This document shows, piece by piece, positions 1 to 64,000 of a DNA stretch of 64,000 bases. The position numbers and the translations under genes were made by a program. The notes beneath the pieces were generated by a model. The model was not told where the DNA came from, searched no databases, and was given only the letters and a program-made list of their open reading frames with translations. The stretch comes from Convolutriloba macropyga (lineage: Eukaryota). Location: contig NC_134471.1 of the NCBI RefSeq assembly GCF_964194025.1, positions 3,782,001-3,846,000 of the forward strand. Reading direction: 5' to 3'. The number at the start of each line of letters is the position of its first letter. Positions within the stretch are counted from its first letter, which is position 1.

Positions 1-299
1 AAATTATTAAAACATGTCGTATCAGATCTTACACAGTGAAAAACTCTGCCCTACGTGAACGTTTATCGTGAAAGATCTTATAAGATAACAATTCAGCAAA
101 ATTGAATTATTATCTTAGATTTTTGATCAGCATCTTATCAGATCTTACACACAAAAAATTCCAGAATGACTGGGTATAGACGGACACGCTAGTAAATTCC
201 CAATCATCACTGAAAAAGCCAGAACAACGGCATAGCTCTGTTTCATGATTAGACCGGGAGTTTATACCACAGGTCATCTAGCAATAATTGCACTTAAAG

Positions 300-3200
300 A
301 AGTCGCATAAAGTCTAACATAGCCATCAGATTGCCGGAGAAAAGCTGCCATTGCACCCACCGACTAAATTTGGAAATAAAACAGCCAGAGAAAATGAAGA
401 GAAAATTGAAGACAGCAGAATGTTTTCAAAATGTCTATTTGGCCCGCAGTTTTATTAGATTTAACAACTAGCAAGCAATTGACTTAAAACAGAATGTTAA
501 CGTTACATACAGTGGAAACAAAGGAAAATAAATGAAATTATCTAAATGTATTATTATATACACAAAGTTCCCAACGAAAATCCAAAAAACTAAGCAACCC
601 AACAATCGCTCTGATAATTGACCCTCAGAATAAGTGGCAGAAACACACTAACATTTCAAAAAAATTCTCAGATTGAAAATCAGAAAAAAGATTTGAAGCA
701 CTTGTTTCAGTAAAAATTGCCATTTAAAACATATGATCAGCACCTTGTATCAACATCCCCAAATTAGCTTATTACTAAAAACTCAGCACCAACAACTATT
801 GCGAAAAACAGTAGAAATAAGCAAAAGACCTCGAAACAGACAAAAAAGATTCAACATTTGAATAGTATTATTTTAATTTAATTACCAATATTAATTCAAA
901 TTTTGCACCAATTAAGTTAAAAGCTTACCAAAGCTCCTGGAAAAAAAACAATTCAATCTTGGAATGCCATAAAAAAATTGAGGAAGAACACAAAAGCTGA
1001 TAAAAAAAAAGGTCAAAACCAATATGACAGAAAAAGCTCAACATTGCATCTTAAAGTCTAATATTTGCCTAAGAAGGCCAAAATTGACTCCAAAGGTACA
1101 TTTAAAAGTTGACATAATTAAGAGAAACCGCATTTGACTTTGTTCGTTAAAAAATTTACACTAAAACAAAAACACTGTTTTAAAAGTGGCCCAGAGGACA
1201 AAGAAATTAACTCGCTTTGTAAAAATTTTTCCTTGCCTAATTTTCTTTCTTCCTCAGATTTGAGTGATACCGGTAACCACATCGAATGGTTCTAATCATT
1301 TGACGACTGTTATTCAGCCAATGACCTGAACACTTGTTTTCACTTGCGGCATTAGTTTTTACATCCTGTTTCAGTGACACTTTACCGGTTTAAACTCATT
1401 GTCACTTTAAAACATAAGTGAAAAAGAACTCGAAATCGGTTTTACCAGAAATTCAACGTTTAAAAAATAGTATCTACACGCAGAACACACAAGGAAGCAA
1501 AAAAAACAATCTTAAGTGAAATAACAAGAAAAACTGAACGAAGTTTAAATAAACCTAGAAAAAAAAACACAAGATTCCCCATTACTTCATTATACAGTAC
1601 CGTTGCAAACAAAAAACAATTTTTTTTATGCACTGGCGACAAGAAATCTGCTCGCTTCACATAACACTTGGCAAGCCATAATAAGCTAACAAGCATCTCT
1701 GAGTATGAAAGAAATGGAGAAGAACTAAATTCCTGCAAAAATCTCAGAAAAAACCTGTTTTGCACCAAAAAATTTCATTCAATTCGTAATCGAATTTGCA
1801 GAGGATCGCAGACCTCAACTTAATTAACAATCAATGCAAAAAAACCCACGCAATGTCTACAAAATTGCTAAAACAGTCTACAAAACCAAAAAAATAGTTG
1901 CCAAAGTACCAAATTAGCGTAAAACTCACATTAATACCTAAAAAGCTTCAAAGCGATATCAAAACAAAGCATATGCTTTCACTATATTCTACGATATAGC
2001 AAAAATGAAAAACTTAAAAATTCAAAACTACTTTTAAACAAACAAATTAAAGCTCGAAAAAAATGGCTTGGAAAAGCAGCACGAGAACAAAGAGCCGCTC
2101 GATTAGCAAAAAAATTTTTCGTTTTTATATTTCTCGCACTGTTTCAAAAGAATCAATAAAAAATCTTGCCACATTTTCTCCACTATTCGAACTTATTCAT
2201 CAAAACAAAAGTCTCGCACTTTATTCACAACCTGAACTTCCGGTTTTTTCGCTCGCTCAAAAAAGCCGGAATAATTCCAGAAATCACTCCAAGAGTCGTC
2301 TTCAGCGAAAGCCTAGCCTTTGACGTACCTATCATTTAGAACACCAGTTAATTAAAGCTAGGAACAGTAATCTTCGGTCACAAAACAATAGAAAAACAGT
2401 CAAAAATTAAATTTTATAAAAAAAAAAACAATTTTCAAAAATTCAATTAATTTTTGTATAATACGAGTGCATATAACAACGACAGCCTTTCTCTTGTAAA
2501 CGTGAAAAAGTTTAATTGGGCGCACTATACTGTGGAAGCCTCATTAGGAGCTAAAATTTTATTTTTCATTAAAAAACTACTTCATACATGCAAATTTCCA
2601 CTCATTTGGTAATTTAAAACAACCATGATCAATTGGCGTCTATTTATTTCCAAAAATAAAAAACAAAACAATAATTGGCCAATAATCACTCAGATATCCG
2701 CATAATAATTTTTTTTAAAATAAATAAGGTTATGGCTGATTAAAATTATCCAAACAGTATTATACGCCTGAAACGGCCTGAATTTGATCATTGGTTATTG
2801 AAGATTTATAAGCAAAAGACCTTAGTTAAAAACCTCTCAACAAAAACCACACGTGAAAAAGAAAGTTTCGCTCGATCAAACGTATGTCTCGAAAACAGTG
2901 GTAGGAACAAAAACCAACTCCCTTTTCGCTCCACTCTTTATTCAAACTACTCAAGAAAAAAGAAAAACTAATTGAAAGTCAATCGATGATAATTAACCCC
3001 AAAAACTAACTGAACTATTAAATATAGAAAAAGTCAATTTCTTACCTATATAATAAAGGAAAAAAAATCTGATACCACTAAAATGCTTGGGAAACAAAAC
3101 CAAAGCCATAAACGGCTCACAAATGTGTCTAACTTTGAGGAATGAAAAAACTACAAGAAATTAACAAAAAATAGTTTCAAGTTTTGTTTCTTCTGCAGTA

Positions 3201-3800
3201 AAAACAATAGTTTAAAGTAGCTAAAACTGTAGTCAATAGGTAAAAAACGGTTCTGATCGATAGTAGTCCCTCTAACTTCCAAAGAATGCAATAACAAAAC
3301 AAAGATAAAAAACGCAAAATCTACAAAAAAAAAAGCAGAAAAACCTCATAAATGGCTAAAAGCACGTATTAATTACCAAAAACTTTGAAGACACTATCAA
3401 TACAATCCTAAAAGAATTACTATAGCCATTTCGAACCACTTAGCCAAAAACTGCTTGAGAAGGCCGCACAAGAATAGAAAATCCCCTTACTTTCTTACAG
3501 AAAATTTTCACACATTGATTTCTCGCGTTCTCGAGAACAGCGGTTTGAACAAAAAACACTCTCTAAATGCCCCAATCTCAATCTCTCCTCGCTCACTCAA
3601 ACCACTTCAATTTCTTTACACGTTCCATTCAAGCTTGAATATTTGCTCGAAAAAAATTGAGTTATAAGACATTTCCAATTATCCTCTTCGAATCGTTGAA
3701 AGAAGATCATCATAAATCCTCTTTGAGTCGTGAAAAAGTAAAGCACCTAAATAATAGCCTTTGAGAGGCTGACGGCACCTATTAATCAGCGAAACATTGG
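300..3800 (-). repeat. Inverted, diverged relatives of the 60-64 kb repeat family in cadherin intron 2
   Basis: aacatagccatcagattgccggagaaaagc (~316-345) is a reverse-complement match to ~61660-61692. ttgagaggctgacggc (~3761-3776) matches gctgtcagcctctcaa (~60894-60909). Boundaries loose. Confidence 0.55.
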
Positions 3801-3982
3801 CTTAAGTTATGCAACTGCAGCTGCAGTGGCAACAGGGTTTGACAAAAAAGCGTCACAACATCGTTTTCAATGCCATCGAAAAGTTATGGAACTCCGAAGC
3901 AACGCCGAGGCGTTGAAAAACTTGGAGAGGTGACAACATCCGAGCTAAATCTATTAATTAACAGAACTTGACTCATACTTAC

Positions 3983-4260
3983 ACCTCCTGTTAATGTCCG
4001 ACACATTTCGCATATTGAATTTGATTTCATGCGACTCCTGTTCTTCTCGGTCTAAAATGGTCCCAGGTATCTGACTTATAACTCCTGTGGCTATATCTAA
4101 TTCGAAGACGTCATCAAACTCCAGGATAACATATGTGAAGGTTGATTCAGAGTCGAAGCCCAGTTCACTGCGGACATTCAAGTTACCAAAGATTTGATTT
4201 TCTTGAATCTGTTTGATGATGTTCCTGCTGTCCTCCTGTCCAGACGCTGATCTTCGTTTC
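3983..4260 (-). CDS. Cadherin gene, exon 2: KRRS followed by an EC repeat with LDRE motif; gene continues beyond the left edge
   Basis: Acceptor ttttttgacag| (phase 2) and donor |gtaagt. Translation KRRSASGQEDSRNIIKQIQEN...FELDIATGVISQIPGTILDREEQESHEIKF shows the xEN, F-x-(I/L)-xxxTG-x-I and LDRE cadherin motifs. Confidence 0.85.
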
Positions 4261-6249
4261 CTGTCAAAAAAATTATGAGGTGCAAAAATTTTCATTAAGC
4301 AACATGTTGCTACAACTGACTGGTGCCTCATCGTTTTGTAGAAAAACAATAATTAGTAAAAACAAGTCCTGATAGCACAATCCAAGAATTGAATGAAAAA
4401 CTAAATAATCTTCGAATCTTCAACTGACCAGCAGACCGATTGAACATTACGAGTCAAACAGACAAAATAGTTTCACAAGTTTAGAGTAAAACAAAAACAA
4501 TAGTATTTAAACTTTAGACACATCTGATATCGTCGTAAGCTAAATAAAGTTTTTTGAACAAAAATTTCAGAGAGCAAGTACAGAAAACTTGTGCATCTAT
4601 AAAAAAATCCTGCTGGACAAAAATAGAATAAAATATTAAATATTCGCTGAAAATTTATTCTGTAAATGTCTTCACAACCAACATTGTATTGCAGAAACCT
4701 ATGTAGTAAAACAGCTGCGGGCTCAGAAGAGTTTTATTTACCAGCTAAGCTAAAAAAAACAAAAAAAGCCAAAAATTCTAAAATCTTCAAAAAAAATTAC
4801 AAACATTATTGATGATTTGTCAAACTTGTTCATACCTATGTCTTCAAAACATTTTTCTTCTCGATAAATCTACTTCTCGATCAACTAATTTGCAGGTCTC
4901 CGGAAACCTGGTTGGACATATAACGGATAAACCAAAGCAAAACGAGAAAACTAAAAAGAATTAAGTTGCTAAAATTCTTGGAGCTGATGTGCTCAAAACC
5001 AATTCGGATGCTGCTAAAATTTACTAAAAAAGCAAACGCGAGCTTTATCAAAACTCCATTGATCTCTAAAAGTAGAAAAATTCGAAAACCGACAAAACTT
5101 CTGCCAACAAAAATGAGAAAAAACTAAAAAATAAAAACCTGGTTGTTAAGTTGGCATTAACAATGCACTTACCTCGGAAATCAAACAAGAAAAAACCTAG
5201 CTTGCACTACCAATTTATGAGCTGTTACCAAAGTCAGTTAAGACAAAACCAGGAAACCGGAAAAACGCTAACACCAGAATAATTTGGGCTCAAAAAGTTC
5301 AAATGTCCTTTTGACTTTCAATTGAGGCCTTACCCAAAACTTGGAACACAGCACACAAAAGCCAAAAGCACTTGGAACACTATCACAGCCAGTTTATGAA
5401 CTCTAATGAGCTTTTAACGCCCACTGGGTTCTACCTGTTTATTCTGTTTTGAAAGCTCCAAGTCATGGAAAATAGTCTTCTCTCCAATAAAGACAGAGCA
5501 CCAATACAATACGAATTCTTGGGATTGTAAAAGGAATTTGACCAGGGTATAAACAAAAATCAGGTCTGCTCCAAACCGTTGGATGTTTACTATCATAAGA
5601 AAATTGATTTTCAAAGAACAACACAACAGAGTTGCAAAGAATATGAATTTTAGAATTGAAAAGAATATGAAATAGGTTTAACAACCTGACGCAGTAATAC
5701 GCAAAAATCAAGACTTCAACCGAAAAAATACAGTCGAAAAGTCACAAATCGTTCCGACAAAAATTCTATCAGGCCAAAAACAACATAAAGAAGACCTACA
5801 GGACCAAAATGATTTCTCTAAATATTTGAGAACGATTAAAAGCTGCCTTCTAAGAGTCAACACTACGCCAACATGAAGCGAAACTTCAGATCTCAGGGTT
5901 GAGGTTTTACTTGCTGGTTTTCATACCATCTATTGATTTTACCTTTATGAGTTTTACATTTTGAAATTTGCGTTCCAGCATTTTTAATGAACAAGTTTGA
6001 ATAAATCAAATGGGTCAAATGAATGCGAAGAGGTCAAAGTCAGAAAATGACTGCAACAAACAAAGACAACACATGCCTGAACAAGTCTCCCTGTAAATGA
6101 AATAGGCGATTTTTTAAGACAGTTGAATATGGCTTTAGCGATCCAATATGGGTTGCGGCGATCCCGAACCATGGGTTGCGGCGCAGCACCAGACAAACGA
6201 ATTTAAAAACAAACACTGAATTCAGATTTTGCTAGTGTTATCAGCAATC

Positions 6250-9200
6250 ATATTGATACGACTAACGAAAAACAGTGTAAGATTACAAGTATCGATTACT
6301 AATATACAAAACATCTATATTATGTCAATTAAGATTGCACCTGCAGTCAGTCCAGAACAGAATAGAGTACCCGGCGACTCTGGGATCCTTTTTAAAAGCA
6401 AATAAGAAAAACTCTCAAATAATTTTCTTTGCCTTGATGTGACTTTTCATTGGTATAAGGCTCTTTTTGTCATCGGAAGCTGATTTTTGGATTAGATTCC
6501 CAATTTTTGCATCGGCGATTCAAACACTTTCTTCAATTAATGAGGTCTTATAGTGAAGGTCGCTGGTAATCTATTATTCAACAAAAGGTTAATTTATTGT
6601 CCAGGAAGAACCTGACCGAAAGGATATTGTAGTTAAACTTTAGATCATTAGTGATAGTGATATTTTAAAATTTTATATTTAAATTGGATTTTTAGAAATT
6701 CCGTTAAGGAGAACTGCAGAAAAGTGCAGTTGATTGATTACTAGATCATTGACTAAAAACCGTTTGGTATTTCCTTAGGTAAGAGCAGTTCTAATTGATT
6801 ACATAGTTTTTATGCCAAAGGTCATTTTTCCTAAAAAATGTTTTTGGTTTCATCTCCACAGGGAAGAAATTGGTCTGGTTAAATTCCAAGGAAATTGATT
6901 GACTGTTTGACACTAATTTCAAAAGATCCTACTTACAAGACTATCTGTTTAGTTTTCTATTAGATGTCTATTCCAGAAAATTGTGCGTTCAATTTTAGCT
7001 TCAATCAGCGCGAGCAACTGTTGTCCATAATAATGTGTTATCACACTTAAAGGTGATAACACATTATTATGGACAACAGTTGCTCGCGCTGATTGAAGCT
7101 AAAACTGAGCGCACAATTTTCTGGAAAAGAAGTACAGTATTTGCGTCTGCTATCCTGGTAATAGCGCAAAACAAAAAAGTATCATCTGCGTATTGCACTA
7201 GTGTGCAATTTTTAGAGATCAACTCTTTATTTCATTGACATAAATTTTCAAAGGTAGACGACCAAAAATGGTTCCTTGTGGAAATCTCTGAAAAAATTTG
7301 ATCGGATCAGATTCTGTATTTTCTACAATTGTTTTCTGCAGGCAATCAGTGACAAAATTCAACACTAATTGGCGTGAGCGTTCACTGCATGGTGCCAAAT
7401 TCAACTTTTCCATTCAAATTTCATGACTTGTCAAATCAGAGGCCGTGGATAGATCCCAAAGTGATGCTCAAAATAGATTTTTGACCATCAGGCATCGCAA
7501 ATAAGTTCAGCCTCCTAGGGCGTACTTGTGCAAAATTTTGCACGGAAACCAGATTGAGTGATAGAAATTTTACAGATTGATTTAAGGTAGTCAATTATTT
7601 GACCACTCAGAAAAGTGCAGTTGGTTGATTACTGGATCATTGACTAAAAGACGTTTGGTATTTGCTTATTAAGGAGTTCTAATTAATTACATAGTTTTTA
7701 TGCCAAAGGTCATTTTTCTTTAAAAGTTCTTTGTTTCATCTCCATGGGGAAGAATTTGGTCTACATAAACTCCAAGGCAACTGATTGACTGTGTGACACT
7801 AATTCCACAAGATCCTACGTACAAATATATGTATTTAATTTTCTGTTTGATGTCTTTTTCAAACAATTGTGCCTTCAGTTTTAGCTTCATTGAGCGTAAG
7901 CACCTGTTGTCCATAAAAATGAGTTATCACCGTTAAAGTAGTTTGAAGTACTGTATTTACGTCTGCTATGCTGGTACTAGAGCAAAACAAAAAGATATCA
8001 TCTGAGTACTGCACTAGTGAGAAATTTTTAGAGATCGTTTCTTTAGATAATTGACACAATGTTCAAAAGCAGACGACCTAAGACGGTGAAACCTTGTGGA
8101 ACTCCCTTAAAAAGTTTGATCCACTCACACTGTATTTTCTCCAATTGTTTTCTACAGGCGACCAGTGACAAAATTCGATAAAAATTGGCGTGAGCATTCA
8201 CTGCATTGTACCAAATTCAGCTTTTCTATTACAATTTCATGACTTGTTAAATCAAAGGCCTTGGAGAGATTTAAAAGCATTATGCTCAAAAGAGATTTTT
8301 GTCCATCCACAATTTGCACGGAAACCGAATTGAGTTATAGAAATTTTATTGATTGATTGAAGTTAGTCAATTATTTCACCCCTCGGCTGTCTGAAATTGA
8401 ACTGGTTCCATGGTTCTTCCGTAAAAAAGAGTCACCTTTTGTGAATGGGAGTGCCATGTGCTCTCCTTAGTTCCTATGCGAACGCATTCGAGCTCATAAA
8501 TTGACTCAAGATGTTGGTAAAGATATCCCGTATTTCACAGCAAGCACATTTGATGTCTCAGGTAAAATAAAATGATGACTTTCTAACATTAAAATGTTCA
8601 ATTGCGCATGTTTTTTATGTTGATAACAAACTGAAATTTGAGTTGTTTCTTCTACATATATTTCCTATTCGGGTTGTAGCTTTTCTTACTTCTGAAGTAG
8701 TCTCTTAATTACGAAAATCTTAAATTAAGAAGGTCAGCGAAAGCCTTGCTGCTTGTAATTATCTTGTCGAAACTATATTTCATTGAGGGTTCGGCATTAC
8801 GAAACTGCGTGTCATTAAGGATGTTCAATTTTTCTCTTTTTGCTTTTGATACGCTCAATAATTGCAAAACAAAGAATTCGATTTCTAAGTCCTTCTTAAT
8901 TCTTGTTTGGCTACCAAAACGCTCCCTTGGACAAAAATTTTGTCAAGATGAATTAAAAACAATGACCAAGAGCATTTGAAAAATCTGTTTGTATCCAGTT
9001 TTAGCAAGACTGTGCTCTCATGTGATCTTGAAAATATTATCAAAGCAACATTTCTGGAAAATTTTCAGATCTCTTATTTTCAGACGTATGCAGTTTCTTT
9101 TGTTAATTATCCTGTTGGATGTGCGAGAGTAACATTTATCATTTGTTCGTATCTGTTATGATGTAGCCGATTACGCTAGTATTTTTCTGCCGATTGTGGT

Positions 9201-9830
9201 TGGCTCTAAGCTGTTTGTTACTATTAGATTTTTTGATGTAGGAATTGTGTGAATCTTTAGTTTTTCTGCTAGATTTAGATTTTTAAAGTCGTAGTCGCCC
9301 ATAATTATGATGCCAGTCATTTTGGCTACTTCCGTGTCTACTTGAACGACCTTTTCCAGAAAAGAATTGGTATTGCTTTTGTTAGGATTGACATAAATGT
9401 ATACGATATTTTCCGGCTATTAGTTTTTCTAGTACTTATTTCGACTCAACATTGTCAACTACAACTTTCATGTTTGGAAAATCGAACCTTTGCTTTGGTT
9501 TTAGCTTTTTGGGAACTAATAAAACGCCCCGCCCTTTTACTTTCATCGTCTACCTTGTCTCATCTAAAAGCAGCTTGGTATTGTCAAATTACCATAGTTT
9601 AGCATTATTGTCGCATGCAGGTTTCTATTGTTCACACAATGGTTTTCTCTGTGCAACATTTGAGAAATTCTTCAAATTCTTTGCTGAACAACCAAAGTAT
9701 GCGCATTTAGATGGATGAAATTTAAGTTTTTGACTTTTCATTATCGATAAGTAAAGAGGAAGGTGGGCCAGCGTTAGTTTCAATGTGGCTACTAATTAAG
9801 ATCTCACAAGCAAATAAAAAAGGGACAAAA
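6250..9830 (-). mobile_element. Decayed L2/CR1-group LINE (APE endonuclease + RT) in cadherin intron 1, with the RT region duplicated internally
   Basis: Broken frames give HLNA, ET and GIIIMGDY (APE), then PQGTIFG and VQYSDDIFLF (RT). Segment ~6710-7600 is repeated at ~7610-8380. 3' boundary approximate. Confidence 0.8.
6971..7126. repeat. Near-perfect inverted repeat: 74-bp arms, 8-nt spacer
   Basis: ttccagaaaattgtgcg...gtgttatcac / acttaaag / gtgataacac...gcacaattttctggaa, with about two mismatches. Confidence 0.95.
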
Positions 9831-10828
9831 AGCGTTCAAAAAATTTTATCGAAGGAAAAGATCCCGCAGTCCAAATAGTTTTATTACTCAATGAATAGAA
9901 TGAAACTCTATCCCTATGAACAACATATGTCTAGTGCTCTGCCGGTTACCTTTTACATTTACATGTACATCTGGTTGCTTTTTGTTTAAAAAAACGGATT
10001 TAACGGAGAAAAAGATCATTTTGTCACCGGTTCATCACACAGATGGGAGTTAGTCAGTAAATATTCGTGTCGATACTTTCGAGTTATCCTTTTAAAAGAG
10101 CATGATTGTTACATTTATCAGTGAATATTTCTAGAAATTTGCGGCAAAGGCCACGTACACCTTTAGTTTCCAAGTATGATCAAAAATACAATATGTGCCA
10201 ATAAACAATAAGTGAGAAAAAAAGACATCACTCAATTAACTTAGTCAAAAATTATATGATCCAAAAAACAACAGCTGATTTCGTAATGAAAAAAAAAACG
10301 TTTAAAGAAACCAAGAGAAGACGGCAAACGATTTGATTGTTGGCAACTCTATTATAAGTTAAATATCAAGAACTTGTGTTCAATTTTGCGGTCAAATCAT
10401 AAAGCCCACTCTCCCTTACCAAAATATAGAAGTCGTTGCGTACAAGCACAAAAAAGCGAGCACATTTTTATTGTTTTCCGATAACGTCGTTATCAAACAT
10501 CTTTTTTAAAAAAGACCAGATGTTTCTTGATCAGCCTGTTTGCTATTTTTCTTGATCCCCAGGTTTTTTGTAATCAATGAACAAAATTCGGCTAAAAAGA
10601 TGCAGCTTTAAGTTGAAAATAATTGCTTTCACCGCTATTGTTTCAAATGCCGTTAACACATTGGTATAAATTTTCTATTTCTCGGTAAAACCTCAACCCG
10701 GGCATCCTGACAGAATCCCTGGCACGTCAGTCATCCTGATACAAACCAGTATGCAGTGCAACGCTGCAACGTTGTTAGGATAAAACGAGAGCCACGATCG
10801 TTAACAAAAAAAACTCGGACAAACTCAC

Positions 10829-11493
10829 CGTGATGGTTGATTTCCGACAATAATTTCAATTTCAGTCGATGCTCGGTTCCCTGTCCCGTCCGGTTTCTTA
10901 GCATCAATGGTCAAATTGAAGTTATAAGATCCCTCTCTGCAATAATCCGTCGCATATTTAATTGCAAAAGCATTTTCTCCAGCAACAACAGGGCGAAACT
11001 GTGCAACATCAGGTAAGAGACGGTATTCAATCTCTGGCGATAAATCGGGTAAATTATATTTGATGTTTCCCAAGTTTTTAACCGTTTCTCCTTTTTTACA
11101 TTCCGCAACATTGTCAACGATGACCTCGTATTTCGGATATTGGAAGGATATTCTGTCATCGTTAATTACGTCCAAAGAAATCGAAACAGATTGCCCGTGA
11201 ACTGCATCAAAAGCATTCAACTCAAAATGGGCAAATTTTAAATTTGAACTTTTCAAGTCCTTATTGCATTTTACAATTCCGCCATTTTGAATGCTGAATT
11301 CGCTCAAAAAATGGAAACTTTCGTTCACGTTTTTTGGTGAAAAGCGGAAGTTGGAAAACGGAAGTGTGAACAGGTCTTTTGACGGGTGTGAACAAATTTG
11401 GTTGCCGTAATCAAGTTCAATTCGTTCGCACATCGACGTGTGAATTAACAGGAACACAAATGAGCAGCACGAAATTAAATTAATTCGTAACAT
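10829..11493 (-). CDS. Cadherin gene, coding exon 1: signal peptide plus about two divergent EC-like repeats (classical type III-like or related)
   Basis: ORF 10825..11493 starts with a hydrophobic signal-like stretch (MLRINLISCCSFVFLLIHTSMC). It contains a cadherin-like linker DVINDDRISFQYPKYEVIV and a terminal strand STEIEIIV. It ends at a consensus donor TCA CG|GTGAGT (phase 2) that matches the phase of the exon at 3983-4260. Confidence 0.8.
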
Positions 11494-14169
11494 TTCTGCT
11501 GTTTATTGCGTTCAATGCGCGTTATAAAATATTCCAGTAATTTTTATCACGAGAAAGTTATAATTAAAATCTAATTGGATAACCGAAATTACTCAAAATA
11601 AAATTGCCAAATAATGTAGCTCTTTTGTAAAAGATTGCTTCTAAGAATAACAAATACAATTGCTGAATGCTAAAAAATTGAAACCATCTAAACAAAACGA
11701 TAATAATTTAAAACTGTTGCTTTTTGCTGAAAAGTGAACAATTGAATGTTTTTGTTTATACTTGGTATATGATTTCTGATAAAGAAAGTTTAGTTATTTG
11801 AAAGAGACTGAAACGTTTTAGACTTCAATCAGCCAAAAAAATGCATTTAAAGATTGAGAAAACGGTTGAACGTTTCAAAATTTACTCATTTTATAGATCG
11901 CATAGCCAGTTCCGAAGACCAATAGTTAAAACTGTAATTGATTACTCAACAAGAGAAAGTATAATGTGTATGGCTTAACTATCGTTTGGTAAAGAACACG
12001 TTTCTGTTTGCTGTAACGAGAATTTTACGTTCGAGTGACTACGTTTTTGGCATCGTAAACTAGTGTTCAGCGCATGATAACTCATCAGCTGAAAATTTGA
12101 AGTTTGAAAGCCAACAAATAAACAAGCTATTCTCTTTCAAATTGTCGAACACGAGGGATCTTAGGTGGAGATTCAAATTGCGCAATTATGGCGACAAACT
12201 TGTGCAAAATTGCATTATTGTAAAAATAGATACGCTCACAATTTTCGGTGTTAAAATGAAAAGTAACTCCACACAACGGAAACTATAAACTACACATTTT
12301 AAAGCAAATAATTCCGTTTTTTTTCTAAATCTGCTAAATAGTTAGTTGTGTCGTATATTTGACAAAAAAACAACAGCTAAACTGGAGTGTCAACAAGCAG
12401 ATGTACCAAATTATAGATTTTTAAAGCGATCGGCGAAACTGCATTGTAAGCATTGTAATGCTATGCGCTCATTAAGCCGAAAATCAACACAGTCTAAACT
12501 TTGGAAAGATTTTTAAATGCATTTGGCCGTGCCTCAGTGGCCCGTGGGACTCAACTTTTCTTTTCGGCTTGCGGTGATTTCGAAGCATATTTGAGGTAAC
12601 TTGCACCTCTTAAAACATGTAAAGCGTAATGAGCAAATTATGCATCACTTAGCCAATCAGATACAAGAATTATTTATATTCCCCATATCTGATTGGCTAA
12701 TCTGAAAAGTCTGTATTTTGATACATCTGCCATTTTTACTAGCGCCAACTATTTGTGTCGTTTATTTGACAAAAAAACTGCAACTAAATTAGAAAGTTTT
12801 GAAAGCGTAAAATTAGCTAGTAATAAAAGCACTGCATGAGCTCGCTGCCATTACATCTGTATGAATCATTGTGTATGTTTATGGTTCAAAAACAAAACCA
12901 AGCTGCAAAAATGTACATGTGAAAAACGAATATACGCGCGGAACGTTTTAGCATTTTTATCGCGTACAGTCACAATGCAGCTTATTTATTCATGTTTGAA
13001 AAACAGTCTATATGCCACTGTATTTTGCTAATGGAGAGAACGAAGGAACAGACGGTTTTTTATGCTAAATGTGTTCAGGCTTTTCCCATATCGCCGCACA
13101 GGGATAAAGATATACATACAGGCTTTCAATGTGAAAAACGCACTGAACGAGGTTAAAGGAAACACGAACTGCCAGAAATATGCGGGAATTTTAATGCAGA
13201 TTTTTAAACTAGTATATCAATATGCATCAATTTCAATATATATCGAAGATATATCGAATATCTATCAATTTTATAAGTGTCAGAATGAGCTTCACGATTT
13301 AAAAAGTTACAAGCTGATCAAAAACGTAGTTACATCTTCATTTTTTGGATTGAAAAGAAGCTGAAATGAATAACACTAATTCGGAGGCAGTTTTCGAAAA
13401 ATCAGCCGAGAAGCAAAAAAAAGTTAAATAGAACGGATTCCGATAGCCCCCTTTTCCGGTTCGGGTTATCGTGATTTGCGATTCTTTTGCAGAGGAAACA
13501 AAAATTAATAACAGAAATCTTTATATGCACAGCAAAACAAGATCAAAATAGTATAGAAAAACAATTAAATTGGTACAAAATATTATGACAAAACAGAAAA
13601 ATCAATCGACTTTTGAGTATGGATTAACATCTAGTTATTTTATTTTTTCTACCTTATTATTGCCTTTTTAAACAAAAAAGGAAAAAAGTGTCAATGTATG
13701 TCCAATACTTCATTTAATTGCCAAATTTGCTATCTTTCTGTTTCAGAGGATGTTTTTAGAGAAGTTGTTCAAAAACCAAAGACAATGCTTTGAGGGAAAT
13801 GAGCTAAGCTTTTAAAACTTTCAAGTACTCTAATAAGGTTGATATGTGATTCTTGTTCCAAGGATTTGATTAATTTAGTAACACTATGAGTAAATGCAAG
13901 TCTTCTTTCGAACATGAAGACAAGGCGGAAGCAAAGTCACAATTAAACTCTTTGGTTATTTTTTTGCTAGAATTCTTAAATGCGATTTGTTCTTTTTCGT
14001 TGAAGGAACGGGCGATAATCAAGAGTCTAATCAGTTTAATAATTTTGTTATTATTCTGTTGAAAATTGTGTGCTGGGAGTCACTAGTTACAACGGGGTAG
14101 TTTTCTTCGTTGTCAAGGTTAGAAATACTTCCCGGGTATAGGTTTTGTTAAAAAATAATGTAAGATTAG

Positions 14170-14578
14170 CTGTGAGTAGCGGTGAAAAAAAACTTTTTTC
14201 ACCGCAAAGTGCCCGCATCTTTTAGAGTTGAATGCGCTGAAAGGGGTGAAATTTTGTAAGATTTGCGGTTTTTAGCGGTAAATTTTTTTTTCACCGCATT
14301 CACCAGATTTCTTACAAAAAGGAACCGTCCGTACACGGGTTCGAACAACTCACCTCCTGCGTGCCACCAACTTCTTATTCCTCTGTGCCATCACTCACTT
14401 ACTTAGTGCATAATTCTTGTGAATTTAAGAAAAGCCTTTGAAATTAGCGGTGAATATATGTAAGGTTTGCGACTTTAGCTCTGAACAATTTTCTTTCACC
14501 GCATTCTGCTGGTAGCGGTGAAAATTTTTTATTCACCGCATTCTGTTGATAGCGCTGAAAAATTTTTTTCACCGCTAA
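14170..14578. repeat. Cluster of short palindromic units AGCGGTGAAAA..TTTTCACCGC around a tRNA-like core (MITE/SINE-like)
   Basis: Units at ~14178, 14274, 14477, 14514 and 14551, plus half-units at ~14236 and 14447. Confidence 0.75.
14316..14398 (-). promoter_or_regulatory. tRNA-derived Pol III internal promoter-like unit (A box, B box, T5)
   Basis: Minus strand: TGGCACAGAGG (14390-14380), GTTCGAACC (14346-14338), TTTTT (14320-14316). No convincing cloverleaf. Confidence 0.45.
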
Positions 14579-17390
14579 TTGATTACATTGTATGCCAAAG
14601 GTCATTTTTCACAAAAAGTTTTTTTGTTTCATCTCCATAAGGAGCAATTTGTCTTGAAAAACTCCAAGGTAATTGATTGAATGTTTGACAATAATCCAAC
14701 AAGATCCTACTCACAAAACTGTCTATTTAATTTTTCTATTAAATGTTTTTTCCAGAATACAGTTTTAGCTTCAGTAATTGTGAGCAACTGTTGTCCATAA
14801 TAATGAGTTATCACCGTCAGAGAAGTTTGAAGTACAGTACTTGCTTCTGCTATCCTGGGAATGGCGCAAAACAAAATTATTATCTGCGCACTGCACTAGT
14901 GAGTCATTTTTAGATAACGACTCTTTAGATAATTGACATAAATTTTCAAAGGTAGACGACCCAAAATTGTTCCTTGGAGAAATCGCCTAAAAAGTTTGAT
15001 GCAATCAGATTCTGTTTTTTCTACAATTGTTTTCTGGAGACGATCAGTGACAACATTCAATGAAAATTGGCGGGAGCGTTACTGTATGATACCAAATTCA
15101 GCTTTTCCATTAAAATTTCATGACTTGTCATATCAAAGGTCTTGGAGAGTGCTATGCTTAAAAAAGATTTTTGTTCATCAGGCATCGCAAATGTGGTGTG
15201 CAACCCCCTAGGGAGTTACCTGAGAAAAACTTTGCAATATAAAACGTTTTTGGTTTCATCTCCATTGGGAAGAATTGGGTCTAGGTAAACTCCTAGGAAA
15301 TTCATTGAATGTTTGACACTATTTCATAAGATGCTACTTACAAAACTATCTTTTTACTTTTCTATTACATGTCTCTTTCAGAATATTGTACCTTCAGTTT
15401 TGTCTTCATTAAGCGTGAGTACCTGTTCTCCATAATAATAAAACATCACCGTTGAAGGGTTTTGAAGTACAGTTTTTGCGTCTGCTATAATGGTAATAGC
15501 GCAAAAAAGTGTCATCAGCGTACTGCACTAGGGACCAATTTTTAGAGATTGATTATTTAGATAATTGACATAAACGCTCAAAATTAGACGACCTAAAATC
15601 GTGCCTTTTGGAAATCCCTCATTAAGTCTGATACAATCAGATTCTGTATTTTCAACAATTGTTTTTTGCAGGCCATCAGTAGCAAAACTCAATAACAATT
15701 GGGAGCCTTCACTGCATGGTTACAAGTTCATATTTTTGGTTAAAATTTTATATCTTGTCAAGTGAAAGGTCTTGGAGAGATCTAAAAGTGCTATTCTCAA
15801 AGCAGATTTTTTACCATCAGGCATCGCAAATATTGTGTACAGCCTTCTTAGGCGTTATTTGTGTAAAATTTTATTCCGTTCTAGAACTTTCATTGAATGA
15901 TTGATTGAATTTGGTCAATTATCTCACCCTTCTGCGGTCTCAATTTATCTTAGAGAGCTCCTGTGATGATCCAGACTTTTCCATAGAAAAGAGTCGCTTT
16001 TTTGTGAAGGGTGCTTGAATTTTGCCGTAGTGCCATGTGCTCTCTTTAGTTCCTACGGGAACTCATCCGAGCTCAAAAATTGACTCATAATGTTGGTAAA
16101 TATATCAACTTTTTCACAGCAAGCACCTTTGATGGCTCAGGTAAGAATTGATGTCTTTTTAACATTTAAATGTTTCATTGCGCATATATTTTCTATCTTG
16201 ATATTAAACTGAAATTTGAATTGGTTGTTCTACATAAGTTTCCTTTTCGGGTGGTAGCTGCTTTAGTTCTGAAGTGGTCTTTTGATTAGGAGATTGTTCA
16301 ATTAAGAAGTTCAGCGATAGCCTTGCTGCTTGTAATTATCTCCTCGAAATTATATTTCATTAAGAGTTTGCTATTACGACACTGCGTGTCATTAAGCATT
16401 TTCGTTTTTCTGTTTTCTTCGTTAAATAGTTGCGAAACAAAGAATTTGCTTTCTAAGTCCTTCTGAAATCTTTTAATTCTTTTTTGCATACCAAAACACT
16501 TCCTAGAATAAAAAAATTTGTCAAGAGGTATCAAAAACATTGAGCAAAAGTGGTAAAATTAAAAGAGATATCCAGCCTCAGCAAAATAGTCATCTCATCT
16601 GATCGTGCAAATATTATCAAAGCAACACTTTTTGAAGAAATTTTTCAGATTTGTTATTTTTCGTTGAATGCAGTCATTTTGTTGTTAATTATCTTGTTGG
16701 ATGTGCGAGACTAACTTCTGTTCGTATCTGTTATGATTTAGCCAATTACGCTAGTATTTTTGCTGCGTTAAATTTTTAATGTAAGAACTTTGCGATTCTT
16801 TGATTTTTCTGCCAGATTCAGATATCTAAAATTTTAGTTCCCCATCATTATGATGCCAGTCATTTTTGCTACTCTTGTGTCTACGTGAACAACCATTTCT
16901 TTCTAAAAAAGAATTGGCATTGGTTTTGTTAGGATTGAAATAAAGGTATACAAATTTTTTTCACTAACCCATTAGTTTTCCTAGTTCTTATTTTGACCCA
17001 TACATTGTCAACTACAATTTTCATATTTGAAAAATCGAACATTTGTTTTCTTTGTTTTGATTTTCGATTTTGGGAACTAATAAAACGCCCCGCCCTTTTT
17101 CTTTCATCATCTATCCTGTCTCATCAAAAAGCGGTTTGGTATTGTCAAATTATCATAGTTTAGCATCATTGTCGCATTCAGGTTTCTATGGATCACACAA
17201 TGATTTTCTCTGTGCAACAATTGAAAAATTGTTTAAAGTCTTTGCTTAACAGCCAAAGTATGTGCATTTAGGTGGATGAAATTCAAGCTTTTGACTTATT
17301 TTTATAATTAGAAAAAGCGCGAGTGTTAGTTTCAAGGTGGCCACTAATTATGATCTTACACAAACAAATAAAAAAGGAACAAAAAAGCTT
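14577..17390 (-). mobile_element. Second copy of the same decayed LINE, carried in the segmental duplication
   Basis: Collinear similarity (roughly 80%) to 7680-9830. It again has two RT-region copies (~14580-15240 and ~15245-15930). Confidence 0.8.
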
Positions 17391-18362
17391 TCAAAAAATT
17401 TTATCGAAGGAAAAGACCCCACAGTTCAAATTGTTTTATAACTCAATGAGTAGAATTAATTAACAACGTATTTCTAATGCAGTGATGGTTGCTTTTTAAT
17501 GTATATCTGGTTGCTTTTTGAAAAAAAAAATGCTGGAGAAGTGGATTGCTTTAGTACTGGTTCATCACACAGATGGGAGTTTGTCAATCAATATTCCTGA
17601 TGCTACTATTGAGTTATTCTTTTGTAAAAGCATGATTTTTACAATTATCAGCGCTCTAACCTCGAAAAGTTTGAACGCATTTTTCCATAAAACTGCGATA
17701 GAGGCCCCGTATACCTGTAGTTACAAAGTATGATAAAAAACAACATTTTCCAACCAACAATAAATGAGAAAAATAATATCACTCAAATAAATTAGCCAAA
17801 AACTATATGAACCAAAAAACAACAACCAATTTCAAAACAGCGTGACTGCACATGTCCTAATAAAAAAAATTTTGAAAACAGAGAAACAAGAGAATACAGT
17901 TGGCAACTCAATTGTAAGTTAAATATCAAGAATTTGCGTTCAATTTTGCAATCAAATCATTCAGCCCACTCTCCATAACCAAAACAGAAGTCGTTGCGTA
18001 CAAGCCCAAAAATTGAACACATTTTCATTTTTTCAGAAAACGTCGTTATCAAACATCGTTTTTTTAAAAAATATCGGATGTTTCTTGATCTGCCTGTTTG
18101 CAATTTTTCTTGATTTTTGTTGTTTTCTAATGGATAAAAAAATAATTTAAAATGATGCAGTTTTGCTTTGAAAACATTTGCTTTCACTGCTATTGTTTCG
18201 AATGCCGTTCACATATTGATACTGATTTCTTCCTTCTGCGTAAAATCTCGACCCGGCCCGGCATCTTGACAGTAATTGCTGGCACGTCAGTTGGCCGGAT
18301 ACAAACTTGTTTGATGTCCCACGCTATTAGGATGATCTTCGTTAACAAAAAAGCGGACTCAC

Positions 18363-19020
18363 CGCGATGGTTGACTTCCGACAATAATTTCAATTTCGGT
18401 CGATACTTGGTTCCTTGTCCCGTCCGGTTTCTAAGCATCAATGGTCAAATTGAAGCTATAGGATCCCTCTCTGCAATAATCCGTTGCATATTTAATAGCA
18501 AAAGCATTTTCTCCAGCAACAACAGGGCGAAACTGTGCAACATCAGGTACGAGACAAAATTCAATCTCTGGCGATAAATCGGGTAAGTTATATTTGATAT
18601 TTCCCAAGTTTTTAACCCTTTCTCCTTTTTTACATTCCGCAACATTGTTAACGATGACCTCGTATTTCGGATATTGGAAGGATATTCTGTCATCGTTAAT
18701 TACGTCCAAAGAAATTGAAACAGATTGCCCGTGAACTGCATCAAAAGCATTCAACTCAAAATGGGCAAATTTTAAATTTGAACTTTTCAAGTCCTTATTG
18801 CATTTTACAATTCCGCCATTATGAATGCTGAATTCGCTTAAAAAATGGAAACTTTCGTTCACGTTTTTTGGTGGAAAGCGGAAGTTGGAAAACGGAAGTG
18901 TGAACAGGTCTTTTGACGAGTGTGAACACATTTGGTTGCCGTATCTAAATTCCATTTGTTTTCTACGTGTGAATTAACAGAAACATAATAGAGCAGCACG
19001 AAAATAAATAATTCATTACT
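18363..19020 (-). pseudogene. Disabled duplicate of cadherin exon 1
   Basis: Core near-identical to 10829-11493 and donor CG|GTGAGT retained. AAG has become TAG at 18431-18433, and the ATG/signal-peptide region is degraded with small indels. Confidence 0.85.
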
Positions 19021-21639
19021 TCATATCTTTCAATGTGCGTTTTTAATGAATTCCGGTATTTTTTGCGATCTGAATGTTATACAGTTAAAATTTAATCACT
19101 GGATATTGGAAATTAGTGGGTAAATTACTAAAAGTTCCAAGGAAAATTAACTGACTTTAATAGGAGATCAGATTTTCTAAGCGTAACAAATACGATTGCT
19201 GAGTTTTACAAAATTAAAACCATCTCAACAAAACAATTTTGAAATTTAAAAATATTCTGCTAAGAAAAGTGAACAATCGATTATGTTTTGGTTTATGATT
19301 GATATATCATTTCTGATAAGGAAAGTTCAGTTATTTGAAAGAGGTTGAGGTGTTTTAGACTCTTTGATCAGTCAAAAAAATGCATTCAAAGATCGAGAAA
19401 ACGTTTGAGGTGTGAAAATTACTCTTCAAAATTTTATAAATCGCATAACCAGATCCGAAGACTAGTCGTTAAAACAGTAATTGATTAATCAATAAGAGAA
19501 AATACAATGCGTATGGTTTAACTATTGTTTTGTGAAAAACACATTTCTGTCTTCCATAAAGACAATTTTACGTTCGAGTGACTGCGTTTTTGGAATCGTA
19601 AACTGAAGTGTTTAGCGCATGATAACTCATCAGCTAAAACTTTGAAGTTTCAAAGCCGACAAATAAGCAAGCTATTCTCTCAAATTGACAAACACGAGAG
19701 ACCTATGAAGATGCTGAATTTTTGCAATTATGGCAAAGAACTTTTAACTTATGCAAAATTCCATCATTGTAAAAATAAATACGCTGAAAATTTTTTGTGT
19801 TCAAATGAGAGGTAAATCGACTCAACGGAAACTAGAATTGACATATTTTCAAGCGAATAATACCATGTTTTTTTCTAAATCTGGTCAAAATTGTGCTGTA
19901 TATTTGACAAAAGAGAACCGCTAAATTGGTGCTGTGTTAACAAGCAGAAGTACCAAAATATTAACTAGAACCTCTCAGAGACTGCCAGCATATTGCAATA
20001 TGTGCTCATTAAGCCGAAAATCAACAGAGTCTATATTTATTGAAAAAATTTTAAAAGCATTTGGGCGTGACTTACGGGTCCAGGTCATACTTCAGTTGCT
20101 CGTGGGCCCTGATTTTTCTTTCTTGCCCGACTTTATTTCTAAGCATATTTGAGGTACCTTGCAGAACGTATAAAATAGGAAAGTATATTGAGCAAATTGT
20201 TCAACACTTAGCTAATGAGACACAAGAACTATTTATATTCCTCACGTGACTGTCTAACCTGAAAAGTTTGTATTTTGTTACATCGGCAATTTTTTACTAG
20301 CGCCAGTGTTTTGCGTATTTTATTTGACAAAAAATAAACTGCATCTAAATTATTAAGTTTTGAAAGCGTGAACTTAGCGAGTAAAAAAGCACTATATGAG
20401 CTTGCTGCAAATGCATCTATATGAATCACTGCGTATGTTTGTGATGTGAACACAAAACAACGCTGCAAAAATGTACATGTGAAAAACAAGTATACGCCCG
20501 GAACGGTTTAGTGTTTTTAGCGCGTACATGTATAATGCAGCTTATTTATTCATTTTTGAAGAACAGTCTATATGCCATTGTTTTTTGCTAATGTAGGGAA
20601 TGAAGAAACAGACAATTTTTATGTAAAATGTGTCCAGGATTCTCCCATATCGCCACACAGAGATAAAGATGTACACGCTTTCAATGTGAAAAATGTATTG
20701 AACAAGGTTACAGGAAACTCAAACTTGCAGAAACATGATGGAATTTTAATGCAGAATTTTGAACTAGTCTAGAATATACATCATTTTTATTATCAAGGAG
20801 TCAATTTTATAAGTGTCAGATTGAGCTTCACGATTCAAAGTTTACCAACTGATCAGAAACGTTATAAGAAATTGTCATATTTTTAATCGAAGAGAGCTGA
20901 AAAAAATTATGGAAAGAGGGCTTGCTCAATATCGTGCATGGAACAGATAATTTCAACACTCAATTCGGAATCTGCCAAGAAGCAAAAAAAGTTAAATATA
21001 ACGGATTCCGAGAGCCCTTTTTTCCGGTTTGGGTTATTGTGATTTGAGATTCCTTTTGCAGATGAAACAACAAATAATAACAGAAACCTTTGTATGCAGA
21101 GCAAACCACGATCAAAAGAGTATAGAAAATTAATTAAATTGGTATGAAACTTTATGAGAAAACAGAAAAATTCATCAACATTTGAGTGGATTAACTTTAA
21201 TTTTTCCTACCTTATTTTTGCCTCTCTAAACAAAAAAGTAAAAAATTGCCAATGTATGTCCAAAACTTCATTCAAAGACGAGGTTTCTATCTTACTGTTT
21301 CAGTGGATGTCTTTAGAGAATTTTTTTTGAATCAAAGACAATGCTTTGAGGGAAAAGAGCTAATTTTTGAAAATTTTCAAGTACTCTTATGAGGTGGTTT
21401 TGTGATTCCTGTTCCAAGGATTTGATTTATATAGTAACACTATGAGTAAAAACAAGAGCGGAAGCACTGTCACGACTATATTTTTTGGTCATTTTTTGCG
21501 CAAATTTTTGAATGCGGTTTATTCCTTTTCGTTGTAGGAACGGGCGATAATCAAGAGTCTAATCAATTTCATAATTATTACTCTGTTTAAAATTGTGTGC
21601 TGGGAGTCAGTAGTTACAACGGGGAAGCAGATATCGACT

Positions 21640-24600
21640 CAATACCAGAAGTAAAGCAGCACGAGGTACTCGTGAAAATCATTGAAGAACGCCTTTGCAC
21701 CAAAGAGAGGAACTTTAGTACTGAATTTCGGTTTGTATTGCATCCCCGACTATTAACCTGAGCTAAGTAAAAGATCCACAGTGGCGCTGCTGTGCGGGCA
21801 ATTTTTTTCAGGCCCCACAGTGAAATTGAATGAAGTAGTTCTCGACAAAATCTTCTTGGGAACAATTAACAATTAGTGAGAACGGGATACATCCTTTGCA
21901 AAGGCTGTAGTTGTTGAAAAAAACATTGGGCTTAAAAACTCATCTGGCAGGCGCAAGAAAACCCTTCGACGTTTTTCTCCGACAGTTATTCCTGGGACGC
22001 CAAATTCTCAAATCCCATGGACAAACAGTTGGACAGATGAACAGGCTATACCAACACTGCCTCTTGGTTGATTGATTCAAGAGTTCAAAGCTATGTCTCC
22101 CCACTACAGCAACCATTAGTCTAAAAACACGTAGAGTCAGTCCTATTTTTGCTGAGAATGATGACCTATTGGAACTCTGGATGTCTCATTACTTGAATCC
22201 AAGAATAGCCAGAGCAGAATTCAAGAACCATGCCCATGGTGATGATAAGCAAACACGAGAAATGTTAACAGAAGAAGACCACCTTGAGAGAATGCAAACG
22301 TCATAAGAAAACAAAATGCGGGAGATAACATGATTTTGCAGCGACTGACCGACATAAGGTTCATTATACTGTCAGATTAAGATGATGAAAGACACCAAGC
22401 GGAAGATGTAGGTAGTTCTTTGTACAGAGATCTTATGAAGACGTGCATGGACGGGATGAGGGATCTAGTGGAGAAAGAAATGGAAATGATCAAGGGGATG
22501 TCAGAGCTGATACATTTTTTCGTCTTTCGACTATCCCCTTGGAAAGAATGTTTTATCTCAGCAGAAGCCGGATTTAACTAACCATTTATGAATTGTATGA
22601 AGCGCAGCTTCTGAAAACACAAATCGGAAAAAAATTGGAATCAAATATACAAATTTGTAACGCATTCTTGGGTGCAGTGAACGGGAACCCAATTGAGCTT
22701 TTAGTGGAAACGGTCTTTCAAAAACACGATTAAACTCCATCCTTGATCAATTTGGAGAATCGGAATACAATTTCGATATCGGGGATTTTCAGATGCAGCG
22801 GACAAGCCGGAGAATTTTTCAAGATCATCAACAATCCACCTCGGAATGGACGAAATCAATGAAAAGTGTGAAGCTTTAAAATTAGATGTGTTCGAAACAG
22901 AAATGATCCTTGGGCTGAGAGATCCACCGAAAAACAACTGTGTAATTGGTTTACGGACTAACCAGTTGTGGACAACTCCAATTAAGTAAGCTATTGTATC
23001 CTTGAGCAGTCTGAAGCGGTAGATGACGGCACAGAAGGCAAACTTAAAATGAGTTTCAGAAACCAAAAGGAAGGAAATAGTTAATCAGATCCGTGAATAT
23101 TTATGTAAAAAACAGATCATGCAAAGGCTATAGTGAGTTCTGGGAGCTTCTACGGCGTACGGCGATGAAAGCCATAATTAAGATATAAATGGATTCAACA
23201 TCGGCTAGGAAAAGGAGACACCATCCGAATGTACGGAGAGTAGGATTCATGAAATTTAACTCTCAAGCTCACTGATGAATACATAAGACAAACCCGAGAT
23301 GTGATTGAAACCTCCAGCTTCATCACAACTCAGTTCATCCCAATTTGAGCACAGGCAGATTTTGGGTGTGGGCTCCCCAGAGGTAAGAAGATATAAGCGT
23401 GTAGCAGTACTGGGGCTCCTCAACAAATAGAAGGACGTGTCTCACCGGTTAGAAGAAACATCAATTAAAAAAAACGGAGAAATCGGTTAGAAAGTGGAAT
23501 GATAGCGCTATCTAGAAGACCAAACAGTGCCCTAATTGTACCGCAGAGGAAAAAAGACAAGATTTGCAGGTTCTGTGTAGATTATAGATAACAAAATTAT
23601 GTCAGAGAAAAGGATCCCAATCCTATGCCTAACCAACCCCAAGCGATTGATTCACTGCGAAGAATATTATTCCTTTCCACCGATGATATTGCAACTGGAA
23701 CCTGGCTGTTACCAGTAGCCGCTGAGCATAGACACAATTTACCTAGACACCGTAGGGAGGCTTGTTTGAATAAATAAAGATTCAATTTGGTCTATACAAC
23801 GCACTAGCAGCCTTTCAACGACTCATGAACGAGTTCCTCCTGAAGAACTTTTACCAAACCAACCTCATCATACTAGATGATGTTCTCACGTGTAGCAGGA
23901 CAGAGGAATATCATTTGAAGAGCAACACCAACAAGCACGTGAAGCCGAAGCATTGCCTGTTTTTTCAGAGACAAGTTGTGTTTTAAGGACATTTCAACAA
24001 TTTGAATAGAACACCACCCTATACCGAGAAGAACTAAAACATTTCAAAACGGTACTTTCCCAAGACAGAGAGTGTCGTCTGCTGCTTCATTGCTCTGATC
24101 AATTACAGCCAGAAATTCACAAAGAGCTCTTCAAGCATTGCACAACCCTCCAAGATTGACCAAAAGATATAAGCATTTTAATGGACAACATCCCAAGAAG
24201 ATTCGGTCTGCAGTTTGAAGCAAGAAGTTGTGGCTGCTCCTATTCTCCATTACCAAGTCTGCATGTGCTTGTTCATTGTAAATAACGATGCTAGTATAGT
24301 AAGTATTGAAGTAGTACCTTGCAACGAAGTTAACGCAGTAGATCGGGCGGTAGTTAATGAGTTCAGGCGGTAGCTAATGAGTTAAAGTGGTACAGGCCAT
24401 TTCTATTGGGTATCCCAAAATGACTTGGGAAAAGAACATGCCAGTTTACGACGGCTGTTTTGATAGGATGCCGATAGGATGATATTTGGATGACTCAAAC
24501 TTCGGGAATTTGAAGTCGGCATCCTTCCGGAGCAGTAAATCAACACGGCCACGCCGATGGTCCATCAAGAAGAACCTCATATAAACCAGACTGGGGGCCA

Positions 24601-27600
24601 GGAGAAAATCGAAACATGATGAGCAGTTGCCTTGGGCCTGCTTCTTTTGAAGGGGCGTTTAATCAAACACAAAAATCCCGCGGGATGACAAATGAGGAAG
24701 TTGAGAGCCGAAACGCCAATTGATGGACGATGAACTTGATGGAGCAGAAATAATTGAGAGAAATGAGACGCTAGACGTAGGGAAAATGAAACAAAGAGAT
24801 GAAGACAACAGTCGAAATTTTTTGAGGTTTCCCTACATCCCGATGCTATGGGTTAAACCTAATGACGCGCAGGGAAGCATGGGCCGAAGAGTTAGAATGT
24901 TGGTTCAAGAAAGGCGATCATTACAGGCGTTGTTTTTGTTGTGCAGAAGGCTCCTCGATTCTTCAAGTTGTTGTAGTTCCAGTGGTGGCCAGGAGGGAAA
25001 TCTCGGAGCAGTTACATGCATCGTCAGTCGTTATTGGACATTTCGTGGTAGAAAAGACAGTGAGCTAGATCCGTCGAAGAGTCTGGGGGCAGAAAATGAG
25101 ACAGGTCGTAGAAAAGAAGCAAGCTTGATGTCTACGTGACCGCGTAGGGCAGCAGCCGATGAAATAGAACATCTTTGGCTAACGCCATTCAAATTAAGAA
25201 TACGATTGTACGTGGTAGCGGCAGATATGACGGGCCAGTAACAATCGCCAAATTTACGCGAGCCATTGACAAAGTATTTATAGTCGACTTATCTGTTCAT
25301 TGTGACTTTGAAAAGTACCGAAGCATCAAACAAAGTTAAAAAATAGTGGAGAAATGGGTTCCGTTTTTTTGCTGTACCCGGCGAGCTTCAGACGGATCAG
25401 GGAAAGTTCTTGGGTGTGCATTCATGCTGGAAGTTAACAAACAGTTGAAAGTTGATAAACATCGAACCGCAACATATCATCCCTGAGGCGATGCTCATGT
25501 GGAAAGCATAAAATGGTTTTTGCTGATTCTATGTTTAAGTACAATTGAGATTAGCAGCGAAGATCTTCAAATTTTTACCCTTCTTAAACTTCAATTACAA
25601 AACTACAAAACTACAAAACTGAAGTTTTGGTGGACACGGTCTTTCAAAAACACGATTAAACTTCACCATTGCTCATTTTGTAGAATCGGAAAAAAAATTC
25701 GATATCGTGGATTTTCAGATGCAGTGGAAAAGCAGGAGAATTTTTCAAGATCATCAACAATCCACCTCGGAATGAACGAAATCAATGAAAAGTGTGACGT
25801 TTTACAATTAGATGTGTTCAAAACAGAAATGGTCCTGGGGCTGAGAGATCTACAGAAACACAACTGTGTAATTGGTTTACGGACTAACCAGTTGTGGACA
25901 ACTCCAATTATGTCAGCTATTGCATCCTTGAGCAGTCTGAAGTGGTAGGTGACGGCACAGAACGCCAACTTAAAATAAGTTTCAGAAGCCAAAAGGAAGG
26001 AAATTGCTACTCAGATCCGTGAATATTTATGTAAAAAAACAGATCACGCAAAGATTATAGTGGCTTCTAGGAGAACCTACGGCGATTAAAGCCAGAATTA
26101 ATACATAATTGGATTCAACATCGGCTAGAAAAAGGAGACACCATCCGAAGGTACTGAGAGTAGGATTCATGAAATTTGGCTCACAAGCTCAGTGATGAAT
26201 AAAGAAGACAAACCGGAGATGTGATTGTTACCTCCAGCTTCATCACAACTCAGTTCATCCCAATTGGAGCCCAGGCAGATTTTGGGTGTGGGCTCCACAG
26301 AGGTAAGAAGAAATAAGCGTGTAGCAATAAGCGTGTAGGAGTATAGGCTCGTCAACAAATAGAGGGACGTGATCGTCTTGGTACGCTCCGAGTTGGGATG
26401 AACCGATGTAAGCGAGCACAGAAAAAATTGTGTGATAGCAAATCAACCAAATTTCACCACATAGAGTCTCACCGGCTAGAAGAAAGATCAATTAAGAAAA
26501 ATGGAGAAATCAGTTAGAAAGTGGAGTGATACCGCTAGTTAGAAGACCGTACAGTGCCTCAATTGTACCGCAGAGGAAGAAAAACAGGATTTGGAGGTTC
26601 TGCGTAGATTATAGATAACAAAATTATGTCAGATAGAAGGATCCCAATCCTATGCCTAACCAACCCAATCGATTGATTCACTGCGAAGAATATTATTCCT
26701 TTCCTCCGATGATATTGCAACTAGAACATGGCTGGTACCAGTAGCCGCTGAGCATAGAAACAATTTCTTTAGACACCGTAGGGAGGCTTGTTTGAATAAA
26801 TAAAGATTCATTTTGGTCTATGCAACGCACTAGCAGCCTTTCAACGACTCATGAACAAGTTATTCCTGAAGACTTTTTTCCAAACCAACCTCATCATACT
26901 AATCGATGTTCTCAAGTATATCAGGACAGAGGAATACCATTTGAAGAGGAACACATAAAATCACTTGAAGCCGAAGAATTGCATGTTCTTTTCAGAGACA
27001 AGTTGTGTTTATAGGACATTTCAACAATTTGAAAAGAACATCACCCTATACCGAGAAGAACTAAAACATTTCATAACGATCCTTTCCCAAAACAGAGAGT
27101 GTCGCCTGCTGCTTCATTGTTCTGATCCCGCGGGATGACAAATGAGGAAGTTAAGAGCCGAAACGCCAATTGATGGACGATGAACTTGATGGAGCAGAAA
27201 TAAATGAGAGAAATGAGACGCTAGACGTAAAGAAAATGAAACAAAGAGATGAAGACAACAGTCGAAATTTTTTGAGGTTTCCCTACATCCCGATGCTATG
27301 GGTTAAACCTAATGACGCGCAGGGAAGCATGGGCCGAAGAGTTAGAATGTTGGTTCAAGAAAGGCGATCATTACAGGCGTTGTTTTTGTTGTGCAGAAGG
27401 CCCCTCGATTCTTCAAGTTGTTGTAGTTCCAGTGGTGGCCAGGAGGGAAATCTGGGAGCAGTTACATGCATCGTCAGTCGTTATTGGACATTTCGTGGTA
27501 GAAAAGACAGTGAGCTAGATCCGTCGAAGAGTCTGGGGGCAGAAAATGAGACAGGTCGTAGAAAAGAAGCAATTTTGATGTCTACGTGACCGCGTAGGGC

Positions 27601-30600
27601 AGCAGCCGATGAAATAGAACATCTTTGGCTAACGCCATTCAAATTAGGAATACGATTGTACGTGGTAGCGGCAGATATGACGGGCCAGTAACAATCGCCA
27701 AATTTACGCGAGCCATTGACAAAGTATTTATAGTCGACTTATCTGTTCAATGTGACTTTGAAAAGTACCGAAGCATCAAACAAAGTTAAAAAATAGTGGA
27801 GAAATGGGTTCCGTTTTTTTGCTGTACCCGGCGAGCTTCAGACGGATCAGGGAAATTTCTTGGGTGTGCATTCATGCTGGAAGTTAACAAACAGTTGAAA
27901 GTTGATAAACATCGAACCGCAACATATCATCCCTGAGGCGATGCTCATGTGGAAAGCATAAAATGGTTTTTGCTGATTCTATGTTTAAGTACAATTGAGA
28001 TTAGCAGCGAAGATCTTCAAATTTTTACCCTTCTTAAACTTCAATTACAAAACTACAAAACTACAAAACTGAAGTTTTGGTGGACACGGTCTTTCAAAAA
28101 CACGATTAAACTTCACCATTGCTCATTTTGGAGAATTGGAAAACAAATTCGATATCGTGGATTTTCAGATGCAGTGGAAAAGCAGGAGAATTTTTCAAGA
28201 TCATCAACAATCCACCTCGGAATGAACGAAATCAATGAAAAGTGTGACGTTTTACAATTAGATGTGTTCAAAACAGAAATGGTCCTGGGGCTGAGAGATC
28301 TACAGAAGCAAAACTGTGTAATTGGTTTACGGACTAACCAGTTGTGGACAACTCCAATTATGTCAGCTATTGCATCCTTGAGCAGTCTGAAGTGGTAGGT
28401 GACGGCACAGAACGCCAACTTAAAATAAGTTTCAGAAGCCAAAAGGAAGGAAATTGCTACTCAGATCCGTGAATATTTATGTAAAAAAACAGATCACGCA
28501 AAGATTATAGTGGCTTCTAGGAGAACCTACGGCGATTAAAGCCAGAATTAATATATAATTGGATTCAACATCGGCTAGAAAAAGGAGACACCATCCGAAG
28601 GTACTGAGAGTAGGATTCATGAAATTTGGCTCTCAAGCTCAGTGATGAATAAAGAAGACAAACCGGAGATGTGATTGTTACCTCCAGCTTCATCACAACT
28701 CAGTTCATCCAAATTGGAGCCCAGGCAGATTTTGGGTGTGGGCTCCACAGAGGTAAGAAGAAATAAGCGTGTAGCAATAAGCGTGTAGGAGTATAGGCTC
28801 GTCAACAAATAGAGGGACGTGATCGTCTTGGTACGCTCCGAGTTGGGATGAACCGATGTAAGCGAGCACAGAAAAAATTGTGTGATAGCAAATCAACCAA
28901 ATTTCACCACATAGAGTCTCACCGGCTAGAAGAAAGATCAATTAAGAAAAATGGAGAAATCGGTTAGAAAGTGGAGTGATACCGCTAGTTAGAAGACCGT
29001 ACAGTGCCTCAATTGTACCGCAGAGGAAGAAAAACAGGATTTGGAGGTTCTGCGTAGATTATAGATAAAAAAATTATGTCAGATAGAAGGATCCCAATCC
29101 TATGCCTAACCAATCCCAATCGATTGATTCACTGCGAAGAATATTATTCCTTTCCTCCGATGATATTGCAACTAGAACATGGCTGGTACCAGTAGCCGCT
29201 GAGCATAGAAACAATTTCTTTAGACACCGTAGGGAGGCTTGTTTGAATAAATAAAGATTCATTTTGGTCTATGCAACGCACTAGCAGCCTTTCAACGACT
29301 CATGAACAAGTTCTTCCTGAAGACATTTTTCCAAACCAACCTCATCATACTAATCGATGTTCTCAAGTATATCAGGACAGAGGAATACCATTTGAAGAGG
29401 AACACATAAAATCACTTGAAGCCGAAGAATTGCATGTTCTTTTCAGAGAGAAGTTGTGTTTATAGGACATTTCAACAATTTGAATAGAACATCACCCTAT
29501 ACCGAGAAGAACTAAAACATTTCATAACGATCCTTTCCCAAAACAGAGAGTGTCGCCTGCTGCTTCATTGTTCTGATCAATTACAAACGGAAAATCATCA
29601 AGAACTCTGCAAGCATTTCACAACCCTCCAAGATTTGACCAAAAGATATAAGCATCTTAGTGGACAACAACCCAAGAAGATTCGATTGGCAGATTGAAAC
29701 AAGAAGATGTGACTGCTCCCATTCTCCATTATCAAGTCTGCATGTGCTCCTTCATTGTAAATAATGATGCTAGTATATTAAATATTGAAGTAGTACATTG
29801 CAAGGAAGTTAACGCAGTGGATCGGCCCTAGACTACTCCTCACGGGTCATGTTCCGGAAAAAGATGATGTACGCGACTAAAAAAAAGTTCCGGCTGTAGT
29901 TAATGAGTTAAAGTGGTTCAGGCCATTTCTATTGGGTGTCCCAAAATGTCTTGAGAAAAGACCATGCCAGTTTACGACGGATGTTTTAATAGGATGCCCA
30001 TAAGATGATATTTTGGATGACTAAAGTCTTCGGGAATTTGAAGTCGGCATCCTTCCGGAGCAGTAAATCAAGACGGCCACGCCGATCGTCCATCAAGAAG
30101 AACCTCATATAAACCAGACTGGGGGCCTGGAGAAAATCGAAACTTAATGAGCAGTTGCCTTGAGCCTGCTTTTTTCGAAGGGGCGTTCACGAAAATCCCG
30201 CGGGATGACAAATGAGGAAGTTGAAGCCGAAACGCCAATTGATGGACGATGAAATTGGTGGAGAAGAAATAAACGAGAAAAATGAGACGCTAGACGGAGG
30301 GAAAATGCAACAAAGGGATGAAGTTAACAGTAGAAGTTTTTTGAGGTTTCCCTACATCCCGATTCTTTGGGTTAAACTTAATGACGCGCAGGATGCAGTA
30401 CAACATGGGCCGAGAATTTAGAATGTTGGTTCAAGAAATGCGATCATTAAAGGCGTTGATTTTGTTGTGCAGAAGGCCCCTCGATACTTCAAGTTTCTAG
30501 TCCCAGTGGTGGTCAGGAGGGAAATCCTGGAGCAGTTGCACGCATCTTTACTCACGATTGGACAATTCGTGGTAGAAAAGACAGTGAGATAGATCCGTCG

Positions 30601-33600
30601 AAGAATCTGGGGGCAGAAAATGAGACAGGTCGTAGAAAGGAAGCAAGCTTGATGTCTGCGTGATTGCGTAGGGCAAAAGCCGATGAAATACAACACCGTT
30701 GGCTAACGCCATTCAAATTAGGAATACGATTGTACGCGGTAGCGGCAGATATAACGGGCCAGTAAATGGGGTTCTGTTTTTTGCTGGCAAGCTTCAGACG
30801 GATCAGGGAAAGTTCTTGGGAGTGCATTGATGCTGGTAGTTAATAAACTGTTGGAAGTTAACAAACTGTTGAGAATTGATAAACATTGAACAGCAACATG
30901 TCATCCCTGAGGCGATGCCCAAGTGGAAAGCATAAAAAATGCTTATGCTGTTATGTTTAAGTACAATTAGTATGAACAGCGAAGATCTTCAAATTTTTGA
31001 CCATCTTAAGCTTCAACTACAAAACTACAAAACTTTAAAACTGAAGTTTTGGTGGACACGGTCTTTCAAAAACACGATTAAACTCCATCATTGATCATTT
31101 TGGAGAATCGGAAAACAAATTCGATATCGTGGATTTTCGGATGCAGTGGACAAGCGGAAGAATTTTTCAGGATCATCAACAATCCACCTCGGAATGAACG
31201 AAATCAATGAAAAGTGTGACGTTTTATAATTAGATGTGTTCAAAACAGAAATGGTCCTGGGGCTGAGAGATCTACAGAAACACAACTGTGTAATTGGTTT
31301 ACGGACTAACCAGTTGTGGACAGATCCAATTATGTCAGCTATTGTATCCTTGAGCAGTCTGAAGCGGTAGGTGACGGCACAGAACGCCAACTTAAAATAA
31401 GTTTCAGAAGCCAAAAGGAAGGAAATTGCTAATCAGATCCGTGAATATTTATGTAAAAAGCAGATCACGCAAAGGTTATAGTGGCTTCTAGGAGCATCTA
31501 CGGCGATGAAAGCCAGAATTAAGATATAATTGGATTCAACATCGGCTAGGAACAAGAGACACCATCCGAAGGTACGGAGAGTAGGATTCATGAAATTTGA
31601 CTCTCAAGCTCAGTGATGAATATATTAGACAAACAGGAGATCCGATTGTAACATCAGCTTCATCACAACTAAGTTCATTCCAATTGGAGCCTAGGCAGAT
31701 TTTGGGAAATTAAATTTTAGAAGCCAAAAGGAAGGAAATTGTTAATCAGATCCGTGAATAATTATGTAAAAATCAGATCACGCAAAGGTTATAGGGGCTT
31801 CTGGGAGCATCTACGGCGATGAAAGCCAGAATTAGGATATATTTGGATTCAACATCGGCTATGAACAGAAGACACCATCCGAAGGTACGGAGAGTAGGAT
31901 TCATTAAATTTGGCTCTCAAGCTCGGTGTTGAATGCATAAGACAAACCGGAGATTTGATTGTAACCTCAGATTCATCACAACTCAGTTCATCCCAATTGG
32001 AGCCCAGGCAGATTTTGGGTGTGGGCTCCACAGAGGTAAGAGAAAATAAGCGTGTAGCAGTACTGGGGATCCTCAGCAAATAGAGGGACGTGATCGCCTT
32101 GGTACACTCTGAGCTGGGATGGACCGATGTAAGCGTGCACAGAAAAAATTGTGTGATAGCAAATCAACCAAAGTTCACCACATAGAGTCTCACCGGCTAG
32201 AAGAAACATCAATTAAGAAAAACGGAGAAATCGGTTAGAAAGTGGAGTGATAGCGCTATTTAGAAGACCATACAGTGCCCCAATTGTACCGCAGAGGAAA
32301 AAAGACAGGATGTGCAGGATCTGCGTAGATTATAGATAACAAAATTATGTCAGAGAAAAGGATCCCAATCCTATGCCTAACCAATCCCAAGCGATTGATT
32401 CACTGCGAAGAATAATATTCCTTTCCACCGATGATATTGCAACTGGAACATGGCTGGTACCAGTAGCCGCTGAGCATAGAAACAATTTCCCTAGACACCA
32501 TAGGGAGGCTTGTTTGAATAAATAAAGATTCAATTTGGTCTATACAACGCACTAGCAGCCTTTCAACGACTCATGAACGAGTTGTGAAACAAGAAGATGT
32601 GACTGCTCCCATTCTCCATTACCAAGTCTGCATGTGCTCCTTCATTGTAAATAATGATGGTAATATTTTAAACATTGAAGTAGTACATTGCAACGAAGTT
32701 AACGCAGTGGATTGGACCTAGACTACTCCTCACGACTCATGTTTCGGAAAAAGATGATGTACGCGACTAAAAAAAGTGTTCAGGCGGTAGTTAATGAGTT
32801 AAAGTGGCACAGGCCAATTCTATTGGGTGTCCCAAAATGTCTTGAGAAAAGACCATGCCAGTTTACGACGGATGTTTTAATAGGATGCCGATAAGATGAT
32901 ATTTTGGATGACTCAAATCTTCGGGAATTTGAAGTCGGCATCTATCCGGAGCAGTAAGTCAAAACGGCCACGCTGATGTTCAATCAAGAAGAACCTCATA
33001 TAAACCAGACGGGGGGCCAGGAGAAAATCGAAACTTAATGAGCAGTTGCCTTGGGCCTGCTGTTTTCGACGGGGCGTTCACGAAAATCCCGCGGGATGAC
33101 AAATGAGGAAGTTGAAGCCGAAACGCCAGTTGATGGACGATGAAATTGATGGAAAAGAAATAAACGAGAAAAATGAGACGCTAGACGGAGGGAAAATGCA
33201 ACAAAGGGATGAAGTTGGTTTCATGGGATGCTATGGGTTAAACCTAATGACGCGCAGGGAAGCATGGGCCGAAGAGTTAGAATGTTGGTTCAAGAAGTGC
33301 GATCATTACAGGCGTTGATTTTGTTGTGCAGAAGGCCCCTCGATACTTCAAGTGTCTAGTTCCAGTGGGGGCCAGGAGGGAAATCCTGGAGCAGTTGCAC
33401 GCATCTTTACTCACGATTGGACATTTCGTGGTAGAAAAGACAGTGAGATAGATCCGTCGAAGAATCTGAGGGCAGAAAATGAGACAGGTCGTAGAAAGGA
33501 AGCAAGCTTGATGTCTGCGTGATTGCGTAGGGCAAAAGCCGATGAAATACAACACCGTTGGCTAACGCCATTCAAATTAGGAATACGATTGTACGCGGTA

Positions 33601-34690
33601 GCGGCAGATATAACGGGCCAGTAAATGGGGTTCTGTTTTTTGCTGGCAAGCTTCAGACGGATCAGGGAAAGTTCTTGGGAGTGCATTGATGCTGGAAGTT
33701 AACAAACTGTTGGAAGTTAACAAACTGTTGAGAATTGATAAACATTGAACCGCAACATATCATCCCTGAGGCGATGCCCAAGTGGAAAGCATAAAAAATG
33801 CTTATGCTGTTATGTTTAAGTACAATTGGTATGAACAGCGAAGATCTTCAAATTTTTGACCATCTTAAGCTTCAACTACAAAACTACAAAACTATAAAAT
33901 TGAAGTTTTGCTGGACACGGTCTTTCAAAAACACGATTGAACTCCATCATTCGACTACAAAACTACATTCCACAGGACAATGCAGGCAACCCCATAGAGC
34001 CTGGCCCATGGACAGTAAAACCTGTACCCCGTAATTTTATTTGACGGAACGCCATGGCAAAGAACTGGAATGCTTCAGCTTTGCAGAAGATCTCTCACTT
34101 TTTCTTAGAGAATCCTGCGTCAGCTCAAGAATCGATAACGGTTAAACCAGCGCCAACAAAGACCAGTACCACATGAATTTTTATGGAAAACCATAAGACA
34201 AGAAAGACAGAGTTTGTGTTTCTACTCGAAGCAAAACCTGAGTCCGGGAAATTCTTTCTCCCATGGTAAAGCCCCTAAGTAGTCTTAGAGAGAACCTCAG
34301 AAATCAAATACAAAGTAGCAAACCAGCAAAACTTTGAATCACAAAATTCGCTCAAGTCTTTCTTGGGTTAATGTGATGCATGGGACTCGACGCAGATGTG
34401 GAGGACTGAAGATTTTTGGTCTGAAATTTATCTGGACACACCAGGGTTTAATCAGGATAAGTTGGGTGAAAGAGGTACCCGAGTCATGGCTGCCACCACA
34501 TCAGAGTGCTGGGGTGAAACGCGTTTAGCAGAGGAGAAGACCTTGGGAACTAATTGCTGACAATGTCTTGAAACTGGGTAGATTTTTTTCTTGAAGACGC
34601 GGCACCGGAGACGGAATGGAATCACACACCAGTGTAGGCCCTAACGAAGCTCAACAAACAGGAAATACCAGCAGATGGTCCGCAATCATC
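21640..34690 (+). mobile_element. Decayed Ty3/Gypsy LTR retrotransposon internal region, gag-pol tandemly amplified
   Basis: Remnant motifs: RFCVDYR and WLVPVAAEHR (RT), GHADGPSR (RNase H end), VVPVVARREISEQLH..GHFVVEKT (integrase Zn region), TDQG and YHP*GDAHVE (integrase core), and a GPY/F-like stretch at ~34250-34320. LTRs not found; ends approximate. Confidence 0.88.
22700..33950 (+). repeat. Four tandem gag-pol-derived units of ~2.45-2.97 kb, including a near-identical 2450-bp pair (~24677-27126 and ~27127-29577)
   Basis: Marker ggtctttcaaaaacacgatt at 22712, 25638, 28088, 31060 and 33919. ORF pairs are offset by 2450 (24720/27170, 25499/27949). An extra internal duplication lies at ~31405-31708 / ~31720-32010. 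Confidence 0.95.
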
Positions 34691-37600
34691 TTCCTTGATC
34701 AGATAACCTTTGTTTTGTTGTTGTTGTTGTTATATTGAATTCCCAGTTGGCCTGGAGGGGGCAATATCCCCCGCTGTCTGTTCAGAAATTTGTCCAGTTG
34801 TTTCTGCAACACCCACAGTCGCAGCATAGCTGCCACGTGCAGACGTTGTTTTCGGATAACCGATTTTCCACGTGCCACCACATAAGATTGATGATTCTGT
34901 TCTTTAGTCCAACTTCGCAAATAAAGTCGACTTTCTCATGAATTCTGTTCACTACTCAGCAGTTCTGTAGACAAATTCAGTCATTCTTCGTTCAGTTTGT
35001 GTATTATTTAACTTCAGCGCTACTTGCCCTCTTCTGTTCCATGATTGAATGGGTATTGATTTTGTGCTCCTCAATGTCCTTGTAAGGTTTTGAAAGGAGC
35101 AGAAGATCATTCAATTGGATGAAGAGGGGTAGTGGTAGGACATTCAGTAGTCTCAACTGAGCTTTGTAGCCACTACGTGGGGGTCCACACACCCATTTCA
35201 GTACCCGCCTTTGAAGATTTTTGAGCTTCCGTTGATCTGTTCTAGATTGATACGCGCAATTCAGCCCGTAGAGCAAAACGGGTAGTATGACTGATTTGTA
35301 TAGGCCTAGTTTCACTGAGATTTTGAAATTGAAGGCAACGTTTCTCCTCATGCAGTAGAATACTTTATTTACTTCCGCGATTCGATGCTCGATGTGCGTA
35401 CTCCAAATTAACGTGTCCGCAATGTAGACTCCCAGGTCTTTCACTTTCCCAGGCTCCCCTAGCGGTTGTCCGTTTAATGATAGACATGCGCGTGTCCCTC
35501 GAAAGTTCAGTAAATGGCATTCGTGGACTGCTAGTTTCATTTTATTTGATTTACCCTTTTCCCAATTCTCTTTATATCAGTTTGGACTTCTTCGTTTGAT
35601 TTACCGATAGCTAGGATTTTTAGGTCGTCCGCAAAAATGAAAGTTTGGCTGAAAGTTAGAACATCGGTAAGATCGTTTATAAAGATGCAAAAGAGTAAAG
35701 GCCCCAGTAGGGAGCCTTGTGGTACAACGCTGGTCACCTGTAGTTCTCACGATGTGTGATCTTCAATTCTTACGTAATGTTTTCGCTGGCTTCGGTAGTC
35801 GTATAGGATGTCTAGAAAACGTCCACCTACGCCGATGTCACATAGTTTGGAGATGAGCAGTTCGTAGGGCACTGTGTCAAATGCTTTGGAAAAGTCACTG
35901 TAATATGCAAGGACTTGAGCAATTGGATCATTGTCCATGGCGACATATATTTCATTCAAGAATTGCAGAAGATTGCTCATCACCGATCTTTTCCTGACAA
36001 AAAGGTGTTGATTCTTCGACAGAAAGTTTTTGAAGTGTTTGTATAGCGATACGTGCATGCACTTTTCGAAGATCTTGCTTTCAAACCAATGGAGAGATAT
36101 GGGTCGGTAGTTTTCAACGAGTTTCGGATTGTCCTTTTTTTACACTGGTACTATGGCCACTGTCTTCCAAAACAAGGGTAGTTTCCTGATACGTTTGAAA
36201 TTTTTGAACATGGTTTTTAACGTTCTACACACTTTTTTCTTTGTTGCTTTGAAGAAGATTGGCGGTAGATTGTTGGGGCCCCGGGAATTCCTGATGTCAA
36301 GCTCGCCCAAAAATTTTCGATTAATGCAACGGAGACTTTGAAGTTCTGGAGTTTGGCTTTCTGGTTTTGGTATCTGTTGACAGTGAACGGTGCTTTTGTT
36401 GCGAACACAGAGTGGAAAATTAGTTGAACAGTTCCGCTTTGCTCTGGGTTGTGCTTTTATATTCTACAGTCTTTGGTATTCGAGGTGTTTGTTTATGTAT
36501 TTCAAATGTCGAAAGATTTCACTGGTGTTTCTAGTGCCGAACACTTTTTCATGATAAGCGATGCGATCGGCTTCCCAATTTTTGAGCACTTCCGCTTCAA
36601 GGGCACGCACTTTGTTCTTCCTGTAGATAGTGGGGCGGGTAGCTAGCATGATCCGTTGGGTATTCAGCCTTTTCATTTGATTTGAAGTGGCAGCGGCTAT
36701 CCAGGGGGTAAGGTTTTGTCGAAACCGAGTTCTTCTTGGAACATGGTTCGGTTGTCGATTAGTGTCATGGAGTAATCCTGGAATTCGTTGTACATGTTAA
36801 TTGCATTTGAGAAGCATAGAAATTGGAAAGGGTTCGATGACATGTCGCACAGCATAGGGTCACAGTCTGCTTTGGTGAAACTGTAATAACGTTCTTTAGT
36901 CCGTTGTTCTTGTTGGTAATCAATTTCTAAGGACGAAAATACAGGAAGATGATCAATACTGTCGTAGAGGGCCTTGAAACTGTTGTCAATTTGGGAGAAT
37001 ACCTAGCAGTTTTGGTAGAGCAGTACATCAAGCATAACTTTACCGCAAGTTGGGAAGTCAATAGCCTGTCTGAGGAGACGCTCTTCGAGGATGTTTAGGA
37101 CATCCGGTTCCACTTTGTCGGTGCTCCAATAAGCTTTCCAGTTCGTTGAAGGAAAATTTGGATCGCCACATATAACCTCTTTCCGGTTTTTGGGAATGGC
37201 CTATAGTATATGATGGTAACAGTCAACATCATACCTGTACTGGATGTTCGGCGGTGGATTGTAAAAAGAGCAGATATGTATCTCTTCGCTGATCAACCTG
37301 ATTTTGCATATTATACAACACTCAACATCCACCTTAATGTTCTCAGAGCCTAAATAGTTTTCACTGCAATCAAGGATTCGCCGTGCAGGTTGATGTTACG
37401 ATGTTCTCTTTCTGACCAGTATATAGAATAGTCGTTTAGTAGTAGTTAGGAGTCTGGAATGCCTTGGTTTAGCCAAGTCTCGCGGATGCATATAACGTTG
37501 TACGACCCAAAGTTTATAGCGTTTGACATTTTGAAACGTCTTTGGCAATCCACGAGACTGCGGGCGTTAAACTGCAGGATCTGGAGATGAGATAGTGGTA

Positions 37601-38678
37601 CCTCTATTCCGTCGTTGTATTTCGTGAAGTTCCTTATCTTCAGTTTATCCCTTTCAACGCCTTGTTCAATGAGTTCCTTACGCTTTTTAAGACAGATATT
37701 TTTATTGCAGGAATCCTTAATTGAGAGGGTTCGCGAGACAAACACGTTCAAGTCTTTCAGTTCTTGTTGTCGTTGCAAACTTTTGACCCTGACAAGTTTG
37801 ACGGCAGTGGCACTAGGCAAAGTGACAAGAACAGCACGTGGTTTGGGTCGTTCCTTCTGGAGTTTTCCCAGCCACCTGAGGTTGACAATCTCAGCTTCCA
37901 TTCCTAAGGTTTTCAAAATGTGGCTTACATGTTCATATGTTGGGACAAAAATCTGGTCGCGAGTTTTGTATGGATCTTCTGGGATCCCTTGTACTCTAAA
38001 ACTCATTTCAATGTTGTGGGGAAACTTATGTTGCGCTCTTTTGGGGTTTTTGACATAGTCACTTTTTTGTTGTCCTCTACTTTGTTGACTACGCTGGCAT
38101 AACTTTCTTCCACTATTTCGTGTGTTTTCGTCATCGCTTCGTTGATCTTCTCTTCCACTAAATCAGTTACTTTTGCTTCGATGTTTTCCATTTTTGCTGT
38201 CACCTTGAGTTGGCCGATGTTATCATTTACTTGCATCACAAGTCGGTTTCGGATGAAAGCATCTTGTTCGTTGTTGTTCACGCAAGCAGTGCAGAGCAGC
38301 ATGGCATTTTGTCCAAACTCTTTGGTTCCGATAGATGCTACTGGCGATAGCCCCGTGCAGGCTGGATCAAGATCTAGATGACAATTGCATGCCACGCAAT
38401 TGAAGGTCTGATCGCGGTTTGGAATGTTTTTCTTGTAAATTCAACAAGAACGAGTCATTTTGACTAGAACTAGTTGCCTGGAAAGTTGCTGGAGAGAGTG
38501 TCAGTCACCTTTGGCCCAGTATTTAAACGGCGCCTTTGGTAAACAGAAAGGACAGAGAAGGATAGACTTATCAGACAACTTATCAGATAGGCCAATTGGT
38601 TTCCTAGATATTTCCGCTCCCCTTGGCCCAGTAATTAAACGGCACCGTAGGAAGCAAAAATTACTAAGAAACCTGTAC

Positions 38679-39303
38679 CTAGTGCTTTGTAGTTACGTCT
38701 GCAGCAGCTTTCTTTCTTTTACTCTGCGAAAGTCGCTTGTTCTTTTTACGATTTTCTTGATATCGTAGTCGTAGCCTCTTAAAGTTGTCAGAAATTTGAC
38801 TTCCAAGAACGGTCTGACGTGTAGTTTTTGGATAGGGTTTGGTGTAGTCGGGATTGTTCTGCTTCTGCTTTGACAGAAGATCCTTTGTTAGGTGAAGTAC
38901 TGGGATTCGGAGTTTCAGTAGGTCTTTGAAGAGGTCGGGAGCTGTGGACGTTGGCGTCTTTCTCTGGACGTATACGATTCCCACCAGGTTTGGGATTCGT
39001 TCCAGTTCCTTTCCCGTCGTAATTGGGGTCCTGGGATGCTTAGGGTGGGATGTCACGCTGTTGTTGATGACGTCGTGCCACAGGATCACCGGTGACTCGC
39101 GGGGGATGTTGATATCAAAGACACTTACTGGGCTGGGCATCTGGATAAACACTCTGACCTGGGACTGACTCAACGCGTATTGGGAGGGTCCTTCTGACCT
39201 CTGGTGACGTCTTGAGGATCACACTTCTACCAAATCGCTCTCGAGTGGCAGGGTATTTGTCAAGAGCTCTGCTCAGTGAACTGGCAGCTATCACGAATTG
39301 CAT
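38679..39303 (-). pseudogene. Extra upstream ORF A of the LINE (WHDVINNS type, possibly SGNH-like), frameshifted
   Basis: Joining frames gives MQFVIAASSLSRAL...SVPGQSVYPDAQPSKCL...PVILWHDVINNSVTSHP...LVGIVYVQRK...APDLFKDL..LRIPVLHLTKDLLSK. Confidence 0.55.
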
Positions 39304-39329
39304 ATGGGACCACAACTGCTGTCCCACAA

Positions 39330-39824
39330 AGTCAATATATCTGAAGCTATTTAATAATATCTGAAACTGTTTTGTGAGAAGTTGCCTCTGAATTTGATTT
39401 ATCGTGGTCTTCTTGCTTCGAAACTTGTACGAAATGTTCGGGGTCTCAAGGTGTTGAAGTTATACAATATTAGCGATTCTGTGCTTCAACTGGTTCTTTT
39501 TGTTAACTATTTCCCGAACAGTAAGTTTTCCTACTTTTTTTGTTTATTTGGTCACCGCCAGATGTTGATGCATCCCTGTTAGATGATGATAGGTTTCGGT
39601 TTCCCTTCAAGTAGGTGTGCAGCTGTTCCGGATTTCGAGGTCTTGGGTTGTGGTAATTGAAACTGAAGCATCTCACATCGGAAGTGTGTCTGCAGAGCTT
39701 CTTTTTCAGGCTTTTGGGATCGTCTCGAAGGGCGTTGTCGAGTTGAATTGTACCAAGGATAAACATGCAAACAAGCTAGTCTTTACAAACTCTTTCGGGA
39801 GATCCACTTACCAATCGCAGACAT
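39330..39824 (-). pseudogene. Extra upstream ORF B, apparent paralog of ORF A, frameshifted
   Basis: MFILGTIQLDNAL...FSFNYHNPRP...KPIII*QGCINIW...HRIANIV*LQHLETPNISYKF...QIQRQLLTKQ aligns block by block with ORF A. Confidence 0.45.
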
Positions 39825-40119
39825 AACTCCAGAAACTATATAATAAGTTTGTCACAACAATCAGTTTATTTCAATAAATAACTAATATTAAGATAGCATG
39901 TAAATTTAATATTTGGCTATAACAATTTATTTGTTTGAGATTTTTTCTTAAAAAGAAAATAAAATTGGCTGGTCTGTGGTCCTCCTAGCATTACGTTGAC
40001 ATGAAGTCCTTTGTTTTTTTTGAGTTTTTCTTTAAAATGTAGATTGTTAAATATGAGGACAAATAATGTCTATTGAGAGGCAAAGATTGAATGAGACCAC
40101 AGCAAAACACGCCTTCTAA

Positions 40120-40245
40120 ACTTCAATAGAAGGATAAAGGCGTCTACTGATCTACTATGACAATTGAAAACCAACAGAACCTTGGGCTCAATTTTTCTGC
40201 GAATCTGTCTTGGAATGAAAACTGCTCATTCAGGAAGCAATGAGA
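40120..40245 (+). mobile_element. Short LINE RT C-terminal fragment
   Basis: QQNLGLNF/SANLSW remnant resembles the KDLG..NLSW region of CR1-like ORF2. Confidence 0.4.
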
Positions 40246-41226
40246 AGGGAAGCAACGAAGTGAGCAGGGAAGCAACGAAGTGAGATAGGGTATTTTGAAA
40301 GGCACATTAATATGAGTTAAACCAACAGCCTTCAGTAGACAACCATTCCTATTGAGGCGTCAAAATTTTTGGACTCTTTTTGTGTTTTGGAGCCTTCGAT
40401 GAACAGTATTGAGCAGAGAATTTTCTCAGATAGCTGGGAGTTCGAATGCTTAAAATATTTGAACGAAAATTAAGTCTACTCAATTTAAGCCCTCCAGTTT
40501 GGTGGGTGCATTTTATTTGCATCCCCTGGAGGAAAGTGACATTTTTTCAAATAAAGAATTACTTTTGTTGTAATAATTGTTGTGATCAACTTATTAGTTA
40601 GTTCAGTTTTATTTTGATTGGAGGATTGCCGTTGAAACATCTGCATGTCTCTTTCCAGGTGATGAGACTATTCGCTGCACAGATACTCCACTAGAATACA
40701 CAAGTTTTATTAATTGGTACATCCAGGACAAAATTTATTGAAGAAAGCGCAATCGGAGAAAGCATCCAGTCATATAACAGAGCTATTCTAATCGACCACT
40801 TCAATGTAGGCAACCAGTACCCTCCCCTCAATTTGATATCAGTATGCAATGTTGCAGGATTCAATAATCACCACTACTACCTGCTCCCAATTCATTGAAT
40901 AATTCAAAGCTCTGTGGGGCATTATAGGGTGTAATATTCAACCGCTTATTGTCGTCTCCCGTAAAAACTTTGCTACATCAAATAATAAATTAATTTACTT
41001 GAAAAAATACTACTTGGGGCTCTGCACCAATTTCTTTTTTTTAAAAATAAAAATCATTTAATTGTTTCACCATTTTTTCTTGTCGAGATTGTAGTCATTT
41101 CTCATTTTACGGTAACTAATTGTTTACCTTGTAACTGCGTAATGTGACATTTTTTTGCAATGAACTACATGCATAGTTTTTTATCTTTATCAAAAATCTA
41201 TAGTTGATGAGCAGCTTTCTCTGACA

Positions 41227-43280
41227 ATGTCAGGTACTCAAAACGATTGCTCAATGTTTTCTATTCACCTCCGCGGAGTTGGTCTTTCGTGCTACTGTTG
41301 CGGCACATATATGCATATCAAATGCAATGGCCTATTAATTAAAAACGATCACCATCCAGAATTTTTTTTTGCAAACACTGAAGTGATCATGCAAAAACTG
41401 AACAGCTAAAAATAGACCCACACCCTCAACCGGGGCACAATGGAACCATGCGACTTTTACAAAAAAAAATTCAAGACAATCAAAGGGAGACTCGGGAAAA
41501 TCTACAAGGAACAAAATCGCTAGAAACCAATCCCATTTACTATTAAAAATCAAAAGGTAGTAAAACTATCCTTCTGATTATTGCCAGGAACCCATTAAAC
41601 AGCTTGAATGGAGATCTGGCTCTAAAGAACATCAGAATACTTTGTCTCTTCATTTATACGGCAGTGTGAAACTCCTATAAGACCCGATCAGACCTTCACA
41701 TTGATTAAAAAAACCAGGTCTCAAGAAGGAACAAAACAAGGTGACCCTATAGCTATGCCAATGTACGGCGTGACTATCTTTTTTCATGGACTTGCTTGAA
41801 GATCAAAATTTGACTCATAAATGGTAAGCAGATGAAAGTAATGTGGTCGGTAGCCTTCAATCACTACGAATCGTGCTAGATAAGTGCAATAAAGAAGGAG
41901 TTGCATTTGGTTATAGTTTAATCAAATGTCAACTCATAACAAAAGCGGAGTTTGTTGGAAGGGCAACACAAACTTCGGGAATAGATTTAGATCTTTTTGA
42001 TGGTCATCGGTTTCTGGGTAAATCTTTTTGTTCTGATAGCTGAAATTTTTTTATGATAGGAAAATTCTATGAACCAAACTAACTAGCCAAAGAATTTTCC
42101 GACGAATGGGGGTGTACAGATATATTACAAATGGACTGCAAAAAATTGACTTTTATTGCCAGGACTACTTTTATTGCTGGGACTACTTTTTTGATAGGAT
42201 TATTTATTGCCAGCACTACTCAAAACATGAACAGTCTGCTGAGAGAAGCCAGAAAATAAATGAAAAATTTCGTATCTCTTCTTTGTTTATCCCTCTTTCT
42301 TACTATGACAAATATTGGAGGATTTTCTCTTCCGGTTGAAGTACGTGGCCTGAGTATTCCTCTAGTTGAAGACAGTGCAAACAAATACAAAGGATCTTTT
42401 CGCATATGTAAGCCGTTACAGAATCAAAACGCTGTAGATGCAGAATTTAATAAGGAAAAAAATCCTTCAGAAAATGCGAAATGTATAACAAAAACAGGCT
42501 CGAGCGAAAACGATGGCTTTTAAAGTTCTCATCTATGGCAATGAAGCTTACTCTCTGTATTTGGCTTTGGATCATTTCGATTAAACCATGTGACAGTTCA
42601 GAGATGGAACTGACCTTAAATATGGATAGGATCCCGTAAAATTGCCATCAACATGCACCTGGGAGAAATTTTTAATGTAGCAAATGCTCTTCATTGCCTA
42701 AAAGATGGCTATGCGCACATCAGACACATTGATATCCATACCCGTGACTTCTTTGCCAAACTGCTCAATGGGATCTGCAATGATGTTGAAGTTGAGCCCA
42801 GTCTTCAGTTTTGCAAGATGAAACCTTCGCAAATAGAAGAACCACTGCTGATGACGACAATCTACTAGATATCAAAGCTATTGACTTCTTCGCATTAAGT
42901 TTCAGCAGTATATTCTTTGATGTGAAAGTCTCTTATCCATATGCTATGAACACCGGATTCCTACAAATATCACGAGTCCATCAAGAAGCTGAAATACAAA
43001 GAAAGGATAATTGAATTCGAGAAAACCGTTTTCTGTCCGTAAATCTTTTGATGTACCGGAGGAGCCGTTCTGTGAGTATCAAAAACCATCTAGAGATTAA
43101 CTTCCAGGATCAACAATAAGGAAAAAGAATGGTATTCAGACGTGATTATGTACACTTGGACAAAAAAGTTTGGCGCTTTTGCTTAGCTCTGTACTCTGCC
43201 TCCGTGGCGCATGATTCCATGGCCCTGCTGTTGATGCTTTAATGGCAATTTTTGTAGAGGAAGGGAGGCGGTTATCCTAA
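41227..43280 (+). mobile_element. Decayed CRE-clade-like non-LTR retrotransposon (N-terminal Cys/His finger, RT, restriction-like endonuclease)
   Basis: CYCCGTYMHIKC; GTKQGDPIAMPMYGV; W*ADE; NALHCLKDGYAHIRH..RDFFAKLL..ICNDVEVEPSLQ; DIKA..FFDVKV; LCLRGA. Early RT domains appear to be deleted. Confidence 0.85.
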
Positions 43281-44454
43281 ACGTTTCTATATATATTTTC
43301 TAATTTTGATTCAAATCACTACACTGATTTAATCCCTACAGATTATATGTTTGATTGCTATTTGTCATATCTATTTTGGATATTCTTTTTCTTTTCACTT
43401 TCTCCATTTTTCGTTTCTGATGCCATATCAGTAAAATGGGGGATACTTTTTGGTATGATTAGCATTTCAGCACTCACTAACTGACAACCAAACGAGAATA
43501 TTTGGAAAGATAATTAGTTGAAATAATTAGCACAGTAAAGGACGACCCCAATAATTTGCTTCAACTAGGAACCGATGCGCATAAAATTCGGAGTTCACAA
43601 TGGAAAAAAGGGATAAATAACATTAATTAGCCTTCTCGGACGACGAGGCAGTCTAAGTTGATAAAGATTGAAAATACTCTGTAAATGGTAATAAAAACCT
43701 CCAGCATAAGAAAAATACTAATGAGGGTTCTATCCATAGACACTTTTTCGATATACAAGCAACCAACAAAGCCCTAAAAAACAACGAATACATAAGTCCA
43801 CAATTTTCTTTGAGTATAGAGGCCAGTCACGCATTAGACTTAAAGAAAAGCTACGAAAAAAACGCATCCTGCACAGGTCTTTAGAACACGGAAACTAAAG
43901 ACCTGCTTGCCTTACTTAAAATCTAGTTTCAACGAGAATGTAAAATTGCTCCTGGTTACAAAATATTTGGTAGTGGATGAATTTACACCTATTTTGGGCA
44001 AACATATAACTATGGCAGAATATCAAAAAAAGGTCAGCATTATATCACGCGCGTTTGGTTGGCTTATACAAAATCAGTGCAATGTGACACAAAAAATCAT
44101 GACTCTCGAAGCAATACATATAGCACAAAGGAGGCTATTGCTGAACACGTGCGATAAGTACCGAAGCCAGTAGTTAACTTTGAAAAACTGGTTAACGGTT
44201 ATCGTGTTGCTCAATTCGAAATTTTTATTGAGCGATTCAAAACATTGAAATGTTCCAAATTGTTTCCGAAACGGTAGAAAGCCACTAAAAACTTCAAAAA
44301 TCTAAATTCAACGATCTTGAATGAAATATTAAAAACGAATTGGAAAACGAAATTTCAGAACTTTTTGTTTTCTTGATAAACAATATTCCCAGAACCTCTT
44401 ATTTTTCTGTTTTTTTTTTAATTAATTGAAATGAAATCATTTCAATTGTAAATA

Positions 44455-44661
44455 TAGCGCGTCCCATAAAGTTGAACTAAGCGAACGTTTCAAAAACCAC
44501 AGGTTAGAGTTCAAAGTTCAGTTTTAAAACATGTAGAAAAAATTGATAAATGAAATCTTAATGGAAAACACATTGACATTCAAATGACCACATTGATGCT
44601 CAATTGCACGTTTTTTGCGCTTTTCGAACGTTCGCTTATTTCAACTTTATGGGACAGACTA
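44455..44661. mobile_element. MITE with ~35-bp TIRs and TA target duplication (Tc1/mariner-type)
   Basis: TA|tagcgcgtcccataaagttgaactaagcgaacgtt ... aacgttcgcttatttcaactttatgggacagacta|TA. Confidence 0.85.
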
Positions 44662-45150
44662 TAGAATAACTCTAAGTTGCATTTTTCATGATGCTAGATA
44701 TAGCTGCAAACAAGGAATTGTCAATAAAAAATTAAATTGAATTAACAATGTTTTTGGAACATCGCTTTCATCGTCATGTTTAACAATCGAATGAAGTTTT
44801 CCACAAAGTTTATAAACTTGTCTTTGACTCTATCTCTTGAATTCTAAGAAATGAGTTAAAATAACAAAAAAATTTTGAAAATATTCAAAGTTAAGACCAT
44901 ATTAACATTTTATTTACATTTATTACGCCGAAACTAGCTCAATCTTTGTTCCGGAGTTTTTGAAAATCCCGGGTATATTGTATTCTATTCCTTAAAAGGA
45001 GTTTTTAACTTTCAATGAGATATAGCGAAAACTTTTGATACATTTAATTAGATATAGCGAAAACGTTTGTACATTAGATTTTTATAATTGAATTACCTTT
45101 TTAACATCTGATGCTAAAAATTTTGACTGCTTCAGGATTTATAAATATGA

Positions 45151-45313
45151 TTAGGAGTTGATTTGCTGCCCCCGAGTTGACCGACTACCCTTTTAGGGGA
45201 GGGACTTTCTAATTGACCTCTCTTTGAAATACTTTGTAATGACACGTGCTTTGTAACGGGGGGGGGGGGGGGGGTGGCATAAGGTACTGGGAAGGCACAA
45301 ACGGAAAGATCCC
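45151..45313. mobile_element. Second, diverged copy of the same MITE family
   Basis: Shares tgtaatgacacgtgct..gtaac-polyG-gcataa..gtactggg..ggcacaaacggaaagatccc with 45884-45957. Its left half recurs at ~57915-57985 and ~60260-60315; a left-end fragment of the family lies at ~52679-52760. Confidence 0.65.
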
Positions 45314-45783
45314 ACATGTAACTCTGAAGCCGACTGCTAAACATCTCAGATTTGCTGAGCTGCGCGAAGAGCACCCGTGTCTATACGTGAAATAGTAGCG
45401 CGGGACCATCTTATAATATGGAGCGTTAAAGTGATGAATGCCCTGGATCAAAGCCGATTGTTAACTGGCTCAACATGCATCTCTAAATGAGGGCCGAGGC
45501 TGTAGAAGAACTGCAAGGCCATAATTATTAAAGACTCGTCGAGAATGGGTACATATTTCAGCTTGTGGCCTTTGGAATTTTCAGCCTGTGGGCACGGTAA
45601 ATTTTTTTGAATATATGCAGAAAGTTGATTGAAACTACTCACGATAATTAATGACGTCTCCCTAACATTTTGTGCATGTTAATTGGCAATAATAACATTA
45701 AATAAATTCTCGCCGATAAGCCAATGACAATTTCACGCAATTTCAACGCAAAAATTGCTGACTGTGTATCTTAAACGTTGATT

Positions 45784-45956
45784 GGATCTTCTCCGTTTGT
45801 GCCCCCCCCCCCCCAGCTTAGTCGGTGCATATTATTTGCATCCCCCAGACGCACGTGCAATAACTTTACATAATGATTTACTATGTAATGACACGTGCTC
45901 TGTAACTGGGGGGCGCATAACGTACTGGGGGGGGGGGGCACAAACGGAAAAGATCC
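45784..45956. mobile_element. MITE with GGATCTT(C/T)TCCGTTTGTG-polyC TIRs
   Basis: ggatcttctccgtttgtgcccccccccc ... gggggggggggcacaaacggaaaagatcc. Confidence 0.8.
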
Positions 45957-46151
45957 CGTTGATTTTAATCATTTGGTCTTCAAACATTTAATTTTGACGA
46001 GGAGTGTGTAGATGAGGTGTTTTCCCGTACCATTTGTGGACCTGTCTTTTCCTGCATAGTTTGCGCTGCTTCTGTGAATTGGAATTTTCTGGGAACAGTT
46101 TTGTGCAAAAACAACTTGCAGTATATTGTCAAGTGACTTTCTTCAGAGTTT

Positions 46152-46259
46152 ATGAGCTCCTTAATTTTGTTTGGAGCGGGATTGACAGCAGTTGGCCTAG
46201 CAGGCAGACTTCTGATCAAAAGCAGTACAGGAGCGGCATTAGGCGGTGGTTTGTCAATA
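46152..46259 (+). CDS. DNAJC19: Mitochondrial import motor J-protein TIM14/Pam18, coding exon 1
   Basis: MSSLILFGAGLTAVGLAGRLLIKSSTGAALGGGLSI (36 codons) has the Gly/Ala-rich membrane anchor with AGR typical of DNAJC19/15. Donor |gtaagt at 46260 is phase 0, matching the J-domain exon. Confidence 0.88.
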
Positions 46260-46389
46260 GTAAGTGATTTATTGTTTCATACGAGAATCAGATTACTTTA
46301 TGAAGACGAAGAGCTGGGAGGACCCCGGACCATTCAACATATTCACCCACTATTGGGGAGGGGGCGCTTTTTATGATACGGTTTTTTAA

Positions 46390-49300
46390 ATAAAGAATAG
46401 ATTAGAAGGAAGAGGCTGAGGCTTATTAACTAATTGTATAAATCCACTAATTATTTACTAGCTAATTTTAGCTCAATTACCACTAATTATAGTACGCCTA
46501 ACACGCTTGTGTTCGCCTGCACTGGCAGCGCAGGGCCTACATCTACAAGAGCTCTCAAACAGAGCACTGCTAAGATCAGCGAAAACTGCAAGGAACCGTA
46601 CGCAAGGAAACGGACTTCGCTCGATTCTGATAAAACGAGTATTATACAAATATTTATCAAGCGAAACAGCAGCAAATTACGAACCAAACGTATATCAGTG
46701 CTCACGACAGTCTGGCTGCGGTGCCTTTACTGGCCTAGGTTGGCGCCCTATCGTACGTGTAGTGATTGTTTTTCTTTTCTTGACTTGGCACCAGGTCACT
46801 CTCGTGAGGTTTCATTGCCTATTTGTCAAGGAAAGAAAAGAACACTAGCCCCTCTCTGTTTTCCATTGTGTGATTGTTTTGGCTGGCTTTAGGTCACCTA
46901 TCGACAGGTTTCACTGGCAGAAAGCCAAAACAAGCACCGTTCTATTTCCAGATAAAAAGTTCTCGCAGCAATAAATACAAAACGAAATACTGCCAAATTG
47001 AGTTGAAAACAATTAACTATAGCAAATCATCAGTAACGTACAAAAAGTGGGCAATCGAAAATGCAAAACGTGCAATAGAATAATTGATAACAAGGCAGCA
47101 GTTTTTCATTGTATTGCATGCGGAGAATGCATGCACCTAACAAGAAGTTGCACAGGTATGACGAAGCAATGATTGGTATAAGCTCAATAATAAATAACAT
47201 CGTGCTTTTCTGCCAAGATTGCGTCAACCTCAAGGAAAAAGTTGTAATACTGGATCGAATTTTTAAAGCTCAGAGCCAAGTGGATTTTATCTCTGAAGTC
47301 AAGACAGAGATTGGTACAATCAAAGCTGAGGTTCAGAATAGTAACCTGGCCATGAAAGCCCAGCAACGTGAATTGAATGAAGTCATTAATGCACAAACAG
47401 CGCCACCTCCAGAGCAAAAATCGGTACCAAGACCAGTGCAAAATAAAACAAATAAACGGGATCAGTTGACGGTATTGGACTATATGGTATCCCAGAGCTA
47501 AAATTTAACGATAGTCGGAACCGGTATGAACAAGACCTCAAGAAGTGAGAGAAATAGCAAAGCATTTGAAAGTCACCTGAACTGCCACAGACCTAAGAAA
47601 ATAGGAAAATTTACGGACGGAAAAAATCGGACATTTATAGTCAAATTAGGCAGTGACTATTCAAAGCGATTGATTCTGCTATCTCTTCGTAAGCTGAAAG
47701 TCTACGAAAAACCCGTATACATCAGCAGAGAACAAAACCCCGATGAACAAATAATTGAAATTGAATACCTGTAAAAAAGACGAGCCCTTCTCAGAAGCGG
47801 AATAGATGCAAAGCAACTAAGAAGAAGAAATCTCACTCTGCAACAAGGAATTGATAAAATATGGGTGGATGTTCAAAACCTCCGACTCACTTTGACTAGC
47901 TAATCCAGTTTTACATGTAATGACTTTAAATGTTAGATGCTTGATTGAATTAAAAAGAAGAGTTAACTTTGCAAAAGGCCTGAGTTGCGAGAACAATATC
48001 GATATAATCTGTCTGACTGAAACTTGGTTCACAGATGATATACCTGATGAAGCTCTGTTCCAGAAAGTTACACCATTCATCGGAACGACATAGCCTCAAC
48101 CACAAAACAAATCACGGGGGTGATGGTTTCAGTAAAGAACGTACCGCCTAAAAGATTGAATTTAGAACCAGAAATGAGTATGTAGCCAGAAAAGTTGAAC
48201 TCGAAGATCTGTCATAAATAATTTGTTGTTTCTACAATCCACCTAAGACTAGCCATTACAGAGGGAAGATCAAGATGTGTTGGCACTAATTGGTTGCCTT
48301 GGCAGGAAGGTAAAAGAGGAACACTGCAATGCAATAGTAATCTCTGGTGATATTAATTTTGAGAGCAAATTGGACAAGTCTCATAAATTGACAAATATGA
48401 AAACGACGTTAGTTAAAATTTGCTGAAATGCTAAAGATAAAATGCAAAAAGCAACTGGATATCATCATAGAATTAATCCAAACACGATTATTAAGACAAA
48501 TGAAAACAATGAGTTCAACAGGTCATACAGCTCGGACCATCGAGCCAACATAGTATCATTACAATGTGAAATCAAATGCGAAATACAGCCAATGAGACAA
48601 AAATGCGCATTTAATAAAGTAAACTGAAAACAGCTAAACAATCCGCTTTTAATAAATCCATTCCGACCGTTTTGCTTCAGTAACGTTAACGAACTAGTGA
48701 AAGTGGTATCAGTGGCTTGAAAAAATGTTAAATAACAGTGTGCCTAAAACCACATCACATAGATCTAAGTTGCCTCCAAGGGTAAAAAGCAATACCTCTC
48801 ATCTCATGAAGAAATTGTCAACTCTGAAGAGACAAATCTCAAAAAGATCAAGTCTGACAAAACTTATCAAGATTAAGAAAAAGGTCTACGTAAAACTCTT
48901 GAAGCAGATCAAAAGGCTTTTGAAGAAAAAACTTCCACGGAAGAAAATTTTCCGACTTCCAGAAATGTTTACGTTAATACACAAAACAGCGGATTCCCAG
49001 AAACGATGCGGTTCAAAGATTGCACAACTATTAATGATAAACAACAACGTTTTTCTGTAAGTTCTTCACCGTTGTTTTTACAAAAACTGACAGAATTCAA
49101 GAAATTGTTATCGATTTCAAACCCAACCTTTTCAATAAGGTAATAATTGATGAAACAAAAATCAAACAAATCCTTGAAAAACTAGACACAAACAAGGCAT
49201 GAGGTCCCGAAAACATGATGAATCTTATCCCGAAAAAACTTCCAAGCCTTTTGAAGTCTCTCTTAATTGTTTTCAAAACTGCTCTCGTAAAGGGGCCAAT

Positions 49301-50742
49301 TCCCGACCTTTTGAAAAACCCCTGAAGTACCAGTTTTTAAGGACAATGACAAAGCTGACATTGAGCAGTTTAGACCTCTGCATTATCTCAAAAGTCCTAG
49401 AAAAACTGATATTTGACGAATTATACGAAATTGTCACAAGTTTACACTACACGCAGCATATATTCAGACGAAGGCGATCTGTCATCACGCAAATGCTAGT
49501 CTTTCTTAACAAGCTCTATGACTACTACGACGGCAACACGATTGAACTGTACGTATTGTAGTTAGACTTTGAGAAAGCATCTGACAGCGTCCCGCATTGG
49601 CCACTGATGAATAAGGTACAGGGTTTGGGCGTTGGAGATTTTTCCTAAAATGCTCTCAAGTTAATTGACTAACAGAAAGCAATGTAAATGTTTATGAAGT
49701 GATTTCGGAAACAATTAGAGTAACAAGCAGAGTGCCCCAAGATTGGCTACTTGGGCCTTTACTTTTTGTTATCTATATTAATGATCTGCCTCAACAAGTA
49801 GAACAGTGAACCATTCGGCTACGCTGACGATTATAGACTTGTCACAAGCGATCCAGCTACACTCCAAGCCTTTATTGACAAAAATAGAAAAATGGTGCAA
49901 AGAGCAGATGGAATTAAATGAAAACAAATGTTACCTTTACCTATCAAAAAAGAAAACAACTGTAATCTTACGCTAAATGGCAGACAACTGGAGTCAAAAA
50001 TGAACAGAAAGATTTAGGAGTTGTAATGTCAACGAAACTCACCTTTAACTTAATTGTGAAACCCGGTGCTCAAAAGCCTGGAAAGCGTACTATTTCCTGA
50101 AACGAAACGTCTCTACGCAGTCTAATGTAAAAACAAATTTTAATGCATATGCCGGCTATGTTTTACTGCTAATAAACTACGCTTCCTAGTTCTATTGTGC
50201 AAACAAAACTGAAATGAAGGATCGTGAAAAAGTTCAGTGCACAGCTACAATTCGGATTTTGAATTATTGGAGCACTATTTATAAGACCAGCAGACTGGAA
50301 ACCCTCAAGATTTCACCACTTTCAATGTATTTAGAACTTCATGACGTCCTTTTTTTACTGTCGTTTCTCAAAGAGAATTTTGATATCGATCTACCAATAA
50401 GAGTAAATTCAGAGGAAAAATGCTGTGACAAAAACGAGGCAAGAGGATTTTATAGAAGTACAAAAAACACGCACGAAAAAGGCTGACGAGAATTTTTGGA
50501 CTAGATCCAGCCGTCTTTTAAACAGAATTTCCAAACTTACATGTACATTAACATGCGAAGTCAACAAATCTCAATTAACCAAGATCTACTGGAATTACTT
50601 TATCAAGAGTTAGGCAGATTCATTAAATTTATGTTCAGGGACTTTCTTGTGCAATCCAGTCCAGAAAGTCGACTTAGCTGTGAAGTGACGTACCCAAGCC
50701 CCGAATCAGACTGATTCAAAACCACTACTACTGCTACTATTT
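46390..50742 (+). mobile_element. Near full-length decayed CR1/L2-group LINE in the DNAJC19 intron (PHD ORF1, APE+RT ORF2, (ACT)n tail)
   Basis: ORF1 from ~47047: CKTC..CIACGECMH..CTG..CQDC, then YGIPE. ORF2: TLNVR, CLTETW, YNPP, SGDINF, SSDH, LDFEKA, YADD, KDLG. Tail accactactactgctact at 50721-50738. 5' boundary approximate. Confidence 0.9.
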
Positions 50743-50949
50743 CTGTTCTTCGAACAAAGATCAGTTTCGGTCTCGAAGTTGCTTCCTCTACCTCAGAGGT
50801 GTCGGCCGTTGCGAAACAACGAAGCAACGGAAAATTCGTCCTCTGCTATTCTTCATGAGGAGCGGCTCAACGGTTTTTAATGTTTCTTTTTTTGCTTTTG
50901 TTGAAGTTTTGAACGCCAGCAATTGCCGAAGGGTTCTACACGTCTGAAG

Positions 50950-52670
50950 ACCACAAGAGCGAAAACAACAGATCAGTTTTACTTTTGCGTCACTCATCTT
51001 TGTCGCCCAGTTAGGCGGAGATAAGGAAACAGCTGTTTTTGTCAATTAAAATAATGCAGAACTATTCGCTGTATTCTATCGAGTGAAAAAGGATTGAAAA
51101 TCTGGCTATGCCTATTATGATTGATCTGCTCAAACCGATTATAAATCCTTTTTACAAATGGGCTAAAACACAAGTTGACATTTATCGCTAAAGCGATCTT
51201 AAAATCAGCAGAACTTCGTGACTCTGTGATGAGAACATCTTGGAACATTGGAGAACTGATCTTGCTCAGTCGATGTTGAATAATAATTCCTTCAATGAAA
51301 AATGCCGGAACAGCAAACTGATAACGAAGAAATCCTCTTCACGAGTAGAAGGATGTCCTGCCATAAAATAAATGAAGACACTGAATAAATCAATGCAACT
51401 GCCGCACGCCATTCATTTCAAAAAAGCAGCAGAGTCAGACGAGCAGTTATCTGCCAAAGATAATCGAAAGAAACGCGAACTTTTAAACAACTTCCTCTGT
51501 TATGTCTTAATATATACTGGCCAAATTCATGAAAATACTTTCTGTCAACCAGGTCAAGTGAACAACTTTGCAATACCGAAAAGGTAATACGGGAAGCTCA
51601 ACAGAGTAAACAAAGCATGTGGGCCGGAAGACATTGGTACTGACGATACAGACGACATCTGATACTGATGACAGAGATGGTATTGATACAGACATGTGAT
51701 ACTGAAAAACGCCACTGTACTTTCAAAAACTCTCAGGCTAGTCCTGCAGATATGCTCAATTAAAGGACAGTTCCCCAGCTTGTGGAAAATGAGCGAGGTG
51801 ATATTTCGGATTTAGTTTTCTTGCGACTGTTTCAAACCTTTTTGAAATACTATTTTTATGCAAATGTACCTCCTAATGAGGAACTTCTAGAAGCTCAGCA
51901 CGGATTCCGGAAAAACCGCTGCTTGGTTCCACAACTTGTGATTTACTTGGATACATATTTTGCCCTATTAGACAGTAATGAACAGTCTGAAATCGGGGCG
52001 TTAAACGTTGACTTCCGAAAAGTCTTTGACAAAATTGATCATCAGAAGCTAATTTCAAAGCTTCAAGATGTAGGAATAGTGGGAAAACTTCTCAAGCTGA
52101 ACGCTAGCTGCCTCATCAAACGTGAACAAATGGTGAAATTTCGTGGCATGAAATCTAAACCAAGCAAAGTTAAGTGGGGTGGAGTGCCCCAAGTTTCAAT
52201 CCTTGCACTGCTAATTTTACCCTGTACATCAACTTGTCCCCTGATTTCACCGAAGTTGTCCCCTGTTGTGGTATGCTGATGACTTCACAAGTCGTAGGGA
52301 ACAGCCTTGAAGAATCTCACATGGTAACAGATCAAATTTGAAGTTGGAGTGAAAGAAATGGAATGGACTTGAACTCTGGGAAAAGTAGAATTCTGGCTGT
52401 AAATGGAGAAATCAAAACCTCTCGCGAGTCAAAAGGGCTCGAAGCTGTACTCCAACAAAAAGACCTGTGTATAATTGTCTGACCTCCTGGTCCGAGAACT
52501 GGAGACTAAGAATCAGCAAGGCTTGGAAAGCATTCTTTATGATAAAACAAAACATCTCAGCCAAAGCAGGCTTGAAGACCAAACTAAAGGCGTAAATTGG
52601 TCGTCTTAAGCATTACATCTTAAGCCTCACAGGTATGGTACCCGTGAAGAACAGATTCAGAATCAATAGT
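50950..52670 (+). mobile_element. Further decayed CR1-like LINE ORF2 fragment
   Basis: AQHGFRKNR, VDFRKVFDKIDH, GVPQVSIL, YADD (~52272) and KDL. Confidence 0.82.
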
Positions 52671-52785
52671 GAAAATCCGGATCTATTCTCGTCCACCCCA
52701 GCTTAGTGGGCATTTATCTTTCACGAAACTCAAACGCGCGTGCTATCTTTTACATTTTACCTGCTATATAACAACATAACGTGTA

Positions 52786-55700
52786 ATTGGTGGTATAAGA
52801 AACAGGAGATGGGGAACAATAGATGGGAAATTTCAATGAAAAGCCAGAAAGTCGATCTCTAACTAAATGGTGACTAGAAGTATCGTTTATTAACACTGAA
52901 ATTAATGCCCCGGTCGATGTACCTAGTGCCAATTTTTTTTACTTAAAGCAAGTTAGTAATGCAAGGTAATTACGCAATCGAACTGTATGTTTTTGCTCAA
53001 TTTGAAGCTAGGAGACATTCGTCCACCACGAGAATGTCAGCCACCAAAAACAGAAGGAAAAAACGCAAGAAATTGTTTGCAGATCCACGAAGTTGTTCAA
53101 CATCGTACGAATATGCAACTGATAAAGCTTCTAATGCAGTTATGCTCCTCTTTTTTCCGTAAAGGCTACAACGAACTAGACAGGTGCTGCAGGAAGTTTA
53201 TGTGCTCCTGTGTAACCTGCAACCCTTCCAAAAAACTGCTAGAGGACGAACGCAGGTTAACAATCGTGAGCGTCGATCCTCCCCCGCTCCTCGTCCTCAC
53301 CAGTAAAAATAAATGTTTTATTACCTGCTCTTGTGAAGCCTTAACTGGAAACGCGACATAGAAAGACTCGCCGCTGTTGTTAATTTGTTTTCTAATAAAT
53401 GTCTATTCCAAATCATCACCAGGTTATCGTTTGTTTTCTTTTTCTTTCCTGTTCTATTCGAATTAGCCTATTATTTACATGTTGTAAACTACTGTTAGGT
53501 TTTCTCCCTCCTGTCATCCTCCTCCTCCGGCTCCTCCTGTACACCAGTAAGAAAAAGGTGGCCTAAATCTTTTATTAGAGACAGGGCTAATGAATAGGAA
53601 ATCTAGCTAATTATACGAGCCACTCCGATTGTTGTGTGTCCAATCGGTCACCTGCCTAATGATGTGTGTGATGTCAAATTGGCGCAGGTCTTCAGATTTT
53701 GAAAAAGTCAGGCGGTCAGAAAACAGATATTTTCATTTGGATATCAAAGCTTATTTTTTTATTGCGCTTTAGCAAGAGTATCCTTGATATGAAAGAGCTG
53801 AATCCGCTTGTCGATAATGTCCGTGGGTCGTGTGCGAAAAAAAGCCATTCAGTGGTCCGGGGCAAGAATCAGTCAGAACAAATATTGTTTTCAGACGTGA
53901 TAACCTGCCTTAGCACACCAAAAGCGTAGCTCCATACCTGCATCCGTGGAAAGCACTCTTTGCCGTCGTTCCGCTTATTAATCATTAAATTGGAACACAA
54001 CATAAGAATGGCTGCCGATGTCGTGTATTTCTGAGCAAATGAATATCAAATTTTGATTTCAATTCACCATCTGTACATCATATAATTTGTGGTATAAGAA
54101 ACAGGAGATGGGGAACAATAGATGGGAAATTTCAATGAAAAGGCAGAAAGTCGATCTGTAACTAAATGATGACTAGAAGTATCCCTAGTGCCAATTTTTT
54201 TAAGTCCTGGTTGTAATAGTGCAAGGTAATTACGCAATTGAACCGTTTGTTTTGCCCAATTTGAACCTAGGCGACACTCGTCCACCACGAGAATGTCAGC
54301 CACCAAAAACAGGTGGAAAAAACGCAAGAAATTGTTTGCAGATCCACGAAGTTGTTCAACATCGTACGAATATGCAACCGATAAAGCTTTTAATGCAATT
54401 ATGCTCCTCTTTTTCTCCATAAAGGCTGCAATGAACTAGACAGGTGCTACAGGAAGTTTAAGTGCACCTGTGTAACCTGCAACCCTTCCAAAAAACTGCT
54501 AGATGACGAACGAGGGTTAACACTCGTGGGCGTCGTTCCTCCTCCCCTTCTTGTCCTCACCAGTAAAAATAAATGTTCTATTACCTGCTCTTGTGAAGCC
54601 TTAACTGGAAACGCGACATAGAGAGACTCGCAGCTGTTGTCAATTTGTTTTCTTATTTTATCATTTGTATTCATTCACTTCCCTGTCCTATTTCGAATTA
54701 GCCTATTATTTAAATATTGTACACCACTGTCAGGTTTTCTCCCTCCCGTTATCCTCCTCCTCCTCCTCCCTCCTCCTGTACACCAGTAAGAGGTGGCCTA
54801 AATATTTTATTAGAGACAGGGCTAATGAATAGGAAATCTAGCTAAATATCCGAGCCAGTCCGATTGTTGTGTGTCCAATCGGTCACCTGCTCAATGAAGT
54901 GTGTGATGTCAAATTGGCGCAGGTCTTCAGATTTTGAAAAAGTCAGGTGGTCAGAAAACAGATATTTTCATTTGGATATCAAAGCTGATTTTTTTGATTG
55001 CGCTTTATCAAGAGTATCCTTGATATGTAAGAGCTGAATCCGCTAGCCAATATTTTTCCTGGGTTGTGTGCGTAAAAAAAGCCATTCAGTGGTTCGGGGC
55101 AAGAATCAGTCAGAACGAATATTGTTTTCAGACGTGATAACCTGCCTTAGGACACCAAAAGGCGTAGCTCCATACCTGCATCCGTGGAAAGCACTCTTTG
55201 CCGTCGTTCCGCTTGAAGCATTAAATTGGAACACAACATAAGAAGGGCTGCCGCTGTCGTGTATTTCTGAGCAAATGAATATCAAATTTGGATTTCAATT
55301 CACCATCAGTACATCATGTTATTGGTGGTATAAGAAACAGATGGGGAACAATAGGTGGGAAATTTCAATGAAAAGGCAGAAAGTCGATCTGTAACTAAAT
55401 GATGACTAGAAGTATCCCTAGTGCCAATTTTTTAAATTCCCGATTGTAATAATGTAAGGTAATTACGCAATTGAACCGTTTGTTTTGCCCAATTTGAACC
55501 TAGGCGACACTCGTCCACCACGAGAATGTCAGCCACCAAAAACAGAAGGAAAAAACGCAAGAAATTGTTTGCAGATCCACGAAGTTGTTCAACATCGTAC
55601 GAATATGCAACTGATAAAGCTTCTAATGCAGTTATGCTCCTCTTTTTTCCGTAAAGGCTACAACGAACTAGACAGGTGCTGCAGGAAGTTTATGTGCTCC

Positions 55701-57830
55701 TGTGTAACCTGCAACCCTTCCAAGAAACTGCTAGATGACGAACGCAGTTAACAATCGTGAGCGTCGATCCTCCTCCCCTCCTCGTCCTCACCAGTAAAAA
55801 TAAATGTTCTATTACCTGCTCTTGTGAAGCCTTAACTGGAAACGCAACATAGAAAGACTCGCCGCTGTTGTTAATTTGTTTTCTAGTAAATGTCAATCTC
55901 AAATCACCACCAGTATATCGTTTGTATTCATTCACTTCCCTGTCCTATTTCGAATGAGCCTATTATTTACATATTGTTAACTACTGTCAGGTTTTCTCCC
56001 TCGCGTCATCCTCCTCCTCCGGCTCCTCCTGTACACCAGTAAGAAAAGGTGGTCTAAATCTTTTATTAGAGACAGGGCTAATGAATAGGAAATCTAGCTA
56101 AATATCCGAGCCAGTCCGATTGTTGTGTGTCCAATCGGTCACCTGCTCAATGAAGTGTGTGATGTCAAATTGGCGCAGGTCTTCAGATTTTGAAAAAGTC
56201 AGGTGGTCAGAAAACAGATATTTTCATTTGGATATCAAAGCTGATTTTTTTGATTGCGCTTTATCAAGAGTATCCTTGATATGTAAGAGCTGAATCCGCT
56301 AGCCAATATTTTTCCTGGGTTGTGTGCGTAAAAAAAGCCATTCAGTGGTTCGGGGCAAGAATCAGTCAGAACGAATATTGTTTTCAGACGTGATAACCTG
56401 CCTTAGGACACCAAAAGGCGTAGCTCCATACCTGCATCCGTGGAAAGCACTCTTTGCCGTCGTTCCGCTTGAAGCATTAAATTGGAACACAACATAAGAA
56501 GGGCTGCCGCTGTCGTGTATTTCTGAGCAAATGAATATCAAATTTGGATTTCAATTCACCATCAGTACATCATGTTATTGGTGGTATAAGAAACAGATGG
56601 GGAACAATAGGTGGGAAATTTCAATGAAAAGGCAGAAAGTCGATCTGTAACTAAATGATGACTAGAAGTATCCCTAGTGCCAATTTTTTTAATTCCCGAT
56701 TGTAATAATGTAAGGTAATTACGCAATTGAACCGTTTGTTTTGCCCAATTTGAACCTAGGCGACACTCGTCCACCACGAGAATGTCAGCCACCAAAAACA
56801 GAAGGAAAAAACGCAAGAAATTGTTTGCAGATCCACGAAGTTGTTCAACATCGTACGAATATGCAACTGATAAAGCTTCTAATGCAGTTATGCTCCTCTT
56901 TTTTCCGTAAAGGCTACAACGAACTAGACAGGTGCTGCAGGAAGTTTATGTGCTCCTGTGTAACCTGCAACCCTTCCAAAAAACTGCTAGAGGACGAACG
57001 CAGGTTAACAATCGTGAGCGTCGATCCTCTCCCGCTCCTCGTCCTCACCAGTAAAAATAAATGTTTTATTACCTGCTCTTGTGAAGCCTTAACTGGAAAC
57101 GCGACATAGAAAGACTCGCCGCTGTTGTTAATTTGTTTTCTAATAAATGTCTATTCCAAATCATCACCAGGTTATCGTTTGTTTTCTTTTTCTTTCCTGT
57201 TCTATTCGAATTAGCCTATTATTTACATGTTGTAAACTACTGTTAGGTTTTCTCCCTCCTGTCATCCTCCTCCTCCGGCTCCTCCTGTACACCAGTAAGA
57301 AAAGGTGGTCTAAATCTTTTATTAGAGACAGGGCTAATGAATAGGAAATCTAGCTAATTATCCGAGCCACTGTCCGACTGTTGTGTGTCCAATCGGTCAC
57401 CTGCTCAATGAAGTGTATGATGTCAAATTGGCGCAGGTCTTCAGATTTTGGAAAAGTCAGGTGTTCAGAAAACATAGATATTTTCATTTGGATATCAAAG
57501 CGGAGTGATTTTTTTGTTTGCGCTTTAGCAAGAGTATCCTTGATATGAAGGAGCTGAATCCGCTGGCCAATATTTTCCCTGGGTCGTGTGAGTAAAAAAG
57601 CCATTCAGTGGTTCGGGGCAAGAATCAGTCAGAAAAAATATCGTTTTCAAACGTGATAACCTGCCTTAGGGCACCAAAAAGCGTAGCTCCATACCTGCAT
57701 CCTTGGAAAGCACTTTGCCGTCGTTCCGCTTATGAAGCATTAAGTTGAAACACAACATAAGAAGGGCGGCCGCTGTCGTGTGTTTCTGAGCAAATGAATA
57801 TCAAATCTCGATTTCAATTCACCATCAGTA
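52786..57830. repeat. Four-copy tandem array of a ~1.24-1.30 kb unit inside the DNAJC19 intron
   Basis: Marker ggtataagaaacag at 52792, 54091, 55327 and 56583 (periods 1299, 1236, 1256); repeated ORFs in the track. Confidence 0.95.
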
Positions 57831-58276
57831 TATCGTTTCTTTTCTTTACTTTCCTCTCACGAATATGCCTATGGTGATCATTAACTAATGTCAGAATTTG
57901 TATTTATATATTAGGATATTCGGAGTGGCTCACCGCCCGAAGTTGATCTACTACCCCTTGGAGAGAGACTTTTTTCAATTGACATTTTGTTTAGACTATT
58001 ATGAACCAATAACATTGAGTTGTAAAAATCCAGCATCAAGCTCTTGGCAAAATATTAGCATTTCGGGGGTAAATAAATGCAAATTTTTAAAAAATGAGAA
58101 AAACCAATTCCCTCTAGTGGATATCAGAGATTCTGATAGCTTGGTAAGTTTTAATTTCATATTTGAGGCTGGAATCTTTATAAAATGCCTTTACTTGTGG
58201 AGCACGTTCTGGGTTCATCCAGCTATTTTTTTAACGCGTTTGCTCCTTTGAAAAATATTTTTTTTGTGCATTTCAG

Positions 58277-58480
58277 GCATACAAGGGTGGCTTTGAGAGA
58301 CAAATGTCGAAATCGGAGGCATGTAAAATATTGAGCGTACCGATGACTTCGACGCCCAACAAAATCAGAGAGAACCACAGGAGACTTATGATTGCAAACC
58401 ACCCAGATAAAGGAGGCTCACCTTACATAGCGTCTAAAATCAATGAAGCCAAAGACTTACTGGACGCCAAAAAGAAATGA
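58277..58480 (+). CDS. DNAJC19: TIM14/Pam18 coding exon 2 (J domain) to the stop codon
   Basis: Acceptor tttttgtgcatttcag|, then [73 protein letters not shown] and [22 protein letters not shown] are Pam18-family signatures. Not shown in the ORF track. DNAJC19 versus paralog DNAJC15 was assigned from the short N-terminus. Confidence 0.95.
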
Positions 58481-58833
58481 CTTGTTTTTTCATCACTTTT
58501 TGATCAAAGCCGAATGTGTGCGAGACAGACGGCCGCGGTGGAGTAGCGGCAAGGACTTTGTGGCTTGGTCTTTTTTGAAGAATTTGCTAATCTTTATGGC
58601 AAAATTGATTGCTTTAGCAGATATTCTTAGAAAAAGGTTATATCAATTAGTTTTCGCCCGACATGACATATAGCAAACTGTCCAGTCTTATATTGATAGT
58701 TTCAATGTGGTCCTCAAAACTCTTTTAATTATTTTGTTCTTGTAATTATCCGAGGCTCGGATAAGATTTAGTGCCGGTTTTAACTACGATTAGAACAATA
58801 AGCTAATCATTGGTGTCAACTTAACCGATTGAT

Positions 58834-58839
58834 AATAAA
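58834..58839 (+). promoter_or_regulatory. Candidate polyadenylation signal for DNAJC19
   Basis: AATAAA about 354 nt after the stop codon; motif only. Confidence 0.35.
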
Positions 58840-59025
58840 AGTGCCAGTTGGTTAAAGAGTTTTGACTCATCAATCTAATCGAATTAAATCAATCTAGATA
58901 AATCTGTGATTTACATTCTGATGACTTTGCTGGACACGATCTTAATGCGTTGGCTACTGGGCTAGATAATTCAATATTGGTGGTTATTTCTGAATTGCGT
59001 TCCAAATTAATTTCAGAATCTGTCT

Positions 59026-59458
59026 ATGAGTGTGTCAAGAATCGAGCAATGGCTCAGTTCAATAGGCTTCAAGCAATACACCCAGTTGTTCATTGACAAC
59101 GGCTACGATGATTTCGAACTATGCAAACACTTGAAGGAAAATGACCTGGACTTGATGGGAATCACGATCCCAATTGTCAAGGCTGAAATCTTATCCAGTG
59201 TGAACAACCTTAAAGATGCCCCGAATGCTGCCCATGTTTATTTTTCCATGGATCCCAATTACTGGCAGGCCGATGGAACTGTACATAGCAAGGCATCGAC
59301 TATCCGAAACTACCTTAGGGAACAAAATGACTCGGGGATTATACACGAAAACGAAGGAAATGATGTTTATAATGTAGTTATGCAGGAGCTGACGAAAGAT
59401 GAGATTACACCCACAATGTTGCTCTCGTTTCCTGTGACTTTGAAGTCCAGGATGCCAG
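59026..59458 (+). CDS. SAMD5: SAMD5/SKIP-like SAM-domain protein, coding exon 1 (3' boundary tentative)
   Basis: IEQWLSSIGFKQYTQLFIDNGYDDFELCKHLKENDLDLMGI...ILSSVNNLK...VYFSMDP follows the SAMD5 pattern (W-L, F-x-DNGYDD-x-E-x-CK, DLD-x-x-G, YF-x-x-x-P). Putative donor CCAG|gtcggg at 59459; the ORF track reads on to 59595. Confidence 0.8.
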
Positions 59459-59775
59459 GTCGGGACAGTTTCCTTTTCCCCTGTAGAATCAGACCATCAA
59501 TGTTACACTGTTATTGTTTGTATACAATACCTAGTGGAGTCCCTATTGACCGACAGGGCGTTTTGTCGACAGGCAAAAAAAAATGTGAAATTTAGCTAGA
59601 AAATTTGCGTAAAATTCCGCATAAAAGCCCGAATTTTCAAACAGTAAATTGAAGATAACACTAGTACATACATCGCTTGAGACATCAAATAGGCCGGGAA
59701 CATGTCGAGATAGTTTTTTCAAGCAAATTGGAAAAGACTGTTGGTCATTGGGGAAAAGGAAATGGAAAACGACAG

Positions 59776-59903
59776 GTGCTAGTGGAAGTGACCATAGCAG
59801 GGATAAGATGTCAGATAGTGGGAATGACTCGGACCCTGAAGAGATTTACTGTGCTCAGGACTTGGCTAGTATTTACGAGGAGAGGTTGTCCATACCACAC
59901 GAG
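59776..59903 (+). CDS. SAMD5: Probable exon 2 of the SAMD5-like gene (acceptor uncertain); gene probably continues past the window
   Basis: Frame ...ASGSDHSRDKMSDSGNDSDPEEIYCAQDLASIYEERLSIPHE ends at a strong donor GAG|gtaagc. acag|GT at 59776 is phase-compatible with exon 1 but has no pyrimidine tract. LASIY..L..P resembles, from memory, the post-SAM segment of invertebrate SAMD5/SKIP proteins. Confidence 0.5.
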
Positions 59904-60329
59904 GTAAGCTAATCCCAATGACCTAACGCTTGTATTATTGTGAAAAGGCGAAGAATTCCAAACTCAAAAGGAATTCAAATCATACCGCTTTTGAGTCAAC
60001 TAGACGAGAGTTCCACAGTTATTATGATGTTTACTTTTCACGAGCATGATATCTTAGGATTAGAATTTTTAAAAAAAGTATTGGAGGAACGTTTTAATTC
60101 GTCTTATAATCCTGATACCTCGACGAAAAGTTCTTAATCTTACTGATATTTCATAATATAGAAATCTTTTATCCAAAAACTTATATTTAATCAGTTAATT
60201 TTGTTCTGTTTTTATTGAACATAATAATTGTATAGTTGGCAATATTTGTAGTTATACATAGGAGTTAGCTTGACATCCCAATTTGGACGATTACCCTTTG
60301 AAGGGAGGGCTTTTAACTCTCAAACAGAA

Positions 60330-63300
60330 TTTGTAGCAATTATATTAGTCCGGCTGTCTTTGTGATTTTCTGCTTGACCAATTTTTCGTCAAAAAACGGG
60401 ATAAACAGGTTAAGTTCGCTGGGTATTAAATCGCTGAGCAGCTCTCTTCGAGCTCTTTGCTAGTGTCTATAAGTGTACAGTTTATTGGAGTTGCCGAGAA
60501 GGCATGAAAGGCATAAATGAAAGGGATTTTTTGGGCTGTTTGGACGCCCCCTCACTGAACTCTCACCACCTCGACCGGTGCAACATTCAGATCCCATTCC
60601 TCCGCCTATCCCGGCGCAACCCCCCCCCACCCTAATGCACTCCCCTTATGGTTAATGGTAGCCTCCCTGAGCTTAATCCGCATCTGAGTGCACTGACGTT
60701 AACCGCTTTCCGGTCGTTTGAGAGCAATTCGACCGGCGTTAATCGGTTATGCTCTCTTGTCTGACGTTCTAAAAATAAATAAATAGTGTAATCTCTGCCT
60801 CTGGTTGGTTGCTGTTACTTGGCTTTTTGGTGATTGTCAATTGAAAAAGAAACGGTATTAACTAAAAACTGAATAATCGGGCTATTAAGAGCCGCTGTCA
60901 GCCTCTCAACTGCTGATATTTGGGCGCTCTTTTATACAATTCAAAGAATTCGAATTGTTGGAGCTCTTTCTTTATTTACGACTCGAAGTATTGAGATGTC
61001 CTTTTTTGAATAGTTTTTAGAGTGAATTTTGAAGCACGAAATGAAACATGTAAAAAATATTGGCGCGGTTTAGGTGCTCAACAAAATTGAAGATTGGAGC
61101 GAAAAGAGAGTGGCTTTCTTGTCCATGCTGCTGTTTTCGAGAGAGCAAAAATTTGAGGTGTGAAAAAAATTCTGTAAGCGAGCAAAATTTTCTGTTCGCG
61201 TGCGGCTTTTTAAAACTGTTTTTTTTTCTGAATTTTTTGGTTTAGCAATTCGATTATGATATTGTTATAATTGATAGCCGCAAAGCAATAGCGACTATTG
61301 GGGACATAGTGTTTTTTTACTTCGCCGTCTCCATCGATGATTCTTACGACCTGACTCCCTGGACTTGACTTTTTCAACGACTACAGTGACTTCTACTGCT
61401 TTGCAGTTAAAATTTGTGTACGTGACGTCATTTGTTGTGTTTTTTGGTCAAATGCGTGACTTACCTCACTCAAAAAATGAAATCTGAAATCACTTACTGA
61501 ACATTAAATTTTATGAACATTTACTAGTTAAAGATCAATAGTGTGCATCCAAGTAGTGCCAAATGTATAAGCCCTAATTCTTGAGTATTAGAGTCTGGTC
61601 AATCTGTCTATTTTGTCTCTTTAGTTATTTCAATTCACGGAAGGCCACAAGCGTCTATCGCGGCTATTTTCCGGCAATCTGCCGGCTATGTTTTATGGTT
61701 CTCTTGATAATTCTTTGAAGGTCTCGTAACTTATATGATTTTTATAACAGTTTACATGAATTTAAGCTGTTTTGCTGAGTTTTAGGCGAATGTTAACAAT
61801 TTCTCGTTTTTTGTTTTGTTTTACTGCTTTGTGTGGGATTTGAAAGGACGCTTATTTCATAAGGAGTTTTCTGATACCAATTGATTACATTTTTATTGGT
61901 ATTAAACTTTCTCTTTTGAGAACAAATGACAACACAGAAGTTTTAAATTATTTTAACATTTAAACAGCAGTTTTTTGTTTTTTTTTAATTAATCTGACTA
62001 AATTTTTTTTAGCAATCATATTAGTCCTGTGGTTTTCTATGCAATTTCGGTTGACCGATTTTTCCTCTGACCCATTCGAATTTTCGTCCTCCAAAAGGAG
62101 ATAAACAGGTAGCGCCCAGAGTGCATTAAGTTCGCTTAGAGCCTTTCAGCTCACTCATCTCCTAGTATTCGAATCACAGAAACGGTTTGGGAGACTTATT
62201 CTTATGGTGTGAACCCCCCAAAGCAGCCATCAGCCCCTTCACTTCAACCCCCAATACCCAGTCCTGCTCATCGTTGAGATCTTAAGAGCCCCGTGCAACC
62301 AAAGAAACCGCACCTGCATCAACCTCACCTCCCCCCCCCCCCGCTGCGCTCATATCACGCCACTTAATTTAAGCTAAAAATCGTAGCTAGCTACTGACGA
62401 ATCGAACGGTCGTTTGAGAGCAGCTTGCCCGACGATAGTCGGTCATGTTTTCTAATCTTAGATAATTTTCTTAGCCTTTTATGATGAGCTGTTTTGGCTC
62501 TGTACTCTCGTAATATCAAACATTTCATAAATTTTGCAGGATTTTTTATTTGAAGTTGTTTGAACCGATTTTTGTAGTATTTGGGGATGTCTAAGATTCA
62601 AACTAGTTGTTTTTCTGCCTTTTGATTTTTGTTTTGAGTTGTTTTGGTAACCATTATTGATTAATATTTAAGCAGATTTTGTCAGATTTTTGTCCCGTTT
62701 TTACTGTTTTTGCTAATTTCTCTCATTTTTTTTGTGCTTTTTACCAATTTTTACTGTTCAATCTTTTATTCAAATCTTCTATAGAGGTGATGCTTAAGGT
62801 CACTGGAAGCCAGACTGGGCACTTCTCAATGAAAAACAGTACAAATTTGAAACTTTTTTTCCTTTTTTCGTTCTTCGCTATTTTTGTATAAATCGGCAAG
62901 GTGTTGAATTGGTGTAGGCTTGACCCAAATAAGTGTTTTTAAAAAAAATGGTTTGGAAGTAGCTTATTGTCAATTCATTTGTAGCTCATTTGTCTTTAAA
63001 CTTTGTAGAGAATTCAATTCCCTATTCAATTTACAATTTGCAGAGACTTCATTTCGTCTTACTATTTTTCATATTTATTGATTGTTTTTTTTCTAAGGGG
63101 TTTTCCAAATCAAATTCCAGCAATGTGTATGTCTTGTTTTTTTGTTTAGTCACTGAAAATTGTTTCGGTTCCAATTCAGAACTTGTCCTGCTATGTTTTT
63201 AATAACCGCACAGCGATAGCTGGGGCTATTATTGGCCCTCTCTTGTTTTTTTGTTTCGTCGTCGCGATTTCTGTTACGACCATAAGACGTCACAACAACT

Positions 63301-63750
63301 TTAAATCTGCTTTTTGTTCATTTGTTCATGCGATTTCAACTGAAGTGCGTGTGTGACGTCATTTTTTGCTCTTTGTGGAGCGAGTTTTTTTGTTCATTTG
63401 CGTGATTAAAGTTTTGGTCTCACTTGACTTACCGCACTCACAAAAATGACTTCCTCACTTTGAAATTGACTTTTATTTACTTTAATTCAAAGAGATAAGG
63501 TCAAATGGGTGTGCCTCACGCTAAATGAAGGTTATTAGAGAGCAGCTAATAGAGGCAACAAAATCAGATTTTAAATCAAAATATAACATATCAGCGTTCA
63601 ATGAAAAGACGATTTTTTTTGGTCTGTCTTTTTACTGTTTTTTGAGACTGCAGATCTACTAAGCTATTGCGGCTATTTTCCTGCAATCTGCCAGCTATAT
63701 TTTAATCATTTTGCTTTTCAATGCGTTTTTCGTTTTACATAACTTACGTT
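60330..63750 (+). repeat. Old interspersed repeat in two diverged tandem copies (~60.3-62.0 kb and ~62.0-63.8 kb)
   Basis: Anchors gataaacaggt (~60400/~62100), cggtcgtttgagagca (60711/62407) and gcggctattttcc.gcaatctgcc.gctat (~61660/~63668). Confidence 0.7.
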
Positions 63751-64000
63751 TGAATTCTGTCTTACCTCACTCACTGTTTCTACAGAATGGATTTAAATTC
63801 TTTCACGCGTTGAATTACGCAATGTAGTGAATACGGTCAAAGGAGCGAAATCAAAAGAAACAGTTTAAACCCTTCAATAAGTCATGGTGCACTAGTTTAT
63901 CAAAGTTAACTAGTGAAAATACTAGCTGGCAGTGGTTTTGATCTGAATAGCCTTCAGTTTAGAAGCTGAATTAATTTTAATTTAAGAATCTAACTTAGAC

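What the first reader, a model, noticed from the sequence alone, without database searches (positions are those of the whole stretch)
38500..39850. LINE apparently carrying two paralogous extra ORFs (WHDVINNS type, possibly SGNH-like) upstream of its PHD ORF1
Seen: on the LINE strand and 5' of ORF1 (ATG 38458), ~1.3 kb with the same GC content encodes two head-to-tail broken ORFs that align block by block. The pairs are FVIAASSLSRAL / FILGTIQLDNAL; PVILWHDVINNS / PIII*QGCINIW; LVGIVYVQRK..APDLF / IANIV*LQHLETPNIS; HLTKDLLSKQ / QIQRQLLTKQ. Composition becomes AT-rich at ~39850. Known: CR1/L2 LINEs normally have two ORFs, and some ORF1 proteins (e.g. ZfL2-1) carry an SGNH esterase domain. Inference: this family has a four-ORF layout with a duplicated free-standing esterase-like accessory module in addition to a PHD ORF1. 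The SGNH call rests only on the spacing of strand-(G/A)xSS, PG and HDxxNN blocks.
Basis: partly seen in the sequence, partly recalled or inferred. Interest (0 to 1): 0.75.

Follow-up and report, generated by a model that had tools for sequence, protein, structure and literature searches.

The report
Esterase-fold first gene of a LINE
A dead jumping gene (LINE) here starts with its own small extra gene for an esterase-shaped protein, and the "second copy" just upstream is a broken piece of the same kind of gene from a different element, not part of this LINE's design.

Summary

- **Module A (39303-38679, minus strand)** is the frameshifted first ORF (ORF0) of a ~4.65 kb LINE (39357 to ~34708). 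Four other full-length copies in the same organism start at the same nucleotide and all carry A.
- **Module B (39766 to ~39367)** lies outside that unit. The other copies have unrelated upstream flanks, and contig depth falls from repeat level to single-copy level at 39357. B still matches a family profile built without the window's family (21 bits, against a maximum of 10 in 1000 shuffles). It is a decayed ORF0 fragment of another retroelement, cut at about family position 135.
- **ORF0 family:** at least 900 clusters of ~200-aa proteins with no Pfam or PDB sequence match. An AlphaFold2 model (pLDDT 86.5) matches only SGNH/GDSL hydrolases (Z up to 11.2). Ser, Gly, Asn and His are conserved; the triad Asp is absent.
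- **Other carriers:** the same ORF heads other LINEs, a BEL/Pao element and a gypsy-like element.
- **Expression:** ORF0 is nearly AUG-free with a weak start, which suggests leaky scanning to ORF1. The ORF1 stop and ORF2 start overlap as AUGA.

Earlier notes of this scan report the three-ORF plan elsewhere in this genome.

The parts
34708..39357 (-). Whole LINE copy (dead), ~4.65 kb, from its 5' end at 39357 to the (AAC)n tail at ~34708
   Evidence: blastn to five paralogous copies at 84-90% identity covers 39357 to ~34710. Four copies share the 5' end with unrelated flanks. The 3' ends align up to an (AAC)n run. Contig depth is 100-1600 inside the LINE and ~34 outside it.
39304..39357 (-). 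Short 5' leader of the LINE (~54 nt)
   Evidence: Lies between the shared 5' end and the ORF0 ATG, which is shared by 5 of 5 copies.
38679..39303 (-). ORF0 (module A), an SGNH-fold accessory gene, pseudogenised here. Breaks: 2 nt missing at ~39127 (shared with L001), 9 nt missing in frame at ~39014, 1 nt extra at 38830, 1 nt missing at ~38745. Stop TAG at 38681-38679.
   Evidence: Profile hits in three frames cover profile positions 1-193. Indel map against five copies. The breaks are private or shared with one copy, so the ORF was open in the source element. Family, fold and conservation.
38459..38678 (-). ORF0-ORF1 spacer with a 32-nt direct repeat (38508-38539 and 38620-38651)
   Evidence: the repeat finder D1, 84% identity, 112 nt apart. 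No ATG in the spacer is shared among copies.
38003..38458 (-). ORF1: Cys-rich (PHD-like, unconfirmed) finger followed by a predicted coiled-coil stretch. ATG 38458, private stop at codon 6, TGA at 38005-38003.
   Evidence: ATG shared by 5 of 5 copies. Open in the majority frame from 38500 to 38008 and ended by a stop present in 4 of 4 copies. No Pfam hit.
34782..38006 (-). ORF2: RRM-like N-terminal domain, then AP endonuclease, then reverse transcriptase, broken by many private stops. Its ATG (38006-38004) overlaps the ORF1 stop as ATGA.
   Evidence: ATGA is present in the window, L001 and L002. RVT_1 hits. tblastn with APE, RT and the 202-aa RRM-like ORF of L006. The majority frame is open to a stop shared by 5 of 5 copies at ~34784.
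39367..39766 (-). Module B: decayed, 3'-truncated ORF0 homologue of another retroelement. Three pieces lie in three frames (39766-39650, ~39593-39558, 39537-39367) with several stops. It covers family positions ~1-135.
   Evidence: Profile built without the window's family: 20.4 bits. Shuffle control: 0 of 1000 reach it. Ordered tblastn hits of family members. Single-copy depth. No close homologue by word search.
39767..39850 (-). Possible leader of the B fragment, up to the switch to AT-rich DNA
   Evidence: GC 0.44 at 39550-39849 against 0.30 at 39850-40149. The boundary is inferred and was not tested.
39358..39372 (-). 15-nt duplicate of LINE positions 6-20 (39352-39338), sitting between B and the LINE's first base
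   Evidence: the repeat finder D2, 14 of 16 identical, 20 nt apart. Sequence read. A 385-nt contig with no differences spans 39288-39672 in three runs, so the junction is not an assembly artefact.

Best explanation
The window holds one dead, full-length copy of a three-cistron LINE on the minus strand. Its first gene, ORF0 (module A), encodes a ~205-aa stand-alone protein with an SGNH-hydrolase fold and a basic tail. It is followed by a Cys-rich/coiled-coil ORF1 and by an ORF2 carrying RRM-like, endonuclease and reverse transcriptase domains.

ORF0 is a portable retroelement accessory gene. The same family heads other LINE families, a BEL/Pao element and a gypsy-like element.

Inferred mechanism of expression: one mRNA is made. 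ORF0 has a weak start (pyrimidine at -3) and almost no internal AUG in any frame, so part of the scanning ribosomes pass it and start at ORF1, which has A at -3. ORF2 is then reached by termination-reinitiation at the overlapping AUGA.

Inferred function: the conserved Ser (in GASS), Gly, Asn and His suggest a Ser-His esterase/lipase. By analogy with the ZfL2-1 esterase it would act on membranes or lipids during particle assembly or transport.

Module B is not part of this design. It is an older, single-copy, 3'-truncated ORF0 fragment of a different element joined to this LINE's 5' end. The join most likely arose when the reverse transcriptase jumped from the end of the LINE RNA to another ORF0-bearing RNA. 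Alternatively the LINE landed inside that element and the rest was lost.
For: Shown here:
- The unit boundary at 39357 is shared by four copies with unrelated flanks. Depth drops at that point and contigs bridge the junction.
- Family: 900 representative clusters at E<=1e-3 and 589 at E<=1e-10, mostly 190-215 aa. Many intact members are known.
- Between families, synonymous sites are saturated (pS 0.77-0.91) while pN is 0.42-0.49.
- AlphaFold2 model: pLDDT 86.5, pTM 0.80.
- Every one of the top 50 VIA matches is an SGNH/GDSL hydrolase. Z reaches 11.2 over 146-156 residues, with PAF-AH at 9.1-9.4 and the Oskar OSK domain at 8.6. Foldseek's best hits are GDSL lipases at probability ~1.
- Conserved residues in 119 representatives: S8 86% (about 95% of those present), G33 85%, W63-H64-D65 91-96%, N69 92%, H149 95%, E155 86%.
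- Genomic contexts: LINEs in L005, L006 and L013; BEL/Pao in L007; gypsy-like pol in L008-L012.
- AUG depletion: only the ORF0 and ORF1 ATGs are shared, with 2-5 ATGs per copy against ~13 expected. In intact elements there are 0-1 ATGs in 758-871 nt against ~13 expected. The -3 base is a pyrimidine at ORF0 and A at the next ORF.
- AUGA overlap.
- B is a homologue. No continuation of B and no retroelement coding remnant follow the LINE's 3' end.
- A 15-nt duplicate of the LINE's own 5' region sits at the junction.
Against: - No Pfam SGNH/GDSL family and no PDB sequence is hit, including the ZfL2-1 esterase, even with profiles. Membership therefore rests on a predicted fold.
- The triad Asp (DxxH) is not conserved, and the block III Asn assignment is ambiguous (WHD or NN), so activity is uncertain.
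- Residue equivalences were inferred from order and secondary structure, not from a superposition.
- All paralogues were found through ORF0 itself, so copies lacking ORF0 could not have been sampled.
- Leaky scanning and reinitiation are inferred from sequence only. No RNA run was available.
- No target-site duplication was found, so template switching and nested insertion with deletion cannot be told apart.
Confidence: 0.82

Rival explanations
1. One reading: the LINE family itself has four ORFs, with a tandemly duplicated esterase-like module (B then A) ahead of ORF1.
For: B and A are homologous, head to tail, on the same strand and only ~10-60 nt apart. One reading frame runs from B into A.
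Against: - Four other full-length copies start at 39357 with mutually unrelated flanks and lack B.
- B is at single-copy depth while the LINE is at repeat depth.
- B stops at about family position 135 of 195, so it is not a complete module.
- B is no closer to A than to distant family members. A against B gives E 0.06-0.4, while other members hit B at 5e-8.
Confidence: 0.03
2. ORF0 is a non-catalytic SGNH-fold protein, like the OSK domain of Oskar. It would act as an RNA- or lipid-binding scaffold, with the basic tail binding the element's RNA, rather than as an esterase.
For: - The Asp of GDS is replaced by Ala and the DxxH Asp is missing.
- There is no sequence-profile match to active SGNH families.
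- OSK matches at Z 8.6.
- The Lys/Arg-rich C-terminal tail is conserved.
- Loss of activity in SGNH proteins is documented (PMC3905857).
Against: Ser8 and His149 are among the best conserved residues across 119 diverged representatives, together with Gly33 and Asn69. That pattern is what selection on catalysis would give. OSK is not a better match than active esterases.
Confidence: 0.3
3. B came to lie next to A by nested insertion. The LINE landed inside ORF0 of an older element, and the remainder of that element was deleted at integration or later. No template switching was involved.
For: B looks more decayed than A, with at least two frameshifts and several stops in 400 nt. B is an orphan with no close paralogue, which fits an older age. 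Retroelements often nest.
Against: - Nothing resembling the rest of ORF0, or any APE, RT, gag or pol, follows the LINE tail within 10 kb.
- There is no LTR pair.
- A 5'-terminal, 3'-truncated fragment in the same orientation, joined to the very 5' end of a full-length LINE through a 15-nt extra copy of LINE sequence, is what template jumping predicts.
Confidence: 0.4
4. B is a chance resemblance in ordinary flanking DNA.
For: Direct comparison of A and B is not significant, and B has no homologue by word search.
Against: An independent profile gives 21 bits against a maximum of 10 in 1000 shuffles. Three pieces lie in the right order with the right spacing, and several single family members hit both halves.
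Confidence: 0.02

Closest known systems
Esterase (ES) domain of type IV LINE ORF1 proteins: CR1, L2 and RTEX, e.g. ZfL2-1 ORF1p, PDB 4c1b (PMC3905857, PMC4120745)
   Same: An SGNH-fold module encoded in the first reading frame of a non-LTR retrotransposon, upstream of pol. It is associated in evolution with PHD fingers, and Ser, Gly, Asn and His are retained.
   Different: - Here it is a free-standing ~200-aa ORF with only a basic tail, not a domain fused to a coiled coil or zinc finger.
- The finger/coiled-coil protein is a separate second ORF, giving three cistrons.
- The motif is GASS instead of GDS, and there is no DxxH Asp.
- No detectable sequence similarity to 4c1b or to Pfam GDSL families.
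- The published survey found esterase-type ORF1 only in two vertebrate CR1/L2 groups (PMC4120745).
GDSL esterase/lipase ORF3 of bdelloid rotifer LTR retrotransposons (Vesta), shared with Athena/Terminon elements (PMC5408684)
   Same: An SGNH-type accessory ORF carried as a separate gene and shared between very different retroelement classes.
   Different: - The rotifer ORF lies downstream of pol (ORF3) and keeps canonical GDSL blocks.
- Here the ORF is always the first cistron, upstream of gag, ORF1 or pol.
- It belongs to a divergent family unrecognised by Pfam and shows AUG depletion.
OSK domain of Drosophila Oskar (PDB 5a4a)
   Same: An SGNH-like fold lacking part of the catalytic apparatus, in an RNA-granule context. 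Z 8.6 to the model.
   Different: OSK has lost the catalytic Ser and His. The ORF0 family conserves both.
LINE chimeras made by template switching of the reverse transcriptase (U6-L1 type chimeric retrocopies; end-to-end jumping of R2 reverse transcriptase). Cited from general knowledge, not checked in a paper here.
   Same: The 5' part of a foreign RNA is fused in the same orientation to LINE sequence, with extra short copied segments at the junction.
   Different: Here the LINE part is full length, the foreign part is another retroelement's 5' end, and no target-site duplication could be found to prove a single event.

Membership tests
SGNH/GDSL hydrolase superfamily | Flavodoxin-like alpha/beta/alpha fold with five parallel strands | tested here: met
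   AlphaFold2 model of the natural member P0012 has pLDDT 86.5 and five strands alternating with helices. The top 50 matches of both VIA searches are all SGNH/GDSL, with Z up to 11.2, rmsd 2.9-3.9 and 145-156 residues aligned.
SGNH/GDSL hydrolase superfamily | Block I Gly-Asp-Ser with the nucleophile Ser right after strand 1 | tested here: inconclusive
   GASS follows strand 1 (residues 2-6) and Ser8 is conserved in about 95% of sequences that cover it. Asp is replaced by Ala. Equivalence to the nucleophile is inferred from position, not from a superposition.
SGNH/GDSL hydrolase superfamily | Block II Gly and block III Asn (oxyanion hole) | tested here: inconclusive
   Gly33 after strand 2 is 85% conserved. 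After strand 3 comes W63-H64-D65 and then N68-N69 (83-96%). Which residue takes the Asn role is unresolved.
SGNH/GDSL hydrolase superfamily | Block V Asp-x-x-His | tested here: not met
   His149 is 95% conserved in a loop before the C-terminal helices, but no Asp is conserved three residues before it. Glu155 is 86% conserved.
SGNH/GDSL hydrolase superfamily | Sequence-profile membership (Pfam Lipase_GDSL families; solved SGNH sequences) | tested here: not met
   No SGNH or GDSL family at E<=1 for any of 25 members. Profile searches against PDB sequences gave only chance-level hits.
SGNH/GDSL hydrolase superfamily | Hydrolytic activity on esters | not testable with these tools
   Needs expression and an enzyme assay.
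Type IV LINE ORF1 (esterase-containing ORF1 of CR1/L2) | Esterase domain in one polypeptide with a coiled coil or zinc finger/PHD | tested here: not met
   ORF0 ends at a stop (TAG 38681-38679, further shared stops at 38666) and ORF1 starts 220 nt later. Intact relatives are stand-alone proteins of 190-215 aa. One fused ORF0-PHD product of 377 aa exists in L014.
Type IV LINE ORF1 (esterase-containing ORF1 of CR1/L2) | Detectable homology to the ZfL2-1/CR1 esterase | tested here: not met
   4c1b is not found by profile-to-sequence search and is not among the listed structural matches. Absence from those lists is weak evidence.
APE-type non-LTR retrotransposon (LINE) | AP endonuclease plus reverse transcriptase in one strand, a 3' simple-repeat tail, and 5'-truncated copies | tested here: met
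   RVT_1. APE and RT tblastn hits. (AAC)n tail. L003 is 5'-truncated at 39001. The clade (CR1/L2/other) was not determined.
APE-type non-LTR retrotransposon (LINE) | Target-site duplication | tested here: inconclusive
   No match of 7 nt or more between the 3' flank and 750 nt upstream of the LINE.
   Absent from L001, L002, L004 and L005. B is at single-copy depth.
PHD finger (for ORF1 of this family) | C4HC3 pattern or a Pfam PHD match | tested here: not met
   No Pfam hit for the window piece or the L005 piece. No significant similarity to PHD-bearing ORFs of L005 or L013 beyond the last CxxC. Only seven Cys/His ligands are visible.

The most novel reading that the evidence does not exclude
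ORF0 is a previously undescribed, catalytically active Ser-His branch of the SGNH fold. It moves as a gene cassette between LINEs, BEL/Pao and gypsy-like elements. It is always placed first and kept AUG-free, so that one mRNA yields both it and the downstream gag/ORF1 by leaky scanning. The B-A junction would then be a fossil of reverse-transcriptase template jumping between two ORF0-bearing RNAs, which would be one route by which the cassette is exchanged between element classes.
Probability: 0.3. Interest if true: 0.75.

Novelty: new variant of a known kind. Interest (0 to 1): 0.55.

Why it matters
SGNH esterases are the only enzymatic ORF1 modules known in LINEs, and their role is still unclear. 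This work shows three things:

- A divergent branch, missed by Pfam, is very large. It has at least 900 clusters at 50% identity.
- It is carried as a separate first cistron by LINEs and by two classes of LTR element.
- It has a recurring translational layout: a weak start, an AUG-free body and a strong next start.

That layout gives a testable model for how three-cistron retroelement mRNAs are decoded. It also gives a set of intact natural proteins for asking what an esterase fold does in retrotransposition.

For annotation, the result warns that two adjacent homologous ORFs need not mean a duplicated module. Here one belongs to a neighbouring fragment.

Tried and rejected
- **Direct A against B comparison.** DNA local alignment, repeat finder and tblastn were all non-significant. 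Only a family profile showed the homology.
- **Pfam on the window's own ORF pieces and PDB sequence searches with two profiles.** Nothing relevant was found.
- **Other copies inside the window.** None found.
- **Continuation of B beyond the LINE tail,** by profile, by 214 family proteins and by APE/RT/gag/pol queries. None found.
- **LTR pair or target-site duplication.** None found.
- **Word search with B's own ORF.** No homologue.
- **Names or organisms for family members.** None are named. All come from ENA assemblies or Logan.
- **Within-family dN/dS.** Uninformative, because copies decay neutrally. Only the between-family pN/pS contrast is usable.
- **PHD assignment of ORF1.** Not confirmed.
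- **An early idea that PHD, coiled coil, RRM and APE form one ORF.** Rejected, because the majority-frame analysis shows a stop shared by 4 of 4 copies at 38005 and an ATGA overlap.
- **RT clade.** Not determined, as no reference set was at hand.
- **Source organism.** I did not verify this.
Full report
**1. What is in the sequence**

The minus strand between ~34700 and 39360 carries a decayed LINE. Reverse-transcriptase pieces (Pfam RVT_1) lie at 35537-36058. AP-endonuclease and RT similarity runs from 37359 to 35334. A Cys-rich ORF ends at 38003, and an ATG lies at 38458.

Module A lies at 39327-38679 and module B at 39770-39367. GC drops from ~0.44 to ~0.30 at about 39850.

A and B share no DNA similarity. 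A translated comparison of the two alone is not significant, with best E of 0.06-0.4 in a 570-nt database.

**2. Limits of the LINE**

The 164-aa ORF of A found five paralogous gene calls at 64-76% identity. I fetched their contigs as L001-L005.

- blastn shows 84-90% identity from window 39357 down to ~34710. L003 is 5'-truncated at 39001.
- L001, L002, L004 and L005 all begin at the nucleotide equivalent to 39357.
- Their 800-nt upstream flanks resemble neither each other nor B.
- The 3' ends align up to an (AAC)n run at ~34712.

Contigs of public runs of the same organism agree. Summed depth is 100-1600 within 38000-39357 and a flat ~31-38 from 39358 to 40200. Paralogue contigs break off at exactly 39357 and 39339, with the flanks of L005 and L004. 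A 385-nt contig without differences bridges 39288-39672 in three runs.

So A belongs to the repeated unit, B is single-copy flank, and the junction is real. The four-ORF family layout is refuted.

**3. Module A is a real gene family with an SGNH fold**

A profile of the A pieces (A1) found 29 proteins by word search. These include intact 181-231-aa proteins at 28-46% identity with up to 21 cluster members. Their alignment (A2) shows these blocks:

- GASSL
- PG(L/Y)(S/N)
- (I/V)IxWHDxINNS
- IVYCxRxGAPD
- KDLLSKRK
- LHPxxxLE
- a Lys/Arg-rich tail

An exhaustive HMMER search found 900 representative clusters at E<=1e-3, 589 at E<=1e-10 and 154 at E<=1e-30. Nearly all are stand-alone proteins of 190-215 aa. 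None carries a name in its source.

Neither Pfam (25 members scanned) nor PDB sequences give a relevant hit.

AlphaFold2 on the natural member P0012 with A2 gave pLDDT 86.5 and pTM 0.80, with five strands alternating with helices. The fold searches gave:

- **Foldseek:** best hits are GDSL-like lipases, PAF acetylhydrolase and thioesterase I, at probability 0.94-1.0 and E about 1e-3.
- **VIA-align:** run against 48,161 representative chains and again on Foldseek's top 1000. It lists only SGNH/GDSL proteins in its top 50, with Z up to 11.2, rmsd 2.9-3.9 and 145-156 aligned residues.
- **Named matches:** PAF-AH scores Z 9.1-9.4 and the Oskar OSK domain 8.6.

Across 119 full-length representatives the best conserved polar residues are S8 (in GASS), G33, W63-H64-D65, N68-N69, Y103, R106, S132, H149 and E155.

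- S8 follows strand 1, G33 follows strand 2, and WHD/NN follows strand 3.
- H149 sits in a loop before the C-terminal helices.
- These are the places where SGNH blocks I, II, III and V lie. This equivalence is inferred, not superposed.
- No Asp is conserved three residues before H149.

Between families, synonymous sites are saturated (pS 0.77-0.91) while pN is 0.42-0.49.

Sequence-profile membership and the canonical Asp are not met.

**4. State of A in this copy**

I aligned the six copies and compared them column by column.

- The window's ORF0 lacks 2 nt at ~39127 (shared with L001) and 9 nt in frame at ~39014.
- It has 1 extra nt at 38830 and lacks 1 nt at ~38745.
- The other copies have different lesions. 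The ORF was therefore open in the source elements.
- The stop TAG at 38681-38679 is present in three copies, changed to TGG in two and to CAG in one. It is backed by stops shared 6 of 6 at 38666.

**5. Architecture and likely expression**

In majority-frame coordinates three ORFs appear:

- ORF0 runs from 39303 to 38679.
- ORF1 runs from the ATG at 38458 to a TGA at 38005-38003, present in 4 of 4 copies.
- ORF2 runs from an ATG at 38006 to a stop shared 5 of 5 at ~34784.

The ORF1 stop and the ORF2 start overlap as ATGA in the window, L001 and L002.

ORF2 begins with an RRM-like domain. That domain is homologous to a separate 202-aa ORF in the L006 LINE (E 1e-23).

Between the 5' end and the ORF1 start (~900 nt), the only ATGs shared among copies are the ORF0 and ORF1 starts. 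Each copy has 2-5 ATGs against ~13 expected.

Intact relatives show the same pattern:

| Element | Internal ATGs | Length (nt) |
|---|---|---|
| LINE in L005 | 0 | 832 |
| BEL/Pao element in L007 | 1 | 871 |
| Gypsy-like element in L008 | 0 | 758 |

About 13 ATGs are expected in each case. The ORF0 AUG has a pyrimidine at -3, and the next ORF's AUG has A at -3. I infer leaky scanning past ORF0, then termination-reinitiation at AUGA for ORF2. Neither step is shown experimentally, and no RNA run was available.

**6. The ORF is portable**

The same family lies directly upstream of several kinds of element:

- a PHD-APE ORF plus RT (L005, 13010)
- an RRM-like ORF, APE and RT (L006, 11133)
- Pfam-positive PHD ORFs, twice (L013, from another ENA assembly)
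- a DUF1759 gag plus Pao-type pol (L007)
- a protease-RT-RNaseH-integrase pol (L008-L012, Logan contigs)

One 377-aa product fuses it to a PHD finger.

Published precedents:

- SGNH esterases as ORF1 domains in CR1, L2 and RTEX elements (PMC3905857, PMC4120745).
- GDSL ORF3 genes shared among rotifer LTR elements and Athena elements (PMC5408684).

My literature searches found no description of a stand-alone first-cistron form ahead of a PHD-type ORF1.

Earlier notes of this scan report the same three-ORF plan, the LTR association and a leaky-scanning idea elsewhere in this genome. I reached the first two independently.

**7. What B is**

A profile built only from members outside the window's family matches B.

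- It matches B at 39537-39367 on profile positions 80-136 with 20.4 bits (E 1.8e-8).
- It matches B's N-terminal piece at 39766-39650 on positions 2-40, weakly.
- The WHD-block remnant at ~39593-39558 lies between these two with the right spacing (read).
- In 1000 dinucleotide shuffles the best score was 10.0 against 21.0 observed.
- Single family members hit both halves in order, at E 5e-8 and 1e-6 and no more than 39% identity.

B is therefore a genuine but heavily decayed ORF0. It comes from a different lineage and is cut at about position 135 of 195, right at the LINE's 5' end.

- Nothing resembling its missing part, or any retroelement gene, follows the LINE tail.
- There is no LTR pair and no target-site duplication.
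- B has no close paralogue.
- Between B and the LINE's first base lies a 15-nt second copy of LINE positions 6-20. L005 shows a similar 9-nt extra copy at its own 5' junction.

B is a 5'-terminal fragment of another RNA in the same orientation. It is fused through extra copied LINE nucleotides to a full-length LINE. That is what template jumping of the reverse transcriptase predicts, and I favour it slightly. Insertion into an older element with loss of the remainder is not excluded.

**8. Verdict**

There are two homologous broken ORFs, but they do not form one unit.
The SGNH-like free-standing accessory ORF is linked to the LINE. The duplication and the four-ORF layout are not supported.
- The 'PHD' label for this family's ORF1 remains unconfirmed.
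- The LINE's clade and the source organism were not determined here.

Noticed in passing
window 38508-38539 and 38620-38651: A 32-nt direct repeat (84% identity, 112 nt apart) lies inside the ORF0-ORF1 spacer of the LINE. Its role is unknown. It could be a structured element for translation of ORF1.
   Followed up: no
window 39358-39372 versus 39338-39352; L005 just upstream of 8034: Short extra copies of the LINE's own 5' terminal nucleotides sit at the 5' junction: 15 nt in the window and 9 nt in L005. This hints that the family's reverse transcriptase stutters or jumps at the end of its template.
   Followed up: partly
window ~39127 and L001 (equivalent position): The window copy and L001 share the same 2-nt deletion that breaks ORF0. 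If it was inherited from a common source element, an element with a broken ORF0 still retrotransposed, using ORF0 supplied in trans or not needed in cis. Recurrent slippage is not excluded.
   Followed up: no
window 38003-38006: The ORF1 stop and the ORF2 start overlap as ATGA in the window, L001 and L002. L005 has ATAAA at this place.
   Followed up: partly
window 38006-37540 versus L006 11822-12430: The RRM-like domain is the N-terminus of ORF2 in this family but a separate 202-aa ORF in the L006 LINE (31% identity, E 1e-23). Its first motif, FRVQGIPE, recalls the start of the L1 ORF1p RRM (from memory, not tested).
   Followed up: partly
window ~48500-49800, plus strand: A second, different LINE remnant with APE and RT similarity to the L006 element.
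   Followed up: no
L014 132-1265 (P0102): A 377-aa gene call fuses the ORF0 domain to a Pfam-positive PHD finger in one reading frame. This is the order esterase-PHD in a single protein. The locus did not translate exactly to the query.
   Followed up: no
L008-L012 (Logan contigs): The ORF0 homologue P0029 sits in the gag position directly upstream of a 1296-aa protease-RT-RNaseH-integrase ORF. In several contigs it also sits directly after a pol ORF, as if the element were assembled in tandem or as a circle. No gag was called. The organism is unknown.
   Followed up: no
L006 7001-7591, 8588-8890 and 11133-11723: Three ORF0 copies lie within 5 kb: two intact 196-aa genes and one partial. This shows nested or tandem retroelements next to a CFAP99-like host gene.
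   Followed up: no
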